Shown: in pieces, positions 1 through 64,000 of the stretch
Layout of the letters: each line of letters starts with the position of its first letter
Position numbering within the stretch: the first letter of the stretch is position 1
Source: Octopus sinensis
Taxonomy: Eukaryota
Length of the DNA stretch: 64,000 nucleotides
NCBI RefSeq assembly: GCF_006345805.1
Contig: NC_042997.1
Coordinates: 106,392,001 to 106,456,000, forward strand
Reading direction: 5' to 3'
Made by a program: the position numbers and the translations under genes
The notes under the pieces: model-generated
Seen by the model: the letters and a program-made list of their open reading frames with translations, nothing else
Told to the model about the DNA's origin: nothing
Database searches by the model: none

Positions 1-38
<38 letters not shown>

Positions 39-161
39 AAGCATATAAATAAGTAATATATGATATATAATGTAAAATAAAAGTTCATCGTTTAGAAAAT
101 CTTTTAAAAATTACTTTTCAAATAAAGGAAACCTATAGTTAAAAATAGGTTTTGCAATGGT

Positions 162-434
162 TTATAGGGACTTTTCAGGATTGTAATCAATGTTCTGTTG
201 AACTTGTTGGATAAATTCAGGTGTTCTGATGACTTCAGAGCATTTAGAATGCTTTTTATACTTTGCTAGTGGTGATATGTTTCCACCTTTAGTCTCTAAC
301 TCTTTACAAACTTTGTAGATGAAAGATCTGGCAACTTTTAAAAATCGAGATGTTTCTAAATCATTATGCTCAGCCTTTATAACCGCAATAACAGCATGCC
401 TCTTCATTTCTTGAGTAAGCTGAGGGTCTGCCAT
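162..434 (-). mobile_element. Tc1/mariner (IS630 superfamily) transposase N-terminal HTH fragment
   Basis: KRHAVI..RFLKVARSFIYKV..IRTPEFIQQVQ..NPEKS resembles the transposase HTH region. Confidence 0.6.
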
Positions 435-779
435 TATTATTTTCTGAAAGAGAAATTATACAATGAATCCACTGGTGTATTACCTATATTTAATTATGAG
501 TGTTGATATTGATGCTCATAAATGGTAAGTAATCACAAAAATAAATTAAAGTTTATCAATATTCAAGGGAAGCAGAAAATGGAGATATGATTGATGAATA
601 ACAATTGATTTATGCTGTGGGACTGAACCTGGGAACCATGTGGTTAGTATCTATCTATACATATATATATAGTTGGAATTTGCAAAAAACAAAAGATGAA
701 GATAGGTGTGTAAACAACAATCAGGTGAGAAAGTCTTTTACATTTCAAGCCTACGCTCTTCAACAGAAAGGAACACGAG

Positions 780-1380
780 AAAATAAACAGAGATATCAGG
801 AAACCATGGTGGTCCTCTGGAAGACATTGGTCCTCTGGAAGACATTTAAGCCGCTTGACTATTGCTCCCAGCTATGGTCACCAACCAGTGTATAATTGAT
901 TGCAGAACTTGTAATCCAACGAAGCTACACGAAGACGATAGCCTCTATGCAGCATATTTAGCTACTGGGAAAGAGTCAAGAGATCGAGACTATTTTCTAG
1001 AGCTTAAGCAGGAAAGATATGCCATAATATACATCCGGAAGATCCTAGAGTGACTTGTCCCAAACTTTGGCATCGAGAGTTATACTAATGCTAGAAAAGG
1101 ACGCCATTGCATAGTGCCAAAAACTCCAACTTTGCCATCAAGATATAGGAGAAGATATTGCAACAGCCTGGGCTTTAAAGGCCCTTATCTCTTCAATATC
1201 CTCCCGGAGGACCTGAGAGATCTACATGAGGTAATGTAAGTGCCTTCAAAGTGAAACTAGACCTCTTACTGTCAAGTGTCTCAGATGAACCAACTTCACG
1301 GCAGGAAGTGCAGGTGAGAGAAGCAGCGTCAAACTCCCTCATGCACCAAACGTCAATTTCTAAAAAGAATTAGTGAAGTA
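780..1380 (+). mobile_element. CR1/L2-like LINE 3' fragment
   Basis: LWKTF..LDYCSQLWSP; ERYAIIYIRKILE*LVPNFGI. Confidence 0.75.
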
Positions 1381-1487
1381 AAATTACGTGGCAACACCAA
1401 ATGGCGGTGCTCCAGCATGGCCACATCTCCTGAGCTGAACCTAGATAAAATCAAATCATTATATATATGTATATATATATATATATG

Positions 1488-1885
1488 TATATTATATTAA
1501 ATTAGAGATAAAACCACTATTAGGCAAATCAAACAATGAAAAACATAAGCCAATACATAAAATTAATTAATTTATATTATTTTAAATATATCGAAGATTG
1601 ACTGTAACCATAACTCGAATTATTACGAATTGTACAGTCATGAAACGATCGTAGTGTTTTACTCTTAATCTTTTATTAAACTTTTAATATTTTTGATATA
1701 TTTAAAATAATATAAATTAATTAATTTTATGTATTGGCTTATGTTTTTCATTGTTTGATTTGCCTAATAGTGGTTTTATCTCTAATTTAATATAATATAA
1801 TATAATATTTTACTATAAAATTGGATTTAATCCTAAATCTGATTTTTCCCTGTAAGTTTGGATTTATTCTCTAATATTTTATTAT
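1488..1885 (+). mobile_element. Penelope-like pLTR remnant with a 105-bp inverted repeat and a truncated hammerhead
   Basis: Arms 1488-1592 and 1695-1799 are reverse complements. 1593-1885 matches 42906-43310. Spacer reads GAAGA..tgactgta/tacagtca..GAAACGATCGTA. Flanked by (TA)n. Confidence 0.75.
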
Positions 1886-1908
1886 ATATATGTATATATA
1901 TAATTATG

Positions 1909-1941
<33 letters not shown>

Positions 1942-1994
1942 GTATATATATAATTATATATATATATCGATGTATATATATATATATGTATATA

Positions 1995-2069
<75 letters not shown>

Positions 2070-2477
2070 CAGGATGTGTGTGTGTGCGCGCGCGCTGTGT
2101 ACGTGAATGTAGTTTATACACATCCACAAATTAGCACACATGTCGCTCAAATTTTAGGAGGACATTCGTCACGATCCTAGCTGTATTTTCGTCAAATTTC
2201 TTTCACCCGAGGCACCAGCGAATAGCTGTAAAAATCGATTTTCATCTATAACTTTTACCAATTTTCACGTCGGTGAAATCCGGCGTTTGCTAACATTAGT
2301 TAAGTCCCCTGCAATGGCGGCTATTATACAGAAAAAACAAAGATAAACTATTTCGTTTTTGGATTTAGTTTGCAAGATTCTTTATGTGAGTTCGTGTTGT
2401 CTGAAAGAAATATATATATAAGCAATAATAAATCTCTGAACGAGATGTAAACAGTAAGCGCTCAACAACGTAAATTA

Positions 2478-2891
2478 TACTAGCCATCTCAATAAGGCTA
2501 ACCACTAGGGGTGGGTGTTACTGTAGCTCTTTAGCCCCAGGAGATCATCGTCTCCAGCTGGCCTTAGACACAATTTCTGTGCCCTTATGATATTTGCAAA
2601 GGGAGGTCATCCCCTCTTGTAAACCTAAATGAAAAACACTAAATAGATATTCGCAAACAGGTCTCTCCTCATCGAAAACCCGTGATTACCGTGTGTTGAC
2701 AAGAGACAATAATCTCGAAACTCCAGTCCACGCGTATCACTTAAGTTTACGAGAGGGGATGATCTCCCTTTGCAAATATCATAAGGGCACAGAAATTGTG
2801 TCTAAAGCCAGCTGGAGACGATGATCTCCTGGGGCTAAAAACCTACAGTAACACCCACCCCCAGTGGTTAGCCATATTGAGATGGCTAGTA
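2478..2891. repeat. Fold-back element with about 155-bp inverted arms (hammerhead in spacer)
   Basis: 2478-2632 is the reverse complement of 2737-2891 with few mismatches. Confidence 0.85.
2690..2734 (+). ncRNA. Degenerate type I hammerhead ribozyme
   Basis: Stem I cgtgtg/cacgcg; core TTGACAA (two changes from CTGACGA); stem II gaga/tctc; GAAAC-tcca-GTC cleavage site. Confidence 0.65.
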
Positions 2892-3479
2892 ATATATATA
2901 TAGTTTTAATTATACAGGAAAACAAAGATGAACCGCTCTGAAAGAAATGTATATACAGTATACATATAGTATATATTTAATTTTTCTATATATTTCATTT
3001 TAAATGAAATTTTGAATGTTAGATAATTAATGTTGGTTTATTCAATTAGAAAACAAAAACCTAATGACGATGTAATTAGCAATTAGCACATTTCGTTTCT
3101 TAATTTCTGTTTGTTTTAATATTTAAATTCTTTATTTGACTGTTATTTTCAGCCATAGCTTACTTATTTCTGTTTATGAAATTCTCTGTACGTACTTTTG
3201 CTTTCTTGGCGATCGAAGCAAATCGATGACTTCGTGCTATAGCCGTTTTTCTTCCTATGTGATTTAAAGCATTTTTTGTTATGTGGCATTTCAAAATTAG
3301 AAGCGAGTTCTGAACATGCTATTCAAGTTCGCTGAAACTTATCTCCTGCCGCTCAAAATTACAACTCAAATGGGATAAAGCGTACACGCATCACAACCAC
3401 ATTTATTGTGTGTTTGTGTGTGCATGTGTGTGTAGACTTACAATATATCCCATTGTTAAGAAAATTTTACATAATCATT

Positions 3480-3850
3480 CAATAAAACTCAAATGGGATA
3501 AAGAGTACACGCTTTATCCGCCTAAACAGTGCAACGGGACCTGCTTGGTAGTCAAGTCCCTGACGCCCCACTTTATTGAGGCCACCATTGTTACGGGATG
3601 GGGGAAAATGTTTTCATTTCAAGGATGCACCTTTATCCCACGGGTTCAGACATACCATTTAACATCCGCAGATCGCCATGTCCATCAACAAACCCCAAGG
3701 CCGAACACTATCGTTGGCGGTCATCCATTTGGGGGAGCCGTGCTTTCCACATGGGCAACTTTATGTGGCCTGCTCCCGTGTGAGGAGTAGAAACGCTCTT
3801 TTGTGTATGCTCAACAGGACAGAACACACAATGTTGTCTATAGCGAAGTA
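3480..3850 (+). mobile_element. Helitron PIF1-helicase C-terminal fragment
   Basis: PPKQCNGTCLVVK..IEATIVTG..GENVFISRM; SINKPQG; FPHGQLYVACSRV; THNVVY across frames. Confidence 0.85.
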
Positions 3851-3866
3851 GAAAGAACAAGCCATC

Positions 3867-5080
3867 ACTCTGATCTCAAATATCTTGACTTCAGTAAATT
3901 GTTGGTGAGAGTCCACCTCAATAACCTCCTGTGAAAATTGTCAAATATTGGAACCCGTGGAAAACTGCCAGATTGGAATAACTACTTCCTGGTGAACAAA
4001 ATTCATGCCCAGAAAGAGTCACCAGTGGTGTCTCTCAGGTGACTGTTTTGGTCCCATTTCTGTTCATCGTCCATATAAACGACATTTCAAACGTCATCGA
4101 ACACAGCAAAGTAAACATATTTGCAGGTGAAACCAAGCTCCTGAAGATTATCAATGAATAACAAGACCGAACTGAACTCCAGACGGATCTACATGCTGTA
4201 AGCCAACTGGCACACAAAAACAAAATGTAGTTAAATGAGGGAAGATCTGAACTGATGCATTTTGGAAAAAAGATTACGTTTAACCAAACATATTCTTTTC
4301 AAAAAGAGGAACCACTCACAATATCCTATAATATTTAGTGACTTTAGAGTGACTGTTGACAACAATCACAGCTGGAGTGTCCACATCAATAATAAAGTTG
4401 ATATAGTTCGCAGGACGAGCTACTGGATATTCAGAACTTTCTGGTCAGAGAGCAAGATGTCATCGTTCCTCTCTTCTCTTCTTTTTTAGGGCTACACCTA
4501 GAATCCTGCTACACATGTTGTCTTCCCACACAAAGCAAAACGTTGCAAGAATTGAGCCACCCTAGAAAGTTTACTAAAAAATCAAAGGCATGGCTGATTT
4601 TGATTATTGGGACCACTGTAAAACATTGGAACTTTATTTACCTCAACGCTGCTGCGAGCGCTACATTAGTTGCACAATGTAGAGAATACATCACCAGCTT
4701 ACGACCTTAACATTAGATTCAGAATTTATCCAAGGCGGGGACCACGTGGTATATGCCTCCTACACTATTCAGGATCACAGCTCATAAATTCACTGCAACA
4801 CAATTTCTTTTCCTCGATAGGTCCTGCTCTATTTTAACATTATCCCAAAACAAATCAAAGAGGAAAAAGATACCATCACCTTCAAATGAATCCTGGACAG
4901 ATTTCTTCAAAGAATAACAGATAAGCCACCTATACCTGGATACATCTCAGTCAACAACTCCTTACTTGAACGGGCAATGATAACACAAAATCTAACCAAC
5001 ACATGACTAAACAGATCCTATTAAGTATTGCTATTAATTTAGACATGCTCTGGGCCAATCTTTGGCCGAAATATCTCTAA
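3867..5080 (+). mobile_element. CR1-like LINE RT fragment (duplicate of 54742-55800)
   Basis: SGVSQVTVLVPFLFIVHINDI..IFAGETKL (decayed SGVPQGSVLGP..FADDTK). Shares defects with 54742-55800. Confidence 0.8.
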
Positions 5081-5142
5081 GTTATCTGTCTATCTATTTA
5101 TCTAGCAATCTATCAGTCTTTCTGTCTATTTGTCTGTCTGTT

Positions 5143-5175
<33 letters not shown>

Positions 5176-5226
5176 GCCTGTCTGTCTGAATGTCAGTATG
5201 TATGTATGTATGTATGTATGTATGTA

Positions 5227-5273
<47 letters not shown>

Positions 5274-5289
5274 ATATGTATGTATGTAT

Positions 5290-6720
5290 GCCTCATCTGT
5301 ATTTAATCATTTATATTCTTCCTCTGAAGAAGGAGTTGGTTTCTTACAAACATACAAAGCTCCATCTTTGGAATGTTGATAACGAAAACGTCACATTTTA
5401 AACCTGAGAAAAGTCTTGTACAGTTTTACTGCTCCGTTTACAGATTGTATTTGCAACGTGCGAATCAGTTGGTTGATAACTTTTTCTGAAAAGCCAAGCT
5501 TATCTAGACTTACAGTTAGTTATCAGTATAAATATAAATTTGTATTCCGCATATAGAAGCTGGGGGTTTCGAAGCAGTTGTCCGTAGTTGCCTTGTTTCT
5601 CTTTGATTTTCAAAGAGATATTCACATCATCAGGACAGCTAACCTCTATGACGGCACATAGTTTTTCTTGTTTGGTCCAAACAACAATATCCGGCCGGTT
5701 ATACTTAGACTTGACAGGTGTTGTGATGGGTATCTTCCACCAGTATTCCTTGTGTTGATATTTGTGTACGTATTCAATAACAGGTATTCTCTATATTTAT
5801 TCCAAGACATTCTTTTTTTGCAACAATTTCATATCTCATAGAGAGGCTGTGCCTTGGTGACATTTTTTGGACAGCCGCTAATCACATGTGTGGTGTCTTG
5901 CACAAAAATATAACATTATTTACATTTAAGCTGATTCTTGGAACTCCAAAGGGCTCACTGTCTCTTTTGTTGATGAAGTATTTAGTAGTGATCTCCTGTT
6001 CTTGGATTGTAAATGAAGAGCCTTTGAAGTGGGATGTGATGTAGCATTCACGAGTCCAAGAGAGATTTCGTTCATGTCAATGTTCCTATCTTCTTCAAGT
6101 AAACGAGAAACATACCCATACATAGTCTTTTTTCCTTGGTATGCTGAGCATTTCACCTCCAGGTCTTCTTTGAGGTATGTTAGTCCAGCTGATTTGGGGT
6201 TGCATGGGAGGTCATTAGGACTAGGAGCTCACTTCCAACACGTAGGATATTGTTTTCTTCACTTTTCAGCATGTAGTTAATGTATATATTTTTGTTGTAG
6301 TTGTTGTTTAGCAAATGCGGTCTGAGAGAGACTATACGACATTGAAAGAATCTCTGCACTCAGCTTAAACCTCTACTTCTTTTGCGTCTTCTTAAGTAGA
6401 GCCTGTCGATATCACTATTTTTGTTTTGTGGAGGTTTCCAAATGAAATTAGAATCTTGAGGGTTAAACTGTCTATGGAGTGGATTTATACTACAGACCAG
6501 TCGAGTATCCCAAATACATTGTGAAACATTATCTTGTTGTAAAATCAGAGTTCAAACTGCATATTTTTCTTAGTCTGGTGTAATATTGCTGGGCGACTCC
6601 ATCTTTATTCACAGTTCATTTATTGTTATGATATATTTTCATCAATACTGAGGTACATGTAGCATTTTTTGTGTGGGACAGGAGAGATAGTGAGACCATT
6701 GATGCGCAAGTGTTGCATCT
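5290..6720 (-). mobile_element. R4/Dong/NeSL-like RLE LINE fragment
   Basis: KTMYGY; QEITTK; THVISGCPKM zinc knuckle remnant; YNRPDIVVW..AVIEVSCPDDVN (PD-(D/E)xK nuclease). Paralog of 56010-57350. Confidence 0.8.
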
Positions 6721-6854
6721 GGAAAACTAATTTTCCTCGTTAACAAAATTATTACAGCGTCAACAATACATACATGCATGCATACATACATACATACATA
6801 CATACATACATGCATACATACATACATACATACATACATACATACATACATACA

Positions 6855-6885
<31 letters not shown>

Positions 6886-7079
6886 GAAACGAGCTTAGTG
6901 CGAGTGAATATCTTCGTGCACTTTTGGGGTGCACAAAGCAATCACTCACTAGCCGTTGCTTTAATTATCCAGAATTCTACTAGTCAGAAACAACAAGACG
7001 CAGACGTAAAATATATATATACTACTTTATTCTCTTTCTTGGTAAACAATAACAATACTGGTGTTATCTGATGTCCTTG

Positions 7080-7460
7080 ATTCTGGGCGCGCAAGGCTGA
7101 AAGTTAATAGATTGTAATATTTACAATCTTCAGCCCAAAAACGGAAAGGGGTCAAGATGGCGTCGAACAATGGAGATGATGTTGGTCTGCAACAATTTGG
7201 TAAGGACTGCTAGAAGCTAGTTCCAACGGAGAGAAAATATATCGCGTGACGCCGCCTTCAATCGCTGGGTCCCAAGTCGTCGATGACTGCTGCTAGTGGT
7301 CAAACGTTCTACGACCCCTTGCCTCGCTAACTGCTACGTAGGCAATAGGGTTCTTCTTCCGGTGCTTCGCGCATGCGCGAGAGGGCCCTTCCTCTCACTT
7401 GGTGAAGGCACCAACACGCGCGAAATACAAATGGACAGTGCGCGAGCGCGCGCCGTTGTA
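7080..7460 (+). promoter_or_regulatory. CpG-rich island with YY1, ETS and NRF1-like motifs and a possible short first coding exon (7157-7199)
   Basis: Locally GC- and CpG-rich. CAAGATGGCG at 7153-7162; CTTCCGG near 7356; palindrome TCGCGCATGCGCGA at 7367-7380; ATG frame MASNNGDDVGLQQF ending at G|GTAAGG. Confidence 0.45.
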
Positions 7461-7469
7461 GGATCACTA

Positions 7470-7591
7470 CACATACATACATACATATATACATGCATAC
7501 ATACATACATATATACATGCATACATGCATACATACATACATGCATACATACATGCATGCATACATACATACATACATACATGCATACATG

Positions 7592-7623
<32 letters not shown>

Positions 7624-7685
7624 CATGCATACATGCATACATACATACATACATACATACATACATACATACATACATACATACA

Positions 7686-7719
<34 letters not shown>

Positions 7720-7785
7720 CATGCATACATGCATGCATACATACATATATACATACATACATACATACATACATACATACATACA

Positions 7786-7815
<30 letters not shown>
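7470..7815. repeat. (TACA)n microsatellite, representative of many (TA)n, (TACA)n, (CA)n, (TAGA)n and (TAT)n tracts
   Basis: Directly visible. Similar tracts at 1-36, 1885-2063, 6770-6883, 11722-11912, 24089-24327, 24634-24811, 28545-28740, 41790-41990, 48255-48740 and 63740-63875. Confidence 0.97.
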
Positions 7816-7816
<1 letters not shown>

Positions 7817-8000
7817 GTTAAAATACATATACGTGTACATATACGAGCGTATATACATATATGTGGGTGCGATTTTTTTTTTTTGCGTGGGTGTGAGTCT
7901 TTTATTCTGTATGTACGTGCAAACGGACGGACGGATAACTGAATCGATGAATGGATTGATTGATTGATTGATAGATTGAAAGAACTGTATGCGTGTAAAT

Positions 8001-8050
<50 letters not shown>

Positions 8051-8119
8051 ACACAGACAAGTCTATCCTGAATATGTGTGCACGTAGAAATAATGAATTG
8101 TGTTCATATATATATTACT

Positions 8120-8339
8120 CTCTTTTCTCTTTTACTTGTTTCAGTCATTTGACTGCGGCCATGCTGGAGCACCGCCTTTAATCGAGCAACTCGACCCCGG
8201 GATTTATTCTTTTGTGAGCCCAGTACTTATTCTATCGGTCTCTTTTGCCGAACCACTAAGTAACGGGGACATAAACACACCAGCATCGGTTGTCAAGCAA
8301 TGCTAGGGGGACAAACACAGACACACAAACACACACACA

Positions 8340-8400
<61 letters not shown>

Positions 8401-8557
8401 GACGGGCTTCTTTCAGTTTCCGTCTACCAAATCCACTCACAAGGCTTTGATCGGCCCGAGGCTATAGTGGAAGACACTTGCCCAAGGTGCCACGCAGTGG
8501 GACTGTACCCGGTACCATGTGGTTGGTAAACAAGCTACTTACCATACAACCACTCCT
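8120..8557 (-). mobile_element. tRNA-derived SINE (octopus-type family)
   Basis: Reverse complement of ggagtggctgtgtggtaag..ggttcagtccc..ggcaccttgggcaagtgtctt..gctccagcatggccgcagtcaaatgactgaaac. Confidence 0.85.
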
Positions 8558-8887
8558 ATATTTCATATATGTATATTATTTTCATACATATATTTTCTAT
8601 TTCAATGTTATTTCTAGCAATGTTTACGAAACACGATATCTACAATATAAAGTTAAATACACTTAAATACAGTTAAGTGTCCACTTCAACGAATATTTTA
8701 GATATTAAGTAATTTATGCTCCAGGGAAAGTGTTAACAGGAACAACAACTAGCAAGACAAAAATATTATGAAAAACAAAAGCCAGACAATGTCATTGTTT
8801 ATTGTTTATTTTAAACCTTAGATAAGGAAAAGTGTTTCAACAACAGGAATTATGACACAAGAATGGGCAATCCTACTTTCCAATATA

Positions 8888-9270
8888 TAGGAGTGGTTGT
8901 ATGGTAAGTAGCTTGATTACCAACCACATGGTTCCGGGTTCAGTCCCATAACGTGGAACCTTGGGCAAGTGTCTTCTACTACAGCTTCGGGGCCGACCAA
9001 AACCTTGTGACTGGATTTGGTAGACGGAAACTGAAAGAAGCCTGTAGTATATATAACATATATATGTGTGTGTTTGTGTGTCTGTGTTTGTCCCCCACCA
9101 TCGCTTGATAACCGATGTTGGAGTGTTTACGTCCCCATAACTTAGCGGTTCGGCAAAGCAGACCAGTAGAATAAGTACTAAGCTTACGAAGAATAAGTCC
9201 TGGGCTCGATTTGTTCGACTAAAAGGCGGTGGTCTAGCATGGCCGCAGTCAAATGACTGAAACAGATACA
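8888..9270 (+). mobile_element. tRNA-derived SINE, same family
   Basis: A/B-box-like head and conserved body and tail as above. Confidence 0.85.
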
Positions 9271-9375
9271 AAAATATATATGTATGTGTGTGTGTATGTG
9301 TGTGCGCGCGAGTGTGTATAAATATATATATATATATATATTTATACACACACACACATACATACGTATATGTAC

Positions 9376-9450
<75 letters not shown>

Positions 9451-9574
9451 CATGGCTGTGTGGTAAGTAGCTTACTTACCAGCCACATTGTTCCGGGTTC
9501 AGTCCCGATCAAAGCCTTGTGAGTGGATTTGGTAGGCGGAAACTGAAAGAAACTCGTCGTATATATACATATAT

Positions 9575-10002
9575 TCTCTCTCTATCCGCTCAGTCGAAGT
9601 CGACTCTCGGTCACTCGTTGGATCAGTGTCCTCCAGTCAGTTCTTTCCTGGGCCGCTTCCTTCAGATTGGCCATGTGTATTCCGGTATCACTCCTGATGG
9701 TGTCAAGCCAGCGGGTTCTTGGTGGACCTCTTCCTCTCTTGCCACTGACCATTCCGAGCATGATGTCATTCTCCAGGGATTTTCTCCGCATAATATGACC
9801 GAAATATGCCAATCTACGCTTGGTGATCCCAGCTTCTAGCGACATTTTCGGCCTTATCTGCTTAAGAACTTCTCCATTGGTGAACCTCGCTGTCCATCGA
9901 ATCCGCAAAAGTCTTCTCCAACACCAAGGCTCGAATGCATGAATTCTCTTCTGGTCAGCTTTCTTTAGTGTCCAGGTGTCGCATCCATATACTATTGGGA
10001 AG

Positions 10003-10005
<3 letters not shown>
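9575..10005 (-). mobile_element. RTE (BovB-like) LINE 3' end inserted in a SINE
   Basis: RLAYFGHIMRRKSLENDIMLGMVSGKRGRGPPRTRWLD. Splits the SINE halves at 9453-9562 and 10130-10340. Confidence 0.85.
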
Positions 10006-10042
<37 letters not shown>

Positions 10043-10534
10043 CACACACACACATATATAAATATATATATATACATATATATATGCGTGCGTGTTTGTG
10101 TGTATGTGTGTGTGTGTATGTGTGTGTGTGTGTTTGTGTGTCTGTGTTTGTCCTTCCACCATCGCTTGACAACCGATGCTGGTGTTTTTACGTTACTGAA
10201 CTTAGTGGTTCGGCAAAAGAATCCGATAGAATAAGTACTAGGCTTACAAAGAATAAGTCCCGGAGTCGATTTGTTCGACTAAAGGCGGTGCTTCAGTATG
10301 GCCGCAGTCAAATGACTGAATGAAATAAAAGAATAAAAGAATATATATCTATATGTGTGTGGTGTGGTGTGTTTTGAAAAATAAAGTCAGGTTTCTTTTA
10401 ATTTTGCATGAACAAACGTTGGTATGATATTTACAAAGTAGTAAAAATAAGACCCACCGTTATAGAGATGAGTATCATGTTTATAATATCATGTCAGTAG
10501 CTATACAATGGTAAAAAAAATTAAATAAATAAAT

Positions 10535-10945
10535 CTCTTCTACTTGTTTTAGTCATTTGCCTGTGGCCATGCTGGAGCACCGCCTTTAGTCGAGCAAATC
10601 GACCCCAGGACTTATTCTTTGTAAACCCAGTACTTATTCTATCGGTTTCTTTTGCCGAACCGCTAAGTTACGGGGTTGCAAACACACCAGCATCGGTTGT
10701 CAAGCGATGTTGGGGGGGGGGACAAACACAGACACACAAACATACACACACACACATACACATATATATATACATATATACGACGGGCTGCTTCCAGTTT
10801 CCGTCTAGCAAATCCACTCACAAGGCTTCGGTCGGCCTGAGGCTATAGTAGAAGACACTTGCCCAAGGTGCCACGCAGTGGGACTGAACCCAGAACCATG
10901 TTGTTGGTAAGCAAGCTACGTACCACACAGCCACTCCTACGCCTA
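10535..10945 (-). mobile_element. tRNA-derived SINE, same family
   Basis: Full-length reverse copy. Confidence 0.85.
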
Positions 10946-11343
10946 TAAATGGTAAAAAAATATTCCAAATTGCAAAGGAATCCCTCCCCCTCCTTTTCTC
11001 TACCTATTTGTCTGTCTATTTATCAATCTATCTATTTATCTATCTATTTGTCTGTCTGTTTGTCTATCTATTACCTATCTATCTACTTATTTATCCCCAT
11101 TGTCCTGGAACCTCACCTAAGAGAACAAAAAATAAGAAAAACAATGTTCTCTTCCAAAAAACAAGAAAAAAATCACTTGATTTGTATAAATGAAGAACCT
11201 GTTTGCACATTCACTATTTTATTTGACAAGTTCGAAAACGAACGAAAGGGCTAAAATTCTATCGTCCTCTTCTTCTCAATATTCAATATCTGTACACCAA
11301 TTCTAACACACACACACACACACACACATACTCTCTCTCTCTT

Positions 11344-11397
<54 letters not shown>

Positions 11398-11431
11398 CGG
11401 GTATGAGTAAGTATTTCACTTATATCTCGCG

Positions 11432-11497
11432 TATTTGCCGCTGAAGAGGGGAAACTTTCTTACGAATTAACCCCGAAATTGGACCAATACGGTAATA
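11432..11497 (+). ncRNA. Type I minimal hammerhead ribozyme, intact core
   Basis: Stem I ttgccg/cggtaa; CTGAAGA at 11441-11447; stem II gggg/cccc; GAAA at 11475-11478; quasi-palindromic stem III attgg-a-ccaat; cleavage triplet ATA (cut after 11489). Confidence 0.8.
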
Positions 11498-11719
11498 ACG
11501 AATTTTTTAGAGATTTCTATCGGTTTGTTTCGAGATGCATAAATTATAATGGTTTATTGACAAACAATTATTGTCTTTTTTTTCGGCATATTTGGCATTA
11601 GAATTTTTCTTTTGCCCTTATCTTGTAAATTATTTATAAATGTAACCTTTAAAGGTATTTTTTGATATGCTGACCATTGATCAAAATTTTTTCCCGAAAA
11701 ATATTTTATCCTACATTAG

Positions 11720-11800
<81 letters not shown>

Positions 11801-11813
11801 TATATAATTATAT

Positions 11814-11886
<73 letters not shown>

Positions 11887-12001
11887 CTATATATATATAT
11901 ATATATATATACATTATGCATGTTTTATAAATCCGTCTAATAAAGACCCGAAACATATGTACCGCTGAATCCTTGGCATCATGTTTTTATTTTGATTAAT
12001 T

Positions 12002-12034
<33 letters not shown>

Positions 12035-12552
12035 TATATATATGCATATATATACATACATATATGTACGTACTTACATATATATGTAAATATATAATTA
12101 TACACGACACTAACTCAACACACACACATATGAATACATACATATTTATGTGTTGAGTGTGCATGTCACATTTTCCGTTTGTTGTCTTTTTATTTAATCC
12201 TGAAAATATTATTTATGTAACGCACGCACTCATGAATTTTTTACCTATACATATCTATATATATTTCGTTTTTGTGTTAGGTTTGCAAGATTCTTTATTT
12301 GAGTTCGTGTGTTGAAGCATATTCTGTTGTGTCTGGGTAGAGTCATTTTCTTTTTGTGCCTTATAATTTAACACACTCACCGTAAGATTTCCACTTATTT
12401 CTTTTTTTTTTATTTCCTAAAATTTTCGTTGCGTCTTGCAAACTATTCAATAGTCGTGACTGGGAATCGAAACCGCGATCCTACAACCGTGAGTCCGCTG
12501 CTCTAACCTCTGTATCTATATCTATCTATCTATCTACTATCTATTATATATA

Positions 12553-12598
<46 letters not shown>

Positions 12599-12702
12599 CA
12601 AAGAAAAGGAAGACGGAGGGGAAAAAAACACCACTATCCACACACATATATATGAGTAATATATAATATATAATATATTATATATATTATATATATATAT
12701 AT

Positions 12703-12771
<69 letters not shown>

Positions 12772-12797
12772 ATGTATATATTTATATATTTATAGAG

Positions 12798-12832
<35 letters not shown>

Positions 12833-13042
12833 AAGATATACATACATACATACATACATACATACAACATACATACATACATACATACATATACGCACAC
12901 GCACATATATGCATGCGTATACAATAAAAAATATACAATAGTGTAAGTGCGCGTGAGTTTTTGTACGTGCATAAGTTTTTGTACGTGCATAAGTGCGTGA
13001 GAGAGAGAGAGAGGGGAGGGAGAGTGTGTGTGTGTGTTGTGT

Positions 13043-13087
<45 letters not shown>

Positions 13088-13916
13088 AATTTTTAAAAAA
13101 TCCTATGTTACACCATCAACTTCATTGGTCGAATACGCCTGCCAACAACAAAATTTCCTGTTACATCTAAGCGAATCATTGTAAATTCTGCAACTCTATA
13201 TATGTAAGCCACGCCGATTATGCTGTTAGGAAGCAACTGAAATTTTATTTTGCGACGTACATATCATATTGGCGAGACAAACCGTAAACCTATGCATGGA
13301 GATCAGAAATGGTTTACTCAAATTTAACATATTTCATTAACGTTCGATCGAAACTTGCAATATATCGACCCCAGGACTTATTTGTTCCAGGTTAATGGAA
13401 AACGGCCGTTAGTCAGACATAATTGATTCACGTAAGCTGAAGGCAAAAATGTGATTTATTATTACTCCGCACTAGCCGAGTAAATAATAACCATCTATCT
13501 TTAATTGTGTTATCATTAGGTTTGGAAGCTTGTTTTCATTTATTTCGGTAAATATTAGAATACAAAATGAAACCGAACTATTTATGAAATCGCACAAGAA
13601 TACCTGATAGCATTCGAATATTTAAAATTATTAGACGTATTAAAATTGGGTAATCCATTTGAACATTTACTGACGAGCACTTTCCGCAATTTTTGGTCTC
13701 ATTCACATGGCACACTTTCCTCATAAGGAAAATATACTAAATATACATTCGTAATATTATGTCTAATTAACTTTGATTGAATATTTTATCTCACTTATAG
13801 CAAGCAGTTACGTAAGTTGATTTAACTTTCAGCAAAATTTTTAGTCTTTCACATACTATAACTACCAATCAGGTCGAGATTTCATTATTTTGAATAATTC
13901 TTTTGACGTTTAACCT

Positions 13917-14777
13917 GTGATTTTTGAATATCGAAAATAACGCAATAGGAATTTCAGGTCAAGTTGCCGAAGAAGGTTTCAGCAAAGCTTTTCTAAATTT
14001 AACCAGCCTCGAAGAATTACATCTTTCAAATAACCACATTCAATATTTATCAAACAACAGTTTGTTACAGCTGAAAAATCTCAGAATCTTAAATTTACGC
14101 AACAATTTATTGGAATCTTTTGATGTAAAGATTAGTCATATGTTAAATTTATCATATTTAGATTTATCTAAAAACATTTTACAGGAACTGTCGGAAAACA
14201 CTTTTAATGCTATTGAAAAGATATCTGAACACCATAAATTCACTGTCAACATCCAAAACAATAATTTGAAATGTGGTTGTGCACAAATAAGATTTCTCAC
14301 TTGGCTGCACAAAGTACGGAATTCAGGTCGTTTGAAAATAATGTACTCGAAATGTACTCATCCTAACGGAACAGTGTGGAAGTTGAAAGGAAATCAGCTT
14401 GTTAGGATCACACTTGTTCAGCCTTGATAATAATTGATAATAATTGCGATAAGTTTTGGTGTTGTAATACTGATTATATTTCTAGTTGCCTCACTCATTT
14501 ACCATTTTAGATGGAAGCTACGATATTTATATTACATGATCAGAGAAAAGTATTCCTACAAACGACTCACTCCCGATGAATATATTTACGATGCATTTGT
14601 GATTTATGCCGACGAGAATCGAGATTTTGCATTAAATTATTTGATTCCAGAATTGGAAGAAAACGAAAACTTACGTTTGAATATTCATCATCGGGACTTC
14701 CCTGTTGGAAAATTGATAACAGAAAATATATTATCAGCAATCCAATCTAGTCGAAAATGTATTATTTTATTAAGCAG
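13917..14777 (+). pseudogene. Toll-like receptor copy A, truncated pseudogene (C-like)
   Basis: Nearly identical to copy C 46560-47432 but lacks the start codon and N-terminal LRRs. Has a 16-bp deletion and in-frame TGA TAA TAA at 14425-14433. Keeps donor AG|GTAAGT. No exon 2 found downstream. Confidence 0.93.
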
Positions 14778-15069
14778 GTAAGTAACCCTCCTTAAAATTA
14801 TAGCATCCACATACACACACACACACGGTTTTAAGAATAGCATGAAAGGCCTGATTGAAGGCCCAATCTTCCGAGTTCTTCACAGGGCTTAGAAAGATTG
14901 AAGGATCGCAGCAATAAGTGTGGGAATCTGAGAGGGGAATATGCTAAATAAAATCATAATTAACTCATCCTCTTGTAATTTCTTTTACCCATAGCCAGGA
15001 ACTTTTCAGCAGCCTCTCGTTCAAAGCAATTATTAGCATTATTTGTATTATTGGTTACTAACGGATATC

Positions 15070-15289
15070 TATTTCTTTACTGCCCACAAGGGGCTAAACA
15101 CAGAGGGGACAAACAAGGACAGACAAAGGGATTAAGTCGATTAAATCGACCCCAGTGCGTAACTGGTACTTAATTTATCGACCCCGAAAGGATGAAAGGC
15201 AAAGTCGACCTCGGCGGAATTTGAACTCAGAACGTAACGGCAGACGAAATACGGCTACGCATTTCGCCCGGCGTGCTAACGTTTCTGCT
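15070..15289 (-). mobile_element. Second SINE family with 8-bp TSD (related copy at 28385-28545)
   Basis: TSD CGGATATC at 15062-15069 and 15290-15297; core cgaccccgaaaggatgaaaggcaaagtcgacctcggcggaatttgaactc. Absent from the copy C intron. Confidence 0.8.
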
Positions 15290-15689
15290 CGGATATCGTC
15301 ACATTTAACACACATGTTGAGTACTAACTATAAAATATAGTTATTTTATATTTTGTATTTCTTTCTTTGGCATAATTTGTTTTACATAAAACAAAAGAAT
15401 TTAATGCATGGTTTAACTAACTCGGTAATAATTAGAAGCATTAACATCACTTAACATTTCCGTGGGTCCGTGTTTAAAAAAAGTTTTGGATCAAGAAGGA
15501 TATGTAGAGGGATTCAAATTTGTAAAAGAGTAGCAGTTGTGTAAGGGTGAGTGTGAGTTACGAAAATGTCTGCTACGTCAAACTGTACTATCTACCCCAT
15601 GTTCAATATACTCTACAACATGATCCATTCTATGCATGTATGTATATATAATATATACATATGTGTGCTTACATGTATGTAAGTATGTA

Positions 15690-16300
15690 TTCAGTTTTAT
15701 TTCAAGAATTCTTGCCAATAGAGAAAGAACCGGTTTCTAATCTAGATCAAAGTCTCCTTCATTGGAATTTCAACAACATCAATAGGGTATTTTTGTTTGT
15801 ATGTATGTATGTATGTATGTATGTATGTATGTATGTATGTATGTATGTATGCATGTATATGTGCAGATTCATATGTTTTGTTTTATGTATGTATGGAAAT
15901 TTTAACAAATTTTTACAGTTCTAGTGATGGCCTGGATCCGTAGTCTTCGAATCAGCTTTCTACTTTCTGTGCCTAACTGGGTAGATACTTGTTGAATAAT
16001 GATGGTGATATTAATATGCTGTGAGATGTTATTGAAATAAAACTGAATAATGTTTAGAAGCCTAATTCCACAAGGCTGGTATTTAGGCAATGTGTTATAT
16101 ATCCCAGTGTTCCAATAATTACACGTGTGAACCTGAACTTGTAATCTGGGAAGAGTAACTGTAGGTTTCTCAATAGTTCAGCTTAGGTATTCTCTTTTTC
16201 TCTCATCTTTAGCTTTATGTTAACATCCGCTGGGCAGCAGATTTCGATAACTGTACACAGTTTCTCTTCTCTGTCCCAAATCATTATATCTTGTCTATTG
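15690..16300 (-). mobile_element. RLE LINE 3' fragments interleaved with (TATG)n (related pieces at 23945-24088 and 48150-48595)
   Basis: HNRQDIMIWDREEKLCTVIEICCPADVNIKLK. 3' UTR matches 62620-62730. Confidence 0.7.
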
Positions 16301-16322
16301 TGTGTATGTATGTATGTATGTA

Positions 16323-16358
<36 letters not shown>

Positions 16359-17491
16359 TGCATGTATATATGTATGTATGTATGTATGTATATATGTATG
16401 TATGTATGCATGTATGCATGTATGCATGCATGCATGCATGCATGTATGTTAATGTTAAGAAATTCTTTAGGCAATAAACTACGATATCCAACAACTAACA
16501 TTATGTTCACTAATTTAATTATTCTTGGTTTCAGATTTTAAAAAAAAACTTATACAAGTATTAAACTATTAGGGACATCTAACTTGGGTAGAATAGTTTT
16601 CTTTGACGCTTCTAGGGGAAAAGGATAATCTAGTTGATCAACATAATTTTGGCAAAAAGTTCGTTCACTCAAGTAGAATACTATTGCATTGGTGTCATTT
16701 GAAATTCCATAGGATATTCACTCTCGTATTATGCTACAATACAACATTGCACACAATCCTGTATCAAATATTGCCAAAATATCTGGACAGCTAAATATTC
16801 TTAAGCTGTAATTATGAGATAAAACTTGCATTTGAGCCTCTCAGTTGCTCATTAAAAGGTCTCCAAAATACCACCAATATCATGGGTGTATTCAGAATTT
16901 TGTTGTCTCGATGTTTCCGGAAAACTCTACCAGTCATCATAAAAGCAATACTTGACTGATAAACTGAAAGCTTGCTTGAAAGAAGGCTAATTTTGAAGAC
17001 CAGAGAAGAAACTTCTATCTTTCTACTAACATGAAAATTGCAATTAAAAGACTGTTTCCTCAACAAAATTTATATTTACAAAACTGTTTCTTGAGCGGCT
17101 GTTAATGATCACCTACCAGTTTCAATGAGATTGGAAGTGTCAAAATACAAAAATATGTCGAAATATTATTATATCTATTGAACTTTTATCCCAGACTCTT
17201 GCAGAAGGGCAGAGGCAATAAGTGACTGTGCGAACGTGACATCCTAGCCATGAAAATAACTTTTCACAGCATATTAATATCACCATTATTCAACAAGTAT
17301 CTACCCAGTTCAGCACAATCAGCCAATTATCTGACAGTTTCTCAATTCTTTACAGCATATCTGCGACTCTCTTCACAATCTGCAGCTGAAAGTAGGAACA
17401 CCTAACTATGTTACTACGGAACTTAAAGCACCCTAATGGTTCTTTTCTCTGCTTTTCTAAGACGACTAATATTTCTTGTGAACATATAAAG

Positions 17492-17906
17492 TAGGGGTCA
17501 CCAAACTTTACCGACCATCGACCCATTTAACCACTTCTCTTTCCGTATCGACCCACTTCAGCCATTTTTCCTTTCACATCGACCCCCTTTAGTCATTTTT
17601 CCTTCTGCATCAACCTCCTTTAGCCACATCCCCTTCCACATCGCCCACCCTCCTCATTCAAAATATCTTAATACCCTATCCTACCGTACCTTATCTTAAA
17701 TGCGCGATGGATACTGATGCTGGCAATTAAAATGTCAGCTAAAATATACATGTAATAGGCGCAGGAGTGGCTATGTGGTAAGTACCCACATGGTCATGGG
17801 TTCAGTCCCACTGCGTGGCATCTTGGGCAAGTGTCTTCTATTATAGCCTCGGGCCCACCAAAGCCTTCTCAGTGGATTTGCTAGACGGAAACTGGAAGCA
17901 GCCCGT

Positions 17907-17939
<33 letters not shown>

Positions 17940-18414
17940 TGTGTGTGTGTGCGTGTGTATCATTGTGCGTCTGTGTTTGTCCCTCCAACATCGCTTGACA
18001 ACCGATGCTGGTGTGTTTATGTCCCCCGTAACTTAGCGGTTCGAGAAAAAGGCCCGATAGAATAAGTACTAGGTTTACAAAGAATAAGTCCTGGGGTCGA
18101 TTTGCTCGACTAAGGGCGGTGCTCCAGCATGGCCGCAGTCAAACGACTGAAACAAGTAAAAGAATAAAAGAATGAATTAAGAAATTCTTTTGAAGATGAC
18201 ACTTTTTACATTTAAAACTACGTGTACATGTACACAGTATTAGAAAATGTGAAAAACGCATCATATTTTACCACGTTTCATGGCGCTGACTAAGTATGTC
18301 AAGTAGTTCATCTGGGTGTGCTAGTTTTCGCACGCCGACACCCATTCAACCCTTTGCCTATCAACGACACACCATGTAATTCCTCGCCGGTCCCTAGGCC
18401 TCTGGCAACCCTTG
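17492..18414. mobile_element. hAT-type MITE with 8-bp TSD, internal about 30-bp tandem repeats and an inserted SINE
   Basis: TSD ATATAAAG at 17484-17491 and 18415-18422; ends taggggtcaccaaa / tctggcaacccttg; repeated atcgaccc.. units at 17517-17650. Confidence 0.75.
17758..18175 (+). mobile_element. tRNA-derived SINE, same family
   Basis: ggcgcaggagtggctatgtggtaag...actgaaacaagtaaaagaataaaagaa. Confidence 0.85.
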
Positions 18415-18675
18415 ATATAAAGCAATCGGTTCCCTTGTTTACCTGTCCCTGGTCGATTTATATATTGACCACATGCAGCGGCAACAACTTATATATACGT
18501 ATAAATGATATATATATGGTGGGTGGAAGCCGATTTATATATATATATTTTTATATAGTGTCTATTCCATCTCAATCACATATTTTTTAATTCTTTTTTT
18601 TTTAATTAAACAGTTTGAAACTTCGGATACTGGTAGAATTCCTCACATAGAAGACGGTTTACTCTGAACGTTTTT

Positions 18676-19478
18676 CACAAAATTTCGTATTTTAGAAGTT
18701 ATTTCGTGTTAAAGTTGTCGTATTTGGGTAATTTTAATCAATCAACGAATTTTAATCAATCAACTAAACTGCTGTTTACGATAGTAATCGAAGAGGAACA
18801 ACGTCCGGTTCACCTCTACTAAATGTCACCTCTCCGTTCGAAGAATCAACATCAAGAAGGAAGAAATGTTATTTACATATATCTATTCGTTGCCCAACAT
18901 CGGTATTTTATTCACACATAAAGCGCGCCGGTGTTTAAAAGCCCTATACAGCAACGAGTCCGCAGCTAGCTTTTTTGTTGTTGACATACCTGTAGTTTCA
19001 AAATGCCTTATTTTACAACTGAGATGTATTGTTATTGTTATGATTTTATCTTACTATAATCAACAACAAACACATTTCGTCAATATAAAAGTCTTTATTT
19101 GATAAAAAATAAAATCAATGCATGAAGGTAAAACAAAACAAATAGCGGTTTATACACTGGAAAATACGGTAATTGTAGTGGAAGTGACAAGTTCACTCGC
19201 TGGTTGCAAGTTGATAGTGTAGAAGGGAGGGAAAGAGTAAGGAATACACGATGCTGACTAGAACGGAAGAAAGGATAAAGGAAGCATCATCTTCGCGTGC
19301 CATACAAATAGAACAGAGTGGTGACATTTAGTAGAGATGACCCGGAAGTTGTTCCTCATCGATTATTATCGCAAACAGCAGTAGCTTTCTTCAACCGAAT
19401 ACACGTCGTTGATTGGTTGAAATTACCCAAATACGACAACTTTAACACGAAATAACTTATAAAATACAAAATTTTGTC
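18676..19478. mobile_element. MITE-like element with about 165-bp inverted arms
   Basis: About 18676-18840 is the reverse complement of about 19310-19478. Confidence 0.75.
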
Positions 19479-20584
19479 AAAAGCGTCGAAACGTTTAAGA
19501 CTTTTTCAATTCCCGAGCGTTAAACTAATACACCACCTGTGTTCGTCTTTTGTTGTTTTTTCGTGAATTCTCCCCGTATATTACAAGCTCACGTAGTCGC
19601 ACCAGTTGATCCCGTCTCCTTTCATTACCCAACGAACTTTTACACCTTTTACACTGGACTATTCTACTTGAATTCTCTACTTGGACTTTCTACTCTCCTA
19701 CACTTCAGCTGCACCTTTCCTGTCCCTGGATTACGCTGGACTCCTCTCTTGATGAGAAATTACTCCAATACACCATGACGTTAGAATCTTTTGAGCTTTT
19801 CTTAACTTTTTTGTACTCTCTAAACTTTTTTTGTACTTTCTCCTTTTTCCTATTGTCGTTTCTTCCTACTCTGGTTGTTCTTACACTGTTTTCTCTAATC
19901 CGCACCTATTACCTTGCCTCTCGCTCCCTCCCTTTCGTCTTCTTTTCTTCCCTTCTTCCCCCTTTTCTCTCTGTTTCTTCTTTCTTCGTCCTTTCTTTCC
20001 TTGTTTTTATTTTCTTCTCCCACCTCTCATATATATATATATATGTATATATTTTTCTCCTCACACCTTTTGCTTTTTTGTCCCCATACCTTTTGAATTT
20101 TCCATCCCCACGTCTTTATTTACCTTCTCTCTCTTCCTCTTTCCCCCCTTTTTTCTCCTTTCTTACTCTTTTCTTCTCGTTTTACAATCATGCCCGATTA
20201 CAAACCTTTCCTCCTCCACATATATATGAGACGTCCTCATGAGATTTAACATGCATATAGTCTACCAATTACATTTGGGGTTATATTCAAAAGACTTCGT
20301 TTTGGCGCGATAAAATACCGGAAATAATTTTGCAGAAAATAATTCTCTGCAGTGAATTTTGCCGGTTATAGAACATGATTATTTAAATTTAAATAATAAG
20401 AGTGAAAAATTGAATATTAATTTGATTAATATCAATTTAAAACCAGTGGCCTACCATATTGAAAAATCTGAAGATTTAGAAAAATTATATTACATACATA
20501 TAAGAGGGATGACCACTAAGTGGACATCCATTATGCTAGAGGTAGACCTTATATGATCTGACCACTAAGAAAAGATTGTTCTCA

Positions 20585-20873
20585 AAAATATTCAGCAAAC
20601 GCAAGAATGTAAGCGAGCAAGACAAATGAAAAGATACAAAATGTAAAGATTAATCACAAACCCGGTTTCATTGTTACCACTTACGTAAATGTTCATAGTT
20701 CTTCAAATTACATTTTGCTATGACGATCACACTGATGAACTGCGGACATTTACGTAAGTATTACGTAAGTGGTAACAATGAAACTGGGTTTGTGGTTAAT
20801 CTTTATATTTTGTATCTTTTCATTTGTCTTGCTCGCTTACGCTCTGGCATTTGCTGAATTTTCTTCACATCCC
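20585..20873. repeat. Fold-back element with about 110-bp inverted arms containing a hammerhead motif
   Basis: ttcagcaaacgc...cccggtttcattgttaccacttacgtaa pairs with ttacgtaagtggtaacaatgaaactggg...ttgctgaa. Followed by (TA)n. Confidence 0.8.
20726..20796 (+). ncRNA. Type I hammerhead ribozyme motif, imperfect stem II
   Basis: Stem I atcaca/tgtggt; CTGATGA at 20732-20738; long imperfect stem II; GAAAC at 20780-20784; tgg loop; GTT triplet. Confidence 0.6.
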
Positions 20874-20934
20874 ATTCCCATATATGCATGTGTATATACA
20901 TATATATGTAGGTATGTACATATATGTATGTATG

Positions 20935-21006
<72 letters not shown>

Positions 21007-21239
21007 TTGCCTACTCCTACACCATAAAACCACCATGGCATCTGATGTGGCTTTTTAAACTAGAAATGTTCTGAAAAGACACCCGCATAGATTGCGTATC
21101 CGATTTGGACCATCACGAGCTGCATTTACGTTCTGATTTTTGTGGATCTCATAATGTCTTTTGAGACCTCCGTTAGATTTGCAAACCTTCTGGCATACAT
21201 TGCATTCAGATGTGTGCACAGGCATTTAGGCAGAAATGT

Positions 21240-22400
21240 TCGTCGAGGTTCGTTATCCATGGGTTCGCTAATGAGATCTGAGCCCAGCAAAAGAAAGGCA
21301 CGGTTAGTCAAAAACTGTGAACACAAAAAGATTATTGTCATTCACCTTCTCGATCTTAACATTCTTCCTTAAATCTCTTTTGAGTCTTGCATGCGTTATC
21401 CTGGCCTCTTCAAACGCTTTCACTCCACTCCACTCTTTTGTTCGCCATCCAGCTCGATTCGAAGCAAAGGTTTCTATGTCCTCTGGATCCATTACAAGTG
21501 ACTTTATAATAGTCCTTATGCCGTCCTGAAACCTTTTTTTAAGTTTACACCGATGGCGTTTCCCCTCAGGCAAGCTCACCATAAAACAGCTGTTTGAGCA
21601 TGTGTTCAACCGCCATTCGAACAATATGGCCACATCATCTCATTTGGTTTCTCAAAATCATTTCTTTAATTGAAGTGATGCCTGCAGATGAAAGGACATC
21701 TGTATTAGGAGTAAAAGAACTCCATTTAATGTTTAAAATGCGCTGAAGGCATTTTTGGTTGAATTGTTCTAACAATTTAAAATGTCTTTCATAACATTCC
21801 ATGTTTTACAAGAATGCAAGGATGGTAAGACAAATGATTTGTAAAGAGCTGTTATTTATATGTCGCTGGCGCCAAACACATGATTCCAAGTCACCAAATG
21901 CTTTTAGTGCCTCTTGAATTCGCATATATATTTCTGTATCAAGATTTCCATAATTTTGTACAGAGCTTCCAAGGTAGATGAACGAATCAACAACCTCAAA
22001 TAACTTACCTCTAACAAAAATCTTAGGGAGCGGGTTACAAACAGCACCACACGCAGGTTGATGCATTACAAATTTTTTTTTCATGTTGATGGTCAAGCCA
22101 AAATCATCACAGGCCGAGTCAAATGCTGATACAAGAGATTGCAGGCTTATTTCAGAATGACTGACAAGATCGCAATCGTCAGCGTATAAAAGTTCCCTAA
22201 TGAATGCAATAAAAACCTTCGTTTTAAATTTCAGTTTGGTCAGATTAAAAACATACCCTGTTCTTCGATATTTTATGTAAATACTCTTCTCAGAGTTTTG
22301 GAAAGCATGTGACAACACAACAGCAAAGTATATTGCAAAGAGGGTGGGTGCATCAAGGTCAGTCACTACCACCAAAATTAACTCTAGCTTTCATATCTTT
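21240..22400 (-). mobile_element. RTE-clade LINE 3' fragment
   Basis: APTLFAIYF, RELLYADDCDL, FGLTIN..K, FIYLGS; C-terminal GKRHRCKLKKRFQD. Confidence 0.85.
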
Positions 22401-22483
22401 CAGTTTCCGTCTACAAAATCCACTCACAAGGCTTTGGTCAACCCGAGGCTATAGTTGAAGATACTTGCATAAGGTACCCCATA

Positions 22484-23940
22484 CAATGAGTCCTACATTA
22501 TTAGACAAATCAACCTTCTCTCAATAAATGCATATTCGTTCAAAATCAGTTGTTTTCCCACTGACTACGCACATTCTGTTAAAATAAATCAGATCAGCGC
22601 AGACGAAACAAACGGCGGCTATTATCGTGTAGCAGCAACATTTCTGCTGTCCCAAATTATTAGGTACGTGCCCAGTTTAAGTGTCATTGTGCTTCAGAAA
22701 TGTGATCTTACCTCGAATGAGAAATCTACCATCGCGTCAGAGCTTGAGAAGGGAAAAACAAACATAGAAATAATTAAAAATACTGGAAAGAGATAGATCA
22801 CTGAACACTGAAGAAATTTATGCAGCCTCCTATTTCTGTCCGGTCAAAGGTAGATAAGGTTAAGTCCACGGTTGCTTCGAATCCATGTCTGACAAGTAGA
22901 GAAGTCTTCAAATGTTGTGGAAGGGAAGACATCAAAAACTATCGGGTGTCGCCTCTTGAAGCAGGAAGCCAGGAATGTTAAACCTGTTACAGGGCCCCCT
23001 CTGAAGGTTGTTCATAAGCAGAAGCGACTGAAATGGACAAAAGAATACATGAAGATAGATTTTTCAATAGTTCTGTTCACTGACGAATGCCGTGCTACCC
23101 TTGAAGGACCAGATGGCTGGAGAAAAATTTGGGTTTCAACCAGCAGGAACCGTCCTCATCGTCTGAGACGCCAACAGGGCTGAGTTGGTATCACGTTTTG
23201 GGCTGGCATCTTTGGTAGTATGATGGTTGGGCCATGGAAAGTCCCAGATGGCATTAATATATGTTACCTTCTTAAAGGACAATTTCCAACCGCAGTTCAA
23301 AAAGCAAGATATTTCCCTGTCACATGCAGTGAAAAATTCTAAGGAATATCTGCAGCAAATAGGCTTCTCTTGAGGTCGTTTGATAGAGTGGCCACCGATT
23401 GAGAACCTGTGAAGTGTCCTGAAGAGGCGCGTTTACAAAGATGGACGGCAGTTTTTAAGTAAAGTTGACCTCTGTGATTCTACTGTTGATGCTTCTCAAA
23501 GCATGACAAAAATGGCTATCATCACCTTGACAAATTCAATGGATCAGAGCGCAAGGAAGGCTATTGCATGTGGAGGATCATACATCAAACATTAAGAGCT
23601 GTATGGCATCATAATCCCATGATTATTTTCATTCGAACGTATCATTATATTTACCATTAAGTCATTTATGAATAGTTTTTTTGTTAAACCTTTACTGTTG
23701 AATTAAATAAATGTCTGTTCTGACACAATTGTCATTTTTATTATACTTGCCTAATAATTTGTGATGCCCAGTCACAAAAATGGCCGCCATTCGTTGGCGT
23801 CTGCGCAGATCCAATTTATTTTAATAGAATGTGCGCAGATAGGTGTTGTCAACAGTTAGTGAGAAAACAACTGGTTTTGAACGAATATGCATTTATTTAT
23901 TGATAGAAGATTGATTTGCCTAATAATGTGGGACGCAGTG
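22484..23940 (+). mobile_element. Tc1/mariner element with long TIRs and TA target site
   Basis: TA-caatgagtcctacattatt... and ...taataatgtgggacgcagtg-TA; about 150-bp TIRs; RLKWTKEY..VLFTDECRATLEGPDGW; later IENL motif with stops. Confidence 0.9.
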
Positions 23941-24101
23941 TATGTATGCCTTGGATCTGTAGTCTTCGAATCAGCATTCTCCTTTCAGGTTTAGAGAAAA
24001 CAAATTTCTCAAGATTGGTATTTAGGCAGTGTGTTACATATTTCAATGCGCCAATAATTACATGTATAAGACTGAACTTGTAATCTGGATGTATGTATGT
24101 A

Positions 24102-24132
<31 letters not shown>

Positions 24133-24674
24133 ATGTATGTATGTATGTATATGTGTATGTATGTATGTATGTATGTATGTACGTATGTATATATGTTTGT
24201 ATGTATGTATGTATGTATGTATGTATGTATGTATGTATGTGTGTATGTATGTATGTATGTACGTATGTATATATGTTTGTATGTATGTACGTATGTATGT
24301 ATGTATGTACGTACGTACGTACGTATATCAGCGTCACTGTATCAATCCATCGACCAAACTATTAGATGTTGTAATTCACCGCTAGCCACAATGCGTTTCC
24401 TTACATTCTTGTGTCTTTCGAACGATACCAGCATGCTAGCTAGGCGAGCAGCCCACTGGAGTGTTAACTATCTACAGCTGACTGAAATGCAGCTACGAGA
24501 AATGAAATGTTTTAATTAAGAATAGAGTATATCACCCGTCGGGGAATAGAAACCCTTATGTTACGATCGTGAGTGGAACCCCCTAACCACTAGGCCACGC
24601 TCCTACTCATGTCTATATGTATATTCATATATATAGACAGACAGATAGATAGACAGATAGATAGATAGACAGAC

Positions 24675-24707
<33 letters not shown>

Positions 24708-24708
24708 T

Positions 24709-24754
<46 letters not shown>

Positions 24755-25554
24755 GGATGGATGGATGGATGGATGGATGGATGGATGGATGGATGGATGG
24801 ATGGATGGATGGTGTGTGCAAAAGGTAATGAATTAATAGAAGCTGGAAGTATTTTGCAATTGTGTAAGTCAAATACGACAGCCATTATGGTGAAGGAAAG
24901 ATGTGTACCGAAATCTTAAGAGAGATCTGGTAAATGTTCGAGCTGATAAAATGAGATTTAAAACAGCAGAAATTCAGAATATTATAATGACGTAATTTTA
25001 CGTAGAAATTCTGACAATTGAATTCTTTGTTCAAAATGAAAGGCTATAACACTTCACTCGCCGTTGATTTCAATCAAATGAGTGTTTTTTAATCATTCTT
25101 ATTATTGCTACAATGAAGTAAATAGATAACTCGGTGAAAGGATACCACGCTACGATTTTAGTTTCCCTACGTTTAATTTCTATCAAGCGGTATTACTAGG
25201 AAATGAGTTTAAACTGAATACATACAAATTGGTAAAATATAATGAAGTGAATAAACTACACTGAACAACTGTATGTATATATACATACCTTAACTCCTTA
25301 AAACACTTGCGTTCGTTAATTTATAATATTTTATATGACATTAAGAATTATATTTTCAATTACAGCTCGCTTAAGATTAGCAACAAATATTTTCCCGCTT
25401 TTTAGTTTTCCCTTATCATTTGTATGTAAAATATATTTCTTTCCGTCTATCATGCGTATATATAATCAGACTTTCAGCTACCATAGATTTCCACAAAAAC
25501 TTGCGAAGCTAAAACTACTTATATTTCTTTCATTATAGGCATGACGATATCTAC

Positions 25555-27799
25555 ATGACAATGAAGGGAATATTCATTTTGGCTTTTGCTTACTTCATGA
25601 AAACTTTTATTAAAGTGACTGAGAATTGTCAAACAGACTGCCCTGATGTTTGCAACTGTACTGAGATTATATTCAGCCGCTGTACTGTAATCTGTAAAGA
25701 TCAAAATCTAACTCAAATGCCTGTTTCTTTTCCAAAGAATGCTATGTCAATAGATTTAAGTCGAAATCGTATTAAAAGTATTCCAGCGGATAGTTTGAAG
25801 CACTTAAATTTATTAGAGGTGCTGAAACTTGATGATAATCTTCTTGAAGGTTTTCAACCGACCGTCTTTGAAGGTTTGTGGTCCTTGAAAGAACTCTCGT
25901 TAGAGTACAACCGACTAACTATGACTTATAAATCCTTTCCTATAAACCTGTTCCAAAATTTAACAAAAGTGAAAATTCTGAAATTACGAGGTAACTCATT
26001 ACTATGTAACGGTCTAACCTATATCGATAAAACTATTTCTTATTTAACTTCACTGGAACAATTATTTATGACAGGTACTACATACAGTTACTTTGGAGCG
26101 GGGTATACAAAACTGTCAAACTTAAAGTATGTTAGCTTTGCTACAAAGCGAAATAAATCAAATCTGCACTCCGTCACGAGTGGCACCTTTGTCAATATAC
26201 CATATGTTGCCTACTTGAATGTCAGTTACTCTCAATTAGCTGTAATTGATAAAAAAGCATTTCGATTTTTAAATAATCTAAGAGTTCTAGATATTTCAAA
26301 TAATAATATTTGTTACGAATACGGTATTTCTTCTCAGGTTTCCAGTTAACTCATCATCTTGAATATCTTGCCCTCAATAATATCATTGCTAGGAATAACC
26401 TTGGAATGCCCTTATATGCGAGACAAGGATCACAATTACATCATACATCACTGAAAAGATTCGAGTTTAGTTATAACAGACTGGAATATATTGAGCCCAA
26501 TTTTATTTCTTCTTTGCCCAAAACATTGGAATACGCATATTTGAGAAATAATATATTAACATATGGAAAATATTTGCTTGAAATCAAGACTTTAACCAAC
26601 ATTAAATTAATTGACATTAGTACGACATTATCACATAAGAACCTTCCATTATTTCGTTATAAATTACTCAATAGGGATACTACTTACAGTTTTACAATCT
26701 CTAAATCTCTTAAAAAACTCTTACTACAAGGTTGCCACTATCAATTTCCGATACCACCATTCCATATAAAAGATGCAAATGCAATAAGATTAATTAATGC
26801 AACGAATAATTTATTTTGTCCATGGAGTGGCCCAGTCCGAGGCTTAGAACAATTACAAATTCTGGATTTAAGTCACAACCAATGCAATAATATCAGTAAC
26901 GAATTCTTCACATATTTCACTGGTCTGCGACTTTTGAATATCGAAAATAACGCAATAGGAATTTCAGAGCAAGTTGCCAAAGAAGGTTTCAGCAAAGCTT
27001 TTCAAAATTTAACCAGCCTTGAGGAATTATATCTTTCAAATAACAACATCCAATATTTATCAAACAACAGTTTGTTACAGCTGAAAAATCTCAGAATCTT
27101 AAATTTACGCAACAATTTATTGGAATCTTTTGATGTAAAGATTAGTCATATGTTAAATTTATCATATTTAGATTTATCTAAAAACGTTTTACAGGAACTG
27201 TCGGAAAACACTTTTAATGCTATTGAAAAAATATCTGAACACCATAAATTCACTGTCAACATCCAAAGCAATAATTTGAAATGTGGTTGTGCACAAATAA
27301 GATTTCTCACTTGGCTGCACAAAGTACGGAATTCAGGTCGTTTGAAAATAATGTACTCGAAATGTACTCATCCTAACGGAACAGTGTGGAAGTTGACAGA
27401 CAGTCGGCTTCCTTTGATTATAACCTATCTTAACCATAGGTGTTCATCATTTATCGGTATAATTATCGCTGTAACATGTCTTATTGTGCTTCTGGGTTGC
27501 TTTTCTGTTGGAGCTCTTGTTTACCATTTTAGATGGAAACTACGATATTTGTATTACATGATCCGAGAACGATACGCATATCAGAGAATACAAACTGGGG
27601 AATATCTTTATGACGCTTTTGTATCTTATGCAGAAGAAGATCGAGGTTGTGTTGTTGAATATCTAATTCCAGAACTTGAAGAAAAGGATACGTTTAAACT
27701 GAATATCCATCATCGAGATTTTCCTGCAGGGAAGCAGATTGCTGAAAATATATTGTTTGCTATCCAATCGAGTCGAAAATGTCTTATTTTACTGAGCAG
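25555..27799 (+). pseudogene. Toll-like receptor copy B, exon 1, with one frameshift near 26300-26345 (pseudogene, allele or assembly error)
   Basis: ORFs 25555-26349 (signal peptide, LRRNT CPDVCNC, LRRs) and 26310-27803 (LRRs, NNLKCGC, TM, TIR YDAFVSY / HHRDFPAG) overlap in different frames and together align with copy C. Donor AG|GTAAAT after 27799. Confidence 0.9.
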
Positions 27800-28543
27800 G
27801 TAAATGTTCACCGTTTATTAGTATTCTATCAAAATGTATTAATTTTATTTCTAACCTTTTCCTTTCATTTTTTCCTTACGTTTTGATAAATTTTAGCTAT
27901 TTTTTAAAAGAAATTAAATCGTCAATCCCAACACATTACTTGAAGTGTTTAAATAAATCTTGCATTTCGGGGTGGTCACTTTTTTTTTTGCCAAATAAAC
28001 ACACGCACTATATATTTTTTCTTCACTCGTTTATTACTGTTCTTATTTTATTATTTTAACTCATGTTCACCGCCCGGAAACTTTTCGCCACACATCTGTG
28101 ACCTCTTCAGTGACACTTTTCGTTTTCGTGTGTTTTCTTGCACCAAAAACTGGATTCTGTCTTGAAGAAAAAGATATGTCGAAATATAAAACTTATTACA
28201 GCTTGGTAGCCATATGTTTTTATGAATATCTATTTGTAAGACATCTTATCTAACGCCATAGCCAGAGGGAGAGAATATAGGAGGAGAGAGAGAGGGGGAG
28301 GGAGAGAAAGGAGGAGGAGGATGAGAGAGGGAGAAAGTGTATGTAAAAGTAGGGAAGGTGGTAGCACTCTTTCTTTTTGGAGAGGTTAAGTCGATTACAT
28401 CGACTCCAGTACTTAATTTGTCCAGCCCGAAAGGATGAAAGGCGAATCGACTTCGGCGGAACTTGAACTCAGAACGTAGCAAAGGGTGAAATACTGCTAA
28501 GCATTTCGTCCAGCGTGCTAACGATTCTGCCAGCTCACCACCT

Positions 28544-28645
<102 letters not shown>

Positions 28646-29505
28646 ATTATTATTATTATTATTGTTATTATTGTTATTGTTGTTGTTGTTGTTGTTGCTG
28701 TTGTTGTTGTTGTTGTTGCTGTTGTTGTTGTTGTTGTTATCTTACTTTTAGCATTAAGTTAAGTGTTTAATATTAGTCTATCTCTTCTGTAATACTCTCT
28801 CCCAATTTTCTCTTTCATTTATGCATGTTGTATTTTAGCTGTATCGTCTATTCCTAGATATTTGTGTGGGCGGTTGTGGTCTAATTCTCTAGTTCTTGTG
28901 TCTATGTCGATTGCAGTGTTTTCAGTGCTGAATAATTTGCCTCTTCTCAGGGTGACTCTGGCAATTTGTCCAGTCCCATGATCATTCTGATGTCATTGCT
29001 GAAACTCTGAACAATTTCGGTAAGGTTTCTCTGTTCCATGGTGCTTTTAGCGAAAAGGTTTTGGCCAAAATTACACCAGGAGATGGTTTATTTTTTTATC
29101 CGTAGCACCTACAACCCATGGTGGTTTCGTTTAACAAATTTGTTAGCAGGATCTGAGAAAGGCAGAAAAGCAAGGGTGACAGTGATTCTCCCTCGAAAAT
29201 CCCTCTTCTTATCGATATAGGATAGGTTTTAATAACTTATGAGTTACTTTTTAACGTTATACTGGTTTTTCAGTTTGCCATTTCATGTTTAATGTATTTT
29301 AGTCCTGGTAGGGATACCTTACTATTATTATTATTATTATATTATTATTATTATTATTATTATTAATATTATTATATTTTAAAAGGATTGACGTAACTCT
29401 TCACAAAGGTAAACATACCAGCCGAAGAGCGCGATGCGATTGCCATAGATATTTTATTGGTTGGGCGATATTTCGGCGGCAAGCCTGTCTTTGTCGAGTT
29501 CAAAA

Positions 29506-30447
29506 GGAAAAGTGATAAAAATTCAAAATTATAGAAATTCAAATCTAAAATATGAACGAGAGCAACCAGCGTCCAAACGTTGATAGAATGACATCATCAG
29601 TCTTCAAATTTCAATTTTACAGCTGGCAAAAACAAAAGGAAAGAAAAAGAGGGGAAAAGAAAAACAAGAATATATAATCAAAAAGTTTTGTGTAAATTTG
29701 ATGAAATTCTGTCATTTTATTCATTCCACCAGGAGGTGATGTTAATAACCCGAAAACATTTCTCTCCTCGTGCATTTTTGAGTATTGAAAGTGTATCAGA
29801 TTCAGAATATTTTCTGAGAGTATGCAGTTTCAGGTCTTTTTCAAAATTGCAGATGTTTGATGCAAAATGTTCGGCAAGTTCTGTCGGACTACTATTATTG
29901 TGCCTGATGTCATAACTGTTGCCATTAAGTCTTTCATTTAATTGTTCTGTTCTACAACCAGCATAAATCAAGTTGTGTTTCATGCATTCTGTTGCGTACA
30001 CCAAACGGGAATCTCTACATGTCCCACCTCCTGTATAAATCATAACATTTCTGTTATTATTCCTCATAACTTGACTCATGTTGTTTCACAATGAACAAGC
30101 CTCTCTTGAGGCTGTTTTTCAAGGTACAGCGTGCAGATACTCTAATGTTAGTCTTCTTGGAGTCAGGAGTAGAGGTTAATAATTTCCATCTAAAGGCTAC
30201 AATATAATGTCTGGGAATTTTGCAATTTTGAAACAGACTTTTGAAACGAGGAGAAACATGTTTGCAGGTTATTAACATCATGCTTGGAAGGAATGAATAA
30301 AATGACAGGAGGGTTTCATCAAAACTGATTAAATATTCTTTTTTTTCTTTTTTCCCTTTTTTTCGCCAGTTGTAAAATTGAACCCTGGTTGCTCTCGTTC
30401 ATATTTTAGATTTGAATTTCTATAATTTTGAAATTTCATCACTTTTT
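29506..30447 (-). mobile_element. Penelope-like fragment with GIY-YIG remnant and inverted terminal duplication
   Basis: LVYATECMKHNLIYAGCRTEQLNERLN..ELAEHF (29717-30079, - strand). About 29506-29770 is inverted relative to about 30240-30447. Confidence 0.7.
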
Positions 30448-30450
30448 CAC

Positions 30451-30499
<49 letters not shown>

Positions 30500-30939
30500 T
30501 ATTATTATTATTATTATATTATTATTATTATTATTATCATTATTATATTTTGTTTTGTATTTGTACAAGTTGACTCCCTGTCTCACCCAGAGACCTCAAG
30601 AGACTACAAGTTAGAAGTTCAAGTTTGCATTACTAGAGTGCCATATTTTTGATTTTGTACAAAGTATTTTTCGAGAGAATGGCTGTCGAAACATGGGAAA
30701 ATTATGTTCATTTTAGAAGTAATTTGATGATAAGATGATCGTGTCACCTTAAAATGACAGTAAAAGTGCTTGCTATTGTGTACACGTAAAAGTACATTTG
30801 ATGTTTACAGATTAAGATGCTTTTGTAATTACATAGACAATATTTTTCGTAGGATATGAGCAATTCCCATGAGCACCGTTTTTTAAATTTCTTCCAGTTT
30901 GGGATTTTCTTAGTATTTGAAATAGGTAACAATCAGCTC

Positions 30940-33870
30940 CCTTTGCATTCGTAGAGCACAGGTATTGCTTTAGTCTTGAGCTTCCACATTTTGTCAGTTT
31001 CTATTTCAAGGTGTTAATATTTGCCCAGTTTTTGGTAGTTCTTGACAGATACATTTATGTCGATTGAGACAATCATTTCGATGAGGAAGCATGATTTTAT
31101 CTGGAATCATTCAATATAATGTCTGGGCTATTTGCATCTATCTTTCTGTCAGTTGTGGACAGTAAAGTTCCAAAGGGGTGAGATGTGATCATTTTCAAAC
31201 ACTGGAAATGGTTTGCGTTCCCATCAGTTTTTATCATGGGGTAGGTCCAGGTCTTTGCAATTATCCAGTGAATATACCTTGGCCGGACATTTGGGACAGA
31301 CAATTGGCGGACGGAGATTTGGTTGAGCGAACATTTGACTGTGCAGACATATGGATAAACGTACATTTAGCCGAATGAAATTTTTAATTGTTTATTTTTA
31401 TTTCTAATTTAAAGAAATGATAAATAGAATAAAAAGATAAAATCCTTGCATATAAATGTTTGGCAAATTTGCTGAAGGATAAAAAATATTAATATTAATA
31501 TAATTGTTTTATTCAAATTTGGTGAAAACAATGGATTAGAGAGAAGCGCACAAGGCCTTCCGCGGACAACAAATTCTCTAGAAGGATGGCACAGAGTGTT
31601 TAATCAGAGAATGGCAATCAGTCATCCCACAGATTGCTGTCTGGTTTCAAACCTAAGAAGAGAGCAGTCTGATTGGGAGTTGACGATTGAGCAAGTGGTA
31701 GCAGGTGTGGAATTGAGGAAACCGAAGAAGTACTACATCTTTAACGCAAGACTGAAGTCTGTCATTGAGAAATATGAAAAGTATTCCAGAATTGATTTAT
31801 TCGAAGCAATTGCCTACAATCTTTAGATAATTGTTTTACGTTTTATTCGTTTTTAATAAAACAATTACATTCTAATTAAAATAAATACAATATATCTTTT
31901 ATCGTTTAGTAAATGTAAATATATATGTAAATGTTTGTATTATGAAAAGATGTTATCTTTTTCTCTTTTTCATCCATTGCTGTTTATACCAAATTTTAAT
32001 AAAGCAATTACATTAAAATTAATATTTTCCACCCTTCAGTAAATTTACCAAAACTTTATATGAAATGATTTGTCTTTTTACCATATTGATCCCTCTTTTC
32101 AAATTAGAAATAAAAATACACAATTAAACAGTTCATTCGGGCAAATGTCCGTTTATCCATATGTACACTCGGTCAAATGTCCATCGGTCATATATCCGGG
32201 AACAGAATGTATTGTGCCACTCTGTCATACCTATTGTACTACTCTGCGGGCACAAGAAGGCTGCACATGAAGATAACATGATCGATAATTTCAGCCTTTT
32301 GTGTACATACAGGAAATGTTGGGTTACTGCCGTACTTTAAGATATTAACCTGATAGGTAGGTATTGATCCTAGTCTGCTATGATAAGCCCTTCTGTTTCT
32401 GATTTTAAACCAGAAGACGCTAACGATCGACTTCAGCATTATTAGCTCTCTTTTGGCATTTGCAACTGAGAGGTTTTTCTTGCCATCTATCAGTAAGAAT
32501 ATCTAAGACAGCAGTTTTAGCAAGGGTTTCCATACGCTTAGCTTTTCTGTAATTGTTTCCAGCGCGTCTAATTCTGGCACTTGCTTTATTTGGATATGCC
32601 TTAGATATTTCCTTGTCGGTTTTGTTATTGAGTATGAGATTTTCTTGTTTTTATGCTTTAAGACAAGTTTTAGCATCCAGCCATCAGAATTTATCAGGTA
32701 AATGTTTAGGCCATTTGTGGCAATCTTCATTGTCTGTTCAAGTGGTAAGAGTCCGTGACCATCCTCTTTTCTTCGCAAGTAAAGTCGTTCTACATCTGCT
32801 TTAGGGTGGTGAATTCTATTCAGTGTCAACCATTTTCAAGTTTTTCTATCAAGCTTACAGATTTCAGTAGTTGACCAATTAATAATATTGAATCTGCAAG
32901 TCGCGATCGCTATGGCTAAAGTATTAGTCGCTTTGATCTTGTTTCTTGCATTTAGCCCTGTCTTGAGTACTACATTTACCCTGCGATAACATTCTTTTCT
33001 GATCTTTTCCCTGATTATTGAATGTTTGATTCCATCATCTTCACATACCCTTAAGTATTTGTGACCCACTTCTTGTTCTAACTCCTTTATAACATTATTT
33101 TGCTCAAGTTTAACGTTGGATGTTTCTATCATTTTCCGTCTGATAAAAGTAGATTTTGAACATTCAATAGGCTAAATTCCATCCTGATGCCATACTAAAC
33201 TGTTTTATAATTCCTAGTAAGCCCCGGAGCTGCTGGTCATTTTTCAAAGAGCTTTAAATCATCCATGTGAAAGAGATGATTTTTATTTTATTAAAAATTT
33301 TATTGCTACATTTTAGTTCATCGAGCAATTTGGAAAGAGGTATTACGGTTAGACAAAAGAGGAGTGGTAATAGAGAGTCACCCAGAAAAATGCCACTCAA
33401 TAATGTCAATCAATAAACAGACCTCATTGTTTTCCTCTTCCACAGCAATATCTGTTTCATTAGCTTTGAATGTCCAGTCTGTACAGCAAAGTCCCAAAGA
33501 ATCGTTACAATTTCTCCTTCAGTTACAGCCTCAATGTGGTTCTTGAACCATTTGTCAACAGTTTTGATTTTATAATGCCGACAGATTAACCAGTGTAGAT
33601 ATTGAACAAATCTGTCATGTCTTGATTTATGCTCTGTACGTGCAAAAACATTACACCCAAAGATTAGGTGGTCCACTGTTTCTATCTCATCGTTGCAGTA
33701 TCGGTATTTTGAGTCCACTCCATTTTTCATCACATTGGCTTGGTAGTTACGGGTCTCTGATCTTGGAGCAGCTAAGATAAAGCTTTCGTTCTCTGCATTT
33801 ATATCTGAGCTCTGTAGCCACTGATGTGTGCTTCTGGTCTGCATCAGCTACTGCACAGCACGGAATTTTT
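30940..33870 (-). mobile_element. Second R4/Dong-like RLE LINE family, fragmented and interrupted by a MULE-derived element
   Basis: HHPKADVERLYLRRKEDGHGL; KYLRV; ETVDHLIFGC..RHD; ILWDF; NSPDIIL. Confidence 0.8.
31278..32203 (+). mobile_element. Non-autonomous Mutator-like (MULE) element with TIRs
   Basis: Inverted ends (acatttgac..acatatggataaacgtacattt..ccgaatgaa / ttcattcgg..aaatgtccgtttatccatatgt..gtcaaatgt). Internal PRTTNSLEGWHRVFN..SHP matches a MULE transposase C-terminus. Splits the LINE motif VAQYIHW. Confidence 0.7.
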
Positions 33871-34099
33871 GTCAGTGAACAGGTTGCGGTTTCAAAGCGA
33901 CAAATTAAATTTAAATGCTGAAGTGAATCTAACGGTTTTTGTTTGTTTTTAAATGGCTTATAAACACCTTCCACGCTGCAATTGTGTTACAGAATGTTAT
34001 GAACCAAACGATAAATTTATACGCTCCACTAGCCATCTTCATTTTTCAAAAAACTCAGTGTATATCATATGTCTCAGAAGCAAGCGGAAGGGACTTTGA

Positions 34100-35860
34100 T
34101 AACAGTAGGTAACAAACTGTTCGGCAGATATTGGAAGGCACATGATCAGGCACATTTTGTCGATCAAGACACTTCATCTGTACCCTGTAACATTCAAGAA
34201 GCTGGTAAAAGAATTGAACTCCTGGCATTGGATGAAATTGTAATTTAAAAGAATTCCCTTCTGATAAAATGTCAGTCGTTACTCATTCTGATGATGGATG
34301 TGTAAAGCAGGGAGCTAGATCTTTTTCCGTCCAGGGGTTGATAATTAATGGTCACTACAGACCTCTACCGGCTCTGCTTGTAGCATCACAAGCGAGAAAT
34401 AACCTAGCTAACTCGGAAATTACTAGTACTTTCGCTACTAGAAGCAACAAATAATATCCCGGTTAAAATATTATTTGAAAAAACTGATTTTGTTATCTCG
34501 GACTAAACATCACACAATGTTGAGATTGAAGAGATCGTAGCAGGAAATCTCAGCACAGAACACGTACCTGAACATCTGTTTTGCAATGTGCACCCTTCAC
34601 TTATGTTCAATCGAGTAATAACAACAGTGGAGTGACATCGAGAACGCAATTGGTCGAGACAAAATTTATTCGAGTTTTCTTGTAAATGCAACATCGAGCT
34701 CATCCAGTGTCACTGTTTAGGCTCTTGACTGCATAACAAGATTAATCAGTCATGAAACAAAGCCGGTGAATTCGACAAGCACATTGAACCACGGGTTAAT
34801 CAATTCGTTGCCCTGAAGAATGAAAGCTTTAACCGTCTTACTACTTGTGCAATAACTTTGTACGACCTGGATGATGTGACATTGTAGCTGGCGAAATACG
34901 AGCATGTTACAAGCTAATTAGCTTGTTTCCTTCGATAGATCTAGAGTTCCTCAAAGTCTCGTATTGCACAGGAATGCTGATTGGACTGCACCTTGTCGAA
35001 CCATTCCTTTCGCTCGCAACAAGCACAACCGACTCAAAACTGCTTTCAAAAAAACTTTATGATGACCTTTCCACAGGGAATCCAAACCGATTGCTAAATG
35101 TACATAGTCCTGCATTCAGTTTCGAATCTTCTAGCAGATTCCAGGAAACCAGATATTATGAAGATATATATTGTTCTGTTGAAGCTATTGCAACCGAATG
35201 GAAGACAAAGGTATTAAAAGTATTGTCGAAGCTTCGTCCAAAGTTAATGGATGGTTTCCAGAACCAGAAGAGTTCTGTTTAGTTTTGGAAACATCATCAA
35301 AGTGTTTCTCCTTGTTTCGATAAACATGGAATTAACTAAACTAGAGAGAGTTCATATTTATAACCTCGACTCAGAACGCAGTGTGGGATTTATCAACTAT
35401 GAGTTGAATCGTCGAGGTGCCAAGCAACTCAAATTAGCATCTTCTTCCCAAGTTAAATCCAAGTCGGTTGATCTAATTGAATGTCGAGAGCCCGAGGCAT
35501 TCAGGCAATATACGAAACGCACTAAACGTGGGGGAGGGGCGAGTGCCTGACATCATTAAAGATTAGGATAGCCACCGACAGCAGTTGATGGTGGAGAGAC
35601 TGGAGAAGAAGAAAATCTCCAACACTGCAGTGAATAGACGACGAAACCATGGTGTACCGTTTACTAGCAACACTGAGGTAGATACCTATCTCATAGCAAA
35701 TATACTAGATAAAGGAAAGGTCGATAAGCTGTATTTAGAAATCAGGTTTTCCAGAAACATTGCACTATCTGTGCCAAAAAACCAGTAACATTTTCCGTCT
35801 TAAACAAAATTATCAAAAACAGTCAATGGAACGATGAATTTACTTGGATAATGTGAGTTG
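34100..35860 (+). mobile_element. Highly decayed DNA-transposase-like sequence, family undetermined
   Basis: Colinear broken ORFs 34923-35788 (HNLDSERSVGFINYEL-like motif) inside the TLR B intron, with many stops. Confidence 0.4.
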
Positions 35861-36300
35861 CAAGACAGACTAAGTTTCGTCACATTTTTGTGGCTCGAAG
35901 ACTTTTAGACAACTTAAACACCTCCCACCTACTGCAGTGTATATTTCAATAGATCGCTTTTGAATTGTGCTCTGTAACTGTGGCACAGCACAAGGTTGGA
36001 TATACCACAAAGAATATCCCGATTCCCTCCAACCATTTTACACATGGATACTACCGTATAAGGTGAGCTCCGGTGATGAAGAACCCACTCCATACTATTT
36101 CTTTCTTTCTTTTTCTTTCTTTGCTCCCTTCTTTATCTTTTTCTTTTTCTCCTTCTTTCTCTTTCTCCCTCTCTTTCCCTCTCACACGTTCTTTCTCCTT
36201 TCCATGTCTTCACACCCCCAGCTTTTACCAGCAAATTATGACAATAATTATTTCGTATTTTTAAGTTATAACATTAATGTATGATTTCGTTTAATTTCAG

Positions 36301-36538
36301 GAACTTTTTGGCAAGTGAATGGTGTATGTTTGAATATAACATGGCTAAAATGGAATGTGTTCACGCTGAAAGAGATTTGGTAATTGTCATAATGCTCGAA
36401 GAATTCTCTGTAGACATTCTACCTTTGCAATTAAAGCATCAAATCAAAATGCAGAGTTATATATGTTTTCCGACTGAGAACGCGAAGACAAGTGATGTTT
36501 TCTGGAATAATCTTAAAAAATCTATACGAGAAGGTTAA
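36301..36538 (+). CDS. Toll-like receptor copy B, exon 2 (C-terminal TIR)
   Basis: Acceptor ttaatttcAG|G completes Arg (AG+G). Encodes NFLASEWCMFEYNMAKME...YICFP...FWNNLKKSIREG*, paralogous to copy C exon 2. Confidence 0.9.
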
Positions 36539-37019
36539 TAACAGTATGATCGATTTAAATTATATTTCAATTTTATAACGGTATCACTGAAAGAACATTT
36601 TGTAATTTTCTTCTTATGCGTGTGCATCAAAATTATAAATTCATGTATGTGTGAGAGAGACAGAAATCTTACAGAAAATTGCTATGCTGTTCAGTAAATA
36701 TTCATTACAACCTTTAACTTTAATTAACAAAAAAGCATGTTGTTTCTTTGTATGCAGTCGCAGTCATTTGTATATTTTCAAGATCAATATTTTGTTGATC
36801 ATTGTATAATTTGTTTTATGTGCTAATTGCTTGCGATTGTATATTATCAATTTACTATATATATAATTGTTCGTAATTTTTTTTCTGTAATATATTTGCA
36901 ATCGAGGAACTCGTTTTTGCAATGTTCTGCCCACTTCGAAACTGTAACAAATAAAGATTATACATTTGAAAACGCCCATTGATTTTTTTATCCATGTATC
37001 ACGAATTTTTAATAATCTG

Positions 37020-37560
37020 TTGAAATTTCAAACAAAACCTGTATATTATCCATGGTATAACATCACTCTAGATTCTCAAGCAGAATATTTTACAGACATT
37101 TTTGCGAGGCTCTTGATCGCACCTGAAATGACCCCTGGTAATTTGTGACAAACTCTGCTGGTCATTACAAAAGTTACACTTGCTGATAAGTTGAAGGCAT
37201 GTTCCAAAGAAACTGTTATTTTGAGACAAGTAGAAAAACAACATCTTTCATCGAAAATTAGAGTGCCTCTTAATGCAAATATCTCAGCAGCCCAAATTGC
37301 AAAGATTTTACTTCAAACAGGGGCAATGGTCAGTTTCCAGGTGTCAGCGAGAGTAAAGATTTTATAATTCAAAACACTTGTCAAGAAATTCTATTGCAAT
37401 TTTACCCTAGACCTTTGCGGAATTGCAAAAGCCCAAAGCGGTTTCTAAACATGCATACCCAGATCCTCAAAATGACATTATGCAAGATATTAATACCATT
37501 ACAATTCAATAGATAATGATCGAATTCCGGTTTTAGGAACCAAACTCAATGTATTAATCG
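37020..37560 (+). mobile_element. Possible decayed Helitron helicase fragment
   Basis: Broken frames resemble GDFRQTLPVI..ADELKAC..VEKLHL..RV. Confidence 0.35.
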
Positions 37561-37899
37561 TTAACAATAAGGCCAGCAACAACAGTGTTCCCTGATCATA
37601 TATATAGAGTAGTAACAGAAAGGAGGAATTTCGATTATCCCCACGTGGTGAGTCGTAATGTATCTAAGAGATTAAAAAGGAAACTACGCACACTTACATA
37701 TTTTTAATATAATTTTTAATATATCAACTGGTTTCGCTCTCGCTATTCATGATATTATGTTTTACTTATTTGAATATGTATTTTTCTTAAGAAGAAATTT
37801 TGTCCATGTTGTGTGTGATGATATTTACGAGTGAATGACTCCACAAGTAGACAAATAAGGGGAGGTATTGGTTATCGTTATTATTGTTATTGTTGTGGG

Positions 37900-38335
37900 T
37901 ATGGAAGATAACTGTTCAGCTTTCGGTAATGAGAGGGGAATATATATGTGCAGACAAAAACAAGTTTTGAAAATCTTGTTTAATGAGGGGATTTATGTAC
38001 AGTGATGTAATCGTGAGTTGAAATATGTAAAAAGATAAAAGTTGGTTATGCGTGCATACTAAGACGTGTTCTGTATTTTTCAATGAAAAAATTTTTTTAT
38101 TTAAACGTCTTGTGGAGATATTGTGTCTTTGCACTGTGAAATTTGGTTTGATGTTATCTGCACATTTTTCTATATGTTCACAGAGAGGAATTTGCCTGTA
38201 TTGCAGGAAGCGGATTTGATCTTTATATAGAGTGGTTCTCTTTCTCAAGGCCATACCCGTTTGTCCAATATCGTTGTGTCCGCAACCCGAGCAGGTTATT
38301 GCACAAATTAGGTTCGCGCCGTCATAACTGATCTC
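37900..38335 (-). mobile_element. Penelope-like GIY-YIG fragment
   Basis: NLICAITCSGCGHNDIGQTGMALRKRTTLYKDQIR resembles NLIYxIxCxxC...YIGET..LRxR. Confidence 0.7.
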
Positions 38336-38337
38336 CC

Positions 38338-39722
38338 ACATCCTATTCTGGGTGCGGATTTTTTGAACAATTTTAATCTATTGGTAGATGTCAGGAGACA
38401 GAGACTCGTCGACGGTTCTACGTCTTAGTCTACACCTGCAAAGGCCACTACCAATGCTGTTCTATGTCCTTCATTTTTGTTGCCACTGCTGGTGATGTAT
38501 TTCATTCACTCTTAGCTTCTTTCCCAGAGTTGGTAGATCAGCTATTCCAAACGGCAAAACTATCAGTCTTTTCACGCCTGCGGCGACTTGCTCCTGACCG
38601 TGTTAAGAAGGCTAGGTCCGAGTTTGAGCATATGCTCCAGCTTGGCCTTATTCGCCCCCTCCACCAGCCCTTGGGCATCTCCCCTTCATTTGGCACGAAA
38701 ATGGGATTCTGATTTTCGCCCGGTGAGGGATTATAGACGTTTGACCGCGGTCACTGTTCCTGATCGCTATCCCATAAGAAATCTCCAGGACTTCTCTAAT
38801 TTGCATGGTTGTACTATTTTTTCTAAGGTTGACCTAGTTCGTGCCTATCATCAAATACCAGTCAATCCTGAAGACGTTCCAAAAACTGCCATCACTACTC
38901 CCTTTGGCAGCTTCAAGTTCCTTTTTATGAGCTTCGGTTTGCGGAACGCCACGAGCATGTTCCAAAGATTTATCGATGAAGTTGTCTGTGGACTTGATTT
39001 TGTGTTCGCTTACGTTGAGGACATACTCATTGCAAGCGACAAGCGTGAGAATCACCTCCAACACTTAAATAAACTCTTTCAATGTCTTCGCGCCAACAAT
39101 GTGCGAATCAATCCCAATAAGTGTGTTTTCGGACAGTCCTCTCTGGAATTTCTGGGGCATTATATCGACTCAAATGTTATCAAACCTCTCTCTTCCAAAG
39201 TTGATACAATTCAGCGCATCGCACTCCCCACTTCACTACGCCAACTCCGCCACTTTTGGGGATTCGTCAACTTCTACAGACGATTCATTCTTGACAGTGC
39301 AGAAAGGTTACTTCCCTTGACTCAGCTATTGAAGGAAAATACAAAAAGAATTCTCCTATTACTTTATCTGCCTTGGCGTTATCTGCTTTTGAGTCAATCA
39401 AGAAAGAAATAGCTTCTGTCCCTTTGCTTCCACATCCAGTTCCCGATGCTCCTCTCTCTTTAACCGTTGTTGCATCGGATTCTTCGGTTGGTGCTGTTTT
39501 GCAGCACACCGTAGACAATCAGACTAAACCTTTGGCGTTTTCTTCTCGTCAATTAAAGCCAGCTGACCGTCGCTACAGTACGTTTGATCGCGAGCTCTTG
39601 GCGATCTACTTGCCAGTTCGTCATTTTCAACATCAACTCGAGAGCCGATTTTGTGATTTATACTGATCACAAGCCTCTTACGTTTGCTCTGTCATCTAAA
39701 TAGGACAAATATTCGCCTCGTG
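38338..39722 (+). mobile_element. Ty3/Gypsy pol fragment (protease end, RT, RNase H), frameshifted
   Basis: ILGADFL; SPWASPLHL; DYRRL; DRYP; [15 protein letters not shown]; FGLRNA; [10 protein letters not shown]; DSSVGAVLQ; RYSTFDRELLAIY; YTDHKPL. Confidence 0.92.
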
Positions 39723-39724
39723 CG

Positions 39725-40485
39725 AGGTTAACATAATTAAAATGGCTAGGAAATCGTTTATAAAATATAAAAATAAATAATGGGCTAGGAAAGATACTAG
39801 CGAATTTTTTATATACCTATGGGAGCACCTGATTCTGCACAAGCTACGGATTTAGTAGGTATTTATCTTTTATCTGAACTCCAATTAGAAAATTTAAAAA
39901 TAGAGGGTGGTTTATATAGGGATGACCTTCTACTAATTACTAAGAATTGCACTAATAGGAACCTAGATGTATATAAGAAAAAACTTTATAGTTTCTTCTT
40001 TAAAAGATATGGTTTAAGTATTACTATATATAATGAGAATTTTAATGTTAATTATTTAGATGCTAATTTTAATCTAATTACGGGTAAACCACAACCATAT
40101 CATAAACTTAATGAGAACCTTAGATATATAAATGTTAATAGTAATCACCCACCATCAATTAAAAAATCGTTGATTAATAATATAAGTAAACGTATAACAT
40201 TACATTCTTATGATTTAGAGATTTTTAATAAACATGCTCCTTATTACAATGAGGCCCTTAGAGAGGCAGGTTATAATAGTAATATTAAATTTTTTTTATT
40301 AAAAATAAAGATAAAACTTTTAATAATAGTGATAAAAATATTAATAATAATTATAATAATTTTGTTAGTAATATTGGTAATAATCTTAGACATTATAAAA
40401 ATAAAAATAATATAAATAAAAATAAGAATAAAAATAAAAATAATAACTTTAATAATTCTTTAAATGTTAATTATAAATTTAAATC

Positions 40486-40526
<41 letters not shown>

Positions 40527-41895
40527 TGATAAAGAAATATAATAATAATAATGGTAACAATAATAATGACAGTTTTAATATTAATAAGAAGAAAAATAAG
40601 AATAAAATTTGGTTAATAGTTCCTTATGGTGCTCAAGTTGAAAAGAACATGGTTAAAGAGATTTTAGATATTATTAAACTATTTATTCGAGATAATCGTA
40701 AATATAAAAACATATTCTCTAGTAATAATTTTGGAGAAGGTTATTCTACCACTAATAGTGTAAGTAACATTATTTCTTCTTTTAACAAATTTGAGCTGAA
40801 TAATTTTTATAAAAATAAATTATATAATAATACCAATAATAAAAAAGATAATACACTAATTAACTGTACATGTAGAGATAAAACTAAATGCAACTTAAAT
40901 AATAAATGTGATATTAACGATGTAGTGTATAAATGTATAGTTACATTACATGATGAGAATAATAAAAATAATAATAACTCAAACGCGATATATATAGGGT
41001 ATACTTCGTCTACAATAAAATTAAGAATCGCACAGCATATGCATTTATTTAAAAATAAAAACTTAATTTACTCCACTGGACTTAGCAAGTACATTTGGGG
41101 ACTGAAATCCCAAAATATTAATTATGATTTATCTTAGGAAATAATTAGTAAGGCTAAATCATATAGTATAGGAGGGAACTTTTGTTATTTATGTTCAAAT
41201 TAGTTTAAGGAAATTTTATTTTATAAGCATGATAATTTAGTAAATACCTGGGATGAGCGCAAAATAAAATGCAGAGAGAAGTTACTTTACTTATATAATA
41301 AATTTCTTGATAAATAATGAATATTTCTTAGCCTTAATTAGCTCCGTATTTGTTGATTTATGTAATAGTATTCTAAATATAGCAGGTGATTTGTAGTACT
41401 TATTATATTAGTTTATTTTAGTTATTTAGGTTCCGTTTTTAATTATAATTAGATTATATATAGTTATTTATTTTATTACTAAATATCTTATTACTAAATA
41501 TATTTTTTAATAAATATTTAATGGTTTATTGAATATAGAGTTTGGTAAGTTACAATTTTATTTATCTTATAATAAAGTCAAGTTTATATATTTTGTTATA
41601 TTTCTGTTATAATTTTGTTAAATTATAATTTTGTTATATTAATCTATTTGTATGTAATCTCTTTATATTTGAAATAGATGTATTTAGTTGTTTATTTAAT
41701 CTATTTTATTTAATATAGAAGTATAGATTAGTAAGATTAAATATTTAGATTAAACTTAATGTTTACCTCAATTTTTGTATTGTAGTATGTCCATGTATGT
41801 ATGTGTGTGCATATGTGTATGTGTGTATATGTGTGTATATATGTGTATATATGTATATGTATGTATGTGTGTATGTATGTGTATATATATATATG

Positions 41896-41964
<69 letters not shown>

Positions 41965-43310
41965 TTATATTTATATATATATGTATACGTATGTATAGTT
42001 ATACTGCAAATTTTGATAACTATTTTAGAGTTTTGGTTATGATCACTAATCTTAGCTTATAATTATAAGAGAATGGGGAAAGACTTTATAGTACGATGAG
42101 TGGTTACTATAAAAAAATGTTTATATATTTATTTATCATATAAGATTTTTAGAATATATTTAATAATTAGTGGTTTTTAATCAATTAAATTATTTAATTT
42201 ATTTTGTGTTAAGTATTATTTATCATAGTTATTTTATTAATAAATCTTATAGTATAGAGTGATTTTATTCTTTATTTGTGACTTCATTCTATTTACACTG
42301 ATAAACCATTAATGTTCCCATTCACAATCTTCATTGATAAAGCGTATTTGTTCCTCACGCTTAATGAATTCTTCAACAATTTATTCTTTTTTGCTAATAA
42401 CGTAATTCCACGAGTATTCTTATAAACGCTGTAAAGATGTTTTCCGATTCAAAATTTTAGTTCATTACAAAACCTAGCTGAGGTAAGTATTTATTTATAT
42501 TTAAGATCTTTCAATTGTAAATTTTTATATTATATAAGTCTTTGGTGTAATAATATTTTCCTTATGTAAATATCGTTGTTTATGTAATGATCTAATTATC
42601 GTATATATGTGCATATATATTCATTTATGAAGGGGTTTTTTTAGATCTTAATTATAAAATACATTTATATATTTATGTAATTAGTTATAGACTATTACCG
42701 ATATTAGATTATTGGTGGGTTTCCTACCTTATAAATTAAAATTAATATTTAACATTATAATCGATTTTCATATAATCATAATTGTTAAGTTTTAAGTTTC
42801 TAGTTTGATAATAGAGTTTTCTATAAGTAAAGTTATTATATTATTTATATCTTTAAAAAATTGTTTAAATATTTCTGATTATTTTTAAAATATTTCAATT
42901 AACCTGAAGATTGACTGTAACCATAACACGAATTATTAATTGAATTTAAATTATTGTTATTCGAATTGGTACAGCCATGAAACGATCGTAGTGTTTTACT
43001 CTTTATCTTTTATTAAACTTTTAATACTTTTGATATATAAATATAAAATATACATACATATATATATATATATTTGTATATATATATAAAATTTATAAGT
43101 TTAAATTATTTAAATAATTTTTAATTTTTAACTTTTATATTTTTAAATTAATTTTATGTATTGGCTTATGTTTTTCACTGTTTGATTTGCCTAATAGTGG
43201 TTTTATCTCTAATTTAATATAATATAATATAATATATTTATACTATAAAATTGGATTTGATCCTAAATCTAATTTTCCCCGTAAGTTTGGATTTATTCCC
43301 TAATATTATT
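39725..43310 (+). mobile_element. Decayed Penelope-like retroelement (RT + GIY-YIG endonuclease + pLTR)
   Basis: RT motifs MGAPDS, GLYRDD, VNYLD, SNHPPSI; Cys-rich linker CTCRDKTKC..C; VVYKCIV...IYIGYTSSTIKLRIAQH (GIY-YIG); 3' hammerhead-bearing end. Confidence 0.88.
42900..42996 (+). ncRNA. Hammerhead motif in the 3' pLTR of a Penelope-like element
   Basis: CTGAAGA at 42904-42910; stem II tgactgta..tacagcca; GAAAC-GATC-GTA (palindromic minimal stem III). Stem I is weak. Confidence 0.55.
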
Positions 43311-43346
43311 AATATTTATATATATATATATATATATACATGTATA

Positions 43347-43510
43347 CGACGGGCTTCTTTCAGTTTCCGTCTACCAAATCCACTCACAAGGCTTTGGTCG
43401 ACCCGAGGCTATAGTAGAAACACTTGCCCAAGGTGCCACGCAGTGGAACTGAACTCAGAACTATTTGTTTGATAAACAAGCTACATACCACACAGCCACT
43501 CTTACGCCTA
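43347..43510 (-). mobile_element. SINE 5' half, orthologous to 8400-8557
   Basis: Same head sequence and same downstream unique flank as 8400-8880. Confidence 0.8.
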
Positions 43511-43805
43511 TATTTTTTTCATACATATATTTTCTATATTAATGTTATTTCTAGCAATGATGGCGAAACATGATATTTATAATATAAAGTTAAATACACT
43601 CAAATACTGTCAAGTGTCCACCTCAACGAATATTTTAGCTATTAAGGAAAAGTATTAACAGAAACAACACATAACAAAACAAAAAATATGAAAAACAAAC
43701 GACGATGACATGGTTTATTGTTTCTTTAAAACCACATTTAAGGAAGAGTCCTTCAATAACAGGAATTATAACACAAGAGTGGGCAATCCTATTTCCTATT
43801 ATATA

Positions 43806-43844
<39 letters not shown>

Positions 43845-43999
43845 CATATATATATGTATATATGTATATATATTATATATATACATATATATATTTATGT
43901 ACATATATACATACCTATATATATATGCGTACATACACACACACACATATAAATATATATATATGAATGCATACATAGATATCTGCTTGCGTGTGTATG

Positions 44000-44047
<48 letters not shown>

Positions 44048-44249
44048 CATACATACATACATACATACACGCGTGCGCGCATGCTTGCATGTGTATACAC
44101 TAAAAAAACACACCTAAAAATGTGTAAGTGCACGTGAGGTTTTGTATGTGTATAAGTGCGTGAGAGAGTGTGTTTGTGTATGTGTATGTGAGTGTTTGTG
44201 TGCGTGTTTGTGTGAGTGTATGTGTGTGTGTGTGTGTGCGTGTTCATGA

Positions 44250-45189
44250 AATTTTTTTTAAATCCTCTCTTGCTCTACTAACTTCATTGGTCAAATACGT
44301 CTGCCAATAACAAAAGCTTAAATTCCTATTACATCTTTTAGCGAATCACTGCAAAATTCAACAAAAGACAACTCCATACATGGAAGAACGAAAGCCTCGC
44401 CGATTATTCTGTCAGGATACAACTGAAATTTTACTTTACGGCGTACATATCATATTGGCGAGACAGAACCTAAGCCCGTGGACGAGGAGTAGAAATGGTT
44501 TACTCAGATTTAACAAATTACATTTAAGTTAGATCGAAAACTTGCAACATATCTTATATTTGTTCCAGATTAATGGAAAACGGCCGTTAATCATACATAA
44601 ATGATTCACATACGCTGAAGACAAAGATATAATTTATTATTATTACTTCACACTGCCAGCAGAGTAATAATAACCATCTATCTTTAATTATATTATCACT
44701 AGATCGGGAAGCTTGTTTTCATTTATATCGCTAAATACCGGAATATAAAATGAAAACGAACAGATTATGAAGTCGAACAACAATTCCACCTGAAAGTATT
44801 CCAATATTTAAAATCATTAGACCCACTAAATTTGGATAATCCATTGGAACATTTACTGCCAAGCACTTTCCGCGATTTTTGGTCTCATTCAGATAGAAAA
44901 CTTGCCTTTCCTTAATACGAAAATATACTAAATGTATATACGTAATATTATGTGAAATGAACTTCGATTGAATGCTTTACCCACACTTATAGCAATCAGA
45001 TACGTAAGTAGCTTTAACTTATAGCAAAACTTTTAGTCTTTCACATATTATCACTACCAATCAGGTCGAGATTTCATTATTTTGGATCTTTCTTTTGACG
45101 TTTAACCTAGTATTCCATAGCAATCTATTAAAAAATTAGCATTAAATTACTTGCGTTTCTTCATTTCTGGCTGAAATGCTTATCTAAAG
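44250..45189 (+). promoter_or_regulatory. Putative promoter/5' region of TLR copy C (homologous to 13090-13916 upstream of copy A)
   Basis: Non-repetitive block shared by A and C directly upstream of the CDS. Contains CCAATCAG (NF-Y box, about 45057 / 13865) and TGACGT (about 45096 / 13904) in both copies. Confidence 0.55.
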
Positions 45190-47432
45190 ATGATATACAT
45201 ATTCATTATTATATTTGGTTATTTCTTGAAAATATTTACTTCAGTGACTGCAAATTGTCAGACAGATTGTCCAATTGTTTGCCACTGTACCGAAGACAAA
45301 TTAAAACACTGTACAGTAACATGTACTGACAAAATTCTAACTCAAATACCCAGTTATTTTCCAGAAAATACGACATCATTAGATCTAAGTCGAAACCACA
45401 TTAAAAGAATTCCTCCTGATATTATTAGACATTTAAACTTATTAGAGGTGCTAAAAGTTGACGATAATCTTCTTGAATATTTACTGCCAAACACCTTTCA
45501 AGGTTTGTGGTCTTTGAGAGAACTGTCATTGGAATACAACAAACTAACTATTAATTATTCGTCATTTCCTATAAATCTTTTCCGAAATTTAACTAAAGTG
45601 AAAATTCTAAAATTACGAGGTAACACTGTGCACAAAAACACAAAACTTATTGATAGAACTATATCTCATCTAACTGCACTGGAAGATTTATACATGACAG
45701 GTGGTCAGTACTTTATCTTTGGAGCAGGATATAAGAATTTGACAAAATTAAAATATATTAATTTTGCCTCAAAAAGAAACAGTTCAGTTATGATATATAT
45801 TGTAAAATATGCATTTAGAAATGTTCCCAGAATAACCCATTTGAATTTAGATTACTGCCACTTACACAGATTAAACGGCTACACATTAGCATTTTTCGAA
45901 AATCTGCACCTCCTACGCATTTCATTTAACAATCAAAAGCTGCTGGAGGAAATTCCACGGACCTTGGGACGTCTAAAATTCCCAAGCAAATTGCAAATAT
46001 TATATTTTAGTAATATGAAATTATATGTGGGAACTGGCAATGTTATTACCGAACGTTTTACAAAAACTTTACATAAATCTGGATTGAAGAAGATTGTTTT
46101 AAATTCAGATCATATTGAATCAATTTCTTGGAATAGCATTCCCTCCTTGCCCAACACATTGGAATACGCTTATTTGAGAAACAACCAATTAACATACGGA
46201 GAATATATCTTTCAAATTAAGGCTTTACCCAACATTAAATTAATCGACATTAGCATGACATTATCATGTAGAAAGCTACCATTTATTCGTAGTAAATTAT
46301 TCAATAGCGATATTACATACAGTTATGCAATCCCTAAATCTCTTAAAACATTCTTACTACAAGGTTGCCACTATCAATTTCCGATACCACCATTCCATAT
46401 AAAAGATGCAAATGCAATACGATTAATTAATGCAACGAATAATTTATTTTGTCCATGGAGTGGCCCAGTCCGAGGCTTAGAACAATTACAAATTCTGGAT
46501 TTAAGTCAGAACCAATGCAATAATATCAGCAACGAATTCTTCACATATTTCACTGGTCTGCGACTTTTGAATATCGAAAATAACGCAATAGGAATTTCAG
46601 GTCAAGTTGCCGAAGAAGGTTTCAGCAAAGCTTTTCTAAATTTAACCAGCCTCGAAGAATTACATCTTTCAAATAACCACATTCAATATTTATCAAACAA
46701 CAGTTTGTTACAGCTGAAAAATCTCAGAATCTTAAATTTACGCAACAATTTATTGGAATCATTTGATGTAAAGATTAGTCATATGTTAAATTTATCATAT
46801 TTAGATTTATCTAAAAACGTTTTACAGGAACTGTCGGAAAACACTTTTAATGCCATTGAAAAGATATCTGAACACCATAAATTCACTGTCAACATCCAAA
46901 GCAATAATTTGAAATGTGGTTGTGCACAAATAAGATTTCTCACTTGGCTGCACAAAGTACGGAATTCAGGTCGTTTGAAAATAATGTACTCGAAATGTAC
47001 TCATCCTAACGGAACAGTATGGAAGTTGAAAGGAGATCGGCTTGTTAGGATCGTAAGCTTTCTGAATCACACTTGTTCAGCCTTGATAGGGATAATAATT
47101 GCGATAAGTTTTGGTGTTGTAATACTGATTATATTTCTAGTTGCCTCACTCATTTACCATTTTAGATGGAAGCTACAATATTTATATTACATGATCCGAG
47201 AAAAGTATTCCTACAAACGACTCACTCCCGATGAATATATTTACGATGCATTTGTGATTTATGCCGACGAAAATCGAGATTTTGCATTAAATTATTTGAT
47301 TCCAGAATTGGAAGAAAAAGAAAACTTACGTTTGAATATTCATCATCGGGACTTCCCTGTTGGAAAATTGATATCAGAAAATATATTATCAGCAATCCAA
47401 TCTAGTCGAAAATGTATTATTTTATTAAGCAG
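45190..47432 (+). CDS. Toll-like receptor copy C, exon 1 (signal peptide, LRRNT, LRRs, LRRCT, TM, N-terminal TIR)
   Basis: Open 748-codon frame. Hydrophobic N-terminus MIYIFIIIFGYFL; LRRNT CPIVCHC..VTC; many LxxLxLxxN repeats; single juxtamembrane cysteine cluster NNLKCGC..KCTHP; TM LIGIIIAISFGVVILIIFLVASLIY; TIR box1 YDAFVIY and BB loop HHRDFPVG. Ends at donor AG|GTAAGA (phase 2). Confidence 0.96.
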
Positions 47433-47461
47433 GTAAGAAACCCCCATTAAAATTATAGCAT

Positions 47462-47505
<44 letters not shown>

Positions 47506-47522
47506 CTTCCTAATTTTCAAAG

Positions 47523-47742
47523 TACGATGGGTTGCTGAAAAACTCCTGGTTTTAAGGGTACCACGAAAGGCTTGGTTGGAGGCCCAATCTTCCGAGTTCT
47601 TTTACAGAGCTTAGAAAAACTGAAGGATCGCAGCAATAAGTGTGTGAATCTGAGGGGGGAATATGTTGAATAAAATGATGCTTAACTCATCCACTTGTAT
47701 TTTCTTTTAACCACAGCCAGGAACTTTTCAGCAGCCCCTCGT
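47523..47742. mobile_element. Mariner-type MITE in the TLR C intron (partial copy about 14825-15020 in A)
   Basis: Ends tacgatgggttgctgaaaaactcctgg / ccaggaacttttcagcagcccctcgt. Confidence 0.65.
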
Positions 47743-49699
47743 TCAAAGCAATTATTAGCATTATTTGTATTATTAACAGATATCACATTCAACACATATT
47801 TTGAGTACTAACTATAATATATATTCCTTTCTTTAGCATAATTTATTTGACATAAAACAAAAGAATTTAATGCATGGTTTAACTAACTCGGTAATAATTA
47901 GAAACATTAACATCACTTAACATTTCCGTGGGTCCGTGTTTAAAAAAAGTTTTGGATCAAGAAGGATATGTAGAGGGATTAAAAGTGTAAAAGAGTAGCA
48001 GTTGTGTAAGGGTGAGTGTGAGTTACGAAAATGTCTGCTACGTCAAACTGTACTATCTACCCCATGTTCAATATACTCCATAATATTAAAAAGTATATAT
48101 TATATATATACGTAGATGTGCGTACATGTATGTATGCATGTATGTATGTCATTTTTCAGCGTATTTCAAGATTTCTTGCCTATAGAGAAAGAACCGTCTT
48201 CTAACCTAGATGCTTCATTGGAATTTCAAAGTCGACAACAAGGTATTTTTGATTGTATGTATGTATGCATGCATGTATGTATGAATGTATGTACGTATGT
48301 ATGTATGTATGTATGTTTGTATGTATGTATGTATGTATGTATGTATGTATGTATGTACGTACGTACGTATGTATGCACGCATGCATATATGTATGTGTGT
48401 GTATGTATGTATTTTGTATGTATGTTTGTATGTATGTATGTATGTATGTATGTATGTATGCATGTATGTATGCATGTATGTATGCACAGCTTTGTTTCAT
48501 GCATGTATTCTCATGCATAATGAGAAACTGCTGAAAAGTTTTACACATTTCTATAGTTCCAGTGAGAGATTGGATCTGTAGTCTTCAAATTAGCATGTAT
48601 GTACGTACGTATGTATGCATGCATGCATATATGTATGTGTTTATGTATGTATGTATGTATGTATGTATGTATGTATGTATGTATGTATGTATGTATGTAT
48701 GTATGTATGTATGTATGTATGTATGTATGTATGTATGTATGTTAATGCCAAGAGATACTTTAGGCAATAAACTCCGATATCCAACAACTAACATTATGTC
48801 CACTAATTTAAGTATTCCTGGTTTCAGATAAAAATAATATAGTTTATACAAGTATTAAACTATTAGTGACATCTAACTTGGGTAGAATAGTTTTCTCTGA
48901 CGCTTCTACTGTAAAGGGATAATCTATTTGTTCAACATGATTTTGGCAAAATTCACTCAAATAGATTACTCTTGCATTGGTGTCATTTGAAATTGCTTAG
49001 GATATTCACTCTCGTATTACGCTACAATACAACATTGCACACAGTCCTGTATCTAATATTGCCAAAATATCTGGACAGCTTAACATTCTTAAGCTGTAAT
49101 TATGATATAAAACTTGTCTTTGAAGTCCTTAGTTGCCCTTAACAAATTCCGAAATGCCACCAATATCGTAGGTTGATTCAGAATTTTGTTGTCTCCTGAT
49201 TTCCGGCAGTTTCTACTAGTCATCATCTTTCTACTAACGTGAAAATTGCAATTAATAGACTGTTTCCACAACACATTTTACATTTACAGTAGGGAGTAAC
49301 GGTCACCTACCAGACTTCAATGGGAGTGGAAGTTAAAAAATTCAAGAATATGTCGAAATATTACATCTGAATATTTTCTATTGAACAATAGTTAAGAGTC
49401 TCTAAAACTTCGCACCTCATAGGAACTGGAACAGTTCAAATTTAGGCATATATCTTTATGCGAACGGAATTACAAAATCTACTGCACAATAAAGTGCAGC
49501 AAGTTGAGTCGTAGAAGTTTAACAAAAATATTTCTACATAATCAGCACACCGAGTACATCTGATAATATAAAATAATACTTGGGAAAATGAACATTAGGA
49601 AACTACAAATAGCAATATTTATTAGAAGTCCATTTGAAGAATTAAGAGACTATTTCAATACAGAATTGTTCATTGATATTTTATTATGTTCTCTTGCAG

Positions 49700-49940
49700 A
49701 TATTTTGTGGAAAGTAAATGGTGTATGTTTGAATATAACTTAGCTAAAATGGAATATATTCATACCGAAAGAAATATAGTAATTATTGTGGTACTGGAGC
49801 AGGTACCACACAGACAGCTGCCATTACCAATTCTTGAACAGATAAAGAATCAGAGTTACATTGAATTTCCAAAAGAAAATGAGATTGCCCAAGAAATGTT
49901 CTGGAAAAATCTAAAACATTCTATACAGCTAAAAGATTAA
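49700..49940 (+). CDS. Toll-like receptor copy C, exon 2 (C-terminal TIR)
   Basis: Acceptor ttctcttgcAG|A completes the Arg codon (AG+A). Encodes YFVESKWCMFEYNLA...YIEFP...FWKNLK (SxWC motif, box3 FW), stop TAA at 49938-49940, AATAAA downstream near 50013. Spliced protein about 827 aa. Confidence 0.93.
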
Positions 49941-50389
49941 TGTATTTAAATTTGTTATAATTACAATTTACAGTCATCAAGAAAAGATGCTTATAATTTT
50001 AATAAGGTAGGCAATAAAATATTTTGAACTTTGGAATTGTTATTTATGACTATTAAAATACTAGAATGGATATGAAAGTTAATTTGCACAAGAATTAATA
50101 AAGATTACATTAAAAGTGGAACGACAGATGTATCTTATTAAAATGCTCAAGTTAAACTACTATTTTATGAACTGAAACAAACTAGCTAATTTAATTAATT
50201 ACTACAGATGTTGGATATCAATAATAATGATGCAGTATATTGATATGATTATGCTAATACAAATTTAATTAATGTAAAATGATCTGTGTTGAATTTGGTG
50301 TCAGGAAGCGAGGAAAACAATGCACATGCAGAACTAATAATAAGATTTCCTGCAGATGTAAACTTTGAATAAAAGAAACAAGATACACG

Positions 50390-50481
<92 letters not shown>

Positions 50482-51073
50482 TGTGTGTGTGTCAGTTAAA
50501 AATAGCGACGTAAAATAATCGTTGCTTTGATGCATTTGTCCTTGATTTTTCAACTGATTGGAAATGATCTTCTGCACCAAACCGTAAATTTGTCGAACTG
50601 ACTGATATATTATAATAACGACCCAATAACCAGAGATGTGACAAAAAGCCTTGCGGGCAAAGGAGATGTTATCTATTTACAACAGGAGCCGTGTTTGTAA
50701 CGAATAATAATTAGCATATTCAATCAAAATTCGGTATGATGTTTAGAACGCCTTGAATTTCATGACACGTACAAATTAAGGACGGACTATATCGGCTGAC
50801 CGAATGAGAGTCTGCAGCGGTGGATGGCATTATCATATTACGTGATTTCACTGTTGATTGCGGATCATCAGTGATACCCAAACTATTCTCTATATAAGTG
50901 TAGATTAAAATATATTCAGTGACATACTTAACGTGTTTAGCAAACCCTTTACAATAGTTATTGTCACTGTACGAGTTCCCAATGACAAGCGGGGAGAGGG
51001 CGGAAAGGAAGGTAAATAAATGCCTTCGAAGACAACAGGCCTGTACATAAGATCGTTACTGTACTTACTGTAC

Positions 51074-51339
51074 AAAGAGATCAAAGAGGGTCACGAAAGA
51101 GATCAAAGAGGGTGCCGAAAGAGATCAAAGAGGGTGCCGAAAGAGATCAAAGAGGGTGCCGTAAGAAATCAAAGAAGGTGCCAAAAGAGATCAAAGCGCG
51201 TGCCGAAAGAGATCAAAGAGGATGCCGATTGAGATCAAAGAGGGTCCCGAAAGACATCAAAGAGGCTGCCGAAAGAGATCAAAGAGGAGTCCCGAAAGAG
51301 ATCAAAGATGCTGCCGAAAGAGATCAAAGAGGAGTCCCG
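51074..51339. repeat. 22-bp minisatellite (gccgaaagagatcaaagagggt)n, block 1
   Basis: About 12 tandem units with variants. Confidence 0.9.
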
Positions 51340-51867
51340 TGTCGTGTAAGCGGTTGTGGCTACTATGATGTGCAGGTTACTTGATACAGGAAATTCTCGC
51401 AGGTTAAGCTTGCTGTTAACCATGGTGACGTATTCACAAACAGCCTGAAGATAAACCACAGCGAAGTTGCTGTGTATGTAGAGATGTTGGCGTCGTTAAG
51501 ATGAAGGCAACCGAGATGGAGGCAACGTTAAGATAAAGGCGACGGAGGTGGAGGTCCGGAAATACTTCTGGTAGTGTTTGTCGCTGAACTGGCTGTCACT
51601 GGAACTGGCTGTGTCACTCTGTGATCAGTGGTCTAGAACCAAAGACGCTCGCCTCGATGAATTGCTGTGTTTTATAGTAAATGATAGGCTCAAACGGAGC
51701 TTTAGAAAAACTGTGTCACAGGACCTTATCATAAGGCTGCGATTGGTTGGATTGCACATTGGCGCGTAATACAGCAAGAGACAAACTGCGCCAATACCAA
51801 TCAATTAGAGTAGTGGATGCAACAGGGTCCAAACGGCCGAAGGTTAGCTGTTATCTGCTACGTTCGT

Positions 51868-52047
51868 AGGGTGCCGAAAGAGATCAAAAAGGGTCCCGAA
51901 AGAGGTCAAAGCGGGTCCCGAAAGAGATCAAAGAGGGTGCCGAAAGAGATCAAAGAGGGTCCCGAAAGAGATCAAAGAGGGTCCCGAAAGAGATCAAAGA
52001 GGGTGCCGAATGAGATCAAAGAGGAGTCCCGAAAGAGATCCCGAAAG
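51868..52047. repeat. 22-bp minisatellite, block 2
   Basis: About 8 tandem units of the same motif. Confidence 0.9.
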
Positions 52048-52520
52048 ATTGCGTTTCCCTCAGGAAACAGTTCCGCAGCCATAGGATGAATTTGATCAGA
52101 TAAAATGCTTAAATAGTCTTGATTATAAATTCTGCCATGAAGGGCCAGCGGATTTCCAAGATAGCCCCCCAAGATCATCACAGATTCTCCACTATGTTGG
52201 AAGAAGGTAGCCTGGGTCACATGCATCTTTTGGTTGTGTCTACACGTATACTCGGCCGGTGGTTGGAAATAAGGTAAAGGATGACTCATCCAAGAAAATA
52301 ACATCCTTCCACTGCTCTAGGGGCCATTTCTGTAGGTATTTACTCCACTCTAAACGCTTTGTGCAGCTCCCGGCGAACAGTTTTTGTGGAAATTGAGTTC
52401 TCGAGGTGATCATTAAGCTCTGCAGTAATTTTGGGAGCTGAACTTTTGTGACCTTTTCTAGCAATTCGCGTAGGGGTCCGACGGCCCCTATCTGTAAGTT
52501 TTGGATTGACACCTATTATT
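52048..52520 (-). mobile_element. Tc1 transposase fragment
   Basis: KITAELN..ISTKTVRRELHK; QWKDVIFLDESSFTLFPTTGRVYV; HSGESVMI; YLSILSDQIHPM..GNAIF. Confidence 0.85.
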
Positions 52521-52999
52521 TTCTTCTGCCACCCTAAATTGTAGTAGGTTTTAGGTATGCATATTTTCCTTAAATTCATTCTGCCAAAAACACAGCAAAT
52601 TGAAACAATGCAATTATTTTAGTCTCTTGTACTGATGAAATTTTGCTAAAAAATGTTGGAAATCTATACGGTGGTCTGCTTTTGAGAAGAGCGGTTTAAT
52701 TCAAACTGAAATAACGTTTTCATTGATCGATTAAATAGAGCCTTTCTCTTTTCTAGCACCATCCCTTTCTTTTAAACCCGATGTAACTTGATCCATCCTT
52801 GTCCTTCCATTCACATTCCCAATATTTTTTTTATCAACAGTTCTTTGCCTATATTTACAAATGTTTGCAATTCTTATAGAAAGATAATAGTGACTGAAAT
52901 TTGTAGCAATTTTTCATTCCCTAACCAGACGGGCATTTATGATCAAGACAGCCAAAACTCAGGAGACACAACTTTATGTATGGATGTACCTGATGAAAC

Positions 53000-55800
53000 C
53001 TAGACTGCAAAATGGATGTATCACATGCTGATCGGAGTCCCACCCATAAAGGACATTAGAAGGATGGGCCTCAGCAACCCGTTATTCAGCAGCAAATACC
53101 GCCTGCTTTCGTTTCGCCATCTCGTCTCATTTCACCCAACCCTACCGTAGTAAAACGGGATTCACTACAACAGACTACTACCATTACGACAGGTCAAAAT
53201 CCGCTTCAACAACAACAGTCTAATATTACTACTACTACATCAGTGATATTGAATAACGATTTTCCCTCTAAGCCACATGGCAATATAGAAAACCCTCCTC
53301 CACCTCAAAAAACGAGCCGTTATCCGTTTCAAGGTATTTGTTAATTTGGCCCCAGCAGCACCACCAACAAGGGACACTACCCTTTCTCTCATATTCCCCT
53401 ATGTTGTAGTGTCTACACTTGTTAACTGCGCTTGTCCATATGGTATAAATGGAAAAAAGACTGCCTCCAGCTACTCTCCCAAATATAGAGCCCGTGTCCC
53501 TGACGCTAAACACGGATGCACAAAAGGCAACAGGTGTACGTTATTACATCCTAGGCTCTGTCAAATTTCTCTGTCTCTAAAGATATGCCTGAATTTGGAA
53601 CGTAGTTATCACCATCTGAAAGGCTGAAGACGAATGAAAAATAAACAGCAAAAGGCAAGTGCAATAAATATAAATTCAACCATATTCCATCACTTAACAC
53701 GGACCAACGAAAAATCCCATCTATCAGAAGGAACTATGGGAAAATCATAACATCAAGTAATATAAACAAGTACAATATATCACCTGATTGAATGGCTAAC
53801 CAATGAGAAAATTCCCTTTTACAGTTCCACTCATATTGATATAATATGGCAGCGCTTTGAGAACATTGTCTCTCATTCATGCTCTAAATACGCACGAAAT
53901 TCACTAGCACGAACAGAAATAGGCTCCCAAGAGAGAAAAAGACACTCATAGGGAAAATCGAAAGGCTAAGAAAAATCAACCAGTTAAAATACTACCACCA
54001 ACAACGTCCACTCTGAACAGCATTAAGAAGGCTTGAGTTGGGAAAACAGAATCTGCAGATCAGTATGTAAAACCTACAACGACAATCAATGCGCTGGAGA
54101 GGAAAACTGGGTAATCGAAGGAATCAAACAGGATCCGAAAGTGTTCTATTAATATGTCAACAAGCATAGGGCCGCTGTCTCACCAGTTGGTCCACTGACT
54201 AATGATAACAGCTGTCTTCAGCATGACGCTAAAGAAATGGCCGAACTACTGCAGGAACAATGCTGCTCTGTCTTTCGTGATCCCACAGATATTGATGCAA
54301 GGGATGTGAACGAAGTTGATCCTCAACATATTATCTCGGACACATCTTTTACTGCATCAGATATCACAACAGCAATGAATGTAGGCCCTAATAGATTCCT
54401 CGCTAATATCCTAAATAAATATGGACTCCAGCTTGCAATCCCACGTACCAACATCTGAAAATTTCTTTAGACTCAAACTATATACCGCAACACTTCATAT
54501 CCCAATTTGTCATGCCGGTCTTCAAAAAGGATAAAAAAAAGTCTCTCGCTATCAACTATCGTCCAAATTCCCTCACCCTCCATATCAACAATGTGTTTGA
54601 AAAGTGATGAAATTAACGATAACTGGCCTTCTGGAAAGTTACAACCTTCTACCCAGCATGACTTCTACTGCGGCAAGGACAGTCTAACGCGGCCGTCACA
54701 GCATATCGACGATGTCCTTAAACACTTTGGATCATGTTCGAACTCTGATCTCAAATATCGTGACTTCAGTTAAGCGTTCGTGAGAGCCCACCACAATAAC
54801 CTCCTGTGAAAATTGTCAAATACTGGAACCAGTGGAAAACTGCCAGATTGGATTGACTACTTCCTGGTGAACAAAATACATGCTGTGATCGGTGGAGTTC
54901 ATTCATGCCCAGAAAGAGTCACCAGTGGTGTCGCTCCGGGGATTGTTTTGGTCCCATCTCTGCTTATTGTCTATATAAACATCTCAAACGTCATCGAATA
55001 GAGTAAACATATTCGCAGATCACATCAAGCTCTTAAAAATTATCGAGACCGAACTGAACTTCAGACGGATCTACATGCTGCAAGCCAACTGGCAGACAAA
55101 AACAAAATGTGGTTAAATGAGAGGAAATTTGAACTTACGCTTTGTGGAAAAAGACTACGTTTAACCTAACAGATTCTCTTCAGTCAGAGGAACCAGCCAC
55201 AGCATCCTATAGTATTGAGTAATTTAAGATTGGTCTCCCCACACAAAGCAAAAGATTACAAGACTTGAGTAATCCCAGACAACATTCACTAAAAAAATTA
55301 AGGGCATGCCTGATTTTGATTATTGGGACCACTGTGAAACATTGAAACTTTATTTACTCCAAGCTGTTGTGAGCGCTACATCTTTTGGACAATGTGGAAA
55401 ATATATCACCGGCATACGACCTTAACATTAGATTCAGAATTTATCCAAGGCTGGGACCACGTGGTGTATGCCTCCTACACTATTCAGGATCACAGCACAT
55501 AAATTCACTGCAACACAATTTCTTTTCCTCGATAGGTCCTGCTGTATTTTAACATTATCCCAAAACAAATCAAAGAGGAAAAAGATACCATCACCTTCAA
55601 ATGAATCGTTGACAGATTTCTTCAAGGAATAACAGATAAGCCACTTATACCTGGATACATCTCAGTCAACAACTCCTTACTTGAACGGGCAATGATAACA
55701 CAAAACCTAACCAACACATGACTAAACAGATCCTATTGAGTGTTGCTATTAATTTAGACATGCTCTGGGCCAATCTTTGGCTGAAACATATCGAAGTTAT
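53000..55800 (+). mobile_element. CR1-like LINE remnant with Cys/His-rich ORF1 and RT pieces
   Basis: CPYGING..CTKGNRCTLLHPRLC..C..HHLKG; NYRPNSLT; SGVAPGIVLVP; IFADHIKL. Confidence 0.75.
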
Positions 55801-55853
55801 CTATCTATTTATGTAGCTATCTAGCTATCTGTCTGTTTGTCTGTTTGTCTATC

Positions 55854-55884
<31 letters not shown>

Positions 55885-56009
55885 CTATCTTTATCTTTCT
55901 TTTCTGACAGTCTGTCCGTATGTATGTATGCATGTATGTATGTATGTATGTATGTATGTATGTATGTATGTATGAATGTATGTATGAATGTAGGCTTGTG
56001 TGTATGTAA

Positions 56010-57350
56010 GACTCTTCCGTACTTAATTATTTAGATTCTTCCTCTGAAAAATGTTGATAACGAAAACAATGTCACATATTAAACCTGAGAAATGTCTTGC
56101 ATAGTTTTAGTGTTCCGCTTATAGACTGCATTTGCAATGTGGAAATAAGTTGGTTGATTGCTTTTTCTAAAACACCAAGCTTATCCAGACTTACAGTTAG
56201 TTATTGGTATAAATATAAATTTGCATTCCGGATATAGAAGCTGGAAGTTTCGAAGCAGTTTTCCGTAGTTAGCTTCTTTGTCTTTCATTTTCAAAGAGAT
56301 ATTCACATCAGCAGGACAGCTAGCCTCTATGACGGAACATACTTTTTCTTGTCTGTTCCAAACAACAATGTCCGGCATGTTATGCTTGCATTTGACAGAT
56401 GTTTTGACGGGTATGTTCCGCCAGTATTCCTTATGTTGATATTTGTGTACGTATTCAATAACAGAGGGATTCTCTACATTTGTTCCAGGACAATCTTGTT
56501 TTTCCAATGGCATTTTTAGCAACATTCTTATGTTTCATAGAGAGGCTGTACCTTGGTGACATTTTTTGGACAGCCGCTAATCACATGTGTGGTGTCTTGC
56601 ACAAAAATATAACATTATTTACATTTAAGCTGATTCTTGGAACTCCAAAGGCCTCACTGTCTCTTTTGTTGATGAAGTATTTAGTAGTGATCTCCTGTTC
56701 TTGGATTGCAAATGAAGAGCCTTTGAAGTGTTATGTAATGTAGCAGTCACTAGTTCAAGAGAGATTTCGCTTCACGTTTATGTTCCTATCTTCTTCAAGT
56801 AAACGAGAAACATACCCATACATAGTCGTTTTTCTTGGTATGCTGAGCATTTCACCTCCAGGTCTTCTTTGAGGTATGTTAGTCCAGCTGATTTGGGGTT
56901 GCATGGGAGGTCATTAGGACTAGGAGCTCACTTCCAACACGTAGGATATTGTTTTCTTCACTTTTCAGCATTTAGTTAATGTATATATTTTTGTTGCAGT
57001 TGTTGTTTAACAAGTGCTGTCTGAGACATTTAAAGGCTCTCTACACTGAGCTAAAGCCTCTACTTCCTTTGTCTCTTCTAAGGTAGAACTTGTCGATATC
57101 ACTATTTTTGTTTTGTTAAGATTTCCAAATGAAGTTAGATTCTTGAGGGTTAAAATGTTTATGGAGTGGATTTCTACTTCAGACCAGTCGATTATCTCAA
57201 ATGTTGGAAACAGTACAGGTACTGCTAATGCGCTGTGAGATATTGTCTTGTTGTAAAAGGAGAGTTCAGACTACCATATTTGTTTTAATCTGGTTTAATA
57301 TTCTTGGATAACGCACATTTTCATCAATGCCAAGGTACAAGTAGCATTTT
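56010..57350 (-). mobile_element. R4/Dong/NeSL-like RLE LINE fragment (duplicate of 5290-6680)
   Basis: KHNMPDIVVWNRQEKVCSVIEASCPADVNI. Colinear nucleotide similarity with 5290-6680. Confidence 0.8.
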
Positions 57351-59863
57351 GTGGCAGACGAGATTGAGGATTTTTATACAACTCTTCGTTCAACCATTGA
57401 GCAAGTACCATACTTTTCTAGTTATAGCTGGTAATCTGAATGCTAAACTAGGACCCGATAAGACCAAGTTTACTCTCAACTCTAAAACTAATCGGAACGG
57501 GGAAATGCTCAAAGACTTTTTAGAGGAATTTAATCTTTACACCTCCAACAATTATTTTATGAAACCAAAAGGACAACTTTGGACATTCGAGTATCCATCT
57601 GGTGACAGGGCACAAATTGACTACCTCATTTTTCGAAAGAAGTGGCGAAATAGTGTCAAAGACTCGAGATCCTACTCTTCCTTTAGTTCTTTTGGTTCCG
57701 ACCACAGAATTGTATCAGCTACCGTTAAGCTTATTCTTCGCTCATCCAAAAAAGCTAAGCCTCATCAGATAAAAACGATCGACTGGAAGGAAGTCTCGTC
57801 TAACCCCGATATGTCCAAGCAATTTACTATTGAGGTCTATAACAAATTTCAATCTTTGTCTACTTCTGAAATAGATGCTGAGAACATTGAAGAAGTTTAC
57901 AGTAGCCTCATCAAATCAACAGAGGAAGTTGCACTGGCTACTCTACCCAAAGAGTAGAGTAGAGACCAGAGCAAGCCTTCAAATTCTCCAAATGTCATCG
58001 AAGCCAGAAACCATCTAAAGTCTATATCACTAGCCTACCACCGTTCTCCATCCCAGTCACTGAAGATCCAACTCATAACTGCCAAGAAGAATCTTGATGA
58101 TGTTTACTTGAACGCCGAGGTCGACTCTATTAACGGCAAAATTAGCAAACTAACCAAAGAGCACATTAGTAAAAAAACACAGTCTTGCCTGGAAATCTAT
58201 CAAAGACCTATCAGGCAAAAATTCTGGGTCATCAATTAGAATCAAAGGGGGATCAGCTAAGAAGCGTTTAGAAAATTGGTCAATTCATTTTAAAAACCTT
58301 CTTGGAAAGAATGCCACAATCCCCGATAACCCCACTCTTCCAAGTGTGCCTATATCAGATACGCTGGACATCAACACCTTCCCTTTTACCATATTTGAAC
58401 TAACAGCAGCCACTAAACAACTGAAAGCCTCGAAAACTTTTGGTCCCGACAACATCCCAGCTATAATTTGGAAGGATGATAGATTTCACGTACTTTTGCT
58501 AAATCTTTGCAAACACACACTTTCCACTTTTATAGCTCCAAAGATTTGGCACCAATCTCAAATCATCCTAATACCCAAAAAAGGCGATTTATCCCTCGTC
58601 ACCAACTACAGGGGTTTATCTCTAATGTCAATTGATGCAAAATTGTACAACAAACTGATTCTAAACCGTCTCGTCCCTTTTGTTGAACCTTTGCTCCGAA
58701 AGAATCAAAATAGATTCAGACATGGGCGCTCAACGTTGAGCCAAATACTATGCCTACGATAACTCATTGAAGAATCAAAAGCATTTAATCGCGATCTTGC
58801 AATGGTGTTTGTAGACTTTTCTAAAGCGTTCGACTCTGTAGATAGGTACAAGATGTTTGAAATCCTTAAGCTCTATGGGATTCCAGACAAAATCATTTCT
58901 GCCATCAAGGTCCTCTACACAGATACGTCTTCAACCATCTTAACCCATGATGGGGAAACATCATCTTTCTCAATCTGCAAGGAGACACACTCGTCCCATT
59001 TCTCTTGTCATTGACTATGTGCTACGTATGTCAGTTGATACCATTTCTTGTAAGGGCTTTGAAATAAAACCTAGAAGAAGTTCCAGATACCCAGCTGAAC
59101 ACTGAACGGACACTGACTTTGCTGACGACATCGATCTTATCAGTGATTCTCTCTCCAATGCCCAGTCTCTTTTACAATCTCTTAAATAAGCATCAAATTG
59201 TGTATGTCTTTACCTCAATGAGTCCAAGACTGAATATGTAAACAAGTGCCTGTCCAACAGTGATTTCATCATCCATACTCTCAACAATACCCTCTTAAAT
59301 ATGGTTTCTGATTACAAATATCTTGGGTCATACATATCATCATCTGAAAAAGATTTTCTAACTAGAAAGTGTATGGCCTGGTCAGCCTGTAATGATATGC
59401 ATAAGATCTGATCATCAAATCTAAGTAGGGATTTCAAACTTAAAATCTTCAAAGCCACAGTCGAACCAATTCTACTATATGGCTCAGAAGCCTGGACGTA
59501 ATCAAAGAAGCTTGAGAGGCGGTTGGATAGAACTTACACTCGCCTCCTTATGAGAGCTCAAAATCTCTCGTGGAAGTACAAATATATGAGAAATTACCAC
59601 TTGTATCATCTCTTGTGAAAGGTAGAAGAGTTCAGTTTGCTGGACATTGTTGTAGAGCTGAAAACGAGGTAATTTCTACTCTTCTCCTCTGGAAGCCATC
59701 TGCTTGCGATACCAGAGGGCGCACACTCTCATACCCTGATGTAATCTCCAGGGATACAGGCATCCAGCAACGGGACCTCCGTAATGCTATGATTGACCGT
59801 GAAGTCACGTGTACCATAGTAAATTCCATTGTCTCGACCACGGTCGAACAATGATGATGATGA
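57350..59863 (+). mobile_element. RTE-clade non-LTR retrotransposon (APE + RT), decayed, with (TGA)n tail
   Basis: GNLNAKLG, QIDYLI, GSDHRIV (APE); PKKGDLS..NYRGLSL, VDFSKAFDSV, DFADDI (RT); tgatgatgatga at the 3' end. Confidence 0.88.
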
Positions 59864-61555
59864 AAACAACTATTTTGGCATTCGTTCATCCGCCATTTGA
59901 ACAATATGCCCACATCATCTTATTTGGTTCCTCAAAATCATAGCTTTAATTGAGGTGATGCCTGCAGATGCAAGGACATCTGTGTTTGGAGTAAAAGAAA
60001 TATATTTAATGCTTAAATTGCGATGAAGGCATTTTAGTTACAATTATTCTAACAATTTAAAATGCCTTTCATAACAAGACCATATTCCACAAGGATACAG
60101 CAGGGATGGTAAGACAAATGATTTGTAAAGAGCCAGCTTTTTATTCTTATTAATATGTCGCAGGCACCAAACGCGTGACTCCAAGCCACGAAATGCTTTT
60201 GCTGCCCTTTGAATTCGTTTTGAATTTCAGTCTAGTTAGATTTTTAAAATTCACTGTTGTTCGATATTTTATGTAAATACCCTCCTCAGAGTTTTGAAAA
60301 GCATGTGACAACACAACGGCAAATGATATTGCAAAGAGAGTGGGTGGATCAAGGTCTCCTTGCTTTACTCCATTTTCCACGGCAAACGGTCCAGAGAGCC
60401 TACCACCAAAGTTAATTCTAGCTTTCATATCTTGATGCAAGGACCTGATCATGTTTACAAATTTGTCTGGACAACCTAATTTCCTTAGAATTAGCTACAG
60501 AGCATTTCAATTAACAGTATCGAATGCTTTGCTCAAATCAACAGGCAATGGTATAGAGCAAGATTCTGTTCAATTCACTTTACTTGTAATTGTCTGATGG
60601 TAAAGATACAAGCAACTGTGCCCCTGGAGGAGTGAAAACCACACTGAGACTCAGACTCTATGAAGGTATTTAAACGTTCCAACAAAATGCGGGCAAGTAC
60701 CTTTACGGACAAAAGTGAAATCCCATGAAAATTGCCACACAGATCCTTTGGCCCCCATTTATACAAGGAGACTAAAATGGCATCAATCCAGTCTTGAGGC
60801 ACTTTCTCAGTTCTCCAACAGTGACAAATTAACATATTTAAGAGTTCAAACATTTTGTCACCCTTATATTTCAAAACTTCTGCGCAGATTCTATCAGATC
60901 TTGGAGACTTATTGTTATTCAGTTTATCCACAGCTAAATAAATGTCATTTAGAGTTGGTTCAAATGACATCTCTTCTAAAGCTGGAAGGTGTTCAATTTT
61001 TTTTATCGTCGTCATGTCAGCGAATGATGGTTTATTCAAAAGTGCAGAAAAATGTACTGCCCAGTGCTTATGAATAGAAACGGTGTCAGTCAAAAGCAAA
61101 CATCCATTTACTGTTCCCACTAGAGCTATTGAAGAAGATTTTGGGCCATATACCTCCTTAACATAAGAGTACAAACCCTTGGCATCATTTCTATCAGCTG
61201 CTTCTTCTGCCCCTTTTGCTCTGTCATTCCACCATTCCTGTTTAATTTTCCTTAGAGCAGTCTGCACTTTCCCTTTCAGCTTTTTGTAAGCTTCGTTTGA
61301 ATTGGGGTTCAAGGACTGAGAAAGAAGTGTATTGCCCAAGTTTTATTTTTCTAAAAGAAGATTATGAATTTCTGCTGATCTATCTGAGAACCAGTTACTG
61401 GACTTACGTGATTTAAATCCTACTGACAAACTTGCAGCCTGAAATACTTTTGTTTTGAAATCTTCCCATAGATTGTTTGATTTAAGATTGATACTTTCTA
61501 TAGCTTCGTGGAATCTTTGCAAGTTGCTTGAGAATTTAAAGTTTGCAAAAGATAG
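59864..61555 (-). mobile_element. RTE-clade LINE fragment (second family)
   Basis: VPQDWIDA, GNFHGISLLS, ESQCGF, NGVKQG..PTLF. Same family as 21300-22400. Confidence 0.85.
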
Positions 61556-61599
61556 GTTTCTTACATACATACATACATACACACATACATACATACATA

Positions 61600-62730
61600 C
61601 CAGAACTCTATGCATTCAATAAAACAGTGGCCAACAATGTGTTTGCTGTGTCAGTACTCCTACCAAAATTTGGTCTGCTTGAATGGACGTTTGATGAGAT
61701 CCGAGCCATTGATGTGAAAACCCTAATAATACTAACGAAAAACGAAAAAAAGTGGCGGAGGCTTAGCATCGATCCAAAATGCCTTTGAATGTCGCATCAA
61801 ATCCCTTCGGCAACATCCTTTAACCACCAAGTGTCGAAATGCATCCCTTGAGTAAGTTTGCATATATGAGGCTGATAACATCGTAAGACTTGGAAGGCAG
61901 TTCCTTGAGCAACACTCTTGTCTGATAACCTAAAATACATGCCCAAATAAGTCGCACGACTCTACCGCAACGTATCATCAGATGAAAGAATGAGCCTATA
62001 TGAGCAGAAGTCTATGCATGGATATGTTAGTAGAAAGCTCCGAGATGATAGTAACATTGATATTCAAAGCAGTTTATCATGGACGAATAGCCGGATTACT
62101 ACCTCCCACTCTGAAGGGTATGCGTTTGCAATCCAGGAACAGGAAATATCAACCAAGTACCTGATGCACAAAAGGGACAGAGATACGGGAAAAGCAGTAA
62201 AATGTGACAACCGATGCAGACATTGTGGAGTTCGCAATAAATATATCACCCACATTGTAAGCAGTTGTCCGAAATTGTTATCACTGTATTATCTACCGAT
62301 GTGACATGATGTTGTATCTAGGACTCTATAATGAAATTCGTCGGAAGGATAATCTCAGGACAAATAAATAAGAACCTAAAATATGGTAGAAACCAAAACC
62401 ACTCATAATAAAAAAGAATACTGGTGAAATGTCCGAGTGAAGACTTCAATAAAATGTAAGCACAACAGACCTAATATAATGATCTAGGATAGAGAAGAGA
62501 AACTGTGCACAGTTGTGGAAATTACCTACTCGGCCGATGTTAACATAAAGCTGAAGATCAGTGAAAAAGAGGACGCCTATGCTGAATTATTGAGAAATCA
62601 TACATACATACATACATATAAACAAAAGTACCCTGTTGATTTTGAAGTTCCAATGAAAGAGCCTTGGATCTAGGTTAGAAACCTGTTCTTTCTCTATTGG
62701 CAAGAAATCTTGAAATAAACTGGATAATGA
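61600..62730 (+). mobile_element. R4/Dong-like RLE LINE fragment bounded by (TACA)n
   Basis: KSMHGY; AIQEQEISTKY; CRHC..ITHIVSSC; KHNRPNIMI..DREEKLCTVVEI. Confidence 0.8.
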
Positions 62731-63074
62731 AATACAAACATGTATACAGACATACATATGTTAAAATTATGTACGTGTACATATATGAGCGTATATACAT
62801 ATATGTGTGTGCGTGTTTCTTTTTTTTTTGTGTGTGTGTTCGTGTGTCTTTTTTCTGTGTGTGTACAAACGGACGGACGACTGAAATGATGAACAGTTGA
62901 TTGATTGATAGATTGACAGAAGTGTATACGTGTATATTCACTCACACATGCACACACACACACACACACACAAACACACATACATAAACACGCACACACG
63001 AGTCTAGCCTGAATACGTGTGCACTAAAGAATAATGAATTATTTTCATATATACGTTTCATATATACATACATA

Positions 63075-63295
63075 CTCTTTACTCTTTTACTTGTTTCAAT
63101 CATTTGATTGTGGCCATGCTGGAGCAGCGCATTTAGTCGAGCAAATCGTCCCCAGGAATTATTCTTTGTAAGCCTAGTACTTATTCTATCGGACGCTTAT
63201 GCCGAACCGCTAAGCTACAGCGACGCGTAAACACACAAGCATCGGTTGTCAAGCGATGTTGGGGGGACAAACACAGACACACAAACATACACACA
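63075..63295 (-). mobile_element. SINE 3' half, orthologous to 8120-8340
   Basis: Same tail and same upstream flank (62750-63060 matches 7810-8115). Confidence 0.8.
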
Positions 63296-63728
63296 CAACA
63301 CACACACATATATATATATATGTATATTATATATATATATATATATATATTATAATATATATTATATAATATATATAAAGACCCTTGTCCTACGTCTGGT
63401 TTGTTTTGTTTTTTATCTTTACCGTTATTGTTTTTACGTTTTTGTATTCTTTGGTGTCACGTATTCTGTATTTTGTTCGTGTACTTCGTTCGTTTTCCGT
63501 CCTCGTGTTGTATACATTCGAAGCTTTCTTCCAGGGGATCTAATGCGCTTGGCTTAGATTCCTTGGCGGGCTGCCCAGATCGGAGCAATCTCAAGATTAA
63601 TCAGCCGAAATTGCGAAGATGATCTGGTTCTTGACTGATGAGAGGGCTTCGAATGTCCCGTCCTGTGGTTCTTGTGTCGTCTCTTTGGTGTTTCATGTTC
63701 TTGTCCATGTCTGATATTTATATTTTAC

Positions 63729-63794
<66 letters not shown>

Positions 63795-63842
63795 AATATA
63801 TAATATATATATATATATAATATATATATAATATATATAATA

Positions 63843-63876
<34 letters not shown>

Positions 63877-64000
63877 GTTCAATCAGATAAAACTAGGAAT
63901 CTCTATAAATTGGATGTTAAATTATATGATAACCTTTTAGAGAAAGAATATTTAAAAAACATAAATTGTTCCAGATAGTATACTTTATTATATTAATAAA

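What the first reader, a model, noticed from the sequence alone, without database searches (positions are those of the whole stretch)
26719..27396. Sharp about 680-bp gene-conversion tract shared by otherwise divergent TLR paralogs
Seen: B 26719-27396 and C 46352-47029 differ at roughly 16 positions by eye, with synonymous sites mostly identical. The tract runs from LLQGCHYQFP to GTVWKL. N-terminal LRRs, TM, TIR, intron and promoter are clearly diverged, and the 3' boundary is abrupt. Inference: the membrane-proximal LRR/LRRCT block, a likely dimerisation surface, is homogenised while ligand-binding LRRs and TIRs diverge. This resembles vertebrate TLR1/TLR6 conversion, except that here the TIR is excluded.
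Basis: partly seen in the sequence, partly recalled or inferred. Interest (0 to 1): 0.7.

Follow-up and report, generated by a model that had tools for sequence, protein, structure and literature searches.

The report
Recurrent gene conversion between octopus TLRs
Two old types of octopus immune receptor (Toll-like receptors) differ at both ends but share one nearly identical outer segment next to the membrane, in Octopus and separately in the argonaut, most likely because the neighbouring genes keep copying that segment onto each other; unlike the known vertebrate cases, the signalling tail is left out.

Summary
Confirmed: B and C differ at 16 of 678 bases; dS is 0.07 in the tract against 0.79-1.45 in the N-terminal and TM/TIR regions. 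The genome holds five copies in ~89 kb, of two types (A, C, D; B, E), all carrying the tract. Both types also exist in O. bimaculoides and Argonauta. Trees group by type in TM/TIR but by lineage in the tract (AU p 1e-50 and 7e-7; Octopus/Argonauta quartet sites 36:0 inside, 1:14 in TM/TIR). Short-read contigs from other studies break at the same edges and O. vulgaris orthologs keep the copy-specific residues, so this is no assembly chimera. The tract is a patchwork of repeated events with a stepped 5' edge, covering LRR13-20 and most of LRRCT (model). Same-type copies do convert across TM/TIR, so the 3' edge follows type divergence. A dimerisation role is untested. This is a known process (TLR1/6, avian TLR1/2) in a new variant; I found no octopus report in 9 searches. 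An unreviewed scan note reports a similar ectodomain-only pattern in abalone TLRs.

The parts
26719..27396 (+). Cross-type conversion tract in gene B (aa 388-613 in C numbering; LRR13-LRR20 plus LRRCT up to the helix leading into the membrane)
   Evidence: 16 of 678 differences to C; dS 0.073; structure model; short-read contigs start at 26719 in 4 of 4 runs
46352..47029 (+). Cross-type conversion tract in gene C
   Evidence: listed contigs start at 46352 in 3 of 4 runs and end at 47018 in 4 of 4
13917..14388 (+). 3' part of the tract in the truncated copy A
   Evidence: 99% to C over query 207-678; 7 of 472 differences
26502..26718 (+). Shoulder of intermediate divergence (likely an older cross-type conversion), aa 316-387; C counterpart 46135-46351
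   Evidence: dS 0.37; in the Octopus/Argonauta quartet, 7 lineage-pattern against 2 type-pattern sites
26471..27799 (+). Longer same-type tract shared by B and the outside copy E (G000:C1:106492501-106494729, minus strand), running through TM/TIR into the intron start
   Evidence: B vs E: 3 of 248, 20 of 678 and 2 of 404 differences, against 160 of 907 upstream; intron alignment
25555..27799 (+). Gene B, first coding exon (B-type TLR: LRRNT, LRRs, LRRCT, TM, first half of TIR). The frameshift near 26325 is likely an assembly error
   Evidence: ORFs; Pfam; one extra base at 26325 in 3 of 3 runs that cover the site; O. vulgaris ortholog P0124 is open
36301..36538 (+). Gene B, second coding exon (second half of TIR)
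   Evidence: tblastn 98.7% to P0124; spliced contig in run X4
45190..47432 (+). Gene C, first coding exon (intact C-type TLR)
   Evidence: 753-aa open frame; Pfam LRR and TIR; model pLDDT 86.6
49700..49940 (+). Gene C, second coding exon
   Evidence: tblastn 97.5% to P0001; spliced contig in run X12
13917..14777 (+). Copy A: C-type pseudogene; about 1.45 kb (C 45109-46558) is deleted, so the upstream region joins the tract directly; small indels near TM; no exon 2 found
   Evidence: the junction also appears as a loose end in run X7
47030..47432 (+). C-type juxtamembrane helix, TM and TIR start, excluded from cross-type conversion; carries Ile690 and Asn695 where relatives have Ser and Asp
   Evidence: 124 of 404 differences to B; Ser in 51 of 52 and Asp in 44 of 52 non-octopod relatives

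Best explanation
Five clustered octopus Toll-like receptor copies of two old types share one nearly identical membrane-proximal ectodomain block, most likely because repeated non-allelic gene conversion copies short patches between the neighbours, and the block likely ends where the two types must stay different. Shown: the two types (A/C/D and B/E) are older than the Octopus-Argonauta split, yet inside the block paralogs group by lineage; the block is a patchwork; same-type copies also share TM/TIR. Inferred: in germ-line recombination a neighbour 20-90 kb away serves as template where identity is high. Cross-type copies of LRR13-LRRCT are tolerated because this scaffold is interchangeable. 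Conversions that run into the juxtamembrane helix/TM/TIR or the N-terminal LRRs are lost, by selection for type-specific signalling and recognition and by the homology barrier that the ~30% flank divergence now forms. Conversion itself about 0.93; selection helping to hold the edges about 0.55.
For: dS 0.073 inside against 0.79-1.45 in the N-terminal and TM/TIR regions; permutation 0 of 100,000. TM/TIR tree (10 rows): C-type clade 100/100, Argonauta pair rejected, p-AU 1.2e-50. Tract tree (11 rows): Argonauta pair 100/100, C-type clade rejected, p-AU 7e-7. Quartet sites, lineage:type. Own vs Argonauta: 0:10 (aa 276-315), 7:2 (shoulder), 36:0 (tract), 1:14 (TM/TIR). Own vs O. bimaculoides: 2:65, 0:11, 9:0 (1 site of the third pattern), 0:19. 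Orthologs are less conserved in the tract (66-72% Octopus vs Argonauta) than in TM/TIR (79-81%), so paralog identity (97%, 92%, 84%) is not constraint. Same-type B and E differ more inside the tract (20 of 678) than in its flanks (5 of 652; p 0.004), as expected if each took patches from the other type; among B, C, D, E only 3 of 25 variable tract sites follow type, against 124 of 126 in TM/TIR. Type-specific TM/TIR residues are kept in three lineages, including C-type Ile690 against Ser in 51 of 52 relatives. Same-type pairs share TM/TIR.
Against: The O. bimaculoides clade in the tract has 86/98 support without outgroups (not starred) and is unresolved with outgroups; it rests on 9 quartet sites. 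Edges are not identical across lineages: in Argonauta the most alike part is aa ~376-535 (83-97%), while aa 536-605 is only 57-67% alike between types, and a shoulder extends further 5'. Other species were compared as proteins from automatic gene models, some fused or partial, so no cross-species dS was computed. Nothing here separates selection from a neutral homology barrier. Non-reciprocal transfer was not observed directly.
Confidence: 0.8

Rival explanations
1. Neutral residual island. Conversion once covered the whole gene, stopped at random where divergence passed the pairing threshold, and goes on only in this block; the edges carry no functional meaning.
For: TM/TIR differs at 124 of 404 bases and the N-terminal part at 325 of 900, enough to block pairing today. 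The stepped 5' edge and the older 3' part in Argonauta look like an eroding island. PMC3924837 (passages) describes concerted evolution ending when conversion is restricted.
Against: The 3' edge lies at nearly the same place in three lineages (last lineage-pattern sites at aa 594-617, first type-pattern sites at aa 614-622) and coincides with the start of the helix at aa 616. Type-specific TIR residues at otherwise invariant positions are conserved. An early, neutrally fixed edge would also be inherited, so this does not exclude the rival.
Confidence: 0.35
2. The block is kept alike by positive need: it is the surface by which the two types pair with each other or with one shared partner or ligand, so the two act as a heterodimer or paired receptors with different TIRs.
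For: The block is the membrane-proximal part of the horseshoe, the region proposed for dimer contacts in PMC2077338 and PMC3125219 (passages). Both types are present in 2 of 2 RNA-like runs laid, with one type seen spliced in each. The C-type TIR is atypical at two conserved positions.
Against: The block evolves faster between genera than TM/TIR, so no special constraint is seen. B and E keep private amino-acid changes in it that are shared with their O. vulgaris orthologs, so identity is not strictly enforced. The BB-loop region is 87% alike between the Argonauta types, so not all of the TIR is type-specific.
Confidence: 0.25
3. Assembly collapse or polishing chimera.
For: Near-identical blocks 20 kb apart are prone to it, and the assembly has a likely one-base error in B. 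No laid contig spans a whole gene.
Against: The five copies each carry private variants. B- and E-specific tract residues recur in O. vulgaris orthologs. Both flank types are joined to the tract's 3' end in independent contigs (B-type joint in 4 of 4 runs; C-type pieces in 3 of 4 listed). The same pattern holds in Argonauta.
Confidence: 0.02
4. Purifying selection alone, or a single old exon-shuffling or crossover event, made the block alike.
For: dN is low in the tract (0.014).
Against: Synonymous sites are homogenised too. The block lies inside one exon. One old event cannot give lineage-specific shared residues in both Octopus and Argonauta (36 of 36 informative sites). Repeated double crossovers would leave a similar trace and are not formally excluded.
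Confidence: 0.03

Closest known systems
Mammalian TLR1/TLR6 gene conversion (PMC2077338: part 1 of 5 and passages read)
   Same: Tandem TLR paralogs; independent conversion in each lineage at nearly the same edges; tract starts in the late LRRs and includes the C-terminal cap; N-terminal LRRs stay ortholog-like.
   Different: There the tract (LRR16-19, cap, TM, most of TIR) includes TM and TIR. Here it stops before the juxtamembrane helix, and TM/TIR is the most type-specific part. Five copies and two nested levels here.
Avian TLR1A/B and TLR2A/B conversion (PMC3125219, passages read)
   Same: Region-limited, recurrent conversion between old TLR paralogs, shown by region trees.
   Different: Avian tracts run from LRR14 or LRR15 to the TIR domain (plus N-terminus to LRR8 in TLR2); all include the TIR.
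Paired receptors SIGLEC11/SIGLEC16 (PMC5701461, abstract read)
   Same: Repeated conversion confined to ectodomain sequence in each lineage while the signalling parts differ.
   Different: There the ligand-binding domain is converted and opposite signalling is shown. Here the N-terminal LRRs diverge, both types keep a TIR, and no ligand or signalling data exist.
Red/green opsin 'peak of divergence' model (PMC3924837, passages read)
   Same: Conversion homogenises paralogs except where differences are kept.
   Different: Here the diverged part is most of the gene and the converted part is the island, so selection and a homology barrier are harder to separate.

Membership tests
Toll-like receptor, single-cysteine-cluster type | LRRNT, LRR solenoid, TM helix and TIR in one chain | tested here: met
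   Pfam LRRNT (below cut-off), LRR_8 and TIR; model with about 20 LRR strands, helix 616-657 and a TIR fold; top Foldseek hits are TLR8, TLR7, TLR4, TLR2, TLR3
Toll-like receptor, single-cysteine-cluster type | One LRRCT cysteine cluster next to the membrane | tested here: met
   C576, C578, C603, C629, nearly invariant in alignment A2; the model's LRR strands run on without an inner cap. The molluscan subfamily was not assigned
Non-allelic gene conversion (segmental concerted evolution) | Local collapse of synonymous divergence between old paralogs | tested here: met
   dS 0.073 against 0.37-1.45 in the four other regions; 0 of 100,000 permutations
Non-allelic gene conversion (segmental concerted evolution) | Paralogs group by lineage inside the tract and by ortholog outside | tested here: met
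   AU tests and quartet sites; clear for Octopus vs Argonauta, weaker for O. bimaculoides
Non-allelic gene conversion (segmental concerted evolution) | Not an assembly artefact | tested here: met
   Contigs of 8 runs from 7 coded studies and O. vulgaris orthologs; no spanning long read was seen
Non-allelic gene conversion (segmental concerted evolution) | Non-reciprocal transfer; polymorphisms shared between copies within a population | not testable with these tools
   Needs phased population or gamete data
TLR1/TLR6-type conversion | Tract covers the last LRRs and the C-terminal cap | tested here: met
   LRR13-20 and three of the four LRRCT cysteines
TLR1/TLR6-type conversion | Tract extends through TM and most of TIR | tested here: not met
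   B vs C 124 of 404 differences, dS 1.45; met only between copies of the same type
TLR1/TLR6-type conversion | Both paralogs pair with one common partner TLR | not testable with these tools
   No functional data
Paired receptors (SIGLEC11/16 kind) | Converted ectodomain with divergent TM and cytoplasmic parts | tested here: met
   only the membrane-proximal 226 aa of the ectodomain
Paired receptors (SIGLEC11/16 kind) | Expression in the same cells | tested here: inconclusive
   Both types present in 2 of 2 RNA-like bulk runs; cell type unknown
Paired receptors (SIGLEC11/16 kind) | Shared ligand and opposite signalling | not testable with these tools
   No ligand or signalling data; atypical C-type TIR residues are only a hint

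The most novel reading that the evidence does not exclude
Octopods carry a two-type TLR module: a B-type receptor with a standard TIR and a C-type receptor with an altered TIR share one ectodomain docking block that conversion keeps matched in every lineage, so that freely diversifying N-terminal sensors plug into a common dimer platform with two different signalling outputs, an invertebrate paired-receptor system built from TLRs.
Probability: 0.2. Interest if true: 0.7.

Novelty: new variant of a known kind. Interest (0 to 1): 0.47.

Why it matters
It extends recurrent, region-limited TLR conversion from birds and mammals to a cephalopod and reverses the known layout: the ectodomain scaffold is shared and the signalling tail is protected. 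The edges mark which parts of an uncharacterised octopus receptor pair are interchangeable and which are not, giving direct domain-swap experiments. In practice, whole-gene trees, short-read mapping and qPCR primers in this block will mix up five genes, and gene B is likely mis-called as a pseudogene.

Tried and rejected
Complex prediction of C aa 180-632 with E aa 178-630: no answer (0.00, 0.00; mark 0.34; alignments not used); no evidence either way. Trees with Gigantopelta P0008 as outgroup: long branch, mostly unresolved; rebuilt without it and with P0127/P0129. Rows left out: bim_C1 and bim_C2 from the TM/TIR trees (truncated; replaced by the C-type piece of P0125); arg_C and vul_E from the N-terminal tree (partial); P0003, P0122 (this genome's own E and A/B models), P0002 and P0126 (fused or odd models) were not used as independent rows. 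Repeats or hairpins marking the edges: none shared by B and C at the edges. Base-composition bias as cause: GC3 is 0.31 in the tract against 0.25-0.35 elsewhere. BB-loop difference as type marker: rejected, Argonauta types are alike there. Contig depth is higher over the tract, but the tool says it is no copy number, so it is not counted. A divergence date for Argonauta and Octopus: search listing only, none taken. Earlier findings by place and by sequence: none. Literature: 9 searches listed no report of conversion in octopus TLRs; PMC10279657 has 0 hits for 'gene conversion', 'concerted' or 'recombination'. The library lacks most subscription journals, and no supplements were opened.

Full report
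Observation. B 26719-27396 and C 46352-47029 align without gaps and differ at 16 of 678 bases. Both lie in the long first coding exon of Toll-like receptor genes. B vs C dS is 0.79 (aa 1-150), 1.34 (151-315), 0.37 (316-387), 0.073 (tract, 388-613) and 1.45 (TM/TIR, 614-748). Among same-residue codons 9 of 214 differ inside and 94 of 284 outside; none of 100,000 permutations produced as clean a window. The 3' edge is abrupt; the 5' edge has a 220-bp shoulder. Nine of the 16 differences fall in 83 bp (p 0.001) and 155 bp are identical, so the tract is a mosaic of different ages.

The cluster. A DNA search of the own genome found 5 matches of 5 candidates, all within ~89 kb on C1: A (window, 5'-deleted), B, C, D (98% to C as protein, 98.1% over 6.3 kb of DNA) and E (inverted, intact). 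Outside the tract they fall into two types, A/C/D and B/E: among B, C, D, E, 124 of 126 variable sites in TM/TIR follow type, but only 3 of 25 in the tract. E's protein is identical over exon 1 to P0003, which its source labels Octopus sinensis 'toll-like receptor 4'; the label does not imply orthology to vertebrate TLR4. There are two nested levels. Same-type copies share a longer stretch that runs through TM/TIR (B vs E 2 of 404 differences, against 160 of 907 in the N-terminal part and 15 of 237 in exon 2; A vs C 9 of 388, against 16% upstream and 7.5-10% in the intron). Cross-type sharing stops at aa 613. B and E differ more inside the tract (20 of 678) than beside it (5 of 652; p 0.004): B matches the C-type in the 3' part and E matches it in the middle (site list), as expected if each took patches from the other type.

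Other species. Homolog searches gave both types in O. bimaculoides and Argonauta hians, and B and E orthologs in O. vulgaris. Protein identity between types is 61-65% in TM/TIR within and across genera, while orthologs across genera keep 79-81%. In the tract, between-type identity is 97% (own), 92% (bimaculoides, bim_E vs C1 and C2) and 84% (Argonauta), while Octopus vs Argonauta is 66-72%. The TM/TIR tree splits by type (100/100) and rejects an Argonauta pair (p-AU 1.2e-50); the tract tree pairs the Argonauta paralogs (100/100) and rejects a C-type clade (p-AU 7e-7). With two outgroups the Argonauta pair stays (97/94) but the bimaculoides clade is unresolved. Quartet sites (lineage:type) for own vs Argonauta are 0:10, 7:2, 36:0 and 1:14 along the gene; for own vs bimaculoides 2:65, 0:11, 9:0 and 0:19. 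So the duplication is older than the split of the two genera, and the same block was homogenised separately on each side. In Argonauta the freshest part is aa ~376-535; aa 536-605 is older (57-67%).

Artefact check. Eight public runs from seven coded studies were laid as short-read contigs; one may be the source sample. Listed contigs start at 26719 in 4 of 4 runs laid on B, and at 46352 in 3 of 4 and end at 47018 in 4 of 4 runs laid on C. The B-type flank joins the tract's 3' end in 4 of 4 runs (37-41 letters on the short side), and C-type pieces cross it in 3 of 4 listed. The 5' edge overlaps by 30 letters, one short of the tool's bridging rule, and no contig spans a gene. B- and E-specific tract residues recur in O. 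vulgaris orthologs. Three of three runs covering 26325 carry one extra base and the O. vulgaris ortholog is open, so B is likely intact. Spliced contigs were seen for the B-type (X4) and the C-type (X12), and each of these two runs holds both types.

Anatomy. The AlphaFold2 model (pLDDT 86.6) has about 20 LRR strands. By my count from the strand list, the tract covers LRR13-20 and the LRRCT through C576, C578 and C603, and ends three residues before the helix (616-657) that carries C629 and crosses the membrane. Type-specific residues in TM/TIR are kept in all three lineages; C-type Ile690 and Asn695 replace a Ser found in 51 of 52 and an Asp found in 44 of 52 non-octopod relatives, and B-type Cys698 replaces a Phe found in 45 of 52. 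That these positions lie in TIR box 1 is recalled, not from a call.

Mechanism. Shown: lineage-specific, patchwork homogenisation of one block, including silent sites. Inferred: ectopic conversion among neighbours. Because same-type copies convert across TM/TIR, the DNA there can be converted, and the cross-type edge follows divergence. I think selection for type-specific signalling and recognition helped set and hold the edges (about 0.55); a neutral homology barrier (0.35) cannot be excluded. A positive role of the block as a dimer or partner surface is possible (0.25; it overlaps with the first) and is untested. The block is not unusually conserved between genera, and B and E keep private changes in it.

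Comparison and novelty. Recurrent TLR conversion is known for mammalian TLR1/TLR6 (LRR16-19, cap, TM, most of TIR; PMC2077338, part 1 and passages) and avian TLR1A/B and TLR2A/B (LRR14/15 to TIR; PMC3125219, passages). This case works like them but fails their TIR-inclusion feature. In excluding the signalling part it resembles SIGLEC11/16 (PMC5701461, abstract), without evidence for shared ligand or opposite signalling. Nine searches listed no octopus report, and a mollusc-wide TLR study does not mention conversion (PMC10279657, term search); subscription journals and supplements were not seen. An unreviewed scan note (e1-9957061) reports species-by-species sharing of an outer segment between abalone TLRs; I did not test it, and it prompted the paired-receptor comparison. 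Verdict: real, well supported, a new variant of a known kind; interest 0.47.

Noticed in passing
window 26325: The frameshift in gene B is absent from 3 of 3 public runs covering it and from the O. vulgaris ortholog; likely an assembly error, so B is probably a functional gene.
   Followed up: yes
window 13916-13917: Copy A lost ~1.45 kb (C 45109-46558) with a 2-base microhomology at the junction; the junction also appears in run X7. Its remaining coding part is 1.5-2.3% from C while the upstream region is 16% apart, so A was converted by C/D or decayed only recently.
   Followed up: partly
L006 661-10000 (G000:C1:106456661-106466000): Copy D is 98.1% identical to C over 6.3 kb including the intron; a recent duplicate or an uncollapsed haplotype. 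Ten of its differences from C cluster at aa 151-315.
   Followed up: partly
L010 7813-7899, minus strand: An isolated 29-codon fragment of a C-type exon 2 (76% identity) about 9 kb upstream of E; possibly the relic of a sixth copy.
   Followed up: no
window 27520-27569 and 47153-47202: A 50-bp juxtamembrane stretch is 47 of 50 identical between types inside the diverged TM/TIR region; a possible mini-tract or strong constraint.
   Followed up: no
window 45730-46090 (C aa ~180-300) and the B/E counterparts: LRR6-LRR10 are the most divergent part between and within types (B vs C dN 0.69, B vs E dN 0.27 with dS 0.33 for aa 151-315); the candidate ligand-specificity region.
   Followed up: partly
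P0002, P0121, P0122, P0125: Public gene models fuse the TIR piece of one copy to the next gene in three Octopus species; the models for this cluster are unreliable.
   Followed up: partly
G000:C3:21652252-21866000 and C5:98877013-98927304: Other TLR-like clusters (6 and 3 matches) in the genome; not checked for conversion.
   Followed up: no
window 4520-6587 and 55233-57302; 38537-39412; 57289-58762; 60575-61342: Retroelement-like remains: a 2-kb repeat pair at 85% identity and several reverse-transcriptase-like or endonuclease-like frames, judged by eye from the translations.
   Followed up: no
run X2 on window 26715-27443: Contig depth over the tract is about 55-120 times that of the B-only region, far above the other runs; unexplained, possibly library bias.
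   Followed up: no
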